The notes below the pieces were generated by a model. It saw only the letters and a list, made by a program, of their open reading frames with translations, did not search any database and had not been told where the DNA came from. From TPA_inf: Saccharomyces (Eukaryota): 64,000 bases of DNA. The stretch covers positions 1,216,001 to 1,280,000 of the forward strand of contig BK006938.2 of NCBI GenBank assembly GCA_000146045.2. Reading direction: 5' to 3'. How positions within the stretch are numbered: the stretch's first letter is position 1; each line of letters opens with the position of its first letter. Positions 1 to 64,000 of the stretch are shown piece after piece. The translations under genes and the position numbers were made by a program.

Positions 1-1601
<1,601 letters not shown>

Positions 1602-1781
1602 TCAGTATTGTTGCTCATCTATTACAAAATTCTGCTTATTTGGTTTACGCATTGCTTTTCATAGAAAAAAAGGGCTCCCCATATAAATTTAAGAAAAGTA
1701 CTAATATTTAGCGTAGTTAACAACTTTACGAAAATGAAAATGAAATATTTCTCGGAAAAGTATTATATATTATACACGTCT

Positions 1782-3110
1782 CTACATTCCAAATAATTCT
1801 ACGTTTCTTGGAGTAGTCTTAAGTTTAGTGATGACGATGGCGTTGTTAGTATCTATACCGATTTCAAATGATTCTGGTTTTGTACTGCTATAGTCAGAGA
1901 TATTTGCCTCCACCAGCTTACAAATTGCTTCAATACAATAATGACACCATTCTACCGCAATTTGGGCATTATAGTTAAGTTCCTTTTTATTTGTAGGTAG
2001 ACCTGGGTGATTGAATTTCTTACATAATAAGTCCCTTGAGTACCATTGAATGTCTAGTAATTGACCGCTATGACTGTCCCTCAAACCTATCATGATATCT
2101 GAGTTCGGTAATAAACCCGTCTGTACCCACGTTTTCAGAAGTTTTCTCCTATGATTGGAATTGTGCATTGATAATGGGGCAAAACACTTTAGTTCTGTGT
2201 TTGTCTCCGAAACAGGATTGAATGCATCCATTTCGCAGCGAATTAAAAGACCAATTTCTTCTGAAAGTTTACTCTCTACAAGAGAAAAAATAGGACATTT
2301 AGAGCCAGTTAAATCAGCGACTTTGGAATTTTCGGTTACCCAATTTTCAAATTCAAATCCTGAATAGCAAATTTTCTTCATATTTGGATCATTTGAATAA
2401 ATGCCCTCTTTGGACATTTGAGAATCTTTTTTTACATTTCTGCAAAATGAAAGAAGGCCCGCCCCCATATAAGTTACAATTAGTGACGTTTGTCTATTTC
2501 GCCTGTTAAAGAGATGCATAGTCAAATCTACGATATGATGTCTTGTGGTTACAACAGTAAATTTCTTGCCGATCTTAAAATCCTTACCAGGATTATCTAG
2601 TATCCAGTTCTCAATGTATGAAAAACACGGTGATACACTATCTAATTCGGATATTGTCATGGGAACGAACTCATCAATATTAGCAAATAAGTCATGGCCT
2701 AAATACGGGACTTTCCGCTTTTTTGCCTCAAGAAGCGAGCTTTCATACAATTCAGCAATACTTTCTTTCAAATTTGGTATAAGGTCTTTGCGTAGGATTG
2801 TATAAGCCCGGCCATTGGTAAACAGAGCTACTTCTTTACTTTCATGAAATATATCTCTTGGTGGTTTCGTCAAAAAATTGTGCATACCAGTATGCAGAAA
2901 AGACGTATATGGGATACATATAAGTTTCGGACGTCTCTTTCTATAATTGTCTCTCTGTTGTGAAGGCTTCCTTGACGAAGATGAATCAGAAGTAGTTTTC
3001 TCTTTGCATAATTTACTTTGGTGTCCTCTCTCGAGATTGGGCACAGTAAGCAAATTTATACCTTCTAAATCTTTGGCCAATCCAAGAACAGCATCTTGTT
3101 CAGTTGACAT
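1782..3110 (-). CDS. DXO1: DXO1 (YDR370C) decapping exonuclease, Rai1/Dom3Z family, 442 aa
   Basis: 442-aa ORF with cat at 3108..3110; position and length match YDR370C between XRS2 and CTS2. Confidence 0.85.
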   Translation of the reverse strand: MSTEQDAVLGLAKDLEGINLLTVPNLERGHQSKLCKEKTTSDSSSSRKPSQQRDNYRKRRPKLICIPYTSFLHTGMHNFLTKPPRDIFHESKEVALFTNGRAYTILRKDLIPNLKESIAELYESSLLEAKKRKVPYLGHDLFANIDEFVPMTISELDSVSPCFSYIENWILDNPGKDFKIGKKFTVVTTRHHIVDLTMHLFNRRNRQTSLIVTYMGAGLLSFCRNVKKDSQMSKEGIYSNDPNMKKICYSGFEFENWVTENSKVADLTGSKCPIFSLVESKLSEEIGLLIRCEMDAFNPVSETNTELKCFAPLSMHNSNHRRKLLKTWVQTGLLPNSDIMIGLRDSHSGQLLDIQWYSRDLLCKKFNHPGLPTNKKELNYNAQIAVEWCHYCIEAICKLVEANISDYSSTKPESFEIGIDTNNAIVITKLKTTPRNVELFGM

Positions 3111-3412
3111 AACTGAGTTTGGCTAGAAAGAAAACTTTGACATAAAATCATCGATACCTACAACTGGCGCTGTAATGCAACAATGCCATTATAAAAGTAA
3201 AACATGCTGCGAAAATTGCGGAAAAACTGGAAAAATCAATAGTGGGGTAATCCCAGTTAGTTTGACACAATAATTTGGTGATTTTGGTGGAATAATCATT
3301 ATTTGTGAGGATACACCAACGAAAAGAACCTTTTGTGGTAGTATGGTCCAACAATTGTATTTGCAGGTTGGTACTAACAACCTCTATAAGTAGACGATAC
3401 AAGAGTGATCAT

Positions 3413-4948
3413 ATGGTAGGACACTCAGCTCAGCACAGATCAAAAAGCAGCTTAGTGTCTCACCTACTAATACTACTTATCTTTATAACGATTATTATTG
3501 AAATGTGTTTATATAATAAAATTTTTAAGAACCAAAGGTCGGATGATATTAGAGACAACTTTAACAATGGCGGACATCGAGTTCCCAGTAATGTCCAAAA
3601 TCATGGAACCCATATAAGAGACGAAGCCTTTATATCAGGGGTCTATTATTCCAATTGGTCCCCATACAAACCGAGGTTTCATTTCCCTCACGACATAAAC
3701 TTGAAGCAAGTGTCTCACATTTACTATGCATTTTTCAAAATAAACTCTAGAACTGGTGGTATAGAAAACACGGATAGTTGGTCTGATCTAGAAATGAATT
3801 TGTATAAATCGCTGGCAATTAAAAATTCAGAACTAATTAAAGAAAGCTCGAACAATAGTGTCCAAAACATCCTACCCTTAGGTTGCATTGGTGAACTATT
3901 TTATTTGAAGAATACCTGTTCTGATAAGAAATTTAAAGTTATCATGTCAATTGGGGGCTGGTCTGATAGTGAAAATTTCAAAATCATAATTAAAGATGAT
4001 AAACTCTTACAAAATTTTGTTGATTCGTCGGTGGAAACAATGTTCAGATTAGGATTTGATGGCATTGATCTAGACTGGGAGTTCCCTGGTAACAATGAAT
4101 CAGAACCTCGCGGATATCTGAAACTGGTCAGAATGCTGCGATTAAAACTAAACAGCCTCGAATCCCAAATATTTGGGAAACGTACTGAAGATCATTTTCA
4201 ATTATCTATTGCGGCACCTGCATTCAAGGATAAATTATTTTACTTGCCAATCACAGAAATTGATCAATATGTTGACTACTGGAATATGATGACGTACGAT
4301 TATTATGGCTCGTGGTCAGAAACAACAGGATATCACAGCAATCTATTCAGTGAGACGGAATTGAATGGAAACTTTGCCATGCATTATATGATCGATAGAT
4401 TTGGCGTCAATTCTAGAAAATTAGTACTGGGAATGGCCGCCTACGGAAGAAGTTTCCATATCAAAGATAACAAATTCGAACCATTCAATCAAAATACTGT
4501 ATTAATTAACAAAATTTTCAAAGGAGTGGGCAAGCCCACTAAAGAAATAGATAAAGCTGATGGCAAGGAGGGCATCTGGCCTTACAAAAATTTACCAAAG
4601 ATTGGTACAATAGAACAATACGATCCAAAATATGTTTCAGCATATTGCTTTGATGAAAAAAATTCAATATTTATCAGTTATGATAACACTAAATCAGTCA
4701 AAACTAAGGCTGAATATGTGACACATAACAATTTAGGCGGAGGCTTTTGGTGGGAGTCATGTGGTGAAGCTTATGCAAATGAGTCAAGGTCGTTGATAAA
4801 CGCATTTAATGAAGGCTTGCACTTTAATGTGTCATCAAAACCATCAATATTTCAAGATGTGAGAGTTAAAAAATATTACTTGAATAAATATGGCGATGGC
4901 GGATTTTTATCTCCATATTTAAAGCATTTGGATTCAAGAAAGCAATGA
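3413..4948 (+). CDS. CTS2: CTS2 (YDR371W) sporulation chitinase, GH18 family, 511 aa
   Basis: Carries the GH18 motif DGIDLDWEFP. The ORF-track start at 3305 is a GTG; the first in-frame ATG at 3413 (MVGHSAQ...) gives 511 aa. Confidence 0.8.
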   Translation: MVGHSAQHRSKSSLVSHLLILLIFITIIIEMCLYNKIFKNQRSDDIRDNFNNGGHRVPSNVQNHGTHIRDEAFISGVYYSNWSPYKPRFHFPHDINLKQVSHIYYAFFKINSRTGGIENTDSWSDLEMNLYKSLAIKNSELIKESSNNSVQNILPLGCIGELFYLKNTCSDKKFKVIMSIGGWSDSENFKIIIKDDKLLQNFVDSSVETMFRLGFDGIDLDWEFPGNNESEPRGYLKLVRMLRLKLNSLESQIFGKRTEDHFQLSIAAPAFKDKLFYLPITEIDQYVDYWNMMTYDYYGSWSETTGYHSNLFSETELNGNFAMHYMIDRFGVNSRKLVLGMAAYGRSFHIKDNKFEPFNQNTVLINKIFKGVGKPTKEIDKADGKEGIWPYKNLPKIGTIEQYDPKYVSAYCFDEKNSIFISYDNTKSVKTKAEYVTHNNLGGGFWWESCGEAYANESRSLINAFNEGLHFNVSSKPSIFQDVRVKKYYLNKYGDGGFLSPYLKHLDSRKQ

Positions 4949-5111
4949 ATACGAATGTGGGCGTATATAATAACAAAAAGTTTGGTCTATTTATTATCCA
5001 CTCCGTATATGTATATACATATATACAAATTTCGTTTATTAATGTTAGAGGCTTATAAAAAAAAGCTTGACTTTTCCTTATGTTTCAAAGAGAGGATTTT
5101 TGTTGTTATTT

Positions 5112-6149
5112 TCATAATAGCATATCCATTCTTGAAAAGACTTCAAATACACCAGCAATAACTTCCAATTGTAAATCATGACCAGGATTGTTTTCTATCT
5201 CTTCTTTAACTTCCTTGTTTAAATTAACGGAGACACCTAACTCAGTTTCCTTTTCTAAATCAAATGGGTATTGCGAAAATTGTGCCATTATTTCTTCAGC
5301 TCTACTAATTGCCTTATCTCTCTTCTCATATTCCAACGTAGTCAGGACATTCTCCAATACGTTTGCCCCATATGATCCACATATTAAAGCTAAAGTTCTA
5401 ATGATTTTGAAAGATGTTGTCTCCGGAAAATATTCATTGTAACTTAATTCCATGTTCCTCGATACGAGTACAGAAAGTACTCTGCGCTTAATGGCTTCTT
5501 TGCAGCTGGCGTCTGCAATGGGGTGTGTCGCCATGTCAAACAAAAAGAAATTTTTCATTTCTGTTCTCAATACACCTTTATCGACCAAACCTTTTGCCAA
5601 TCTTTCCCTTACTTGTTTCAATTGATAGTTGATCTTTAAAAGGTTCCATGTTTCACCACTTAAAAGATCAATCCAGTTAGAAATTGACAAAGGTTCGTCG
5701 TTTTTCATCAATTGCAAAGTTTCATCCAGTAAAACTTCCCCAGTTTTGGAACTGTCAATAACTTCAATCAACCTTTCGGAAAGATCGAACCTTTTCCTGG
5801 CGGAATCATCTAAGATTCTGATTTTACCTCTTAACGCTAATTCTATAATTATACAACCACGCAAAGCATATGAAATACTATCATTCCAAAACGACAAATA
5901 TCCTTCTCTATCTCTTAAGCCCATCAATAAGACTTCTTCCATCAACGTTAACGTAGGGATATTGATGTTGTCTCTCAATTTCGATTCTTCTGGGTCATAT
6001 GCAATCTTTTTGTTTGTTCCATTGTCATCATCCCCGTCAACAGCAATATTTGCGATTTTGTCTCCTTTGGTATTGTTAGCAGAAGAATGAATGGAGGAAG
6101 TATCTCCAGAATCCGCCCTATTGACTCTACGACGTTGTAAAGTAGACAT
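5112..6149 (-). CDS. VPS74: VPS74 (YDR372C) Golgi PI4P-binding protein (GOLPH3 family), 345 aa
   Basis: 345-aa ORF with cat at 6147..6149; protein recognised. Confidence 0.9.
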
Positions 6150-6758
6150 GATTTTTGCTTTGTATTTTTTTAGATAGTTTTTGTTTGAATTCTTTTACGT
6201 TATCAGATCAAAAGTTGTAATGAAAATATAGCCAACAATGAAACTGCTAATTTAGCTCTATTTGTTAGCGTGGAAATTTGAAATTTATTTTTAATCTATA
6301 AATGCAGCAGCCCAAACCGAAACAAAAGAATAAGTGAGTTGAACAGAGTAAGCAACGGGCCGATATAGAACTGAAAAAGTCAACGTACCCAGAAAGCAAT
6401 TAACTGCGACACAAATAGATGTCAATGTCCAAAAAGGATAGATAAACAAGATTACGATCCAAGGCAGGGATCTAATTGTTTTTAGGTAAATGCGTACCCA
6501 TTAGCCTCTTTTTTTCAGTAGTAGTTGACTGCTCAGGAAGTAAAAAAATGAGCCAGAATTGATCATTAAAAACGAAAAAAGGGTAACTCTTCGGTGTATT
6601 TTTTATTATTATACCATAGAGTACTGAAATAATGTTTAATTTGTCAACGATTGAACTGATGAACTAGGGATATTACCTCCTGTTTTATAATTGTTGCTAG
6701 TTTAAGAATCGGCGAGAGTTATTTTGTGCTTGAAAACTGTTTTTGATTCAAAAAAAAA

Positions 6759-7331
6759 ATGGGAGCCAAGACGTCAAAGCTTTCCAAAGATGACCTGACA
6801 TGTTTGAAACAATCCACCTATTTTGATAGAAGAGAAATCCAGCAATGGCATAAAGGATTTTTGAGGGATTGCCCTAGTGGCCAACTAGCTAGGGAAGATT
6901 TTGTTAAGATATACAAACAGTTTTTTCCATTTGGTTCTCCTGAAGATTTTGCTAATCACCTTTTTACAGTTTTTGATAAAGACAACAATGGATTCATACA
7001 TTTTGAAGAGTTTATCACAGTTTTGAGTACAACGTCCAGAGGAACTTTGGAGGAAAAACTGAGCTGGGCTTTCGAACTTTATGATTTGAACCATGATGGA
7101 TATATTACATTTGATGAAATGCTAACCATTGTGGCGAGTGTTTATAAAATGATGGGGTCTATGGTTACACTTAATGAGGATGAGGCAACGCCCGAAATGA
7201 GGGTAAAGAAGATCTTCAAGTTGATGGATAAGAACGAAGATGGTTACATTACGCTGGACGAATTCAGAGAAGGTTCTAAAGTCGATCCCTCTATTATTGG
7301 TGCCTTAAACCTTTACGATGGCTTAATATGA
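6759..7331 (+). CDS. FRQ1: FRQ1 (YDR373W) frequenin/NCS-1 calcium sensor, 190 aa
   Basis: Starts MGAKTSK (an N-myristoylation signal) and has EF-hand loops [16 protein letters not shown] and DKNEDGYI; exact recall of Frq1. Confidence 0.95.
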
Positions 7332-7473
7332 AAACTTTGTTTTTGCTTCTTATGGATTGGATGTTATAACAGTAGAAGTAATTTTAGGATAATTTTAAAT
7401 AAAAATAATATTAAAAATAATAATAATACTAATAATAAATGAGAATAAAATGTTGATAAATGAGGGATAAGGT

Positions 7474-8394
7474 CTATTCATACGTCTCATCCAAGAAGGA
7501 GAAAATATCAGAATCTTGAGTTTTAAATAGATTAATTATTGAAATTCCAATCGAATATGGAATTTCTTGAGTATCTCTGGAATGTGTTATCGGTTTCATT
7601 TCATTGGATGGTATCAAAAACCTTTTTAACGATCTGTTATTTATATCACGCACGATCACCCATCTTACTTTAAAGGCTTTGCCATATTTTTGTTCATCTT
7701 CCCATATACTGGTGTCCAAATCCATTTTCAAATCCGATACCATTTCTGCAACGCCACAGAATCTTCCTGATGTGTTGATTGAAAAAAATAAAAACACTTT
7801 GGCTCCCGAATTAAGCTTTTTATATGCCTCAGATAGCCTTTTGTTGCCGAAATGAGTAGACGACCAAATTCCGTTGTAAAACGACCTTTTGACATGCTTC
7901 AAAGACGAGGACTTTATTACAAAAAATCTTGAGTTTTCTGGAATATTTAACCAAGGGGGAATAATTGCAGCACTTTTTCTTTTATTAATTTCATTGAAAG
8001 TTTGTTCTTTAGTTGACTGCTGCAAATACCTTGGTTTGGATAAATATTCCCTGTAATAATTATTATTGCTATTATCAGATTGGTTGTAGTCTCTAGAAAA
8101 GGAGAAATGCCGATTTAAATTTGAGCTTGTCAATGGAATACTATTAATCTGGTGTGTATAGTTTTCATGAGTGATCTCTTCTTTATTTTCTTTCTTGTTA
8201 ATATCATTTAAAGCTGTGACATCGTTCTTTAGCTTTGGGTTTGTTTGTACTTCAATATGAGTTCTCTCCAAGGAATGGATCAACCCATCTAGTTCTCTTA
8301 AAGAGTCTTCAATTGTCCTGTCATTTCTCTTATTTTCTTTCCATTCAGAGTTGAAGTAAAAATTTGGGGGACCTGTAGACCAGATTTGATTCAT
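7474..8394 (-). CDS. PHO92: PHO92 (YDR374C) YTH-domain m6A-binding protein, 306 aa
   Basis: YTH domain in the C-terminal half. The ORF-track start is a non-ATG codon 6 codons upstream; the first ATG (MNQIWSTGPP) is at complement(8392..8394). Confidence 0.8.
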   Translation of the reverse strand: MNQIWSTGPPNFYFNSEWKENKRNDRTIEDSLRELDGLIHSLERTHIEVQTNPKLKNDVTALNDINKKENKEEITHENYTHQINSIPLTSSNLNRHFSFSRDYNQSDNSNNNYYREYLSKPRYLQQSTKEQTFNEINKRKSAAIIPPWLNIPENSRFFVIKSSSLKHVKRSFYNGIWSSTHFGNKRLSEAYKKLNSGAKVFLFFSINTSGRFCGVAEMVSDLKMDLDTSIWEDEQKYGKAFKVRWVIVRDINNRSLKRFLIPSNEMKPITHSRDTQEIPYSIGISIINLFKTQDSDIFSFLDETYE

Positions 8395-8544
8395 TTTTAG
8401 AGCACAACGCAATACTTACGTCACACCAGCCGTAGACGATATCTTCCTTTCTTAACGAAATAGTAACAGAGGACACAATCTGAAAACTTCTTTTGCGATT
8501 CATAACCAACAGAAAATTTTGGAGGAAAACAATGTAGCTGTATA

Positions 8545-8563
8545 AATATATATATATATATAT
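8545..8563. repeat. (TA)n microsatellite in the PHO92/WIP1 divergent promoter region
   Basis: tatatatatatatatatat flanked by TA-rich sequence. Confidence 0.8.
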
Positions 8564-8756
8564 GTATGTATACTTATTTATTTATATATATATCACAAAA
8601 GGCTACCAAAAAGATTAGCCGCCGAGGTACATCGTGAGGAGTGATATTCTGGGGAAACGGGTAGCGATTTCGTGTCTATTTTCGGTCACCAAGTCAACGT
8701 TACTTACTGTCGTATAACCAAAGTACAACAATAGCAACAGTTCCTAACATTCTTCC

Positions 8757-9026
8757 ATGGATACGGAAGCATTGGCCAATTATTTGCTACGGCAGCTTAG
8801 TTTAGATGCGGAGGAGAATAAGCTAGAAGATCTTCTCCAACGGCAAAATGAAGATCAAGAGTCTAGTCAAGAATATAACAAGAAATTATTATTGGCATGT
8901 GGATTTCAGGCCATTTTAAGAAAAATTCTGCTGGATGCTAGAACAAGGGCAACTGCAGAAGGTTTGAGGGAAGTATATCCTTATCATATTGAAGCTGCAA
9001 CGCAGGCTTTTCTGGATAGTCAATGA
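8757..9026 (+). CDS. WIP1: WIP1 (YDR374W-A) CENP-W-like kinetochore protein, 89 aa
   Basis: 89-aa ORF with ATG at 8757; its length and position between PHO92 and BCS1 match YDR374W-A. Confidence 0.8.
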
Positions 9027-9165
9027 AGGGGTATTTTTAAGCCTCTTTATCATATACTCTTTTGTTCGTAATAGCAAATAACTCGGTCTTATTAACGAGA
9101 AAAAGTTAAAGCATCTTCTGAATTTTTATTATATACAAGTTATGTAGTAAGGCGCCACTTAGCAC

Positions 9166-10536
9166 CTAGAAAATATGATTAGCGTTCCGTAAGCTGGAGA
9201 CCATTTTCAACGCATCGTGTGGTGCATCTTTATTCATAACGAAAAGTCCTTGCAACTGGGCGGTACTTACGGTGATATCCAATTCTTTAACACTATTTAC
9301 AAACTTTTTGCATATATCAGTCTCACCTGGGTAAAATTTCATAAACATTTTTTCTACCTGGTATGGAGTTGCGTTACCAACGAAGACTTTGTAGTCAATA
9401 CGACCTGGTCTCATTATAGCCGCGTCTAGCTTTTCAGGATGATTGGTAGTCATGAATGTAATAGTTTCTTCAGAAGATGTGACGCCATCCAGGGCATTCA
9501 GTAAACCGCTAAATGTTACGCTAGAATGAAAACCTTGTTCACCAGTTTGACTTCTTTTGTTGAACGCCGCGTCAATATCTTCCAGTAATAGTATGCTCCT
9601 TTCTGGCATGTTATTCATTAAGTGGTTTAATCTGTCATCTGTTAAATTATTTTCGGAGAGGTTTAAAATACAAATGTTGTAGTCTAATTCGCCCGCTAAA
9701 GCCTGGATAAAGCTAGTCTTACCAGATCCGGGAGGGCCATAGAGTAAATATCCCCTGCGATATGGGATACCCCTGTCAGAGTACCATTTGCCGTTCTTCA
9801 TAAAATCATAAACGTCATCGAGAATACCCTCTTTGATGCCACTGTCCAAAATGACGGAGGGCAGCATCCTTTTAGCTTTTGGTTGACCAAACTTTCTCCA
9901 TTCAGGGCCGAAAGAAGTGTAAATAACAGTCTTGCCCTCAGTAGTCTTCAGGGCTATGTCTTTAGCCTCGTTCAAAATGTCATCGAACAAATGTTTGTCA
10001 CGGTACAGTGTAGTTAAGGTTACGGTCTCAAATGGTGACCCGTTTGCGATATCTATCATTTTTGCGGACCTTTCTCTTTTAATCAGGATAAAAGCACCCT
10101 TATAACGAATCCAATGATTTCCCGGACCCGGAACCAGCGAAAATTTTGTACTAACTGATCCATTGTCATGTTGTATGTAGTTTGTCCTAACGGATAAGTG
10201 TCTAGATACCCTTTGAGGATGTTTGGCCATCCATGTTAGAAACCAGGCGTATGATTTGTCCTTCGACTGAATCTCTAAGTCGACAATCATTTGTCGGTAT
10301 AGGACCCTGCTGGCTTTTATTATACCGGATCTAGCTACAGCTAAACCTGTACCAAGGATCATAAGACCACCGCCGGCGGCAAAATAGGGATTGTTTGACA
10401 TAGCATCGCCAACTAGTTTTGAAAGTTTTTCCCGGACTGAGTCATTACCAGTTTCATTTGTTGGCGGAGTAATTACACCACTCAGATTTGGAGTAGCCTG
10501 TTTATCATATTGTATGTCAATCGGCTTATCCGACAT
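9166..10536 (-). CDS. BCS1: BCS1 (YDR375C) mitochondrial AAA chaperone for Rieske Fe-S assembly, 456 aa
   Basis: Has Walker [10 protein letters not shown] and the AAA fold; the first ATG at complement(10534..10536) gives [12 protein letters not shown], the known Bcs1 N-terminus. Confidence 0.9.
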
Positions 10537-10821
10537 GGTAGATTGAGGGCACACTTCATTTTTTTTCAAATCGTCCCTTGGTACGTCTACTGCGTTGCAA
10601 ATATAGAAGAGTGGAAATCTTTACTTATACTATTTACATCGATTTTTCGGCACTCTTTAAGGGTAACTCAATCGAGATATAATTCGAAGAGCAGTAAACT
10701 ATAGCTCGAACGTAACAGAAAGTTTTTTGCTTGCTATAGTTCTTGGCCACAACGCCTCATTCATTCATTTAGAAAGTTTCTCACTCTTTCTTCTTCCTTT
10801 TTTAGCTCATTACTTGTGAAA

Positions 10822-12303
10822 ATGAGCTTTGTTCAAATAAGGCACATTTCTTCACAAATAAACCGTAAGACTGTATCCATTGTTGGATCGGGGCCTTCCG
10901 GCTTTTATACAGCGTACCATTTACTCAAGAAGTCACCGATTCCATTAAATGTTACTATATGGGAAAAGTTACCTGTTCCTTTTGGTTTAAGTAGATATGG
11001 TGTGGCACCTGATCATCCAGAAGTCAAAAATTGTGAAGAAACGTTTACCACATGTGCAGAAGAGTTTTCTTCCCCTACAAACCAAAAGCATAAATTTTCC
11101 TTTGTTGGTGGTATAACCATTGGAAAAGAAATATTGTTGAAGGAATTGCTGGATAATCAAGATGCTGTTATTTTAAGTTATGGTTGTACAGGGGACAGAA
11201 AGCTGAATATCCCTGGCGAACTCGGAACAAAAGGGGTGTTTAGCAGTAGAGAATTTGTCAATTGGTACAATGGTCATCCTGATTTCGCAAAGGATAAGCG
11301 ATTTACCGATTTTGACTGGAGCAAAGTTTCGAAAGTTGGTATTATAGGAAACGGTAACGTTGCTCTTGATATTACGCGTGTACTTATTTCTAATCAAATT
11401 GATGAAATATGGGAAAATACGGACATCTCATCTCTTGCACTAAATTTGCTAAGAAGGGCACCTGTAAAGGACGTTAAGCTAATTGCACGAAGGGATTTCG
11501 TTCATTCCAAATTCACCAACAAAGAATTAAGAGAACTATGGGAGTTAGAAAAGTATGGCATACGTGGCCGTATTGATCCTAAATTTTTCCAGAAAGAAAT
11601 GTTTGACCCATCTAAGTACGATCGTGCATTCAATAGACGAGTAGAGATGTGTAGTGAGTATCTCAAGCCATTTAATGAACGTTCGAAGAAAAACTATAAA
11701 AAGGCTCCTCCTCCAAGCAGCGGATATGACAAATTCTGGGAGTTAGATTATTTGAAGACTCCCTTGAAAATTAATAGAGACGATTTTGGTGCAATCAACT
11801 CTTTGAGTTTATGTAACAATCGATTAAATGAAGATAACAGTTTGCAACCCTTGAAGGACGTCAATAATATTATGACATATAAAGTGGATTTGCTGATTAC
11901 TTCATTGGGATATGCAGGCGTTCCCATGCCTGAATTCTCTAAGTTGTCTATTGGATTTGACAAAGATCATATAGCTAATAAACAGGGTCGTGTTTTAACT
12001 TCCAGCGGAGAAATATTCCCACATTTATATGCATCTGGTTGGATCCGTAAGGGCAGCCAGGGCGTTATTGCCTCGACAATGCAAGATGCTTTTGAAGTTG
12101 GAGACAGAGTAATACAAGACTTGGTGGTCAGCGGAGCGCTATCCTTAGAGAATTCTATCGACCTCTCTAATATCAAGCACACCACATGGAAGGATTGGGA
12201 AAGAATCAACAAGAAGGAATTGCTTCGGGGCAAAAAGGAACACAAAACTCGGTCAAAGTTTTTAACTTTTGAAGAGTTGTGGAACGGTGTAGAAGGCATA
12301 TAA
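10822..12303 (+). CDS. ARH1: ARH1 (YDR376W) mitochondrial adrenodoxin reductase homolog, 493 aa
   Basis: FAD-binding motif VSIVGSGPSGFY. The first ATG at 10822 gives MSFVQIRH; the ORF-track start at 10816 is GTG. Confidence 0.9.
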   Translation: MSFVQIRHISSQINRKTVSIVGSGPSGFYTAYHLLKKSPIPLNVTIWEKLPVPFGLSRYGVAPDHPEVKNCEETFTTCAEEFSSPTNQKHKFSFVGGITIGKEILLKELLDNQDAVILSYGCTGDRKLNIPGELGTKGVFSSREFVNWYNGHPDFAKDKRFTDFDWSKVSKVGIIGNGNVALDITRVLISNQIDEIWENTDISSLALNLLRRAPVKDVKLIARRDFVHSKFTNKELRELWELEKYGIRGRIDPKFFQKEMFDPSKYDRAFNRRVEMCSEYLKPFNERSKKNYKKAPPPSSGYDKFWELDYLKTPLKINRDDFGAINSLSLCNNRLNEDNSLQPLKDVNNIMTYKVDLLITSLGYAGVPMPEFSKLSIGFDKDHIANKQGRVLTSSGEIFPHLYASGWIRKGSQGVIASTMQDAFEVGDRVIQDLVVSGALSLENSIDLSNIKHTTWKDWERINKKELLRGKKEHKTRSKFLTFEELWNGVEGI

Positions 12304-12610
12304 AATAGATCGTTAATATATTTCTAACATCTTCTTGTAAATGTAAATATTTTAAAAGGGTTGATCTTATTACGGAGAGAACCAATCATATCGAAGGATT
12401 TCTCAATAGTAAGTATCCCGCGCGTGGTCCTCGGGGAAATAGAACGAGAAACTTCAAGTACTTGATAGCAAGAAAGTGAGTGCTTGGCTTCCCCATTTTG
12501 ATTATAAAGAAAGGCATTATTTTCTAGGGCAAGAAAAGACATTGTTGAAATTGTTCCAGAAACTTTCATTTAAAGTCTTTCGTGAAAGGAGTGGACGTCA
12601 AAAAGAAATA

Positions 12611-12916
12611 ATGATTTTTAAACGTGCAGTATCTACATTGATTCCTCCAAAAGTTGTGTCTTCCAAGAATATAGGTTCGGCACCAAATGCCAAGCGCATT
12701 GCTAATGTTGTTCACTTTTATAAGTCTTTGCCTCAAGGACCAGCACCAGCCATCAAGGCTAACACTAGATTGGCCAGATACAAAGCCAAGTACTTTGATG
12801 GGGATAATGCTAGTGGTAAACCATTGTGGCATTTTGCTCTAGGTATAATTGCCTTTGGCTATTCCATGGAATATTATTTTCATTTGAGACATCATAAAGG
12901 TGCGGAAGAGCATTGA
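12611..12916 (+). CDS. ATP17: ATP17 (YDR377W) F1Fo ATP synthase subunit f, 101 aa
   Basis: The ATG at 12611 gives MIFKRAVSTLIPPK...HHKGAEEH, 101 aa. The 45-codon upstream extension in the ORF track is a non-ATG artefact. Confidence 0.9.
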   Translation: MIFKRAVSTLIPPKVVSSKNIGSAPNAKRIANVVHFYKSLPQGPAPAIKANTRLARYKAKYFDGDNASGKPLWHFALGIIAFGYSMEYYFHLRHHKGAEEH

Positions 12917-13210
12917 ACGTGGAGTTTTACTTTTGTAGAAAATTCTTTATTTTAAGCCTTTTTAAACCAAACATGCAAAGAGAAGAAAAACTTTTTGGTA
13001 AATCCAAATAATTTTTGAGCGAAATTGAAAGGAGTACATAAGTGATAGAACAAAATTTCGTTGTTTTCATATGTCTATAAGGAAACTCCGTCACTTTCTG
13101 GCTCTATTCATTTTTTCTTTAGTAAAGCATAAAAATAATGAGACGGAGAGTAAACTTTACAATATATATTCATAAAAATTCATTAAAATAAAACTGTTCG
13201 ATCCTATTCG

Positions 13211-13267
13211 ATATACACACACACATATATATATATATGTATATAGATATGGGTGTGTTTGTGTGTA
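13211..13267. repeat. Compound microsatellite (CA)n-(AT)n-(GT)n in the ATP17/LSM6 convergent 3' region
   Basis: atatacacacacacatatatatatatatgtatatagatatgggtgtgtttgtgtgt. Confidence 0.8.
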
Positions 13268-13348
13268 TCCGTGCTAAACTCGCAAATGCAACTTTATGTC
13301 AAACCAACTTGCTCATTCCTACATATTAATCCATTAGAGGAGATAAGT

Positions 13349-13609
13349 CTATATTTTTTGTTCACTGATATACATGACCTGCGTGCCCCTCAAAAAGACA
13401 TCACTATTGAACTTATTTAGAAGCTTATTGTTATTACTCTCGTAGTGTTCAGTGGCACTCGATAGTGCAACATTCATAAAACCATCAATGGATTCCAATC
13501 TTCCGCTGTAGAGTAAACCCGAGGCAAGTTTGACGTTCACTGTCTTACCAATGATATCAGAGAGAAACTCCGTAGTAACGCTACCCTCTGTAGAAGCTTT
13601 TCCGGACAT
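13349..13609 (-). CDS. LSM6: LSM6 (YDR378C) Sm-like protein, 86 aa
   Basis: The ATG at complement(13607..13609) gives MSGKASTEGSVTTEFLSDIIGK...; Sm fold and length match Lsm6. Confidence 0.85.
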   Translation of the reverse strand: MSGKASTEGSVTTEFLSDIIGKTVNVKLASGLLYSGRLESIDGFMNVALSSATEHYESNNNKLLNKFNSDVFLRGTQVMYISEQKI

Positions 13610-14166
13610 CACTAATAATCTCTGCTTGTTTTGCTTATACTGTGCAATGCCATATTTTCTCGTTAATATGGCGTCTTGTGCATTATTGAATGGGTTGCTG
13701 CGACGTTGCTTATTTGGCATTGTACACGAACAGCTGCCCCCGGGTAAAATGTTTTAATAATAGAAATATCTTACATTAAACGGCTAAAAGAAAGGCCTAT
13801 AGTCGTAATAACATTTATTTCCTACACATAACCCAGTTAATTAGCCACAGTGATATTCGATTTATGCCGCTTCAATTGTGCTTAAATCGTTGCATCGCTT
13901 CAGTAACTTTTAATTGTAATGATAATGCACGTCAATTTAGTTTCCCATTCGGGTAAACAGTATCAGGTCGAGATATGAAAATTGGCATTCCTTGGAGAAT
14001 GTTAGCCAGAAGATCGATCAGTCGACTCCCCTATTGATTAACATTTCATCTTTGCATACTTGGCGTTTCTAATCCTTATCTTTTATTACCAAGAGTTCAT
14101 TGTACTTTTAATAAAGTGAAATATAACGTAGCATCTCAAGAGCAAGGAGATTTTGATGAAAAAAAT

Positions 14167-17100
14167 ATGTCAGCTGACCCTATTAATGACCAATCGTCTT
14201 TATGTGTGAGGTGCAATAAATCAATCGCGTCTAGCCAGGTATACGAATTAGAAAGCAAAAAATGGCATGACCAGTGCTTTACATGCTACAAATGTGACAA
14301 AAAATTGAACGCAGATTCAGACTTTTTGGTTCTGGATATAGGTACATTAATTTGTTACGACTGCTCAGATAAATGTACAAATTGTGGCGATAAAATAGAC
14401 GACACAGCAATTATACTGCCTTCCTCAAATGAGGCCTATTGTTCCAATTGTTTCAGATGCTGTCGGTGCAGCAACCGTATAAAGAACTTAAAGTATGCAA
14501 AGACAAAACGAGGACTATGTTGTATGGATTGTCACGAGAAATTGTTGAGAAAAAAACAACTATTACTGGAAAATCAAACAAAAAATTCATCGAAAGAAGA
14601 TTTTCCCATAAAACTTCCTGAAAGATCAGTCAAAAGGCCCTTGTCACCCACCAGAATAAATGGTAAGTCAGATGTCAGTACAAACAACACCGCAATAAGT
14701 AAGAACCTTGTAAGCTCGAATGAGGATCAACAGCTCACTCCACAAGTTTTAGTATCACAAGAAAGAGATGAATCATCGTTGAATGACAATAATGATAATG
14801 ATAACAGCAAGGACAGGGAGGAAACATCTTCTCACGCAAGGACGGTTTCTATTGACGACATTCTGAACTCTACTTTGGAACACGATAGTAATAGCATTGA
14901 AGAGCAGAGTTTGGTGGATAATGAGGACTACATCAACAAAATGGGTGAAGACGTAACCTATAGGCTATTAAAACCACAAAGAGCAAATCGAGATTCCATA
15001 GTGGTAAAGGATCCGAGGATCCCAAATTCGAACTCGAACGCGAATAGATTCTTTTCAATTTATGATAAAGAAGAGACAGACAAAGATGATACAGACAACA
15101 AAGAGAATGAAATCATCGTCAACACACCCAGAAATAGCACTGATAAAATTACAAGTCCTTTGAACAGCCCTATGGCTGTACAAATGAACGAAGAGGTCGA
15201 ACCTCCGCATGGACTGGCATTAACTTTATCAGAAGCTACGAAAGAAAATAACAAATCATCTCAAGGTATTCAAACGTCAACTTCCAAATCTATGAATCAT
15301 GTCTCCCCGATTACAAGAACCGATACCGTAGAAATGAAAACATCAACCTCTTCATCGACATTACGTTTGTCTGATAATGGAAGTTTCAGCAGGCCTCAAA
15401 CAGCAGATAACTTATTGCCGCATAAAAAAGTAGCACCCTCTCCAAACAAAAAACTTTCAAGATCGTTTTCTTTGAAGTCCAAAAATTTTGTTCACAACCT
15501 GAAAAGTAAAACTTCGGAAATGCTGGACCCAAAGCATCCCCATCACAGCACTTCTATACAGGAATCAGACACTCATTCTGGCTGGGGTGTTTCCTCTACT
15601 CATACAAATATAAGAAAATCAAAAGCCAAAAAAAATCCTGTATCAAGAGGCCAAAGTGACAGTACAATATACAATACTCTACCACAACATGGAAATTTTA
15701 CAGTACCGGAGTTTAATCACAAAAAAGCGCAAAGCAGCCTTGGCAGTATATCCAAAAAGCAAAATTCTAATGATACAGCCACTAATAGACGCATAAATGG
15801 TTCATTTACAAGTTCAAGCTCGGGGCATCATATAGCAATGTTCCGTACGCCGCCTTTGGAATCAGGGCCATTATTTAAGAGGCCATCTCTGTCATCTGAG
15901 TCCGCACACCACAGATCTTCTAGCTTACAGACGTCTAGATCCACTAATGCATTGTTGGAAGACGATTCCACGAAAGTGGATGCTACTGATGAAAGCGCTA
16001 CAAGCTTGGAAAAGGACTTTTACTTTACTGAGTTGACTTTAAGGAAGTTAAAATTAGATGTGAGGGAACTAGAAGGTACGAAGAAAAAATTATTACAAGA
16101 TGTTGAAAATCTAAGATTAGCGAAAGAGAGGCTGTTAAATGATGTTGACAATTTAACAAGAGAAAAGGATAAGCAATCTGCATCTTCCCGGGAGTCCTTA
16201 GAACAAAAAGAAAACATTGCAACATCAATCACTGTAAAGTCACCAAGTTCAAATTCCGACAGAAAAGGGAGCATATCTAATGCCAGTCCTAAACCACGCT
16301 TCTGGAAAATATTTTCAAGTGCTAAGGATCACCAGGTAGGCGATCTAGAATCACAGCAACGTTCGCCAAATTCATCTTCAGGCGGAACGACAAATATAGC
16401 ACAGAAAGAAATATCATCACCGAAATTAATTCGAGTACACGATGAGCTTCCTTCTCCAGGCAAAGTACCACTGTCGCCAAGTCCAAAGAGATTAGATTAT
16501 ACGCCTGATGGTTCCCATTTATATGGATCTTCGCTACAAGCTCGATGTGCGTATGAAAAAAGTACTGTTCCAATAATTATCAGGTGCTGCATTGATCGCA
16601 TTGAAAAAGATGATATAGGCCTGAACATGGAAGGCTTATACAGAAAGTCGGGCTCACAGACTTTGGTTGAGGAGATCGAAAATGAATTCGCTCAGAATAA
16701 TTCGTTGCATAGTGATACATTAAGTCCCAAACTGAATGCTTTACTGAATCAAGATATTCATGCAGTGGCTAGCGTATTAAAACGATATTTGAGAAAACTA
16801 CCAGATCCAGTTTTATCATTTTCCATATACGATGCCTTGATAGATCTAGTTAGAAATAACCAACTAATTGAGAGGCTACCATTAAACAACGACAAGTTTT
16901 TGGATTCACCACAAAAAGTGACTATTTATGAAATGGTGCTCAAAAGCCTACTTGAAATTTTCAAAATTTTACCCGTAGAGCATCAGGAAGTATTGAAAGT
17001 ATTGGCAGCACATATCGGCAAAGTTCGAAGGTGCAGTGAAAGAAATTTAATGAACTTACATAACTTGTCGTTGGTCTTTGCACCGAGTCTTATCCACGAT

Positions 17101-17196
17101 TTTGACGGCGAGAAAGATATTGTGGACATGAAGGAGAGGAATTATATCGTGGAATTTATACTTGGAAACTATAGAGACATATTTAAGCAAGCATAA
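14167..17196 (+). CDS. RGA2: RGA2 (YDR379W) Cdc42 Rho-GAP with N-terminal LIM domains, 1009 aa
   Basis: Cys/His-rich LIM repeats at the N-terminus and a RhoGAP domain near the C-terminus (GLYRKSG...). The ATG at 14167 gives MSADPINDQ. Confidence 0.9.
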   Translation: MSADPINDQSSLCVRCNKSIASSQVYELESKKWHDQCFTCYKCDKKLNADSDFLVLDIGTLICYDCSDKCTNCGDKIDDTAIILPSSNEAYCSNCFRCCRCSNRIKNLKYAKTKRGLCCMDCHEKLLRKKQLLLENQTKNSSKEDFPIKLPERSVKRPLSPTRINGKSDVSTNNTAISKNLVSSNEDQQLTPQVLVSQERDESSLNDNNDNDNSKDREETSSHARTVSIDDILNSTLEHDSNSIEEQSLVDNEDYINKMGEDVTYRLLKPQRANRDSIVVKDPRIPNSNSNANRFFSIYDKEETDKDDTDNKENEIIVNTPRNSTDKITSPLNSPMAVQMNEEVEPPHGLALTLSEATKENNKSSQGIQTSTSKSMNHVSPITRTDTVEMKTSTSSSTLRLSDNGSFSRPQTADNLLPHKKVAPSPNKKLSRSFSLKSKNFVHNLKSKTSEMLDPKHPHHSTSIQESDTHSGWGVSSTHTNIRKSKAKKNPVSRGQSDSTIYNTLPQHGNFTVPEFNHKKAQSSLGSISKKQNSNDTATNRRINGSFTSSSSGHHIAMFRTPPLESGPLFKRPSLSSESAHHRSSSLQTSRSTNALLEDDSTKVDATDESATSLEKDFYFTELTLRKLKLDVRELEGTKKKLLQDVENLRLAKERLLNDVDNLTREKDKQSASSRESLEQKENIATSITVKSPSSNSDRKGSISNASPKPRFWKIFSSAKDHQVGDLESQQRSPNSSSGGTTNIAQKEISSPKLIRVHDELPSPGKVPLSPSPKRLDYTPDGSHLYGSSLQARCAYEKSTVPIIIRCCIDRIEKDDIGLNMEGLYRKSGSQTLVEEIENEFAQNNSLHSDTLSPKLNALLNQDIHAVASVLKRYLRKLPDPVLSFSIYDALIDLVRNNQLIERLPLNNDKFLDSPQKVTIYEMVLKSLLEIFKILPVEHQEVLKVLAAHIGKVRRCSERNLMNLHNLSLVFAPSLIHDFDGEKDIVDMKERNYIVEFILGNYRDIFKQA

Positions 17197-17277
17197 TACA
17201 GATTTGCAAAAGTTAAATAAACATAGGATAGATTAAATAAGAAATCATATGAAAAAAGAATAAAGTAAGAAAATAGT

Positions 17278-17517
17278 TCAATGTATATTCGTCAGTTCAG
17301 GGTGTGAAAAGGTGGCAATTTTTTTGTTTCCGACCCGTAACAAGTGTTCAATGGTGGTGAAGTCTTTTCTTGGCAAATTTCTATACTTCCCAAATTCTTC
17401 ATGAATATAATTCACAAAATTAACTTGGTTTTCCTTTGGTTTTGTATGAGCCGTTCGTATGGAAGCCCTATACAGGTGTAAGACTTCTTTTTGTAACCCA
17501 CTTAATCTCTTAGGCAT
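17278..17517 (-). CDS. SDH6: SDH6 (YDR379C-A) LYR-motif SDH assembly factor, 79 aa
   Basis: 79-aa ORF carrying LYR (LHLYRASIR), convergent with RGA2. Confidence 0.85.
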   Translation of the reverse strand: MPKRLSGLQKEVLHLYRASIRTAHTKPKENQVNFVNYIHEEFGKYRNLPRKDFTTIEHLLRVGNKKIATFSHPELTNIH

Positions 17518-17862
17518 GCTCTTGGTATTGCGTCTCCTCTTCTTCTTGTGTGTTTAAGCTACATTATCTTTGTTAAGAATAATTTGGCGAACCCCTTTTT
17601 TTCTTCGGCTTTGCAAGGTTAATTAATTAACATCTACCAGTTTTACTACATTTTAGATTGGTTCGTCCACCGAAATTTAAAAAAGCAGGATTGAAAGCGT
17701 ACAACAACGTCTTAGCGAAAAAGATAATCCAAAATTCGATGCTTGTACACCTCATGTAGCTTCCTTATTAACATTTGGTAGTAGGCTTAGGCTATTTTTT
17801 GAAAAAGCCGTCATATATTACTTTGAGCCTTTGCGAATCCTCTCCAAAGTGTCGGTTACCTA

Positions 17863-17908
17863 CCGGGAGGGATAACCGCGGATAGCCGTCATTTACCGAA
17901 AATTGCCG
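17863..17908 (+). promoter_or_regulatory. Aro80-type UAS in the ARO10 promoter: CCG repeats at exact 10-bp spacing, interleaved with GATA motifs
   Basis: CCG at 17876, 17886, 17896 and 17906 (CCG-N7-CCG spacing) plus one at 17863; GATAA at 17871 and GATAG at 17881; about 330 bp upstream of the ARO10 ATG. Confidence 0.6.
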
Positions 17909-18217
17909 AGGTCATGCTGAGCATTTGTCGTACTTTTGTGCGGCGGAGCTTTGATACCTTCGGTAAGTGTCGGTATGTAATAGGTTAGTGGCATCTTATT
18001 TATTGTGTTGAGTAAAGTTTAAGATATAAACTGGGCTAGTTTGCATCGTCACTACAGCGGCAGCTCACTTTCATTTTTTTTCTGCGTTTATTAATACTAC
18101 ATAAAATCTGATATAAAACATATTTAACTGATCAACCCTCTCAACTTGATACTCAAAACAAGTTGACGCGACTTCTGTAAAGTTTATTTACAAGATAACA
18201 AAGAAACTCCCTTAAGC

Positions 18218-20125
18218 ATGGCACCTGTTACAATTGAAAAGTTCGTAAATCAAGAAGAACGACACCTTGTTTCCAACCGATCAGCAACAATTCCGTTTGG
18301 TGAATACATATTTAAAAGATTGTTGTCCATCGATACGAAATCAGTTTTCGGTGTTCCTGGTGACTTCAACTTATCTCTATTAGAATATCTCTATTCACCT
18401 AGTGTTGAATCAGCTGGCCTAAGATGGGTCGGCACGTGTAATGAACTGAACGCCGCTTATGCGGCCGACGGATATTCCCGTTACTCTAATAAGATTGGCT
18501 GTTTAATAACCACGTATGGCGTTGGTGAATTAAGCGCCTTGAACGGTATAGCCGGTTCGTTCGCTGAAAATGTCAAAGTTTTGCACATTGTTGGTGTGGC
18601 CAAGTCCATAGATTCGCGTTCAAGTAACTTTAGTGATCGGAACCTACATCATTTGGTCCCACAGCTACATGATTCAAATTTTAAAGGGCCAAATCATAAA
18701 GTATATCATGATATGGTAAAAGATAGAGTCGCTTGCTCGGTAGCCTACTTGGAGGATATTGAAACTGCATGTGACCAAGTCGATAATGTTATCCGCGATA
18801 TTTACAAGTATTCTAAACCTGGTTATATTTTTGTTCCTGCAGATTTTGCGGATATGTCTGTTACATGTGATAATTTGGTTAATGTTCCACGTATATCTCA
18901 ACAAGATTGTATAGTATACCCTTCTGAAAACCAATTGTCTGACATAATCAACAAGATTACTAGTTGGATATATTCCAGTAAAACACCTGCGATCCTTGGA
19001 GACGTACTGACTGATAGGTATGGTGTGAGTAACTTTTTGAACAAGCTTATCTGCAAAACTGGGATTTGGAATTTTTCCACTGTTATGGGAAAATCTGTAA
19101 TTGATGAGTCAAACCCAACTTATATGGGTCAATATAATGGTAAAGAAGGTTTAAAACAAGTCTATGAACATTTTGAACTGTGCGACTTGGTCTTGCATTT
19201 TGGAGTCGACATCAATGAAATTAATAATGGGCATTATACTTTTACTTATAAACCAAATGCTAAAATCATTCAATTTCATCCGAATTATATTCGCCTTGTG
19301 GACACTAGGCAGGGCAATGAGCAAATGTTCAAAGGAATCAATTTTGCCCCTATTTTAAAAGAACTATACAAGCGCATTGACGTTTCTAAACTTTCTTTGC
19401 AATATGATTCAAATGTAACTCAATATACGAACGAAACAATGCGGTTAGAAGATCCTACCAATGGACAATCAAGCATTATTACACAAGTTCACTTACAAAA
19501 GACGATGCCTAAATTTTTGAACCCTGGTGATGTTGTCGTTTGTGAAACAGGCTCTTTTCAATTCTCTGTTCGTGATTTCGCGTTTCCTTCGCAATTAAAA
19601 TATATATCGCAAGGATTTTTCCTTTCCATTGGCATGGCCCTTCCTGCCGCCCTAGGTGTTGGAATTGCCATGCAAGACCACTCAAACGCTCACATCAATG
19701 GTGGCAACGTAAAAGAGGACTATAAGCCAAGATTAATTTTGTTTGAAGGTGACGGTGCAGCACAGATGACAATCCAAGAACTGAGCACCATTCTGAAGTG
19801 CAATATTCCACTAGAAGTTATCATTTGGAACAATAACGGCTACACTATTGAAAGAGCCATCATGGGCCCTACCAGGTCGTATAACGACGTTATGTCTTGG
19901 AAATGGACCAAACTATTTGAAGCATTCGGAGACTTCGACGGAAAGTATACTAATAGCACTCTCATTCAATGTCCCTCTAAATTAGCACTGAAATTGGAGG
20001 AGCTTAAGAATTCAAACAAAAGAAGCGGGATAGAACTTTTAGAAGTCAAATTAGGCGAATTGGATTTCCCCGAACAGCTAAAGTGCATGGTTGAAGCAGC
20101 GGCACTTAAAAGAAATAAAAAATAG
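18218..20125 (+). CDS. ARO10: ARO10 (YDR380W) phenylpyruvate/2-oxoacid decarboxylase, TPP-dependent, 635 aa
   Basis: TPP-enzyme fold with the GDG motif (FEGDGAAQM); N-terminus MAPVTIEKFVNQEERHL recognised. Confidence 0.95.
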   Translation: MAPVTIEKFVNQEERHLVSNRSATIPFGEYIFKRLLSIDTKSVFGVPGDFNLSLLEYLYSPSVESAGLRWVGTCNELNAAYAADGYSRYSNKIGCLITTYGVGELSALNGIAGSFAENVKVLHIVGVAKSIDSRSSNFSDRNLHHLVPQLHDSNFKGPNHKVYHDMVKDRVACSVAYLEDIETACDQVDNVIRDIYKYSKPGYIFVPADFADMSVTCDNLVNVPRISQQDCIVYPSENQLSDIINKITSWIYSSKTPAILGDVLTDRYGVSNFLNKLICKTGIWNFSTVMGKSVIDESNPTYMGQYNGKEGLKQVYEHFELCDLVLHFGVDINEINNGHYTFTYKPNAKIIQFHPNYIRLVDTRQGNEQMFKGINFAPILKELYKRIDVSKLSLQYDSNVTQYTNETMRLEDPTNGQSSIITQVHLQKTMPKFLNPGDVVVCETGSFQFSVRDFAFPSQLKYISQGFFLSIGMALPAALGVGIAMQDHSNAHINGGNVKEDYKPRLILFEGDGAAQMTIQELSTILKCNIPLEVIIWNNNGYTIERAIMGPTRSYNDVMSWKWTKLFEAFGDFDGKYTNSTLIQCPSKLALKLEELKNSNKRSGIELLEVKLGELDFPEQLKCMVEAAALKRNKK

Positions 20126-20356
20126 AAACTTGTGGGCGCAATTATAAAACACTGCTACCAATTGTTCGTTTTCTGTTCATTAACACATAAAAAACCCTTA
20201 TGTAACTATATTTACAAAGTAAATACGTATATTAAAGCTATTTTACCACTACCACAGAGTTCTTTGTCCAGTTGCTAGTATTTTTTTTTTCGCGACGAGG
20301 CAGGGGCGGGGAGACGTGTTGTTTTTCCACGGCTTTCGGCTCACCACTTGAAGAAC

Positions 20357-20364
20357 TATAAAAG
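20357..20364 (+). promoter_or_regulatory. TATA box TATAAAAG about 195 bp upstream of the YRA1 ATG
   Basis: Consensus TATAAAAG located just after a T10 tract and a GC-rich patch. Confidence 0.4.
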
Positions 20365-20557
20365 GCCGCCAAATTTATCCTTTTTCACTTCTTCCGTTCG
20401 CTTTTTTCTGTCATTCCTATCGTGTGTTTAGTAGTAGGTTTTTTTGTTAGAAGAAGTTTTATCCGAAAACTATCGAAGACAAATAGATAAAAAAATCTCC
20501 CTCGTTCTATTTGAAACTTTAAGAAATCCATATTAAGAAAATACCTACATCTGCTAA

Positions 20558-20842
20558 ATGTCTGCTAACTTAGATAAATCCTTAGACGAAATCATTGGCT
20601 CTAACAAAGCAGGAAGTAATAGAGCCCGTGTCGGTGGTACTCGTGGTAACGGTCCAAGAAGAGTTGGTAAGCAAGTTGGTAGCCAACGTAGGAGCCTTCC
20701 AAACAGAAGAGGCCCTATCAGAAAAAATACTAGGGCACCTCCAAACGCAGTCGCTAGAGTTGCCAAGCTCTTGGACACCACTAGAGAGGTCAAGGTCAAC
20801 GTCGAAGGTTTGCCAAGGGACATTAAGCAGGATGCTGTAAGA
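20558..20842 (+). CDS. YRA1: YRA1 (YDR381W) exon 1, 95 codons; mRNA export adaptor (REF/ALY)
   Basis: Starts MSANLDKSLDEIIGS... and ends ...QDAVR, immediately followed by GTATGT. Confidence 0.9.
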
Positions 20843-21608
20843 GTATGTTAATACGTGAAATGAGAGCTATTTGTTTAGTTACTCGCATCGTCTCGTGTGG
20901 ATACGAGAAATATTCTTTGTAAGGAAGGATATGGCACACGCTTTTGATCAAGAATTCTCTTTTTAGAGATGAAGAAAGAGTCCGAAATACTTCGCTAGAG
21001 AAAATACAAAAAGAGTATCGTTTTCATAAGCCAACCATACCAATTTTTTTCAATACTTCAAATCATGGCCTATAAGGTTGGAATTACCAGCTACCACTGA
21101 GAATGGGTTTGTTCTTATTGGCTGGGTTAACTCAAATCAATCTGACTATCTGCTAATCTGTCAATCTTACATTTTTAAGCTGGCGTATTGTGTCGCCTCG
21201 ACCGTGATAGTTAGTTCCTATTTTTAATAAGCGTATCATCCAATACTGAAGTTGTGGAAGGATCAATTAATTTTGTATCCTTTCAAGAGGGAGTAGCTTT
21301 CAGTTTCGAATGGCACCATTTTCAAAAAATAGCTATGGGAAACATGTCTTTCATGAACGTTCGAAAAGATATGAGTGCATCGCTTCATTTTTTTATTATG
21401 ATAGTTACAAAAATATTTGATTTGAGACACCTAATGAAACCAAAGAGGAACTCACCCATCGTGGTACATGTTTATTTGAGGGTTTATTTTTCCTACGCAA
21501 TGGTATACTTTTAATACTCTCAACTCCTTGATTGTTTGTGTATTGTCCCTTCCTTCTTTGATTTTATATCATAGAGATATATGACTAACTTTTTTTTTTT
21601 TATTATAG
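20843..21608 (+). other. YRA1: YRA1 intron, 766 nt (GTATGT ... GACTAAC ... TATTATAG)
   Basis: 5' splice site GTATGT at 20843; branch-like gACTAAC at 21583..21589; 3' splice site AG at 21607..21608; joins exon 1 to the RRM-containing exon 2 in frame. Confidence 0.85.
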
Positions 21609-22004
21609 GAATTTTTTGCATCTCAAGTAGGTGGTGTTCAAAGAGTTTTGTTGAGTTATAACGAAAGGGGCCAATCTACTGGTATGGCTAACATCACATT
21701 CAAAAACGGTGAATTGGCCAGAAGGGCTGTTGAAAGATTTAACGGCTCTCCAATCGATGGAGGCAGATCAAGATTGAGACTTAACCTAATCGTTGATCCA
21801 AACCAACGCCCAGTCAAAAGTTTAGCCGACAGGATCAAGGCTATGCCACAAAAAGGCGGAAACGCTCCAAGACCAGTAAAGAGGGGTCCAAATAGAAAAG
21901 CTGCTATGGCAAAATCCCAAAACAAACCAAAGAGAGAAAAGCCTGCTAAGAAAAGTCTTGAAGATCTGGACAAGGAAATGGCGGACTATTTCGAAAAGAA
22001 ATAA
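21609..22004 (+). CDS. YRA1: YRA1 exon 2, 131 codons plus stop; total protein 226 aa
   Basis: Begins EFFASQVGGVQRVLLSYNERGQSTGMANITF (RRM) and ends in RGG-like and KR-rich tails. Confidence 0.9.
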   Translation, partial: EFFASQVGGVQRVLLSYNERGQSTGMANITFKNGELARRAVERFNGSPIDGGRSRLRLNLIVDPNQRPVKSLADRIKAMPQKGGNAPRPVKRGPNRKAAMAKSQNKPKREKPAKKSLEDLDKEMADYFEKK

Positions 22005-22311
22005 TTAATTGTCAATTTTTTGTTTGATTTAATTTGGTTTTATTAAATTTAATTTTTCCGAGTTTCATTATGTATTAGTTTCCAGAAAATTTAAAGGATT
22101 AAAAAATGTATTAATAAAACTTTGATATGTTTATGTAATAATATTTACCACCGCCACTAGGTGACGCTAACCTACTCATCGGTGACGGCTTTTCTCACTT
22201 TTAAAGTTTATTCGGCATATTTGACTCATAATATGTCACTATTTACAGTGCGATGAATATATATATACATAATACTGCATTGAAAAAATGGATAGGTTGA
22301 TTAAACGTGTG

Positions 22312-22630
22312 TTACTCGTTTCTCCTCCTATCTAAAAAACCTAATTTGTCACCTCTTTTTCTTGTTACAGCACTAAGCCCGCTACCTTCATATTTACTCT
22401 TTCTTACTAATTGATGGTCCTCAGAGCAATCAATGTTGTCTCCTCCATCTTTAGGTATGGGGAACCCTGGTTTGACTTGAGCAAGGTTATCATAATAGTT
22501 TTTTTCATTCACTTCACCATTGTTTCCCCGCGCCTTTGGTATAAATTTAGCATCTCTTCTAGCTTTCACTATGGTCTTGACCACATAAATAGACGCAATC
22601 CCGGCTGCAGAAATGTATAGTAAATTCTTA
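22312..22630 (-). CDS. YDR381C-A exon 2 (small mitochondrial outer-membrane protein); proposed intron complement(22631..22824)
   Basis: This open frame has no internal ATG and the ORF track starts it at TTG. It is translatable only from the upstream exon via an AG|T acceptor at 22630..22632. Confidence 0.5.
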
Positions 22631-22824
22631 CTGTTGAAATCGCATTGGTAGTGTTTTCCTACTTTCGTCTTCACTTTGGTTATATATATGGTGCAATCAA
22701 ACTCTGCTTCAAGGGATAGGCCAATAAGGAAATAACCAAAAAAGAAGTCCGGGAAATAGAAAAAGATATCCAATGTTAGTTTAGGCTTTACGAATAGATG
22801 TTTCCCTATTTCTTTTACACATAC

Positions 22825-22850
22825 CCTATATTTTGAAATGGATTTGACAT
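22825..22850 (-). CDS. YDR381C-A exon 1 (ATG TCA AAT CCA TTT CAA AAT ATA GG = MSNPFQNI-G), followed by GTATGT
   Basis: ATG at complement(22848..22850); GTATGT at complement(22819..22824); branch-like AACTAAC at about complement(22784..22790). Confidence 0.5.
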
Positions 22851-23029
22851 TGTATACTTAGTACGGCTCAAAGAATGAAATATTACTATATTTATCTCTT
22901 CATCTGCCTTGATTTTTTTATATGCAAGCAGGACGCTCGGGTTTGTAAGGAGGAAGATTGAAAAGGATGTCTTCAACTAAAAGGCGAAGAAGGAAGCGAC
23001 ACATTTGTGATGCTTTGAGGTCAGTAATG

Positions 23030-23031
<2 letters not shown>

Positions 23032-23061
<30 letters not shown>
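23032..23061. repeat. (AT)n dinucleotide microsatellite, about 14 units
   Basis: Uninterrupted atatat... run in the YDR381C-A/RPP2B intergenic region. Confidence 0.9.
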
Positions 23062-23067
<6 letters not shown>

Positions 23068-23491
23068 GTGTAACTGCTCTTATTTATCTTGTCTATTCGA
23101 ACCCAACAAAAAAGGCTGCAGTGGGAATCTGTTCATGTGGCTGTATCACAACCAAGGGCTACCGTTTAAGAATACTGGAGAGCTCTTGTCGTCTCTAATT
23201 TTATGATCACGTGCCCATTCTAGTCATTACGCAGGTAATGCGAAAATTACAGTATGGATCGTGTAAAGTTACCAAGCAGAAAAATTGTAATAATTTTCTT
23301 TTTCCAAATTTTCTCGGTATCTGAAATTTTTCATTTAAGAGATGATATTTGGACTTACTCTAAACTATTACTTTACGTATCTTTGATTTAACTTCCAGTT
23401 ACAGATCGTTAAGGAATAGTCCGCGAATTTATTACCGCTTAAACTGATTATTTCAAATATAGAAAGTAATATCTATTAATCAACAACAGAA

Positions 23492-23824
23492 ATGAAATAC
23501 TTAGCTGCTTACTTATTATTGGTTCAAGGTGGTAACGCTGCCCCATCCGCCGCTGACATCAAGGCCGTCGTCGAATCTGTCGGTGCTGAAGTCGATGAAG
23601 CCAGAATCAACGAATTGTTGTCCTCTTTGGAAGGTAAGGGCTCTTTGGAAGAAATCATCGCTGAAGGTCAAAAGAAGTTCGCTACTGTTCCAACTGGTGG
23701 TGCTTCTTCTGCTGCTGCCGGTGCTGCCGGTGCTGCTGCCGGTGGTGATGCTGCTGAAGAAGAAAAGGAAGAAGAAGCTAAGGAAGAATCTGATGATGAC
23801 ATGGGTTTTGGTTTATTCGATTAA
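23492..23824 (+). CDS. RPP2B: RPP2B (YDR382W) ribosomal stalk protein P2 beta, 110 aa
   Basis: Starts [15 protein letters not shown] and ends [13 protein letters not shown] (the P-protein C-terminal motif); strong codon bias. Confidence 0.95.
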
Positions 23825-23959
23825 GGAATTTAATTAATAAACAATTTTCTTGTTTTCCTTCATTTTACAAAATCTGGTGTAAATCCTCGATTCCATTGTG
23901 ATTTAAAAATAATTAATTACTGTATAAGATTCTATATAGACAATTAATTGAAAATAGTA

Positions 23960-24676
23960 TTACTTCTTTAACTCGCTTAGGATTTTTTTTATTTTTTCTC
24001 TCTTTTCCGGAGAATTGCCAAATGTTTTCACGGCCTCTTCCAATAATAGCTTCATTTCTTCCAACGCAACTACTAGTTTCCCATTGTAAGTGGCGAAGTA
24101 CTCGCTGATATCATCATCTTCAGAAGCTTCTTTAATGGAAGTTGTTAAAGAATTTATAGAATTTGTTTGGCTCAGAATATCTGATAATTTACTTTCGCCT
24201 ATTTGGAGAGCCTGACATTTCAGTATTAAATCTTTCCTTAAATTACTATACTCGCTTAGAACTTTGAGATCATTTTCCACTTCAACTTCCTCTTCGTCTG
24301 CTACTTCCATCTGCGGCAGCTTCAACACATCTTCAATTAATCTCTCTATCGATGTACTCTGAGGTTCACCCTCAACTCTATTTCTTAGTTCACTTCCAAG
24401 AGAGTACTTTGGTATGTCTCCAACAAGTTCCATTATCTGCTGCGATTGACTGGCTCTCAATTCAGACTCGTTATCGTATATCTCTTTGCTCAGTAAGTCT
24501 TGTTTTCCCCTGCTCATGGCATCCTTTCTCTTTTCAATTACTTGAGCCTTTAGTAATCTGCACACTTCATTTGGTAATTCGCCTGCTAGGTCATCCATGA
24601 GGTAGTCATCACTCGACAGCAGTGCGGTCAATTCATTTTCTATAAAATTGGATATGCTATTATATGTGTCTGTCAT
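23960..24676 (-). CDS. NKP1: NKP1 (YDR383C) non-essential kinetochore protein, 238 aa
   Basis: The first ATG at complement(24674..24676) gives MTDTYNSISNFIENE; coiled-coil protein. Confidence 0.85.
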   Translation of the reverse strand: MTDTYNSISNFIENELTALLSSDDYLMDDLAGELPNEVCRLLKAQVIEKRKDAMSRGKQDLLSKEIYDNESELRASQSQQIMELVGDIPKYSLGSELRNRVEGEPQSTSIERLIEDVLKLPQMEVADEEEVEVENDLKVLSEYSNLRKDLILKCQALQIGESKLSDILSQTNSINSLTTSIKEASEDDDISEYFATYNGKLVVALEEMKLLLEEAVKTFGNSPEKREKIKKILSELKK

Positions 24677-25203
24677 CTTATTCCTACAATCTATTGTTGC
24701 TTTAGTTTCTGTGCACATTTACCAAAAATATTTCTTCGCATGTAGATTTACCTCTTTTCCCCTGTGACGCGTCATCGTTTTTATATCACCTTTGAACAAA
24801 GCAATATATCTGTACTCAAAAGGTACAAACGAAAGTTTTGTTCACGAGAAAGAGATATTTTACATGCGAATTAAATCTTGATTGCCTGAATTCTTCACTA
24901 TTTTATGATTTTTCCCTTCCTTCTTGAAATTTGATTTATATTTAGTCCAAATATTACAGAAAAAAAAAAAAAAGATGCCTAAGCCTTGGGTCTTATTTCG
25001 AACAAATCCATCCATCGGTAACAATTCAAAAAAAGAATATTTCGTCTCGAACAATTTGCTAAGTATTGTGGGTAAATGATATATAAATTTTTATAAAAAC
25101 TCTTGGCCAAGAAAAAAAAAAAAGACTATGTCTAAACGTAACGTTATCATTATTATTAAATCATTTTAATGTTTTATAAGTTTTGTTTTTCATTTCATAC
25201 CCT

Positions 25204-26031
25204 TTAAGGAGCATTTGGCATTGTGTGCGCCCTGAAGGCTAAATAAGAATTTGAAGGACTCACCACAGAACAGTATAGCGAATACCAACCGCAGCAACTA
25301 CTTAAAATTCCAAAATAGCCACCGGCCATTTTGAGATTGTTGTTGTCAATGAAGGTGCCGATACACAGTAGTAGGAAGGTAAGATCCAAAAACGTCAATA
25401 GTAAGAACAAACCCCACGTGCTCTTCAATGTACACATCAACATCAAGAAGGTGAAAACGGTCCAGCCCGCAAGGAAGAACCCAATGACATTGTTCAACAT
25501 TGTGGGATCGGTATAGCCGCTGACCAAATTATCAGTATCTGTTAGCCCATAACCGTAGCAGATCCAGAACCCGCCGAAAGAACTGAACACAGTCATGGCG
25601 TATGTGTCCCCAATGACAAAACACAATAACCCGGCAAACAATTCAATGGCACCACCAAAAAACATAAACAAACTTAGCGCCCATTTACCATCAGTGACGC
25701 CGCGAACGTTCGCATTAATTAGCGACAGAACTAGACATGACAGAGAAAACGATGCGAGACCCAAAGGAACCGGATTAGCGAACTGGTGCGGAGTATACTT
25801 TGCACAGTTTCCTTCCTCCCCATCCCCTCTGTCTAGTGCATTGAGCAAATCTCTGCGCCTGTAGGTGGAGGATCCTAGAGTAATGAAGTCTCTGTCGGAG
25901 TATATCTCTTGAATATTAGGGAAGCCCTGCGAAACGCCTGCAATCGAACCCTGCTGGGGGAGCGTCTCAATATTTTCTAGAGTGTTCACACCCTTTTCCA
26001 AATCCTGTGGAGAAGAAGCAGACGATGTCAT
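25204..26031 (-). CDS. ATO3: ATO3 (YDR384C) GPR1/FUN34/YaaH-family ammonium/acetate transporter, 275 aa
   Basis: Six transmembrane segments and the NPAPLGL-like signature (ANPVPLGLASFS); full sequence recognised. Confidence 0.9.
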   Translation of the reverse strand: MTSSASSPQDLEKGVNTLENIETLPQQGSIAGVSQGFPNIQEIYSDRDFITLGSSTYRRRDLLNALDRGDGEEGNCAKYTPHQFANPVPLGLASFSLSCLVLSLINANVRGVTDGKWALSLFMFFGGAIELFAGLLCFVIGDTYAMTVFSSFGGFWICYGYGLTDTDNLVSGYTDPTMLNNVIGFFLAGWTVFTFLMLMCTLKSTWGLFLLLTFLDLTFLLLCIGTFIDNNNLKMAGGYFGILSSCCGWYSLYCSVVSPSNSYLAFRAHTMPNAP

Positions 26032-26197
26032 TTTAACCAGTATTTTTATTTTTTATTCTTACTAAATCTTTCTGGGAATGTATTCAGTTATATGTGACCC
26101 AACTGTTTATAAAACTGGGGGAATATTAGGCAATCAAGCGAAGCTCATCGATGAGTATTCAATTTGCTAAAAAGTTGTTTTATTTAAATATTCCTTC

Positions 26198-26204
26198 TGA
26201 GTCA
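26198..26204 (+). promoter_or_regulatory. TGAGTCA (Gcn4/AP-1 consensus) about 170 bp upstream of ATO3
   Basis: Exact TGASTCA heptamer; ATO3 is reported to be GCN4-dependent. Confidence 0.4.
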
Positions 26205-26545
26205 CGGTCATCGTGAATAGCGTTAAAATTCTCAAATCCATTGGTGTTTCCATTAGGCCCTGAGCGGTTCCCCAAGAAAAAAAAAAACAGTAGAAAAAAA
26301 TGATGCTTCTTCCTAACGCTATTGTAGTGCAGGTTCTGCCGTGTGCCAAGTTGGAGCAGCGCCTGCTGAGACTCTTCCGTATGGTTCTTGCTCTTCTCAG
26401 GACCAGCGGCGGCAGTTCCGGTTTTTTTCGGCGTCTTTTGTCTGGCACACAATGGGCGATGGAGAGGGAAAACCGGAGGATATGCCAGCTGCGGTGAGAT
26501 TATGGTTGGAGTTATGTTTGTAGCCGGCGGTGCGGCAATAGGAGA

Positions 26546-26565
26546 GGGGAGGGGAAGGGGAGGGG
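26546..26565 (+). other. Canonical G-quadruplex motif GGGGAGGGGAAGGGGAGGGG (four G4 runs with 1-2 nt loops)
   Basis: Read directly from the sequence; sits in a locally GC-rich patch about 520 bp upstream of ATO3 and 680 bp upstream of EFT2. Confidence 0.6.
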
Positions 26566-27229
26566 AAAAGGTAATGGCTGACGAAGTATAGAGATGGCAA
26601 TCACAAGCCAAATATTGGAGATTACATGCAAGAATGCTACTGTTATACAAAAGGGTGAAAATTGAGACCCAAATTCCTTCCTTTTTTTTCTTTTTTTTTT
26701 ACCAGAAGAATTACGTACAAAAGTACCTACTATTTCAAAGCAAGAAATGAGATGCCTATTGTGGTTATATACAGAATAGATGATAAATGGGTTTTCCGTG
26801 CAAAACGATATGGAGAATTCAAAATGGGTGCGAAATACCTGGAACGTAAGCGTTCTGAGAAATACACAGACGCATTAACCTGACAAAAACACAACTAGTT
26901 TGGGAAAGGGATTTGGTCTTTCCTCTCGGGTCTCTCGTGTGGTTCCTTTCTTTCTCAGATCTCCCTGCACACTGGGCTGTTGTCCTCCAGGTTATGGTTT
27001 GTTCTCTTCAGGTATTACAATGCAGTAGGCTTTTGGAGTGAGCAAAACGAAGAGAGAAAAAAATTTTTTCTTAAAAGTTTTTTTTCATTTTGTGAGCTTA
27101 TTCTTCTTTTCTATATATTCTTGATATCTTAGATTATACATATTATTCTCTTACATTTCACGATTGCCCTTTTGGTGTTTAGCATTCAGACTCAAAGACC
27201 ACAAACACAAACTATAACATAATTGCAAG

Positions 27230-29758
27230 ATGGTTGCTTTCACTGTTGACCAAATGCGTTCTTTAATGGACAAAGTTACCAATGTGCGTAACATGTCCGT
27301 TATTGCTCACGTCGATCATGGTAAGTCCACTTTGACCGATTCCTTGGTCCAAAGAGCCGGTATTATTTCCGCTGCTAAGGCTGGTGAAGCTCGTTTCACC
27401 GATACCAGAAAGGATGAACAAGAAAGAGGTATCACTATCAAGTCTACCGCTATTTCTCTATACTCTGAAATGTCTGACGAAGATGTCAAGGAAATCAAGC
27501 AAAAGACCGACGGTAACTCCTTCTTGATCAACTTGATCGACTCTCCAGGTCACGTTGACTTCTCCTCTGAAGTTACTGCCGCTTTACGTGTCACTGACGG
27601 TGCTTTGGTTGTCGTCGACACCATTGAAGGTGTCTGTGTCCAAACCGAAACTGTTTTGAGACAAGCTTTGGGTGAGAGAATCAAGCCTGTTGTTGTTATC
27701 AACAAGGTCGACAGAGCTTTGTTGGAATTGCAAGTTTCTAAGGAAGATTTATACCAAACCTTTGCCAGAACTGTTGAATCCGTTAACGTCATCGTTTCCA
27801 CCTACGCCGATGAAGTTTTGGGTGATGTCCAAGTTTACCCAGCCAGAGGTACCGTTGCCTTCGGTTCCGGTTTGCACGGTTGGGCTTTCACTATCCGTCA
27901 ATTCGCCACCAGATATGCTAAGAAATTCGGTGTCGACAAGGCCAAGATGATGGACAGATTATGGGGTGACTCTTTCTTCAACCCAAAGACCAAGAAGTGG
28001 ACCAACAAGGACACTGATGCTGAAGGTAAGCCATTGGAAAGAGCTTTCAACATGTTCATCTTGGACCCAATCTTCAGATTATTCACTGCTATCATGAACT
28101 TCAAGAAAGATGAAATTCCAGTTTTGCTAGAAAAGTTGGAAATTGTCTTGAAGGGTGACGAAAAGGACTTGGAAGGTAAGGCCTTGTTGAAGGTTGTTAT
28201 GAGAAAGTTCTTGCCAGCTGCCGATGCCTTATTGGAAATGATTGTCTTGCACTTGCCATCTCCAGTCACTGCTCAAGCCTACAGAGCTGAACAATTATAC
28301 GAAGGTCCAGCTGACGATGCCAACTGTATTGCTATCAAGAACTGTGATCCAAAGGCTGATTTGATGTTGTACGTCTCCAAGATGGTGCCAACCTCTGATA
28401 AGGGTAGATTCTACGCCTTCGGTAGAGTTTTTGCCGGTACTGTTAAGTCCGGTCAAAAGGTCAGAATCCAAGGTCCAAACTACGTTCCAGGTAAGAAGGA
28501 CGATTTGTTCATCAAGGCCATTCAAAGAGTTGTTTTGATGATGGGTAGATTTGTCGAACCAATCGATGACTGTCCAGCCGGTAACATTATCGGTTTAGTC
28601 GGTATCGATCAATTCTTGTTGAAGACTGGTACTTTGACCACCAGTGAAACTGCTCACAACATGAAGGTCATGAAATTCTCTGTCTCTCCAGTTGTGCAAG
28701 TCGCTGTCGAAGTCAAGAACGCTAACGACTTACCAAAATTGGTCGAAGGTTTGAAGAGATTGTCCAAGTCTGATCCATGTGTCTTGACCTATATGTCTGA
28801 ATCCGGTGAACATATCGTTGCTGGTACCGGTGAATTGCATTTGGAAATTTGTTTGCAAGATTTGGAACACGACCACGCTGGTGTTCCATTGAAGATCTCC
28901 CCACCAGTTGTCGCTTACAGAGAAACTGTTGAAAGTGAATCTTCTCAAACTGCTTTGTCCAAGTCTCCAAACAAGCATAACAGAATCTACTTGAAGGCTG
29001 AACCAATTGACGAAGAAGTCTCTTTGGCTATTGAAAACGGTATCATCAACCCAAGAGATGATTTCAAGGCCAGAGCTAGAATCATGGCTGACGACTACGG
29101 TTGGGATGTCACCGATGCCAGAAAGATCTGGTGTTTCGGTCCAGACGGTAACGGTCCAAACTTGGTTATTGACCAAACTAAGGCTGTCCAATACTTGCAC
29201 GAAATCAAGGATTCCGTTGTTGCTGCTTTCCAATGGGCTACCAAGGAAGGTCCAATTTTCGGTGAAGAAATGAGATCTGTCAGAGTTAACATTTTGGATG
29301 TTACTTTACATGCCGATGCTATCCACAGAGGTGGTGGTCAAATCATCCCAACCATGAGAAGAGCTACTTACGCTGGTTTCTTGTTGGCTGATCCAAAGAT
29401 CCAAGAACCAGTTTTCTTGGTCGAAATTCAATGTCCAGAACAAGCCGTCGGTGGTATCTACTCCGTCTTAAACAAGAAGAGAGGTCAAGTCGTTTCTGAA
29501 GAACAAAGACCAGGTACTCCATTGTTTACCGTCAAGGCCTACTTGCCAGTTAACGAATCTTTCGGTTTCACTGGTGAATTGAGACAAGCTACTGGTGGTC
29601 AAGCTTTCCCACAAATGGTTTTCGACCATTGGTCCACTTTAGGTTCTGACCCATTGGACCCAACCTCTAAGGCTGGTGAAATTGTTCTTGCTGCTCGTAA
29701 GAGACACGGTATGAAGGAAGAAGTTCCAGGCTGGCAAGAATATTACGACAAATTGTAA
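27230..29758 (+). CDS. EFT2: EFT2 (YDR385W) translation elongation factor 2, 842 aa
   Basis: GTP-binding motif AHVDHGKST and full eEF2 sequence; extreme codon bias. Called EFT2 rather than EFT1 from the ATO3/MUS81 flanks. Confidence 0.9.
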
Positions 29759-30083
29759 GAATGGTTAAACAATTTTTAATTATTTAACTTTTTCAGTTTT
29801 TGTCGTAATGTATTGGGCACCTTTTATGTCCTTTTGACTTTTTTGTAGTTTATTCTCACGTATACTTACCATCTATAGTGTTATTTCATATTTAATCATA
29901 TTTCCATATTAGATATCTGCCTTCCCCTGTATAATAGTTACTATGATTTATCTTGCTTTGCCTATTCGCGTCATCAACTTCTTTTCTTACCGATCGCGGT
30001 AATGCCCTTTAAGAGTGGCATCAACATTGGCGTAAACAAAGTTTCAAAGGATTGATACGAACACACATTCCTAGCATGAAAGC

Positions 30084-31982
30084 ATGGAACTCTCATCAAA
30101 CTTAAAAGACCTATATATTGAATGGTTACAAGAATTAGTTGACGGATTAACCCCTAAACAAGAACAACTCAAAATAGCCTATGAAAAAGCAAAAAGGAAT
30201 TTACAAAATGCTGAAGGTTCATTTTATTATCCTACAGATCTAAAGAAAGTTAAGGGAATTGGCAATACAATAATAAAGAGATTAGATACGAAATTACGGA
30301 ACTATTGCAAAATTCACCACATATCTCCCGTTGAGGCTCCTTCCTTAACTCAGACAAGTAGCACCAGACCACCAAAGAGGACTACTACAGCTTTGCGTAG
30401 CATAGTAAACTCATGCGAAAATGATAAGAATGAAGCTCCCGAAGAGAAGGGAACTAAAAAGAGAAAAACTAGGAAGTATATACCCAAAAAAAGATCTGGA
30501 GGCTACGCTATCCTTCTTTCCTTACTCGAGCTTAATGCCATTCCTCGAGGCGTTAGTAAAGAGCAAATCATCGAGGTTGCAGGAAAATACAGTGACCATT
30601 GTATGACTCCAAATTTCTCCACAAAAGAATTCTACGGTGCTTGGTCGTCTATTGCTGCACTTAAAAAACATTCGTTGGTTCTTGAGGAAGGTAGACCAAA
30701 ACGGTATTCGCTAACAGAGGAAGGTGTAGAACTAACAAAGAGCTTAAAGACGGCAGACGGAATCTCTTTTCCAAAAGAAAATGAAGAACCTAACGAGTAT
30801 TCCGTAACCAGGAATGAAAGTAGTGAATTCACAGCAAATCTGACTGACCTCCGTGGTGAATATGGTAAGGAAGAAGAGCCCTGCGATATAAATAACACTT
30901 CATTCATGCTGGATATAACTTTTCAAGATTTGAGCACGCCGCAAAGGCTGCAGAACAATGTATTTAAAAATGATAGACTGAATAGCCAAACTAATATATC
31001 TTCTCATAAATTGGAAGAGGTCTCTGATGATCAAACAGTACCTGATTCCGCATTAAAGGCTAAAAGCACAATAAAGAGGAGAAGGTACAACGGAGTAAGT
31101 TACGAATTGTGGTGTAGTGGTGATTTCGAAGTTTTCCCAATTATTGATCACAGAGAAATAAAGTCACAATCTGATCGTGAGTTTTTTTCAAGGGCATTTG
31201 AAAGAAAAGGTATGAAGTCAGAGATAAGGCAACTCGCTTTGGGTGATATTATATGGGTTGCCAAGAATAAAAATACCGGGTTGCAGTGTGTGCTCAACAC
31301 CATAGTTGAAAGAAAAAGGCTAGACGATTTAGCTTTAAGTATAAGGGATAACAGGTTTATGGAGCAAAAAAATAGGTTAGAGAAATCTGGCTGTGAACAC
31401 AAATACTATCTCATTGAGGAGACTATGAGTGGCAACATTGGAAATATGAATGAGGCCCTAAAGACCGCGCTTTGGGTCATTTTAGTGTATTACAAATTCT
31501 CCATGATAAGAACTTGCAATTCGGATGAAACTGTGGAAAAGATACATGCGTTGCATACTGTAATTTCTCATCACTATTCTCAAAAAGATCTCATAGTTAT
31601 ATTTCCAAGTGACCTTAAAAGCAAGGACGATTATAAAAAGGTGCTTCTACAGTTTCGTCGAGAATTCGAACGAAAAGGCGGTATTGAATGCTGTCATAAT
31701 CTTGAATGCTTTCAAGAACTAATGGGAAAAGGCGATCTAAAGACGGTTGGTGAGCTAACTATACATGTTTTAATGCTTGTTAAAGGTATATCTTTAGAAA
31801 AAGCAGTAGCCATCCAAGAAATATTTCCTACCCTGAATAAAATACTAATGGCATATAAAACGTGCTCCTCGGAAGAAGAGGCTAAATTGTTGATGTTTAA
31901 TGTACTGGGAGATGCACCTGGTGCGAAGAAAATTACTAAATCTCTTTCAGAAAAGATATATGATGCTTTTGGTAAACTTTAG
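30084..31982 (+). CDS. MUS81: MUS81 (YDR386W) structure-specific endonuclease (ERCC4 domain), 632 aa
   Basis: N-terminus [22 protein letters not shown] recognised; ERCC4 nuclease motif region (...[17 protein letters not shown]...). Confidence 0.9.
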
Positions 31983-32153
31983 CAATTTGAAATATAGTCA
32001 TCCCTGCAAGGTTTTATAAAGAAAAAAGTGATGATATTCTTTTAACTAATATATACATATATAAGAAAAGAAGCCTTAATTTCTCACGGACAAATATACC
32101 AGAAGCATATCTGAAAGCCGCCCCAATGCATTATGATGCCACTTGACAACTCA

Positions 32154-33821
32154 TCAATGGTAGGTACGAAAGACATAATGAACATCAATTCCATTATCAA
32201 AAACCCTTCCAACCTCTTCCAGTGACAAACCTTTGACTTCTGGATACCAAAAATATACGAAAAACCAGGCACAAACTGTGAAAAAAGCAAAAATGAGCAT
32301 TGTATTTTCATCACCAATGGTGTTAATAGTGCTCAGATATGTCATTGAAACAAATGCATTGGTCAACCAATTTGTGCAGGCTATACATGATGCCCCAAAT
32401 GATCTCCTGTTCAAGGGGAGAAATTCCACACAGGTCCATGGAACGCTGCCCATCGCAGAAGCATATGCTGCAACATAAATTACAACAGAAATTAAAAGTA
32501 AATTGACTTGGTCATGACCGAAACCTACACTGCAAAGAAGTAACCCAACAGTCATAATCAAAATTGTTCTCAAAAGAATGGCTCTTCTTCCCAAAGAGTC
32601 CATGGTGTACATGGCGAAAAAAGTGAATATGAAGTTCGTTGAGGCAATCAAAATTGGAGGCAGTAGAGGGTTTTTTATATTAAATTTGGAAAATATTATT
32701 GCCGCATAGTACATAAAAGCATTAAAGCCAGTGATTTGCTGGAAAAACATTAACATGCAACCTACTATTAACGCTCTTATTGTGCGTGGCTCCATTCTGT
32801 GTCTTTTCTTTTTGTTAGATGCCAGGGCACCGTTTGGAGCTGGGCCTCGCAACGCCGATAGATATGCTGATGAGGAGGACATTGTGTTGCTAGTTCTTTC
32901 TGTGTTCGAGGAAAGTCTTTTAATGTTAGGTGGGCTAAGAGTTCCTGAGGTTGAACTATCCATGTATCGAATAACCGATTGGGACTGTACTAGTAAAGGT
33001 TCACTTGCATCTTCGTATAGTCGTAACTTATCGAGTTCAATTATCAGCTGCTTAATTTTACTATTCACATGATATGTAGATGCAGTAGGATATAGCATTC
33101 TTAGAGAATCCCTGGTATATAGAATGTCTCCCTTGGAAATGGACCATCGTGGCGATTCAGGGATAAAATCCAGTATTGAAAGGAACAGAATAGCTGGAAT
33201 AGCAGAAAGTGCGAACAAATATCTCCATGAATTATCAATCTCTTTCATAAGGGACGCAATCACATAGGAAACCAATTGACCTCCAGTGATGGCAATAATG
33301 TTCAATGTCAACATAAAACCCCTGATTCTGGAAGGTGAAATTTCACTCAGAAATAGAGGGACGCACTGGGCAGACACTCCAACAGCGATCCCAACCAGCA
33401 ATCTCCCACAAATCAAAAACGTCAATGTTCTTGCTATAGCCATTCCAATTGCAGCTAGGATAAAAATTGAACAGCAGATTGCGAGAGTAATTCTTCTTCC
33501 ATACCTATCTGCTAAAGGAAATGCCAGAATAGAGCCAAAAAATGATCCGACGCTTGTACTGGAAGTTATCAGCTCCTTCTGAACATCCGTTAAAACTACC
33601 AAAGATAGATCTTCGGGCTTTAAAGAAAGCAGAACACCTGATATAACACCAGTATCATAGCCGAATAAAAGCCCACCAATGGTAGCACCAACGAAGATTA
33701 ACGACGTTTTGAACGTTAAAGCATATGGGAGTTGCTCGATGTCATTGGCAGTATTGGATGTTACCTGGGAGATAATGGAATACAGATCAGAATAAACGTC
33801 TTCACTTTCATCTGTAGACAT
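32154..33821 (-). CDS. YDR387C (CIN10) MFS sugar-porter-like transporter, 555 aa
   Basis: 12-transmembrane MFS topology with the sugar-porter motifs GRR and PESPRW. Confidence 0.8.
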   Translation of the reverse strand: MSTDESEDVYSDLYSIISQVTSNTANDIEQLPYALTFKTSLIFVGATIGGLLFGYDTGVISGVLLSLKPEDLSLVVLTDVQKELITSSTSVGSFFGSILAFPLADRYGRRITLAICCSIFILAAIGMAIARTLTFLICGRLLVGIAVGVSAQCVPLFLSEISPSRIRGFMLTLNIIAITGGQLVSYVIASLMKEIDNSWRYLFALSAIPAILFLSILDFIPESPRWSISKGDILYTRDSLRMLYPTASTYHVNSKIKQLIIELDKLRLYEDASEPLLVQSQSVIRYMDSSTSGTLSPPNIKRLSSNTERTSNTMSSSSAYLSALRGPAPNGALASNKKKRHRMEPRTIRALIVGCMLMFFQQITGFNAFMYYAAIIFSKFNIKNPLLPPILIASTNFIFTFFAMYTMDSLGRRAILLRTILIMTVGLLLCSVGFGHDQVNLLLISVVIYVAAYASAMGSVPWTCVEFLPLNRRSFGASCIACTNWLTNAFVSMTYLSTINTIGDENTMLIFAFFTVCAWFFVYFWYPEVKGLSLEEVGRVFDNGIDVHYVFRTYH

Positions 33822-34185
33822 ACCTCTATCAAGTTTTGACTTTCCTGTCGCTTGCCTGTACGCTTTTGTTTTCTACTGAGAAAAGATACTTTTTGACCAT
33901 GGACTATAAGTGCACGCTACAGTTGCACATATAAGGTTGTATATAGTTCAAGAAGTTCCTTTCGTATGGAAATTTTGTTATGTATACCTTCCAGTTGCTA
34001 TGGTAGTCTACCTGACTAAATTATCAATCCGACCGATGTTCGGATGTTGCGATAATATTGGTACCGGAAAAAAAAAAGGAGAGGGCTTTGTAGTGTCGAT
34101 GTTTAACAACCTGTTTTAAGGAATAAAGTAAAGTGAGGCTCACCTGGTCATTTAACACCAAGAATCAAGGAGCCAATAAGTGCAC

Positions 34186-35634
34186 ATGAGTTTTAAAGGG
34201 TTTACCAAGGCTGTTAGTAGGGCTCCTCAGTCCTTCCGTCAAAAGTTCAAGATGGGTGAGCAGACAGAGGATCCTGTTTACGAGGATGCAGAACGTCGTT
34301 TTCAAGAATTGGAGCAGGAGACAAAAAAATTAAGTGAGGAATCGAAGAGATACTCGACTGCGGTGAATGGAATGCTGACACACCAAATTGGATTTGCCAA
34401 ATCCATGGAGGAAATTTTCAAACCTATCAGTGGTAAAATGAGTGACCCTAACGCTACCATACCAGAGGACAACCCACAAGGTATTGAAGCAAGTGAACAG
34501 TATAGGGCAATTGTCGCAGAATTACAGGAAACATTGAAACCGGATCTGGCTTTGGTGGAAGAAAAAATTGTTACGCCATGCCAGGAACTGTTGAAGATTA
34601 TTACTTATATTCGTAAAATGGCCACCAAGAGAAATCACAAAAAATTAGATTTAGATAGACATCTAAACACTTATAACAAGCATGAAAAGAAGAAGGAACC
34701 AACCGCCAAAGACGAAGAAAGATTGTATAAAGCACAAGCTCAAGTGGAAGTGGCTCAACAAGAATATGATTACTATAACGACTTGCTAAAGACTCAATTA
34801 CCAATACTGTTCAGTTTGGAAGCTGAATTTGTGAAACCATTATTTGTCTCATTTTATTTCATGCAATTGAACATTTTTTACACTTTGTATAATAGACTTC
34901 AAGACATGAAGATTCCATATTTTGATTTGAACAGTGACATTGTAGAGTCGTACATTGCCAAGAAAGGCAATGTGGAAGAACAAACGGACGCCTTGACTAT
35001 TACACACTTTAAACTCGGTTACTCTAAGGCAAAATTGGAGATGACCAGAAGGAAGTATGGTGTAGCAACCGCCGAAGGCTCACCCGTCAGTGGCGCATCA
35101 AGCGGTGTCGGATATGGTGCTGGGTATGATCCAGCAACTGCCACTTCTCCAACCCCTACAGGATACGGTTATGGTGCCGCAGCACCAAGTTACGCCGCTC
35201 AACCTGCTGCCCAGTATGGTACTGCTGCCGCCGTTGGTACTGCTGCTGCTGTTGGTACTGCTGCTGGTGCTGCTGCTGGCGCTGTTCCGGGTACTTATCC
35301 ACAGTATGCTGCTGCGCAATCTCCACCGCTCACTGGGCTAGGCTTCCAACAATCACCACAGCAGCAACAGGGACCACCACCGGCCTACTCTAATCCTCTA
35401 ACATCACCTGTTGCGGGCACACCAGCCGCGGCCGTAGCGGCAGCTCCTGGCGTTGAAACTGTTACCGCATTGTATGACTACCAAGCTCAAGCTGCTGGTG
35501 ATTTGTCTTTCCCTGCCGGCGCAGTTATAGAAATTGTCCAGCGTACTCCGGACGTGAACGAATGGTGGACAGGAAGATACAATGGCCAGCAAGGTGTGTT
35601 TCCTGGGAACTACGTGCAACTCAACAAGAACTAG
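34186..35634 (+). CDS. RVS167: RVS167 (YDR388W) amphiphysin homolog: BAR domain, GPA-rich linker, SH3 domain; 482 aa
   Basis: The ATG at 34186 gives [15 protein letters not shown]; a Gly/Pro/Ala-rich repeat lies at about 35090..35400; the C-terminal SH3 has [15 protein letters not shown]...NYVQL. Confidence 0.9.
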
Positions 35635-35841
35635 AGGAGGCCCCTGCATCCCTCTGTATTCATTACCTTCTATTGTGAGATGTTACCATTACCTTTTTCT
35701 TTTATTGTAATGTTTCTTAATTTAAATACTATATAGGGTAATTCATCCTTCCACCAACAAAGTATCGTTTGAGTCTATCTATTACGGGCATGCGGCGAGC
35801 ATATTACCCTACTGACAATATCCCAAAAGGGAAGGAGCGCG

Positions 35842-35873
35842 TTCCCAATAGGGCTGCCACCTTCCCAATATGG
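35842..35873 (+). promoter_or_regulatory. Tandem Mcm1/SRF-like CArG-type boxes TTCCCAATAGGG and TTCCCAATATGG, plus CCATATGGGG at 35885..35894
   Basis: Two direct repeats fit the CCYAAWNNGG pattern and a palindromic CCATATGG follows; about 650-700 bp upstream of SAC7. Confidence 0.3.
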
Positions 35874-36536
35874 TACAAAGCCTACCATATGGGGAAATCA
35901 GTTTTCTCGCTCACCTCGCCTAGTCTTCCTAAAACGACGTTCCTCAGTCTCCTTTCTCTTTTATAAAACACCATCTCTGTCTTGTCGATGACACAGCCCA
36001 GTTGGGAAACCGGTGCTGACAAACAGGAAAAAAGCAAGACTAGTGGCCTGGCGCGGAAGAAACTGAGCTACATTGCACAACATCTTCAAGCAGGGTGTAC
36101 GCATTCATTACTTTAATACTAAATTTAGAAGAAATCATCCTTTTTACTCGCGAAACTGTTAGGCTTGATCGGACGATCTCAGAAGAGGAAAAACAAATTG
36201 ATAAAGTCTTCGTTAGGTTTCCTAGAATAGCAGGCCCGTTACAAAAAATTTTTTTACCCATTCCACTGGTTTTATTCACTAGTGACTTGAAAACTCCACA
36301 TATTTTTGATCTCTTAAGCTTTCACGCATCACAAAGTTATCAGAACAAATTTTCTCCAGAAAGTTATATTGCAGTGTTCAAAAAGCCGTTCTCATTTCAC
36401 AGCAATTTTTTTCTAAAGTAGAGGGGCAGAGAAATTAGCCTTCACAAGTTTGCTTTCGAGCTTCCAATTTGATTCCTGCTTTGGTCTTACTTTCATCCTC
36501 TCAATACCACTAAGATAAACTAAAAATATCTTTATA

Positions 36537-38501
36537 ATGCCAAATAATACTCTTAAACAAGGCTCCAAAATTGAAAATGTTTCTCCCTCTAAAGGTCATG
36601 TCCCAAGTTTTTGGAAGCAGTTCATAAACAACCCTAAGAGTATGTCATCCGAAAATATTACAGTCCCTAGATCACCAACTTCTCTTTCAAGGAATGCTCA
36701 ACCAACTACTTTAAAACGGCCTCCATTATCTTCAAGACCATATTCATATAATACCCCAACCAAAGATAGGAAATCCTTTTCCAAATCCGCGAAACAGAAC
36801 AATAACAATAACAACGCTAATTCCGGAACATCGCCTCACGCAGAGTTCAAAAATTACAGAGATATGTTTTTATCTAATAGAAATGGTTTCACAGGTAGGG
36901 TTTTCGGTGTTACTTTAGCAGAATCGTTGAGCGTCGCCAGTGCAGAGGTCATTGTTCAAAGTGAGTTGGTGAGTTTTGGTCGGATACCCATCGTGGTAGC
37001 CAAGTGCGGCGCATACTTAAAAGCAAATGGATTGGAGACCTCGGGTATATTTCGTATAGCGGGCAATGGTAAAAGAGTAAAAGCCCTTCAATACATATTC
37101 TCGTCGCCACCTGATTATGGTACCAAATTCAACGATTGGGAAACATATACAGTGCACGATGTTGCATCGCTCCTGAGGAGATACCTTAATAATTTGGCCG
37201 AACCACTAATACCTTTATCCCTATATGAACAATTCAGAAACCCGCTACGATCTAGACCAAGAATCCTAAGGCATATGTTGACCCACGAAGTTTCTCATCC
37301 GAATGCGAATAAAACAAATAATGTAACAGTAAAATCAAGTAGACAGAACTATAATGATGATGGTGCTAATGATGGTGACATCGAAAAGGAGGACGCTAAA
37401 GATGATGAAGAAAAAAGACGAAGAAAAATACGTCATAAGAGAAGGCTGACCCGCGATATAAGGGCAGCTATCAAGGAATATGAAGAGCTCTTTGTTACCT
37501 TATCAAATGACACGAAACAGCTAACTATATACCTACTCGATTTACTGAGTCTTTTTGCAAGGCAATCACAGTTTAACCTAATGTCTGGTAGAAACTTGGC
37601 GGCCATCTTCCAACCTTCAATATTATCGCATCCTCAACATGATATGGACCCCAAAGAATACGAGTTATCCCGACTAGTAGTGGAATTTTTGATTGAATAC
37701 TCGTACAAGCTATTACCCCATCTTTTGAAGTTGGCTAAAAGGGAACAACAGGAACGGTTGTCAACCGAAAATAAGAAAAATAATGGAGATAAACAGAAAA
37801 CTGATCCTATAGAAATACCAAAGATCACCTCATCGGATTCGCCACCAATAGTTTCTTCCAATAAAAACCCACCGGCGATTGACAATAACAATAAACTAGA
37901 CCATACGACGTTATCGCCAATATCTACTTCGATACCGGAGAACTCATCAGACCTACAGACTTCAAAAATGTTAAAGCCTCCGAAGCAAAGAAGACCACAC
38001 TCAAAATCGTTTGGTTCTACTCCGGTTCCTCCGGATGTTATTGCTAGTAATAAAAGAAGAACGAGTTTATTCCCGTGGTTACATAAACCGGGAATTTTGA
38101 GTGACACAGGAGACAATGGCGACTTAACTGCTACTGAAGCTGAAGGTGATGATTATGAAGAAGAAAATGTTGATCCATACGGTCAGTCTCCATCTAGCGT
38201 ACACTCAGGTTCTTTGCCCAAACAGCATTATCTGCCAATTCCTCGAATGAACAGATCGTTGAGTGGAAACAGTACCAATTCGTCCTTTAACACTAGACCT
38301 ATTTCAATGATCCTGACCAGTGGTAATGATAATTCCGCTGATCAATTAGAATTACTAAGTAACACTCATAGCAATAATGAGCGCAGTAATGCTTTACCAT
38401 TAACCGAAGATGATGGGGATGAAAGAAATTCAAGATCACGCAAGAGGGAATCATGGTTTCAAAGACTAACAAGCCGTTCAGGCTCTGCTAACAGGGCTTG
38501 A
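36537..38501 (+). CDS. SAC7: SAC7 (YDR389W) Rho1 GTPase-activating protein, 654 aa
   Basis: RhoGAP domain ([12 protein letters not shown]); Asn- and Ser-rich low-complexity tails. Confidence 0.85.
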
Positions 38502-38936
38502 TAACACCATTTTTCTTTCCTTTTAATTTCCTCATTTTTTTTTTTTTCGTTATTTCCCTTAAAAACCTGTTGGCGGTTTTCTTTCTTTTTCTTTGCCTTC
38601 TGTATAAATAACAAATAAACATCATTCCCCTTTCAAGATTTATAACCATAAAGGGAACATATATAACATAAATCATGAAGAGGACAAATTACGGACAATT
38701 ATTCTGTAGCGATGCTAATCAGTATAAAATAAAAGAATAAAAATTCTTAAGTTGTTAATATGCCAGAGAAATGTTACAGCTTGTAACTCTTCAATAATGA
38801 ATTTCTATGTTATATGACTGGCTGTTTCATATAAGCTATAACAGGGATCATGATCATTAAGCATTTTCTCTGCAACATTTATGTCGTACACTGCGAACCA
38901 CGATTAAATAAATATATAGATACCTTTTCTTATTTA

Positions 38937-40847
38937 TTAGTCTAATTCAACAATATCAGAATTAGTCGGTTCATTAACTAACTTTGTCCTTTTGTTACTG
39001 GGCGCCTCAGAAATCTCAGTATCAACTGGCCTCTTCTTTGAACCATTGATCGGTTCAGCATCGATGGTGATCTCACCTTCATCGTCGTCTAATATCACGA
39101 TACCATCTTTCCCATGACTGTTCGTAGTTGCGACTACATCTGCACCCTTTTCATTTTTTTCTTCTTCTTCATTTTTTGAAGGACTATTGTTGGCCTTTAT
39201 TAATGGGACTTCAACGTCCGGTAAGCTGCAAGTATTACATGGGAGTTCATCATCAACATCAAGAAATAATTCTATGGCTTTGCGGATCATTGTATCACCT
39301 TCTTCGTCGGAGAATAATATTATAGAACCATTTCCAAGATTAATCTCCGATAAAGTACGATCGTTCAAATCCTCGAAATCGTAATCAAATAGTAACCTTT
39401 GATTACTTGCGTCCAGGAGCGAAATATCCTGTGGATATGAGTACTTCTCGCGTATTAAAACTACAAAATCACTTAGTTTCATTTTGTTCAAACAATCGCT
39501 GGATAACTTAATAACACCTCTACAAACTTTAGAGCAAACTGGGCAATTTTTATTTGGAGGGGCTAGTTTCGGATTTGATAAATAACGATTTTGGGATAGA
39601 TTGCTTGCCTTTGCTGTGAAAGCCATATTCAAATCAGTATACTTAGTAGTTGGGGCATATTTCAAAAGATTTAAAACGCGCAGTGAAATCAATGACGATG
39701 CACCGGCAACGATAGCATTCGTTGTTGCAATAGCCGGGATAATGTTACCAGCAATTTGCTTGATGTCAAATACGGACTTCATTGGAATATTGAATATGTG
39801 TGACCTTATGTTCGCAGCAGTTGCGACGAATTCCAAAGTATCAGCATCATCTTTATCAAATTCAATATGATTTTGCTCTTTGGGATAGCGATCCATTAAT
39901 TTTTGTGTAATATTAATGAAATTACTAATTTGCTCCTGTATTGTGCCAACAGAATTAGAGGCAGACTGAGCTGTTTTAGTAGGAGTATTTATTTGAGAGT
40001 CTGATAATGGTACTGGCTTTGTTCTCGTTTTCCATAAATTTTCAATGGCTAGCAGTTTATTTATATCCTGAATGAATAATTTATTAAGAATCTCTGGAAT
40101 ACGGGATGCATCTCTTGATATGATAATTTTTTGCAATTCATACAATTCATTAGTTTCTTGTTTAATGCGCTTAATTTCTTCAGCATCATCTGTACCCCAA
40201 TCCTGGTTGTTATCATCTTCATTTCCAGAGGTCTCTGACGCAAATAGCTGGTTAAATAGAAAGTTTTTCGCCCAAACAATGCAATGAATTGGCTGAGAAG
40301 GAGTGGACCTGATAGTACACACAGGAAAAGTCTTTGGTGTTTCCTTCTTTGTACATTCAAAACACTCAGTTTTCCCGGGGATAATAGGCTGCATGTATCC
40401 ATCAAATCCAGCTGTTCCAGATTCTATTAAGGGCAGTGATAGAAACTGTGATATTTTATTGACATACCGTCTTGCGGCCAAGTTATCAAGAGCATTGAAG
40501 ATAATGTCAAATTGCTCAAACCAATGCAGTGGGAAGGTAGAAATGTCCATAACATTTCCTTGGTAAGGCACTAACTTAGAGTTATTGAAATGCTGTACTG
40601 CTTTTACGGCTGTGGTAGACTTCGGTTGTTTAATATCTTTTTGTCTAAAAAGAAATTGCCTGTTTAAGTTCGAAAGGTCAATGGTGTCCAAATCGACAAT
40701 ATGTATTTCACCAAATTCCATCAAGATTATATCCTTTAACAATTCAGACCCTATGCCCCCAGCACCGACCAGAAGACATCTTGAGGACCGTAATTTCTTG
40801 TAACTATCTTCACCGATGATTGTTACCAAACTTGTTTCCCTTGGCAT
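38937..40847 (-). CDS. UBA2: UBA2 (YDR390C) SUMO E1 catalytic subunit, 636 aa
   Basis: ThiF/MoeB fold (LLVGAGGIGSELLKDI) and the catalytic-Cys region (PVCTIRSTP). The first ATG at complement(40845..40847) gives MPRETSLVTI. Confidence 0.9.
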   Translation of the reverse strand: MPRETSLVTIIGEDSYKKLRSSRCLLVGAGGIGSELLKDIILMEFGEIHIVDLDTIDLSNLNRQFLFRQKDIKQPKSTTAVKAVQHFNNSKLVPYQGNVMDISTFPLHWFEQFDIIFNALDNLAARRYVNKISQFLSLPLIESGTAGFDGYMQPIIPGKTECFECTKKETPKTFPVCTIRSTPSQPIHCIVWAKNFLFNQLFASETSGNEDDNNQDWGTDDAEEIKRIKQETNELYELQKIIISRDASRIPEILNKLFIQDINKLLAIENLWKTRTKPVPLSDSQINTPTKTAQSASNSVGTIQEQISNFINITQKLMDRYPKEQNHIEFDKDDADTLEFVATAANIRSHIFNIPMKSVFDIKQIAGNIIPAIATTNAIVAGASSLISLRVLNLLKYAPTTKYTDLNMAFTAKASNLSQNRYLSNPKLAPPNKNCPVCSKVCRGVIKLSSDCLNKMKLSDFVVLIREKYSYPQDISLLDASNQRLLFDYDFEDLNDRTLSEINLGNGSIILFSDEEGDTMIRKAIELFLDVDDELPCNTCSLPDVEVPLIKANNSPSKNEEEEKNEKGADVVATTNSHGKDGIVILDDDEGEITIDAEPINGSKKRPVDTEISEAPSNKRTKLVNEPTNSDIVELD

Positions 40848-41001
40848 TTTCTTTTCTTGTTTGGCGTAGCGCTCCTGATCTTGTGTGTCTGTTGAAGTAC
40901 GCAATTAGTGGATTGCTCATCCAAATATCTTGATTTAGCGTAAACATACTTCGCCTTTGAAAAACTTTAACTTGAAAATAGAGTATAAAAAAAAATTGCA
41001 C

Positions 41002-41007
41002 AAAAAA
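41002..41007 (-). terminator. Pol III terminator T6 immediately 3' of the tRNA
   Basis: aaaaaa on the + strand reads as TTTTTT on the tRNA strand, directly after the discriminator base. Confidence 0.8.
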
Positions 41008-41079
41008 TGCGGAAGCCGGGAATCGAACCCGGGCCCCATGCTTGGGAAGCATGAATTCTAACCACTGAACCACTTTCGC
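41008..41079 (-). tRNA. tRNA-Gly, anticodon CCC, 72 nt
   Basis: Reverse-complement GCGAAAGTGGTTCAGTGGTTAGAATTCATGCTTCCCAAGCATGGGGCCCGGGTTCGATTCCCGGCTTCCGCA folds as a cloverleaf. The anticodon loop TTCCCAA gives anticodon CCC, and the T-loop is GTTCGATTC. The tRNA sits where SGD places a Gly tRNA between UBA2 and YDR391C. Confidence 0.85.
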
Positions 41080-41357
41080 TAAGAAGATCTAGCTTACATA
41101 GGTTTTGTGGTAATATAAATTCTTGAGACCGTAACCGCGCAAAGAAATACCTAAAATAGTAATTGCTAACTACATCTAAAAACAGACTGAAGCTCACTAG
41201 ATATGAGACTTTTCTCACATCTTCAAAATAAAGAAAACAATAGCAGGCGAAATTTTTTTGAACCTGGTTATACAGTGCATGCTCCAAAATGTCGTCTTTA
41301 AACACTACTTTTTATTCTAAATAATTACTTGAAGGGGGGAAAGAAAAAGCTCAAAAA

Positions 41358-42056
41358 CTACTCTTTTAAGACTTTATTACCGTCCTTATGATATATCATT
41401 AAATAGGCTGTGAACCCTTCACCATTCGGATCGCAATTGCCGTTAGAGTCGACCTCACACTCACCGTATTTGAACGTCATGTAATTTCTAAATCCAAAAT
41501 ATTCGTACACAGATTTAGCATGCTCGGCAATAGCTTCAAGGACAATGGCGCAATTTTCTTCGTCTGCTCTCCTTTTGTACTCTTCAAAAATAGTCCTTAC
41601 AGAACCTCTGATTCCTTTCTCATTTAAGTTCTTACCAATACAGAAAAGATAGTAGTAATTGATGCCATTTGGAATGACTTGCTTTACGCGAGCATTTAAA
41701 TCGTCAATAAAGTCCTTGTTGAACTTTGCATCATTACTCCTTGCCTTCGGAACGTGAGGTGGAAGACTCCACACTGCAACAGCATCGAAAGTATTAACTT
41801 CGGAGATCTCACCATAAGGTGAATCCAGGAATGGCGATATGATATCGGTGGTTATTGTCCTTGTAGGCACCTTCTCAGCTAGAGGAATATTTAAGATTTT
41901 CTTGCAGATAAAATGAAACGCTGGCGAGTTACTAAAAGCAATAGACAAAGTCTCTGCTGCTCTTCTGGCATCCGTAGTCTTGTTCAGGGTACAGACCATA
42001 TGGCCCTTAGCATCGTTGTTTTCTAATGGAGTTGGCAGTTTGTTCTCGAAGGACAT
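41358..42056 (-). CDS. YDR391C, uncharacterised 232-aa protein
   Basis: 232-aa ORF with ATG at complement(42054..42056); location matches YDR391C. Confidence 0.75.
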   Translation of the reverse strand: MSFENKLPTPLENNDAKGHMVCTLNKTTDARRAAETLSIAFSNSPAFHFICKKILNIPLAEKVPTRTITTDIISPFLDSPYGEISEVNTFDAVAVWSLPPHVPKARSNDAKFNKDFIDDLNARVKQVIPNGINYYYLFCIGKNLNEKGIRGSVRTIFEEYKRRADEENCAIVLEAIAEHAKSVYEYFGFRNYMTFKYGECEVDSNGNCDPNGEGFTAYLMIYHKDGNKVLKE

Positions 42057-42695
42057 GATGTTCGGTTACATGTCTTAGAATTATTTTCTCGAGATTAGTG
42101 AGTGACTTGGCATAATATCAGGTACAATAACTGTTATATATACGCCGGCGGCATTTCATTTTTTTCACTTATCTCAGCCCCTGGGACTCTGATGCCGTTC
42201 ACACCAACGTCTGCTGTGATTTGGAGTGAAATATCTGGATACTAATAGAAATATTACGATAAAAAAGAGTTATCTACAGTTTGCTGCATTATTTTTGCGT
42301 TATCGGTCAATCAACTTTAAGAGATCACCGTACATTTCCGGCAGCATTAGCGGGCGTCTCTTAGTTTCTTTGCAATACAGTAGGAACTCCAATTTTTTGT
42401 TCGTCTCCTCGCTACATTCAGATTCAACTGCAATCTCGAAAACAAGTTTTTTATGCCGCCAAAATAGGTATACATTGCGTTCAATGCATTCTCATTCATC
42501 TCTATCGCAAGAACGTCTTGTTCAAAGCTGCCCTTTCTTGAGGCTTCAAGCGCAGCGCACAGAAAAGAAGAAAATCCGAACCATGTAATATAGATCGGCG
42601 GAAACGAAAAGTAAAAAGTAAGGTTGAAGACACTCTGAACCCGGGGAAGAGTGCATACAAGGTACCGTGCCAAAATTCAAGAGATTAGGGCAGGA

Positions 42696-43709
42696 ATGAT
42701 GGACAAGCATAAGTATCGTGTGGAGATTCAACAGATGATGTTTGTCTCTGGTGAAATTAACGACCCACCCGTAGAAACCACATCACTGATAGAAGATATA
42801 GTGAGGGGTCAAGTGATAGAAATTCTTTTACAGTCAAACAAAACGGCGCATCTTAGGGGAAGTAGGAGCATTCTCCCTGAAGACGTCATTTTCTTGATCA
42901 GACACGACAAGGCCAAAGTCAATCGTTTGAGAACATATCTGTCATGGAAGGATTTGCGTAAAAACGCCAAGGACCAAGATGCTAGTGCCGGTGTAGCGAG
43001 TGGCACTGGAAATCCTGGGGCAGGTGGTGAAGATGATTTGAAAAAAGCAGGTGGTGGCGAGAAAGACGAAAAAGATGGTGGAAACATGATGAAGGTCAAG
43101 AAATCCCAAATTAAGCTGCCATGGGAATTGCAGTTTATGTTCAATGAACATCCTTTAGAAAATAATGACGACAATGATGATATGGATGAGGATGAACGAG
43201 AAGCTAATATAGTCACTTTGAAAAGGCTGAAAATGGCTGACGATAGAACACGAAACATGACTAAAGAGGAGTACGTGCATTGGTCCGATTGTCGACAGGC
43301 AAGTTTTACATTTAGGAAGAATAAAAGGTTCAAGGACTGGTCTGGAATTTCGCAATTAACTGAGGGGAAACCCCATGATGATGTGATTGATATACTGGGG
43401 TTTCTAACTTTTGAGATTGTCTGTTCTTTGACGGAAACAGCTCTGAAAATCAAACAAAGAGAACAGGTATTACAGACTCAAAAGGACAAATCCCAGCAAT
43501 CTAGCCAAGATAATACTAACTTTGAATTTGCATCATCCACATTACATAGAAAGAAAAGATTATTTGATGGACCTGAAAATGTTATAAACCCGCTCAAACC
43601 AAGGCATATAGAGGAAGCCTGGAGAGTACTACAAACAATTGACATGAGGCATAGGGCTTTGACCAACTTTAAAGGTGGTAGACTCAGTTCTAAACCAATT
43701 ATCATGTAA
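42696..43709 (+). CDS. SPT3: SPT3 (YDR392W) SAGA subunit, TBP-interacting, 337 aa
   Basis: The first ATG at 42696 gives MMDKHKYRVEIQQMMF; histone-fold halves recognised. Confidence 0.9.
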   Translation: MMDKHKYRVEIQQMMFVSGEINDPPVETTSLIEDIVRGQVIEILLQSNKTAHLRGSRSILPEDVIFLIRHDKAKVNRLRTYLSWKDLRKNAKDQDASAGVASGTGNPGAGGEDDLKKAGGGEKDEKDGGNMMKVKKSQIKLPWELQFMFNEHPLENNDDNDDMDEDEREANIVTLKRLKMADDRTRNMTKEEYVHWSDCRQASFTFRKNKRFKDWSGISQLTEGKPHDDVIDILGFLTFEIVCSLTETALKIKQREQVLQTQKDKSQQSSQDNTNFEFASSTLHRKKRLFDGPENVINPLKPRHIEEAWRVLQTIDMRHRALTNFKGGRLSSKPIIM

Positions 43710-43900
43710 ATTTTTGTATAATTTCATCATGGAGGTGCATGGGTTTCCTTCTGGTATGATAAATGTGAGCCAAATGAATTGAAAAATACAAATAAAGATT
43801 ATGTACGTAGATACGCGTTATAAAGAGGACTATCTGATCATTGGGGTCTTTTTCGTTGTGAAATTGTAACGGGTGAACTCAGTGATTAAAAAATTGCGTG

Positions 43901-45271
43901 ATGTTGAGATACTATGGGGCGACAAGAAACTTACCCTTAGTATTCAGCATTAACAAATTAATGTTGAGGGCGTCATCTTTCACCAGGCCATTTCATTATA
44001 GTTCATATTCTCTACAGAACGGTGATACTCCTGATAAAGGCAGCACTAATAAAAATGAAATACGGACACCTAATAACGCTGTTTGGAAAGAAAATATAGA
44101 ACTTCAATGGCAGCACTTGAAAAAGAAATTAAATGAATTGTATTCTAGGTTTAACTTCCACCGAGATCAATTATCCTTTCAAGTTAACAAGGCCAAAAAA
44201 TCAATTCAAGAGGCAAACAGGAAGTTGTCTGAGCAAGAGAATGAAATCAACGATTCCCGTTTAAACTATAATAAAGATGAATTGACCAGTGCGAAAATTG
44301 AAGGATTGCCCTCCGAAAGGGAACAACATAGAAAAAAATGGTCTAGAAAGTTAGAGTTTTATTTTGACTCATTACAGGAGACGTTATTTACTGCCACACG
44401 TGCTTTAAATGATGTGACCGGTTATTCTGGAATTCAAAAGCTCAAATCTAGCATCAGTCTAATGGAAAAAAAATTAGAAGCTACAAAGAAAGAACACAAA
44501 CTGTTTAAGGCACAGTACGCTAACGCCATTGATGAACGTGCTCAATCCCAAAGAGAAGTTAACGAATTATTGCAAAGGCAAAGCGCGTGGTCTTCGAGCG
44601 ATTTAGAGAGATTTACGCAGCTATACAAAAATGACGCCTTGAATGCTAGACAGGAGCAAGAACTAAAAAACAAGGTTAAAGAAATTGAAAGCAAAGAAGA
44701 ACAACTAAATGACGACTTGTATAGAGCAATTTTGACCAGGTACCATGAGGAACAAATATGGTCAGACAAAATCCGAAGAACATCCACCTGGGGTACATTC
44801 ATCTTAATGGGTATGAATATATTCTTGTTTATTGTCCTACAATTACTATTAGAACCTTGGAAACGGAAAAGGTTAGTAGGATCGTTTGAAGACAAAGTCA
44901 AAAGCGCTCTCAACGAATATGCCAAGGAGCAGAATATGAAGATGGATAAATTGTTACCTGGAAAATCATCGGAAGTAACAGACCAAGGCAACACAGAAAA
45001 CTCGATCGTTGAAGAGCACATAGAACAGAGAGGTGAATGTAAAATTAATACGGCGGAAATCGACAGGCCTGAAGTTGCAACGGCTGAGACCACTACAACA
45101 GAAATGAAATCCTTCAGAGATATTTGGGAACGAATAAAGGCACTTTTTGTCACACTAAAAAGCATACAATATAGGAAACTTGACGCTCCCCTAGTCTTTG
45201 ACACCTTAGAGTTCTACTTATACTCAATTTCTTTAGTGAGTATGACAATCTTGGTATCCGGGCTGATATGA
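43901..45271 (+). CDS. SHE9: SHE9 (YDR393W) mitochondrial inner-membrane protein, 456 aa
   Basis: The ATG at 43901 gives [13 protein letters not shown] (a presequence-like start); coiled coils and a C-terminal transmembrane segment. Confidence 0.85.
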
Positions 45272-45504
45272 CATGATATACTGCGCAAGAATATCGTTAA
45301 AAAAACACGCATGCATTTTTTTCATCCTTTATCCTTGTACATAATAAAATCATAAATACACAGTAAATAGCACGTTTTGGTTTCAATATCCTTAACCTTA
45401 CCTAGCTAATGTTTAGCTGGTGTAATCCATTATAATCAAAATTTCTCTAATGTTTGGCTCTTCGTAGCGCGCGATGTGCCCTTTCATATTTTTCCTGAAA
45501 GTAA

Positions 45505-45513
45505 GGTGGCAAA
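45505..45513 (+). promoter_or_regulatory. PACE element GGTGGCAAA (Rpn4 site) about 170 bp upstream of RPT3
   Basis: Exact 9-mer GGTGGCAAA in the RPT3 promoter. Confidence 0.6.
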
Positions 45514-45680
45514 ATAGTAAATCTGCAGTAATTGGGTATAGCCATGAATATAGGAAGTAATAGGGCTCAGATTCTCAGTGTGTGGACAAACCAATTCTGC
45601 CTATTTCCTTTCACTCATAAGTTATACAAGAGGCAATCGGATAAAATTCAAGTATTTATAAAGTAAAAACCACAACAAGA

Positions 45681-46967
45681 ATGGAGGAACTAGGTATTGT
45701 GACACCTGTCGAAAAGGCAGTCGAAGAAAAACCAGCCGTCAAATCATACGCATCATTGTTGGCTCAACTCAATGGTACAGTCAACAATAACAGTGCCCTG
45801 TCTAATGTGAATTCTGATATATATTTCAAATTGAAGAAATTAGAAAAAGAGTATGAACTGCTGACTTTGCAAGAAGACTATATTAAGGACGAACAACGCC
45901 ATTTGAAACGTGAATTGAAGAGAGCTCAAGAAGAAGTAAAGAGAATCCAGTCGGTTCCATTAGTTATCGGGCAATTCTTAGAACCTATTGATCAGAACAC
46001 AGGTATTGTTTCTAGTACCACAGGTATGAGTTATGTCGTTAGAATATTATCAACCCTAGACCGTGAACTATTAAAGCCATCTATGTCTGTAGCTTTACAT
46101 CGTCATTCAAATGCTTTAGTTGACATCCTACCACCTGATTCCGACTCTAGCATATCCGTAATGGGCGAAAACGAAAAACCTGACGTCACTTATGCAGATG
46201 TTGGTGGGTTAGATATGCAAAAGCAAGAAATCAGGGAAGCCGTAGAGCTGCCATTAGTTCAGGCTGATCTATACGAGCAAATCGGTATTGACCCTCCTAG
46301 GGGTGTTCTATTATATGGTCCACCAGGTACCGGTAAGACGATGCTTGTTAAAGCCGTCGCCAATAGTACAAAAGCTGCATTCATAAGAGTTAATGGCTCC
46401 GAATTTGTTCACAAATATCTTGGTGAAGGTCCAAGAATGGTTCGTGACGTCTTTAGACTCGCCAGGGAAAATGCTCCATCCATTATATTCATAGATGAGG
46501 TAGATTCCATTGCCACAAAGCGTTTTGATGCTCAAACGGGTTCCGATCGTGAAGTACAGCGTATCCTGATTGAGTTGTTGACACAAATGGATGGTTTCGA
46601 TCAATCCACCAACGTTAAAGTCATCATGGCTACAAACAGGGCAGACACATTGGACCCAGCTTTGCTGAGACCAGGCAGATTAGATAGAAAGATTGAGTTT
46701 CCCTCACTTCGTGATAGGCGTGAACGTCGTTTGATTTTCGGTACCATTGCCAGTAAGATGTCCCTTGCCCCAGAAGCGGACTTAGACTCGCTTATTATTC
46801 GTAACGACTCTCTATCAGGTGCTGTTATTGCAGCGATCATGCAGGAAGCTGGTTTAAGAGCAGTGAGGAAAAACAGATATGTCATCTTACAAAGCGATCT
46901 GGAAGAAGCTTACGCCACTCAAGTCAAGACAGATAATACCGTCGATAAATTCGACTTCTACAAATGA
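45681..46967 (+). CDS. RPT3: RPT3 (YDR394W) 26S proteasome regulatory ATPase, 428 aa
   Basis: AAA ATPase with Walker A GPPGTGKT and Walker B IIFIDEVD, and an N-terminal coiled coil. Confidence 0.9.
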
Positions 46968-47272
46968 TTACCATATATGCTTCAACGTAGGTCTACATAA
47001 AGTATTACGTACATTTCTATCTAGACAACACTAAATGAAATAAATACAGACGCCACTTTTTTATCACGTTTCTTAGCGTTATTCCGCGCGCAACCGGACG
47101 TCGCTAGCCAAGTTTTTCACTTTTTTTTTTCTGTGATATTTTTTTTTCCAAATGAGATGGTAAGATGAGTACCTATCAACAAGTATCTCAATCAATAAAG
47201 TACAACCAAAATATCAAGTACGCAGTCTCTGCTTCATCCCAGTGTAGATTTGCTATTCGATTTGTGTCATAA

Positions 47273-50158
<2,886 letters not shown>

Positions 50159-50294
50159 GGAGAACACAAAAAAAATAGTGGAATGTGATAGTTTGAAATA
50201 AGGATATTAGTTTATACTCTAATATACAAATATAAAAGTTGTTTCTTTTTCGTTCTTTTTTTTTTTTGGACTTGTCTTCGTTTTTATTACATAC

Positions 50295-50795
50295 ATGCAT
50301 GCGCTTAACATATTCCCATGTGGTTTATTTTCGTATATAGCATTACTTTGTTTAGAAGCTTCTATTCAAGAAGAATCCTCCGACTTAACCGGATCAGATA
50401 CACTATTGTGGTGTAATCTGGACCTTGACTGTCTAAACAACTCCTCTTGTTGTCGTAGCAGCTCTTCTTCCGAGAGACCTGACTTCTTGAACTTGGAATC
50501 CCTAGTTTCTTTCACCTTCTGGGAACCCTTAAAATTCAATAATATTTCCTCTAAGAATGGTATAAACTCATTATACTCCAACTCTTCTAGCGCTTTGATC
50601 ACGTGCTCGGGCGCTATGGTTTTCTTAGCCTCGTTGTCCGCCATTTCGGAAGCCATCGAGGACAGGATCATTATGAATTCTATGCCGGAGTTGATGATGA
50701 TTTCTCTTGCATCCTTGGTAAACATCAAATCCTGGTCCAGTATTTCAGATATCATCTTTTGTACGGTCGCTAAGATCATTCAGTGTTTTCTCTAA
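50295..50795 (+). other. YDR396W, dubious ORF antisense to NCB2 (166 codons)
   Basis: Wholly overlaps NCB2 exon 2 on the opposite strand and has a low-complexity, Ser/Cys-rich translation. Confidence 0.3.
50366..50769 (-). CDS. NCB2: NCB2 (YDR397C) exon 2; NC2-beta/Dr1 histone-fold repressor
   Basis: After TACTAAC at complement(50796..50802), the 3' splice site AG at complement(50770..50771) joins in frame to ...ATVQKMISEILDQ. Confidence 0.85.
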
Positions 50796-50861
50796 GTTAG
50801 TATAACCGCTCAGTACCCGCATCAAAGCTTGAGTTTTGCAACAACAATATAACTAACATAC

Positions 50862-50898
50862 CCTTGGGAAGCGACACATTATCGGAGTCTCCAGCCAT
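50862..50898 (-). CDS. NCB2: NCB2 exon 1 (MAGDSDNVSLPK + G), followed by GTATGT; intron complement(50770..50861) is 92 nt; total 146 aa
   Basis: ATG at complement(50896..50898); 5' splice site GTATGT at complement(50856..50861). Confidence 0.85.
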
Positions 50899-51282
50899 CA
50901 ATTAATTAATAGGTACAACTGTATTAGTAAATATCGTTATGATTTCTTGCCCACCTTATACTGGTAACTCTGCACGATAGAAATCGACAAGGCGAGCAGA
51001 GGGCGAAAAGCGCGACCAAAAACCGCTTCCATTTATATAGGAGGGAGAGTGCAGCGGGCTGGGCGTTTTAAAGTGGTGCAAGAGTTAATTGCACATACTG
51101 GAATACGCCAAAGATAAGAGCCCGAGCTGATTAAACCAGATCGTAATTTTTGCGGCGACTATTCGCATGAACAGGCTATGCTGCATAGTGGTGGCATTTC
51201 TTTACAATAGTTTTGGTTGAACGTGTTGTACAGTTCCCCTTATTCTTTGATTGTCATTTAACACGGGGATGAGCTTCTTGAC

Positions 51283-51293
51283 AAAAAAATTTT
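51283..51293 (+). promoter_or_regulatory. RRPE-like AAAAAAATTTT upstream of UTP5
   Basis: A7T4 block about 180 bp upstream of the UTP5 ATG. Confidence 0.5.
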
Positions 51294-51337
51294 ATCCAAT
51301 TTTTTTTCATTTCTTTTTCTAATCTTTCGCAGCTGAA

Positions 51338-51345
51338 GCGATGAG
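51338..51345 (+). promoter_or_regulatory. PAC element GCGATGAG about 130 bp upstream of UTP5
   Basis: Exact PAC octamer; a PAC+RRPE pair is typical of ribosome-biogenesis genes. Confidence 0.55.
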
Positions 51346-51470
51346 GTGAAAAAATTAACAAGTATTGGATAGGATATATGTATGTAAAGATAGATGCAGA
51401 GCATATATAGTTTAAACTTGGCTTAGCAAGAGGGTAAAAGACACATTTGCCTTATAATTGTTCATTACCG

Positions 51471-53402
51471 ATGGATTCTCCTGTTCTACAGTCCGCTTAT
51501 GACCCATCAGGTCAGTATTTGTGTTATGTCACTGTAGCTTTGGACAAGCAACGCGTTGGTGTACAGCCCACTCAAAGGGCCACTTCCTCCGGAGTTGATA
51601 CAGTGTGGAATGAGAATTTTCTGTATTTAGAGGACTCGAAATTGAAGGTGACGTGCTTAAAATGGGTAAACCTGGCTTCTTCCGACACAGTGGCTATTAT
51701 ATTGGGTATGAATAACGGTGAAATTTGGCTATATTCCGTATTGGCCAACGAAGTCACCTATAAATTCACTACGGGGAATTCTTACGAAATCAAAGACATA
51801 GACTTGATGGGTAATCAACTGTGGTGTATCGACTCCAGCGACGCATTCTATCAGTTCGATCTGTTACAATTCAAACTGTTACAACATTTTAGAATAAACA
51901 ACTGCGTTCAATTGAATAAACTAACCATTGTTCCAGCAGGCGATTCTGTTGCACAACTTTTGGTTGCATCCCATTCCATTTCTTTAATAGACATCGAAGA
52001 GAAAAAAGTCGTAATGACATTTCCCGGTCATGTATCTCCAGTGTCCACATTGCAAGTTATAACTAATGAATTTTTCATATCAGGCGCAGAGGGTGATAGA
52101 TTCTTGAACGTATATGATATTCATTCCGGTATGACCAAATGCGTCCTTGTGGCTGAATCAGATATCAAGGAGTTATCTCATTCAGGCCAAGCCGATTCTA
52201 TCGCAGTCACTACCGAGGATGGTAGCTTGGAAATTTTTGTTGATCCATTGGTATCGAGTTCAACAAAGAAAAGAGGCAACAAGTCCAAAAAATCCAGCAA
52301 AAAGATTCAAATCGTCAGTAAAGACGGCAGGAAAGTTCCAATTTATAACGCATTTATTAATAAAGACCTTTTGAACGTATCGTGGTTACAAAATGCTACT
52401 ATGCCTTACTTCAAGAACTTGCAGTGGAGAGAAATCCCTAATGAATATACCGTCGAAATTTCCCTAAATTGGAATAATAAAAATAAGTCCGCCGATCGCG
52501 ATCTACACGGTAAAGATCTTGCCTCAGCCACCAACTACGTGGAAGGTAATGCAAGAGTCACCTCTGGAGATAACTTCAAGCATGTTGATGACGCTATAAA
52601 GAGCTGGGAAAGAGAATTGACTTCTTTGGAACAAGAACAGGCCAAGCCCCCACAGGCCAATGAACTATTAACAGAAACATTTGGTGATAAGCTAGAATCA
52701 AGCACCGTCGCAAGGATTAGTGGGAAAAAAACAAATTTAAAAGGTTCCAATCTCAAGACTGCTACGACAACCGGGACGGTAACAGTAATTCTGTCGCAAG
52801 CACTACAATCAAATGATCATTCACTGTTGGAAACAGTGCTCAATAATCGTGACGAGAGGGTCATTAGGGATACTATCTTCCGTCTGAAACCAGCACTGGC
52901 TGTCATTCTCTTAGAAAGGTTGGCAGAGAGGATTGCAAGACAAACCCACCGTCAAGGCCCATTGAATGTTTGGGTAAAATGGTGTTTAATCATACACGGT
53001 GGCTATTTGGTTTCTATTCCAAATTTGATGTCTACTCTATCGTCGTTACATTCCACCTTGAAAAGGCGTTCCGACTTATTACCAAGGCTACTAGCACTGG
53101 ATGCAAGGTTAGACTGTACTATAAATAAATTCAAAACTTTGAACTATGAAGCAGGCGACATCCACTCATCCGAACCAGTTGTCGAAGAGGACGAAGACGA
53201 CGTTGAATATAACGAAGAACTCGATGATGCCGGCCTTATAGAGGACGGTGAAGAATCTTATGGCAGTGAAGAAGAAGAAGAAGGTGATAGTGACAACGAA
53301 GAGGAACAGAAGCATACCTCATCTAAGCAAGATGGCCGTTTAGAAACGGAGCAGAGCGACGGCGAGGAGGAAGCCGGATATAGTGACGTTGAGATGGAAT
53401 AG
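51471..53402 (+). CDS. UTP5: UTP5 (YDR398W) t-UTP/SSU processome subunit, WD40, 643 aa
   Basis: The ATG at 51471 gives MDSPVLQSAYDPSGQYL (the ORF-track start at 51447 is TTG); WD repeats and an acidic C-terminal tail. Confidence 0.85.
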   Translation: MDSPVLQSAYDPSGQYLCYVTVALDKQRVGVQPTQRATSSGVDTVWNENFLYLEDSKLKVTCLKWVNLASSDTVAIILGMNNGEIWLYSVLANEVTYKFTTGNSYEIKDIDLMGNQLWCIDSSDAFYQFDLLQFKLLQHFRINNCVQLNKLTIVPAGDSVAQLLVASHSISLIDIEEKKVVMTFPGHVSPVSTLQVITNEFFISGAEGDRFLNVYDIHSGMTKCVLVAESDIKELSHSGQADSIAVTTEDGSLEIFVDPLVSSSTKKRGNKSKKSSKKIQIVSKDGRKVPIYNAFINKDLLNVSWLQNATMPYFKNLQWREIPNEYTVEISLNWNNKNKSADRDLHGKDLASATNYVEGNARVTSGDNFKHVDDAIKSWERELTSLEQEQAKPPQANELLTETFGDKLESSTVARISGKKTNLKGSNLKTATTTGTVTVILSQALQSNDHSLLETVLNNRDERVIRDTIFRLKPALAVILLERLAERIARQTHRQGPLNVWVKWCLIIHGGYLVSIPNLMSTLSSLHSTLKRRSDLLPRLLALDARLDCTINKFKTLNYEAGDIHSSEPVVEEDEDDVEYNEELDDAGLIEDGEESYGSEEEEEGDSDNEEEQKHTSSKQDGRLETEQSDGEEEAGYSDVEME

Positions 53403-54067
53403 AGGATATCATGCATAAAATGCTTTCACGCATCAGAATACAAAAATAATCTCTAGGCACATAAATACTTATATAGAGTTCACCACATAATGTAAGAAAA
53501 GAAAAAAGAAAAAAAAAGATCACGAAAGTATCCCACGCGAAGAAGATCTGTCAAAAGACCCCCACAATCGTTTATCCTTTTTGAACTGCATCTGGCATCG
53601 TTAACAGTAAGGCCATCTGGAACATCAAGCAAGCACTCCACTTTTACGTCACAACCATAGTTGGTTAACTAAGAAAAGACAGTACATATTTCCCTTCCGA
53701 GTCACTTATTTTTTTTTTCTTCTGAAAAAATTAATTAGATTAATTTCAATTAATATCATTTCCGCTTATCTGACTTCTTTCATTTTTTTTCTCTATATTT
53801 CGCGTTTACTAGGAAAGAAAAGGAAAAAAAATTTTTCCCCCTCCATCTGTCCCAAATCGGGTAGCGATGAGCTGCTATAGAATTTTCTATTTAAACATGT
53901 TTGATAAGCCCAATTTCCGTTAGATTTTGTTCCCCCTTCGCAGTTTGGTTTGCCGTAACTTTTTTATTTTAGTCTCCATCTAGCTGGAGTAATACGATGT
54001 AGTGCCTTGTAATCTTTCTTATTTTTATATTACCGTTCGTGTTCATTATATCCATTACGTTCCCATA

Positions 54068-54733
54068 ATGTCGGCAAACGATAAGCAATACATCTCGTAC
54101 AACAACGTACATCAACTATGTCAAGTATCCGCTGAGAGAATTAAGAATTTCAAGCCGGACTTAATCATTGCCATTGGTGGTGGTGGTTTCATTCCTGCTA
54201 GGATCCTACGTACGTTCCTAAAGGAGCCCGGCGTGCCAACCATCAGAATTTTTGCTATTATTTTGTCTTTGTACGAAGATTTGAACAGTGTAGGCTCAGA
54301 AGTTGAGGAAGTTGGTGTTAAGGTTAGCAGAACACAATGGATTGATTACGAGCAATGTAAATTAGATCTAGTCGGCAAGAACGTTCTTATCGTTGACGAA
54401 GTCGATGACACCCGTACCACACTTCATTACGCTTTGAGTGAATTGGAAAAGGATGCAGCTGAACAGGCAAAGGCTAAAGGTATCGATACTGAAAAGTCTC
54501 CAGAGATGAAAACAAACTTCGGGATTTTTGTTCTACACGATAAGCAAAAACCAAAGAAAGCAGATTTGCCTGCCGAAATGTTGAATGACAAGAACCGTTA
54601 TTTTGCAGCTAAAACTGTTCCAGACAAGTGGTATGCATATCCATGGGAATCTACTGACATTGTTTTCCATACTAGAATGGCTATTGAACAGGGCAATGAC
54701 ATCTTTATTCCTGAGCAGGAACACAAGCAATGA
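54068..54733 (+). CDS. HPT1: HPT1 (YDR399W) hypoxanthine-guanine phosphoribosyltransferase, 221 aa
   Basis: The ATG at 54068 gives MSANDKQYISYNNVHQ; PRPP-binding motif VLIVDEVDDT. Confidence 0.9.
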   Translation: MSANDKQYISYNNVHQLCQVSAERIKNFKPDLIIAIGGGGFIPARILRTFLKEPGVPTIRIFAIILSLYEDLNSVGSEVEEVGVKVSRTQWIDYEQCKLDLVGKNVLIVDEVDDTRTTLHYALSELEKDAAEQAKAKGIDTEKSPEMKTNFGIFVLHDKQKPKKADLPAEMLNDKNRYFAAKTVPDKWYAYPWESTDIVFHTRMAIEQGNDIFIPEQEHKQ

Positions 54734-55062
54734 TAGACATATCATATCCTTCAGTAACTTGAATCATACAGCAGAATTTGTACAATAGACAACGCATATA
54801 ACTGCGACCATATGTATACGTATAACTAATTATTATCTCAAAGTTTATTCCCTTAGCCTCACCGGTAACCTGTGAGGCGCGATTACGTTTTCCCTCTGTT
54901 CACCACCACGTAACGCGATATTTGACACATACGTGACAACTACTTTTGATGGAATCTGCTGATTTTTTTACCTCACGAAACTTATTAAAACAGATAATTT
55001 CCCTCATCTGCAAGGTTGGGGAAGGGTTGGACAGCAATAACCAGCGACTGTTTGAAGAAAAG

Positions 55063-56085
55063 ATGACTGTTAGTAAAATACCCATATGGCTAGATTGTGA
55101 TCCTGGTCATGATGATGCCATAGCCATTTTATTAGGCTGTTTCCATCCAGCTTTCAATCTTCTAGGAATCAGCACGTGTTTTGGTAACGCACCGCCAGAG
55201 AATACTGACTACAACGCCCGTTCTCTTTTGACTGCGATGGGCAAAGCACAAGCGATTCCAGTTTATAAAGGCGCACAGAGACCTTGGAAAAGGGAACCTC
55301 ATTATGCTCCTGACATTCATGGTATATCAGGTTTAGACGGCACTTCTTTGCTACCTAAGCCAACATTTGAGGCAAGAACTGATAAAACGTATATTGAGGC
55401 CATTGAAGAGGCGATTCTAGCTAACAATGGAGAGATATCCTTTGTGTCTACTGGTGCACTTACCACATTAGCAACAGTTTTTAGGTGTAAACCATACCTA
55501 AAAAAATCTGTCAAATATATTAGCATTATGGGGGGTGGACTCCATGGTCTAGGAAACTGTAACCCAAATCTTTCTGCTGAATTCAACGTTTGGATTGATC
55601 CTGACGCAGCGAATTACATATTCCGTGATCCCGATGTAAAGGACAAATGTATAGTAGTTCCTCTAAATTTAACTCACAAGGCCATAGCTACTTACAAGGT
55701 TAACGAAATGATATACAACGAAAAGAATAACAGCAAGTTACGAGAATTGTTTTTGGAGCTTTTTCAATTTTTTGCTCATACCTACAAGGATATGCAAGGA
55801 TTTGAATCGGGCCCACCTATACATGATCCGGTAGCTTTGATGCCGCTTTTGGAATTTTATGGGTGGGATCCATCGTCTGCGGTTGGATTTCGCTACAAGA
55901 GAATGGACATATCCTGCATTGATGATGTTTTCAACGAAAACTCAGGGAAAATTATCATTGAAAAAGAATATCCAAATGACAGTGATGTTGGTACAATAAT
56001 TGGTCTCGATTTGAATATCCAGTACTTTTGGGATCAGATTTTTGAAGCATTAAATAGAGCAGACAAAATGTCAACGATTGGATAA
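55063..56085 (+). CDS. URH1: URH1 (YDR400W) uridine nucleosidase (IU-NH family), 340 aa
   Basis: The ATG at 55063 gives MTVSKIPIWLDCDPGHDDAIA, with the IU-nucleoside hydrolase DxDxxxDD signature. Confidence 0.9.
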   Translation: MTVSKIPIWLDCDPGHDDAIAILLGCFHPAFNLLGISTCFGNAPPENTDYNARSLLTAMGKAQAIPVYKGAQRPWKREPHYAPDIHGISGLDGTSLLPKPTFEARTDKTYIEAIEEAILANNGEISFVSTGALTTLATVFRCKPYLKKSVKYISIMGGGLHGLGNCNPNLSAEFNVWIDPDAANYIFRDPDVKDKCIVVPLNLTHKAIATYKVNEMIYNEKNNSKLRELFLELFQFFAHTYKDMQGFESGPPIHDPVALMPLLEFYGWDPSSAVGFRYKRMDISCIDDVFNENSGKIIIEKEYPNDSDVGTIIGLDLNIQYFWDQIFEALNRADKMSTIG

Positions 56086-56123
56086 GAACTTCTATAAAAG
56101 GCTTTTTTTTTTTCTACTGACCT

Positions 56124-56786
56124 TTGGTCAGGTTCTGTTCCTTTCATTTTCACTGGATACAAAGAAGTTTCACTAAAAGTTGTCGCGATTGTATACATAT
56201 ATGCGTATATATACAATTCTACATGTTTTATATTTATTCCATTATATTCTCGTTAAATTTTAACTTTAAATTAAGAGGGCAAAGAGGCCCAGCGGGAGTT
56301 AATTTTTCTTCCCATTCAGGGTCAAGACTCCATCGAAACTGTTTCAACATTTCAGCCAAAGAAATTCTCATTTCTGTTAGGGCTAGTTTTTCCCCTAGGC
56401 ATGCTCTTCGGCCTCCATGGAACCCAGTCACAGCACATCTGTTTTTCGCCATTCTCCAGTTTTTCCTTATGGTTTCGATATCTGAACCCCATCTTTCTGG
56501 TTTAAAATCATCTGCTGTTGTGCCCCAAGTTTTGGGATCGTGTGAGGTTCCAAAGTTGTTGTACCCGACATATACGCCCTTGGGTATAACAATTTCCGCC
56601 CCCAACTTGCACGTTTTGGTAGTACATCTATTAATAATTGTGCTCAAAGGAGGATACATTCTTACTACTTCGAAGAGAAAAGCATTTAATAAGGGTAAAT
56701 CTGCTAAGCCTTTTGGATCAGTGATGCCGTTTACTTCCTTCCTGAGTTTCTCTTGCCATTCATTTGAATATTTGGCTAGAAGGTAG
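56124..56786 (+). other. YDR401W-like dubious ORF antisense to the DIT2 3' half
   Basis: Overlaps DIT2 on the opposite strand and has no recognisable domains. Confidence 0.25.
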
Positions 56787-57703
56787 AGTGAACTATTAAA
56801 TAGCAACTGCGGGTTTTCATGGCCAGCGACAAGGATAATGACGATATTATCGGTCAACTGTTTGTAGTCGATTATTTCGTTATTGTGAGCACGAATTAGA
56901 TCACTGGCAGCAAAAGTAGTTTGTTCAAATTTGTAATTATTGACTAATTCATCTTGAACTCTTTTAACGAGAAGTTCTCTAAAACTAACAACATCCTTGA
57001 AGGCTTTTTTTCTTGAAGGAATAGGAAGAACATCAAGGAATGGAAAAGTTAAAAAGAATGGATGAAATATTTGCTTTTTAATACGAATCAAATGCTCGTG
57101 GAAAGCATTTTTTTCATGTGTTAGAGCACCAAAATCAAATCCAAGGGCAACCTGTGAAATGTTATCCAATGCCATTCTCTGGGATAAAGGTCCCATAGGG
57201 ATCGAAGTTTGTCCTTCTAGGAGTCTGTTTTTTATCAAAGTGCATAAAATTTTTGCATTTTTGAATATAGGTGCATCGTCAAAATGTTGGAGCCCGTTTG
57301 TCACAGCATTTCTGTAGTTTCTCCAAACTGCACCATACGCGCTAATGACATTGTCCCCTGTGTAAGCGGCAAGAGCACTGTATGGGATTTTCTTTTGATT
57401 ACCGCTCTTCGCAAAAGTATCTTCATCTTTGAATATTTGTGCTAGATACTCAGAACGAGAAACGAGAATATTCCACCGTGAACCAAAGAAAAATTTTACA
57501 GCACCGTATTTTTCCATTGATTCCCTAATATAAAGATCGTATAGCTCCGTTTGATCAATGGGAAATATTACTGGTAAAAATACTACATAAAATGGGATGG
57601 TGGGTATATTTTTGGGAAAGTTTAGAGGTGGGACAATGATTGCAAAGGCGACATAGGAAAGAGTAAGAAATAAAATCAAACACAGAAGCTTTAACAACTC
57701 CAT
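56234..57703 (-). CDS. DIT2: DIT2 (YDR402C) sporulation-specific cytochrome P450 (CYP56), dityrosine synthesis, 489 aa
   Basis: P450 haem-binding motif [10 protein letters not shown] and an N-terminal membrane anchor. Confidence 0.9.
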
Positions 57704-58027
57704 TTTTAATGCTTTTTTCGATTTATTCTCTTAGTCTGAATCAAATACCATTTTGAAAAAACGAAAATATTTCAAGAAAATTAATGTATTTTTTTGCACT
57801 ACCTAATATACTATTCGCATCAGGATGACCAGTCATTCCTCTTGTGGTCCGTGGCTTGTAATTTTCGGGAAAGATAGAAATCACTGCATTCATCGAAAGA
57901 AGTGAAAATAAATTGTATCGGGGAAGTAATGAGGGGTGGAATACGTAATTGCTTCTCAATTTGATAATACAAGTTACAGTCTTTTTATTGAGAGTCCCTG
58001 GAAGGAAAATTATTGATGTTTACCTTT

Positions 58028-58036
58028 TTTTGCGAC
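58028..58036 (-). promoter_or_regulatory. Candidate middle sporulation element GTCGCAAAA (gNCRCAAAW, Ndt80/Sum1 site) in the DIT1-DIT2 divergent promoter
   Basis: The reverse strand of ttttgcgac matches the MSE consensus; about 330 bp upstream of DIT2 and about 570 bp upstream of DIT1. Confidence 0.4.
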
Positions 58037-58601
58037 GCGCGTCTGGCCATAAATAAAAGGGTTCTCTTGCCAAGAAAAAATAAAAAGGCGCCTTAAGGGA
58101 CCTTCTATGACAAATATGGTGAGGTATGCAACCTCAATGAAGAGCAATGAGAAAATTTAAGGGGTAAGTAAGCATCGGAATTTGTTGTTTCCTAACAATT
58201 TGTCTAATTTACTCAATAATATCAGGAGAATTGATCGAAAAAAGCAAACCAGGAACCCCTCACAAATAAGGGAACATAAAGTAATTGCTCGTCTTTACAT
58301 ACATGGCACTCAATCCCAGACGTCGCGTGCTAAAAATCCTTATATTATTGGCCCCTCAGGAGTTTATTTGAATTTTGATTGCATTGCTTTCAGTGGACAG
58401 TATATCATAAAATTTGCAAGGGCATAGTGCCTGCCCTACGATGTTGTAAAACAATTTCTGAAAATAGGTTCAGAATCAAAAATGATGTATAAATATTGAA
58501 ATAAATTTTCACATAAATTGTGCTCCTCCGCAAAGTCTTGACTAAATAAACAATTTGTTAATATCCTAATTCGGTAAAGCTTTGTCGAGACATTAACAAA
58601 A

Positions 58602-60212
58602 ATGACATTTACTAGCAACTTGCCCTCAAGCTCCGAGCAGTCAATATCACCACCTGCCTCTTCATTTTCTTCATCGACTGATACGTTGAAAGATATTGAT
58701 ATTCCCCATAATGGGGCCGATTTGTCTACATATAGTAAATTTCTGGCCCTGTATTGCAGAAGCGACAAATGTGACGATTTTTACTCTTTAGAGGAAAAAC
58801 AGAATTGTAAATTTGGAGACCAATGGCTCGACTTTATCAACACTATTCACAATCTGGACTTTTCTGAATCCGAAGTAAGTGGACGGGTTTCTGAAAGAAT
58901 TTTGCCAGCTTCTTTAGCAAATAAATTTACCAATAATTTAGGAGTGGCAATAAAGATTTCTGAATATACACGCGATGACGAACGCCAGATTCGTGGGTGT
59001 GTTACAACAGTTGAGAATGAAAATTCTTTCAATAACTGGTTCGTATATCATATTTTAGACCAATCTCAATTATCTCTAAGTGAACATCCAATTGTAACCA
59101 AAGAAGTTAAGTATCACGAATTATTTGCAGATTTTTTTGAGAAAAATTTGAAAAACACAATAGTTAATGATCAATGGAATTTTGGTGGCCGTGATTATTT
59201 TATTGAACGTTCAAGATATTTTACCGATCGATATTTGAGAATTGAATGCATCTTGCCAGCGTTTCCATGTAAGTCATCTAATGAGCAAAAAGTGTACGGT
59301 TCCGTTCCTGACAAAGGCGAAGAACTCGCTTTGAAAAGATTAATAAAAGCCACACAAGACCTTGTCAAGATATATCCACCGGGTATGAAAATTTGGATAG
59401 TTAGTGATGGCCATGTTTTCTCCGATTGTATTGGGGTCGATGATGACGTCGTGAGTACTTACACGACCAAATTGCACGAACTGTATAAAAGAGTGGCTAT
59501 ACCTGGTGTTGACGCCATTGGCTTTTGTGGATTGAACGATTTATTTTTTAGCGGTGCAGCTAGTAAAGTTTTCGATCCAAAGTGGGTTAGTGATGTTGAA
59601 GTTGCACACTACACAGGAACTCAAATCTGTCCTAAGTCCGATTTGTCGAGACAGATTTTGATGAAAGGCTGTGATACAGATGCAGGTCGTTTGAGAAAGC
59701 AGATTGCAATAGAAGGACATCCAAGATTGCATCTGTATAGGGGCTTTTCACGTTTTATGATGGAAGATTTATCTCTACTGGAACATTTCCAAAGTTATTC
59801 CAGAAAAAAATTCAAGAAAATCATTTCAATGATCGCTTTTAACATGATTAAGAGAAATGACGCGTATTCGAACTTAGTGGAATTGATATTCCCTCATCAT
59901 TTGAGAATTTCTATTCATGCGCACACTAACAGCGGGCCCAAATTTGGTATAAAAGTAATCTCCAACGAACAGTGTTCTATTGTTAGTTCGTTAGAAGACC
60001 TTGATGAACCCAAATTTGAAGATTTTTTACATATTCCCACACCTTGGCATAATTGTGTCGTGAAGGTTGAGGATGAAAAGGAGAAATACTTTTTGACAAA
60101 ATCAAAAGTAGTCAAGGAGGCTCTCGAAAAGGGTATGTATGATGGTGTATGGAAAGATACTCGTTTCGATATTGGAGAAGGAGGACATTTCGTTATCAAG
60201 AAAATCTCTTAA
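58602..60212 (+). CDS. DIT1: DIT1 (YDR403W) spore-wall dityrosine pathway enzyme, 536 aa
   Basis: 536-aa ORF divergent from DIT2; sequence recognised. Confidence 0.9.
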   Translation: MTFTSNLPSSSEQSISPPASSFSSSTDTLKDIDIPHNGADLSTYSKFLALYCRSDKCDDFYSLEEKQNCKFGDQWLDFINTIHNLDFSESEVSGRVSERILPASLANKFTNNLGVAIKISEYTRDDERQIRGCVTTVENENSFNNWFVYHILDQSQLSLSEHPIVTKEVKYHELFADFFEKNLKNTIVNDQWNFGGRDYFIERSRYFTDRYLRIECILPAFPCKSSNEQKVYGSVPDKGEELALKRLIKATQDLVKIYPPGMKIWIVSDGHVFSDCIGVDDDVVSTYTTKLHELYKRVAIPGVDAIGFCGLNDLFFSGAASKVFDPKWVSDVEVAHYTGTQICPKSDLSRQILMKGCDTDAGRLRKQIAIEGHPRLHLYRGFSRFMMEDLSLLEHFQSYSRKKFKKIISMIAFNMIKRNDAYSNLVELIFPHHLRISIHAHTNSGPKFGIKVISNEQCSIVSSLEDLDEPKFEDFLHIPTPWHNCVVKVEDEKEKYFLTKSKVVKEALEKGMYDGVWKDTRFDIGEGGHFVIKKIS

Positions 60213-60653
60213 TAAAGTAAGAGCGCTACATTGGTCTACCTTTTTGTTCTTTTACTTAAACATTAGTTAGTTCGTTTTCTTTTTCTCATTTTTTTATGTT
60301 TCCCCCCCAAAGTTCTGATTTTATAATATTTTATTTCACACAATTCCATTTAACAGAGGGGGAATAGATTCTTTAGCTTAGAAAATTAGTGATCAATATA
60401 TATTTGCCTTTCTTTTCATCTTTTCAGTGATATTAATGGTTTCGAGACACTGCAATGGCCCTAGTTGTCTAAGAGGATAGATGTTACTGTCAAAGATGAT
60501 ATTTTGAATTTCAATTGACGTAATTAATGATACTATTAATAATACAGAGCGTATATGAAGTATTGCAAATAACATGCACAGTTCTTTTGGGATGAGAATG
60601 ATAATGAAAGGCGAAGGCGGGCGTTCAGAAAAGCGTTGCGGAGTAACAAGTGA

Positions 60654-61169
60654 TTAAATAGCACCCAAATAATCTTCTTTGATACTACCGATTGCGTGAA
60701 TAGAACTCACTTGACTGATACAACCTTCAATTTTAACTCTAATTCTACTTTTTATGGTGATGACATCCTCGGAACTTTGGTATGATGGTGGGTTTGAACC
60801 CGCATTAAAGGTTAAATCTTGAGGCATCAGATGCTTTGTCACAAATACTTTCATTGGACCTACTTGCACTTCGAACCCGTGCTGAGAACATGAAACGACT
60901 GTGCCGTCCACTACTTCCCCTTTAAATGGTTTGAAAACTACAGCTCTATATTTCACGTTGAACTCGGCGGACCCATCTGTGGGCAATATTCTCCCACGTT
61001 GAATATCTATATTATCATAGTCTAGGACACAAAGAATATATCCGAATTTACCCGTACACGAACCTTCAACCTCTTCCAATAGTTTTGTCTTTAGATATTG
61101 CTTCATTCGAGGACCGAAAAAGGACGGATGAAGGGTAATATTAAGCGAAAGGTCTTTAATAAAAAACAT
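60654..61169 (-). CDS. RPB7: RPB7 (YDR404C) RNA polymerase II subunit, 171 aa
   Basis: Starts MFFIKDLSLNITLHPSFFGP and carries an S1/OB fold; exact recall. Confidence 0.95.
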   Translation of the reverse strand: MFFIKDLSLNITLHPSFFGPRMKQYLKTKLLEEVEGSCTGKFGYILCVLDYDNIDIQRGRILPTDGSAEFNVKYRAVVFKPFKGEVVDGTVVSCSQHGFEVQVGPMKVFVTKHLMPQDLTFNAGSNPPSYQSSEDVITIKSRIRVKIEGCISQVSSIHAIGSIKEDYLGAI

Positions 61170-61609
61170 TCTCAGAAATTGAGTTATTTATACAGTGGTT
61201 GAAATGTGAATCTATTCTTGGACTTTCCCACTGTCTAATCGCAAAGGAGAATGGTGTAGGAGGAGAAACGGAAAAAGAAAGGCTATGATATTCTGGGAGA
61301 AGAGATAGGTGGACAGACCTGATCGACCCAATGTTAGAGAATAAATCGACGAAGTGAGCTTGTCTACGTTATTGGCATTTTCACTGGGATATAGGAATAC
61401 CGCATTTATTTTCCTTGTATTTTTCAAAATAGCCGTTGAAACCCACAGAAGATCACTTAATACGTAATCGCGTTATACGAATTTTCTCGATGAAAAAGGG
61501 AAAACGATGGTATTAGAACTTGAAATGTACATACATTTCTTGTGGAGAACGTAACGCTACTAACAAATAATGTGCTTTGATTAGCAGGCTCCAACAGAAA
61601 AAAAAATAA

Positions 61610-62437
<828 letters not shown>

Positions 62438-62659
62438 AAGGTTTCCCATTCCACCCCTTCGTTAACCCACACGCAAATACCCAGATAAGCATCTTGCACC
62501 CCTCACACTTGTATATACGGAGCAAACTACATAATCTCTAAACAGAAAAAAAAAAAAAGAAAGAAAATTAAGAACATTACTTTTTCCGAGCAACAAACGC
62601 AAAAATATATGAAGTGGCTGTAGAACATGCCTTACGGAAGAAAAGAATGATGATGGCAT

Positions 62660-62670
62660 CCCCTTCCCCT
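62660..62670 (+). promoter_or_regulatory. Two STRE cores CCCCT (62660..62664 and 62666..62670) in the PDR15 upstream region
   Basis: ccccttcccct read directly; an AGGGG also sits at 62859..62863. Confidence 0.45.
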
Positions 62671-62767
62671 GCCCTGGAAGGTGGCCTGTATTTCTGTTCT
62701 TTTTTTATTTTTGTTCGCGCAAAGAGCAAGAACATTGGTTGCTTTACTTATTATTTTCAGGGTCGCT

Positions 62768-62838
62768 TCCGCGGGATGCCATGCACGGATGCCTGCGGAG
62801 ACAGTGGCGCGGAGCCGTCCGCATGCTCGTTCCGCGGA
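62768..62838 (+). promoter_or_regulatory. PDRE cluster upstream of PDR15: TCCGCGGG at 62768..62775, perfect TCCGCGGA at 62831..62838, and TCCGCGAG at 62853..62860, inside a GC-rich island of roughly 62% GC
   Basis: Pdr1/Pdr3 response element consensus TCCGCGGA; the region from about 62700 to about 62900 is strikingly GC-rich for yeast. Confidence 0.6.
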
Positions 62839-63165
62839 GAGTCTCGAGCGGGTCCGCGAGGGGCGGATCTGCAACGCACGGTGCCGGGGTTAAGGTATGG
62901 CACGATGGTAAGACGATGAGGGAAAAGAATACTGCTACTGCTGTGCGAGACTTTGGTAGTAGGGATCGGAAAGGGAGCATGTACATCTGAGGAATATATA
63001 AGCAGGAGCTCTCTACCTGGACCAAATTGCCTTCTTATGTTGCTGTAAAGAGATTTGCTAGTCTTGTTGTAGATACGTCATATGCAGTATTCAAGTATAC
63101 TACTGTTAAGAACATCACATCACTAATACTATTAGCGTATAACAGTTACTATACGAATATATAAA

Positions 63166-63179
63166 CACACACACACACA
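63166..63179. repeat. (AC)7 microsatellite in the PDR15 5' leader
   Basis: acacacacacacac lying 30 bp upstream of the ATG. Confidence 0.8.
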
Positions 63180-63209
63180 AGCAAACACACTTATAATTAT
63201 CAAAAACCT

Positions 63210-64000
63210 ATGTCATCAGATATCAGAGACGTAGAGGAACGAAATTCGCGGAGCTCGAGCTCAAGCTCGAGCTCGAACTCTGCCGCCCAATCCATTGGAC
63301 AGCATCCATACCGCGGTTTCGACAGCGAAGCCGCGGAAAGGGTGCATGAGTTGGCTAGAACACTCACATCGCAGAGTTTACTATACACTGCTAACTCAAA
63401 CAATAGCTCTTCCAGCAACCATAATGCGCACAATGCGGACTCGAGATCCGTATTTTCTACGGACATGGAAGGTGTGAACCCGGTGTTCACTAACCCGGAC
63501 ACCCCGGGATACAATCCCAAATTGGACCCTAACAGTGATCAATTCTCCAGTACGGCGTGGGTACAGAACATGGCAAATATTTGTACTTCGGACCCGGATT
63601 TCTATAAACCATACTCACTCGGTTGTGTATGGAAGAATCTAAGCGCCTCCGGAGACTCCGCCGATGTGTCATACCAGTCAACTTTCGCTAACATCGTACC
63701 AAAGCTGCTTACGAAAGGGCTCAGATTACTGAAGCCCAGTAAAGAAGAGGACACTTTTCAGATCCTGAAACCCATGGATGGTTGTCTTAATCCCGGTGAA
63801 CTGTTGGTTGTTCTTGGGAGACCAGGGTCAGGTTGTACTACGCTGCTAAAATCCATATCTTCTAATTCGCACGGGTTCAAGATCGCAAAAGACTCCATTG
63901 TCTCTTACAACGGTTTGTCAAGCTCGGATATCAGGAAACATTACCGTGGTGAAGTCGTTTACAATGCGGAATCAGATATTCATTTACCGCATCTTACCGT
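63210..64000 (+). CDS. PDR15: PDR15 (YDR406W) PDR-family ABC transporter, N-terminal part; continues past the right edge
   Basis: The ATG at 63210 gives MSSDIRDVEERNSRSSSSSSSSNSAAQSIGQHPYRGFDSE... and Walker A GRPGSGCTT is visible. No stop before the window end, so the ORF track omits it. Confidence 0.85.
   Translation, partial: MSSDIRDVEERNSRSSSSSSSSNSAAQSIGQHPYRGFDSEAAERVHELARTLTSQSLLYTANSNNSSSSNHNAHNADSRSVFSTDMEGVNPVFTNPDTPGYNPKLDPNSDQFSSTAWVQNMANICTSDPDFYKPYSLGCVWKNLSASGDSADVSYQSTFANIVPKLLTKGLRLLKPSKEEDTFQILKPMDGCLNPGELLVVLGRPGSGCTTLLKSISSNSHGFKIAKDSIVSYNGLSSSDIRKHYRGEVVYNAESDIHLPHLT

Follow-up and report, generated by a model that had tools for sequence, protein, structure and literature searches.

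The split gene on the minus strand of this region is nuclear COI1 (YDR381C-A) of Saccharomyces cerevisiae. Its canonical 194-nt intron combines a distant branch site with a distal CAG acceptor, which is probably reached by way of a hairpin that bridges the interval between them and masks the AGs that lie within it. Positions are given in the window, by which we mean the whole 64,000-nt stretch of DNA that was analyzed; each window coordinate equals the chrIV coordinate minus 1,216,000, and the intron at 22631 to 22824 matches the published YDR381C-A intron (chrIV:1238630-1238824, length 194; see Supplementary Table 1 in PMC12350175). The gene was named COI1 by Singhal et al. 2017 (PMC5620370), and the same work describes Coi1 as a 12.7-kDa, 114-aa protein of the mitochondrial inner membrane with a transmembrane segment at aa 11 to 30, states that COI1 contains an intron, and reports that an intron-free construct complements the deletion. 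In the literature, Coi1 is a single-pass inner-membrane protein that aids the assembly of respiratory complexes III and IV. The gene, its intron, the function of the protein, and the mechanistic class are thus already known, and the intron is a named member of the class defined by Gahura et al. 2011 (NAR 39:9759, PMC3239191). The significance of the present results is mainly that of a confirmation, since it is already established how RNA structure can overcome a remote branch point; what the COI1 intron offers is a clean textbook case, whose branch-to-acceptor interval ranks among the longest in yeast.

Exon 1 (22825 to 22850, minus strand, as are all features of the gene) is 26 nt long, ATGTCAAATCCATTTCAAAATATAGG; it begins with the ATG, holds 8 codons, and ends in GG. 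It is followed by the consensus 5' splice site GTATGT (22819 to 22824), which is the sole 5' splice site-like hexamer in the pre-mRNA. The intron (22631 to 22824) runs from GTATGT to AACAG and is in phase 2, with the Gly9 codon split between the exons. The putative branch site, AACTAAC (22775 to 22781, branch A at 22776), was identified by its consensus and its conservation; it is the only heptamer in the intron with two or fewer mismatches from TACTAAC, and its one mismatch is at position 1. The 3' splice site used is the CAG at 22633 to 22631, a position that is kept in 6 species and that yields the annotated proteins, and its G lies 145 nt from branch A. Exon 2 (22312 to 22630; 319 nt including the TAA stop) carries the coding sequence from the third base of the Gly9 codon to E114 and encodes the transmembrane segment, aa 11 to 30. 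When 22825 is joined to 22630, the result is a 345-nt CDS that specifies a 114-aa product, MSNPFQNIGKNLLYISAAGIASIYVVKTIV...RGDKLGFLDRRRNE. Judged by its sequence, the COI1 intron thus has what is canonical for S. cerevisiae, namely, GTATGT, a match to the branch consensus, and a YAG that restores the colinear frame.

The original prediction had described a minus-strand frame of 153 codons that starts with TTG and lacks an in-frame ATG, which is exactly the ORF found at 22312 to 22773. It had placed exon 1 at 22850 to 22825 with a GTATGT directly after it, which we found at 22824 to 22819, and it had held that only the AG at 22632 to 22631 is productive, which proved true among all of the AGs tested downstream of the branch site (114 aa, MSNPFQNIGKNLLYISAAG...). 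Several of its measurements need to be revised. The AACTAAC branch motif is present, but at 22781 to 22775, nine bases away from the predicted 22784 to 22790; the distance from branch to acceptor is 145 nt by computation rather than about 155 nt; and the first skipped AG, TTGAAG, which had been put at about 22717, is at 22712 to 22707. The proximal AGs are indeed skipped and nonproductive, but they number 7 rather than about 8.

The split-gene model itself stands, in that it reproduces the published intron coordinates, the numbering of the 114-aa protein, and the colinearity with intronless orthologues. The peptides used to raise antibodies, LVRKSKYEGSGLSA (aa 83 to 96) and RGDKLGFLDRRRNE (aa 101 to 114) (PMC5620370), sit at the same numbers in the product that we derived, so any other N terminus would break the fit. 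A protein search with the 114-aa product returned 30 Coi1 homologues, all in the Saccharomycetaceae and several of them named Coi1p, while a Pfam search of the Coi1 protein returned no family. In an alignment of 11 orthologues, no variation is seen at M1, S2, N3, P4, F5, or G9 and hardly any at K10 and N11. The homologues in Nakaseomyces (two loci) and in Kluyveromyces dobzhanskii have no intron and read MSNPF[QK]N[IV]G[KR]N... without interruption, and the spliced 114-aa product aligns with these intronless orthologues from end to end. Because they are colinear with it across Gly9, the junction between exon 1 and exon 2 is confirmed independently of RNA data.

Published RNA data are in agreement with this junction. 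Reads joining exon 1 to a proximal AG, or leaving from a different donor, would argue for another gene model; published RNA-seq shows none, even in mutants defective in nonsense-mediated decay (NMD). For YDR381C-A, the splice sites are given as GTATGT and CAG, with no alternative junctions in the wild type or in upf1, upf2, or upf3 (Kawashima et al. 2014, Table S4), and the RPKM values in these four strains (28.1, 33.5, 27.2, and 28.5, respectively) are unchanged (Kawashima et al. 2014).

COI1 was found at syntenic loci in S. mikatae, S. kudriavzevii, S. eubayanus, S. uvarum, and a close relative (read-archive assemblies). All five have an exon 1 of 26 nt that is identical or nearly identical to that of S. 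cerevisiae, followed by GTATGT, a branch site of the form [AG][AG]CTAAC, and a distal acceptor; use of this acceptor, which was chosen on the requirement that it yield the annotated protein, reproduces the annotated 113- to 114-aa proteins. The recurrence of the same exon 1, splice signals, and distal acceptor in five other species is not due to chance. Across all six Saccharomyces species, the interval from branch to acceptor is 137 to 145 nt and contains 6 to 11 internal AGs. Outside Saccharomyces (loci L013, L014, L016, L012, L010, and L015 for the comparison of intron position), the orthologues of N. dairenensis, K. naganishii, and L. mirantina are interrupted at the identical codon (the Gly that follows N-[IV], again in phase 2), and the distance from branch to acceptor is 40 nt in N. 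dairenensis, 14 nt in K. naganishii, and 10 nt in L. mirantina. Unlike the Saccharomyces introns, these three lack a long hairpin. Since the interval is 10 to 40 nt outside Saccharomyces and 137 to 145 nt within it, the hairpin expansion of ~100 nt is seen, among the sampled genera, only in Saccharomyces, while the position of the intron is older and in other respects unremarkable. Nakaseomyces and K. dobzhanskii, on this comparison of sequences, are lineages that have lost the COI1 intron.

The same comparison bears on whether the 153-codon frame is translated as it stands, either unspliced from its TTG (MDIFFYFPDFFFGYF...) or from an intron-retaining transcript. In its favor, the exon 2 frame of S. 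cerevisiae happens to meet no stop anywhere in the intron and stays open for 73 codons before the acceptor. In the five other species, however, the same frame is open for only 5 to 21 codons upstream of the acceptor, which indicates that an ORF of 153 codons arose by accident in this one species. No homologue exists for the upstream extension, all orthologues start with M-S-(x)-NPF, and the published protein has 114 aa and a mass of 12.7 kDa (PMC5620370). Because the frame is not conserved, we reject TTG-initiated translation, which the comparative data effectively refute and to which we assign next to no probability. In S. cerevisiae, the exon 2 frame also runs through exon 1, in another frame than the one that is translated.

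According to a recent review, branch-to-acceptor distances normally span 11 to 60 nt and average 36, so the 145-nt interval is approximately four times as long as is usual in yeast. This distance would be only apparent if a cryptic, nonconsensus branch point close to the acceptor were used instead of AACTAAC, whose assignment is based on consensus and conservation. One relative (L006) has, by eye, a CGCTAAT about 17 nt upstream of its acceptor, which could serve in this way, but this heptamer is not conserved. In S. cerevisiae, no heptamer with two or fewer mismatches from TACTAAC (T4 and A6 kept) occurs between the branch site and the acceptor, and in none of the six species is there one near enough to the acceptor to be usable. 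In contrast, the CTAAC core of the [AG][AG]CTAAC branch site is invariant in all six species while the flanking intron diverges. We therefore regard a cryptic branch point as highly improbable and take AACTAAC, at 145 nt, as the putative branch site.

Seven AGs are skipped between AACTAAC and the CAG that is used (within 22659 to 22708, with the G at 22707, 22704, 22702, 22674, 22669, 22662, and 22659). As acceptors, these seven would give products of only 10 to 23 aa, and two further AGs just inside exon 2 would give products of 27 and 23 aa. The first skipped AG (the TTGAAG mentioned above) is 69 nt from branch A, and the pyrimidine-rich sequence that precedes it, which forms the 5' arm of the hairpin described below, has no AG for 68 nt; most of the AGs are in the purine-rich 3' arm. 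Since AAG and GAG are acceptors of inherently lower strength and account for five of the seven, masking may be of consequence for just the remaining two.

The original prediction held that skipping on this scale usually implies RNA structure that sequesters the proximal AGs, and folding the interval from branch to acceptor indeed predicts one long, imperfect hairpin (22643 to 22775) that bridges it and encloses all seven AGs; the idea of sequestration thus agrees with the modeled hairpin and, by analogy, with the published mechanism for introns of this class. Helix 1 pairs 22775-22770 with 22648-22643 (CAUUGG/CCAAUG) and starts one base after branch A, helix 2 pairs 22764-22754 with 22664-22654, and helix 3 pairs 22741-22732 with 22683-22674; the apical loop is at 22710-22705. 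Between the foot of the hairpin and the acceptor there are 12 unpaired bases (22631 to 22642), CGATTTCAACAG / CGAUUUCAACAG, which end in CAG. The minimum free energy (MFE) of the 145-nt interval is -31.6 kcal/mol, compared with -23.0 +/- 3.2 for dinucleotide shuffles, which is a z score of -2.65, and 2 of 200 shuffles are as stable. A second, separate calculation agrees with the -31.6 kcal/mol hairpin, and two inverted repeats located by a repeat finder (I1 and I4) independently match its arms. The whole 194-nt intron is not unusually stable (z = -0.56). The sampled ensemble of the S. cerevisiae hairpin is tightly defined, and in 500 sampled structures none of the seven skipped AGs is exposed. 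The hairpin persists in three of the four sequence contexts that were folded, and its helices have predicted probabilities of >0.93 from 16 to 46 C.

Based on these features, we propose that U1 would bind GTATGT and U2 the near-consensus AACTAAC, and that in the second catalytic step exon 1 would then be ligated at the CAG, 145 nt downstream of branch A. Folding of the interval into a single long hairpin, from one base after branch A to 12 bases before the acceptor CAG, would close the 145-nt gap; it would bring the acceptor as near to the branch point in space as in an ordinary intron and bury the seven nonproductive AGs. From the modeling, we infer that this hairpin forms in vivo in the COI1 intron and that acceptor choice would require it.

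The alternative is that the hairpin is incidental, and that the CAG is chosen without structural help because the proximal AGs are too far away or in poor context (AAG or GAG, as five of the seven are). A short U-rich stretch lies before the CAG, the second-step factors Slu7, Prp18, and Prp22 might cope with the distance, and any 145-nt RNA brings its ends close anyway. This last point is borne out by the shuffled sequences: their "effective distance" is also short (median, 17 to 24 nt; 95 to 99% at ≤45 nt). Since shuffled sequences are equally short, we dropped effective distance as evidence, and only the stability of the structure, its single-hairpin topology, and its conservation are informative. 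With respect to skipping, the AGs that are passed over include a CAG in good context (+72) and a TAG (+117), and no alternative junction appears even when NMD is lost, which speaks against the incidental reading. With respect to distance, artificial lengthening of the ACT1 branch-to-acceptor distance to ~120 nt abolished splicing (PMC3239191). In COF1 and UBC13, opening the stem led to use of the first exposed AG, and compensatory mutations rescued correct splicing (PMC3239191).

Conservation weighs in the same balance. A long hairpin is predicted in all six Saccharomyces species, with z scores of -2.6, -3.0, -1.1, -2.2, -2.7, and -1.7, so that its stability is above that of shuffles in most of them. 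The S. mikatae hairpin is the weak case and favors the incidental reading: its z score is -1.07, and on average about half an internal AG is exposed per sampled structure. The long stem is also missing when RNAalifold is run on a plain, unfitted MAFFT alignment of the six branch-to-acceptor segments, which recovers only 8 apical pairs; RNAalifold finds the apical stem alone because the purine-rich 3' arm aligns poorly. In contrast, when the pairs of the S. cerevisiae MFE structure are scored across species, 73% of cells are paired, compared with 37 to 48% when the partners are slid, and there are six double-sided changes. With an alignment fitted by a covariance model, 74% are paired, and nine pairs show double-sided changes, compared with one to five in the controls. 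Only six sequences, all related, underlie these counts, one of them also supplied the structure, and the 74% set uses an alignment fitted to that structure, so we read the covariation as supportive of hairpin conservation in the model rather than conclusive. Taken with pairing well above the slid controls and the presence of compensatory changes, we consider an incidental hairpin unlikely.

In S. mikatae (L001) and S. eubayanus (L003), unlike S. cerevisiae, some of the AGs enclosed by the hairpin share the reading frame of exon 2. Splicing to them would produce proteins of 121 to 128 aa in S. mikatae and 124 to 133 aa in S. eubayanus, with an insertion after Gly9.

The bridging and masking hairpin that we favor for COI1 has well-studied precedents. 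In the distant-branch-point (dBP) introns of COF1 and UBC13, the stems are required, shorten the distance, and mask cryptic or proximal AGs (Gahura et al. 2011, NAR 39:9759, PMC3239191). That study counted 22 yeast introns with a branch-to-acceptor distance of >60 nt, among which UBC13 ranks second with 155 nt, and it stated, as "data not shown," that both the sequence and the secondary structure of YDR381C-A are conserved in the same way (PMC3239191). The COI1 intron resembles those of COF1 and UBC13 in its canonical signals, in a distance far above 60 nt (155 nt in UBC13 and 145 nt in COI1), in a stem-loop that fills the interval, in silent proximal AGs that give no translatable mRNA, and in conservation within Saccharomyces sensu stricto. 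Of the properties that define this class, COI1 shows a distance that exceeds 60 nt, a predicted stem, and nonproductive AGs enclosed by it. The kind of evidence differs, since the requirement for the stem is established in COF1 and UBC13 by mutation and compensatory rescue, and in COF1 also by in-line probing, whereas in COI1 the stem is a predicted one and the requirement for it a proposed one.

An in vivo DMS survey published in 2025 (PMC12350175) describes downstream stems and the occlusion of cryptic acceptors as general features of introns. COI1 is like these downstream-stem introns in that its hairpin would lower the effective branch-to-acceptor distance and occlude cryptic 3' splice sites, but its interval is much longer than is typical of them. 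In that survey, COI1 had a coverage of 1375 and a replicate r2 of 0.21, which are below the threshold, and the survey reported no structure for it (PMC12350175).

A further likeness is to the APE2 thermosensor, in which an intronic stem hides an alternative AG, and heat opens the stem so that this in-frame AG is used (Meyer et al. 2011, via PMC11585973). COI1 differs from APE2 in that, in S. cerevisiae, all of its hidden AGs lead to premature stops and its helices are predicted to last to 46 C. We considered the COI1 intron as an RNA thermosensor and rejected this, because the predicted helix probabilities stay above 0.93 from 16 to 46 C and there is no productive in-frame alternative AG. A snoRNA or other RNA family hosted in the COI1 intron was likewise rejected: an Rfam scan of 22200 to 23000 gave no match except for a chance one (E = 2.4) on the opposite strand of exon 2.

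The retained-intron value of YDR381C-A is 0.756 without splicing inhibitor and 0.90 with it (PMC12350175 Supplementary Table 1), compared with ~0.005 to 0.06 for most introns in the portion of that table that we consulted. The value of 0.756 suggests unusually inefficient splicing or a stable pre-mRNA, although it comes from one low-coverage (1375) dataset obtained with a strain engineered for sensitivity to the inhibitor and concerns a gene with a 26-nt first exon (PMC12350175). If taken at face value, it would mean that the intron is mostly retained and that its architecture is regulatory: instead of merely selecting a 3' splice site constitutively, it would make the splicing of a respiratory assembly factor inefficient or conditional.

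A possible element for such regulation is the purine tract AAAAGAAATAGGGAAACAT (22798 to 22816), which lies 5' of the branch site, resembles the purine-rich 3' arm (inverted repeats I2 and I3), and can pair with the pyrimidine tract at 22740 to 22767, that is, with the same pyrimidine arm, placing the branch site in a loop. This pairing is the MFE structure in one of the four contexts folded and a minority of the ensemble, and the tract is not obviously conserved in the other species. The retained intron has an 11-aa ORF followed by a stop, and yet the mRNA level is insensitive to the loss of NMD. In addition, the predicted stability of the hairpin over the range of 16 to 46 C gives no reason to expect a thermal switch. 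We conclude that predominant, regulated retention is distinctly unlikely as an account of this intron. The related proposal that so extreme a hairpin slows or conditions COI1 splicing, such that a supercomplex assembly factor would be tuned at the second step, possibly through competition by the purine tract, we regard as speculative and, if anything, slightly less probable still. The favored reading remains a canonical intron whose distal CAG is probably reached by way of the hairpin.

Several minor features of the sequence were observed around the gene. A 10-nt inverted repeat with 90% complementarity relates the region of the start codon, UAUACAAUGU (22847 to 22856), to branch A and the bases that follow it, ACAUUGGAUA (22767 to 22776), on the minus strand. 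The CAUUGG next to branch A is also predicted to pair with the CCAAUG near the acceptor to form the foot of the hairpin; the repeat may be a matter of chance.

The convergent neighbor of COI1 is a plus-strand gene for a YRA1-type RRM protein of 226 aa (exon 1, 20558 to 20842; exon 2, 21609 to 22004), and a gene of this type adjoins COI1 in every genome-derived locus checked. Its 766-nt intron (20843 to 21608) starts with GTATGT, its branch site is GACTAAC (21583), and its exon 2, like that of COI1, appears in the list of ORFs as a frame that starts with TTG. On the other side of COI1 is the gene for a 60S acidic ribosomal protein (P2) (23492 to 23824), with a third gene farther out; the identity of these neighbors fits the assignment of the locus to YDR381C-A. 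The intergenic region between COI1 and the ribosomal protein P2 gene contains a (TA)14 microsatellite (23033 to 23060), about 180 bp 5' of the COI1 ATG. A tRNA-Gly (CCC) gene at 41008 to 41079 on the minus strand is the sole match to Rfam and ARAGORN in the 64-kb window.
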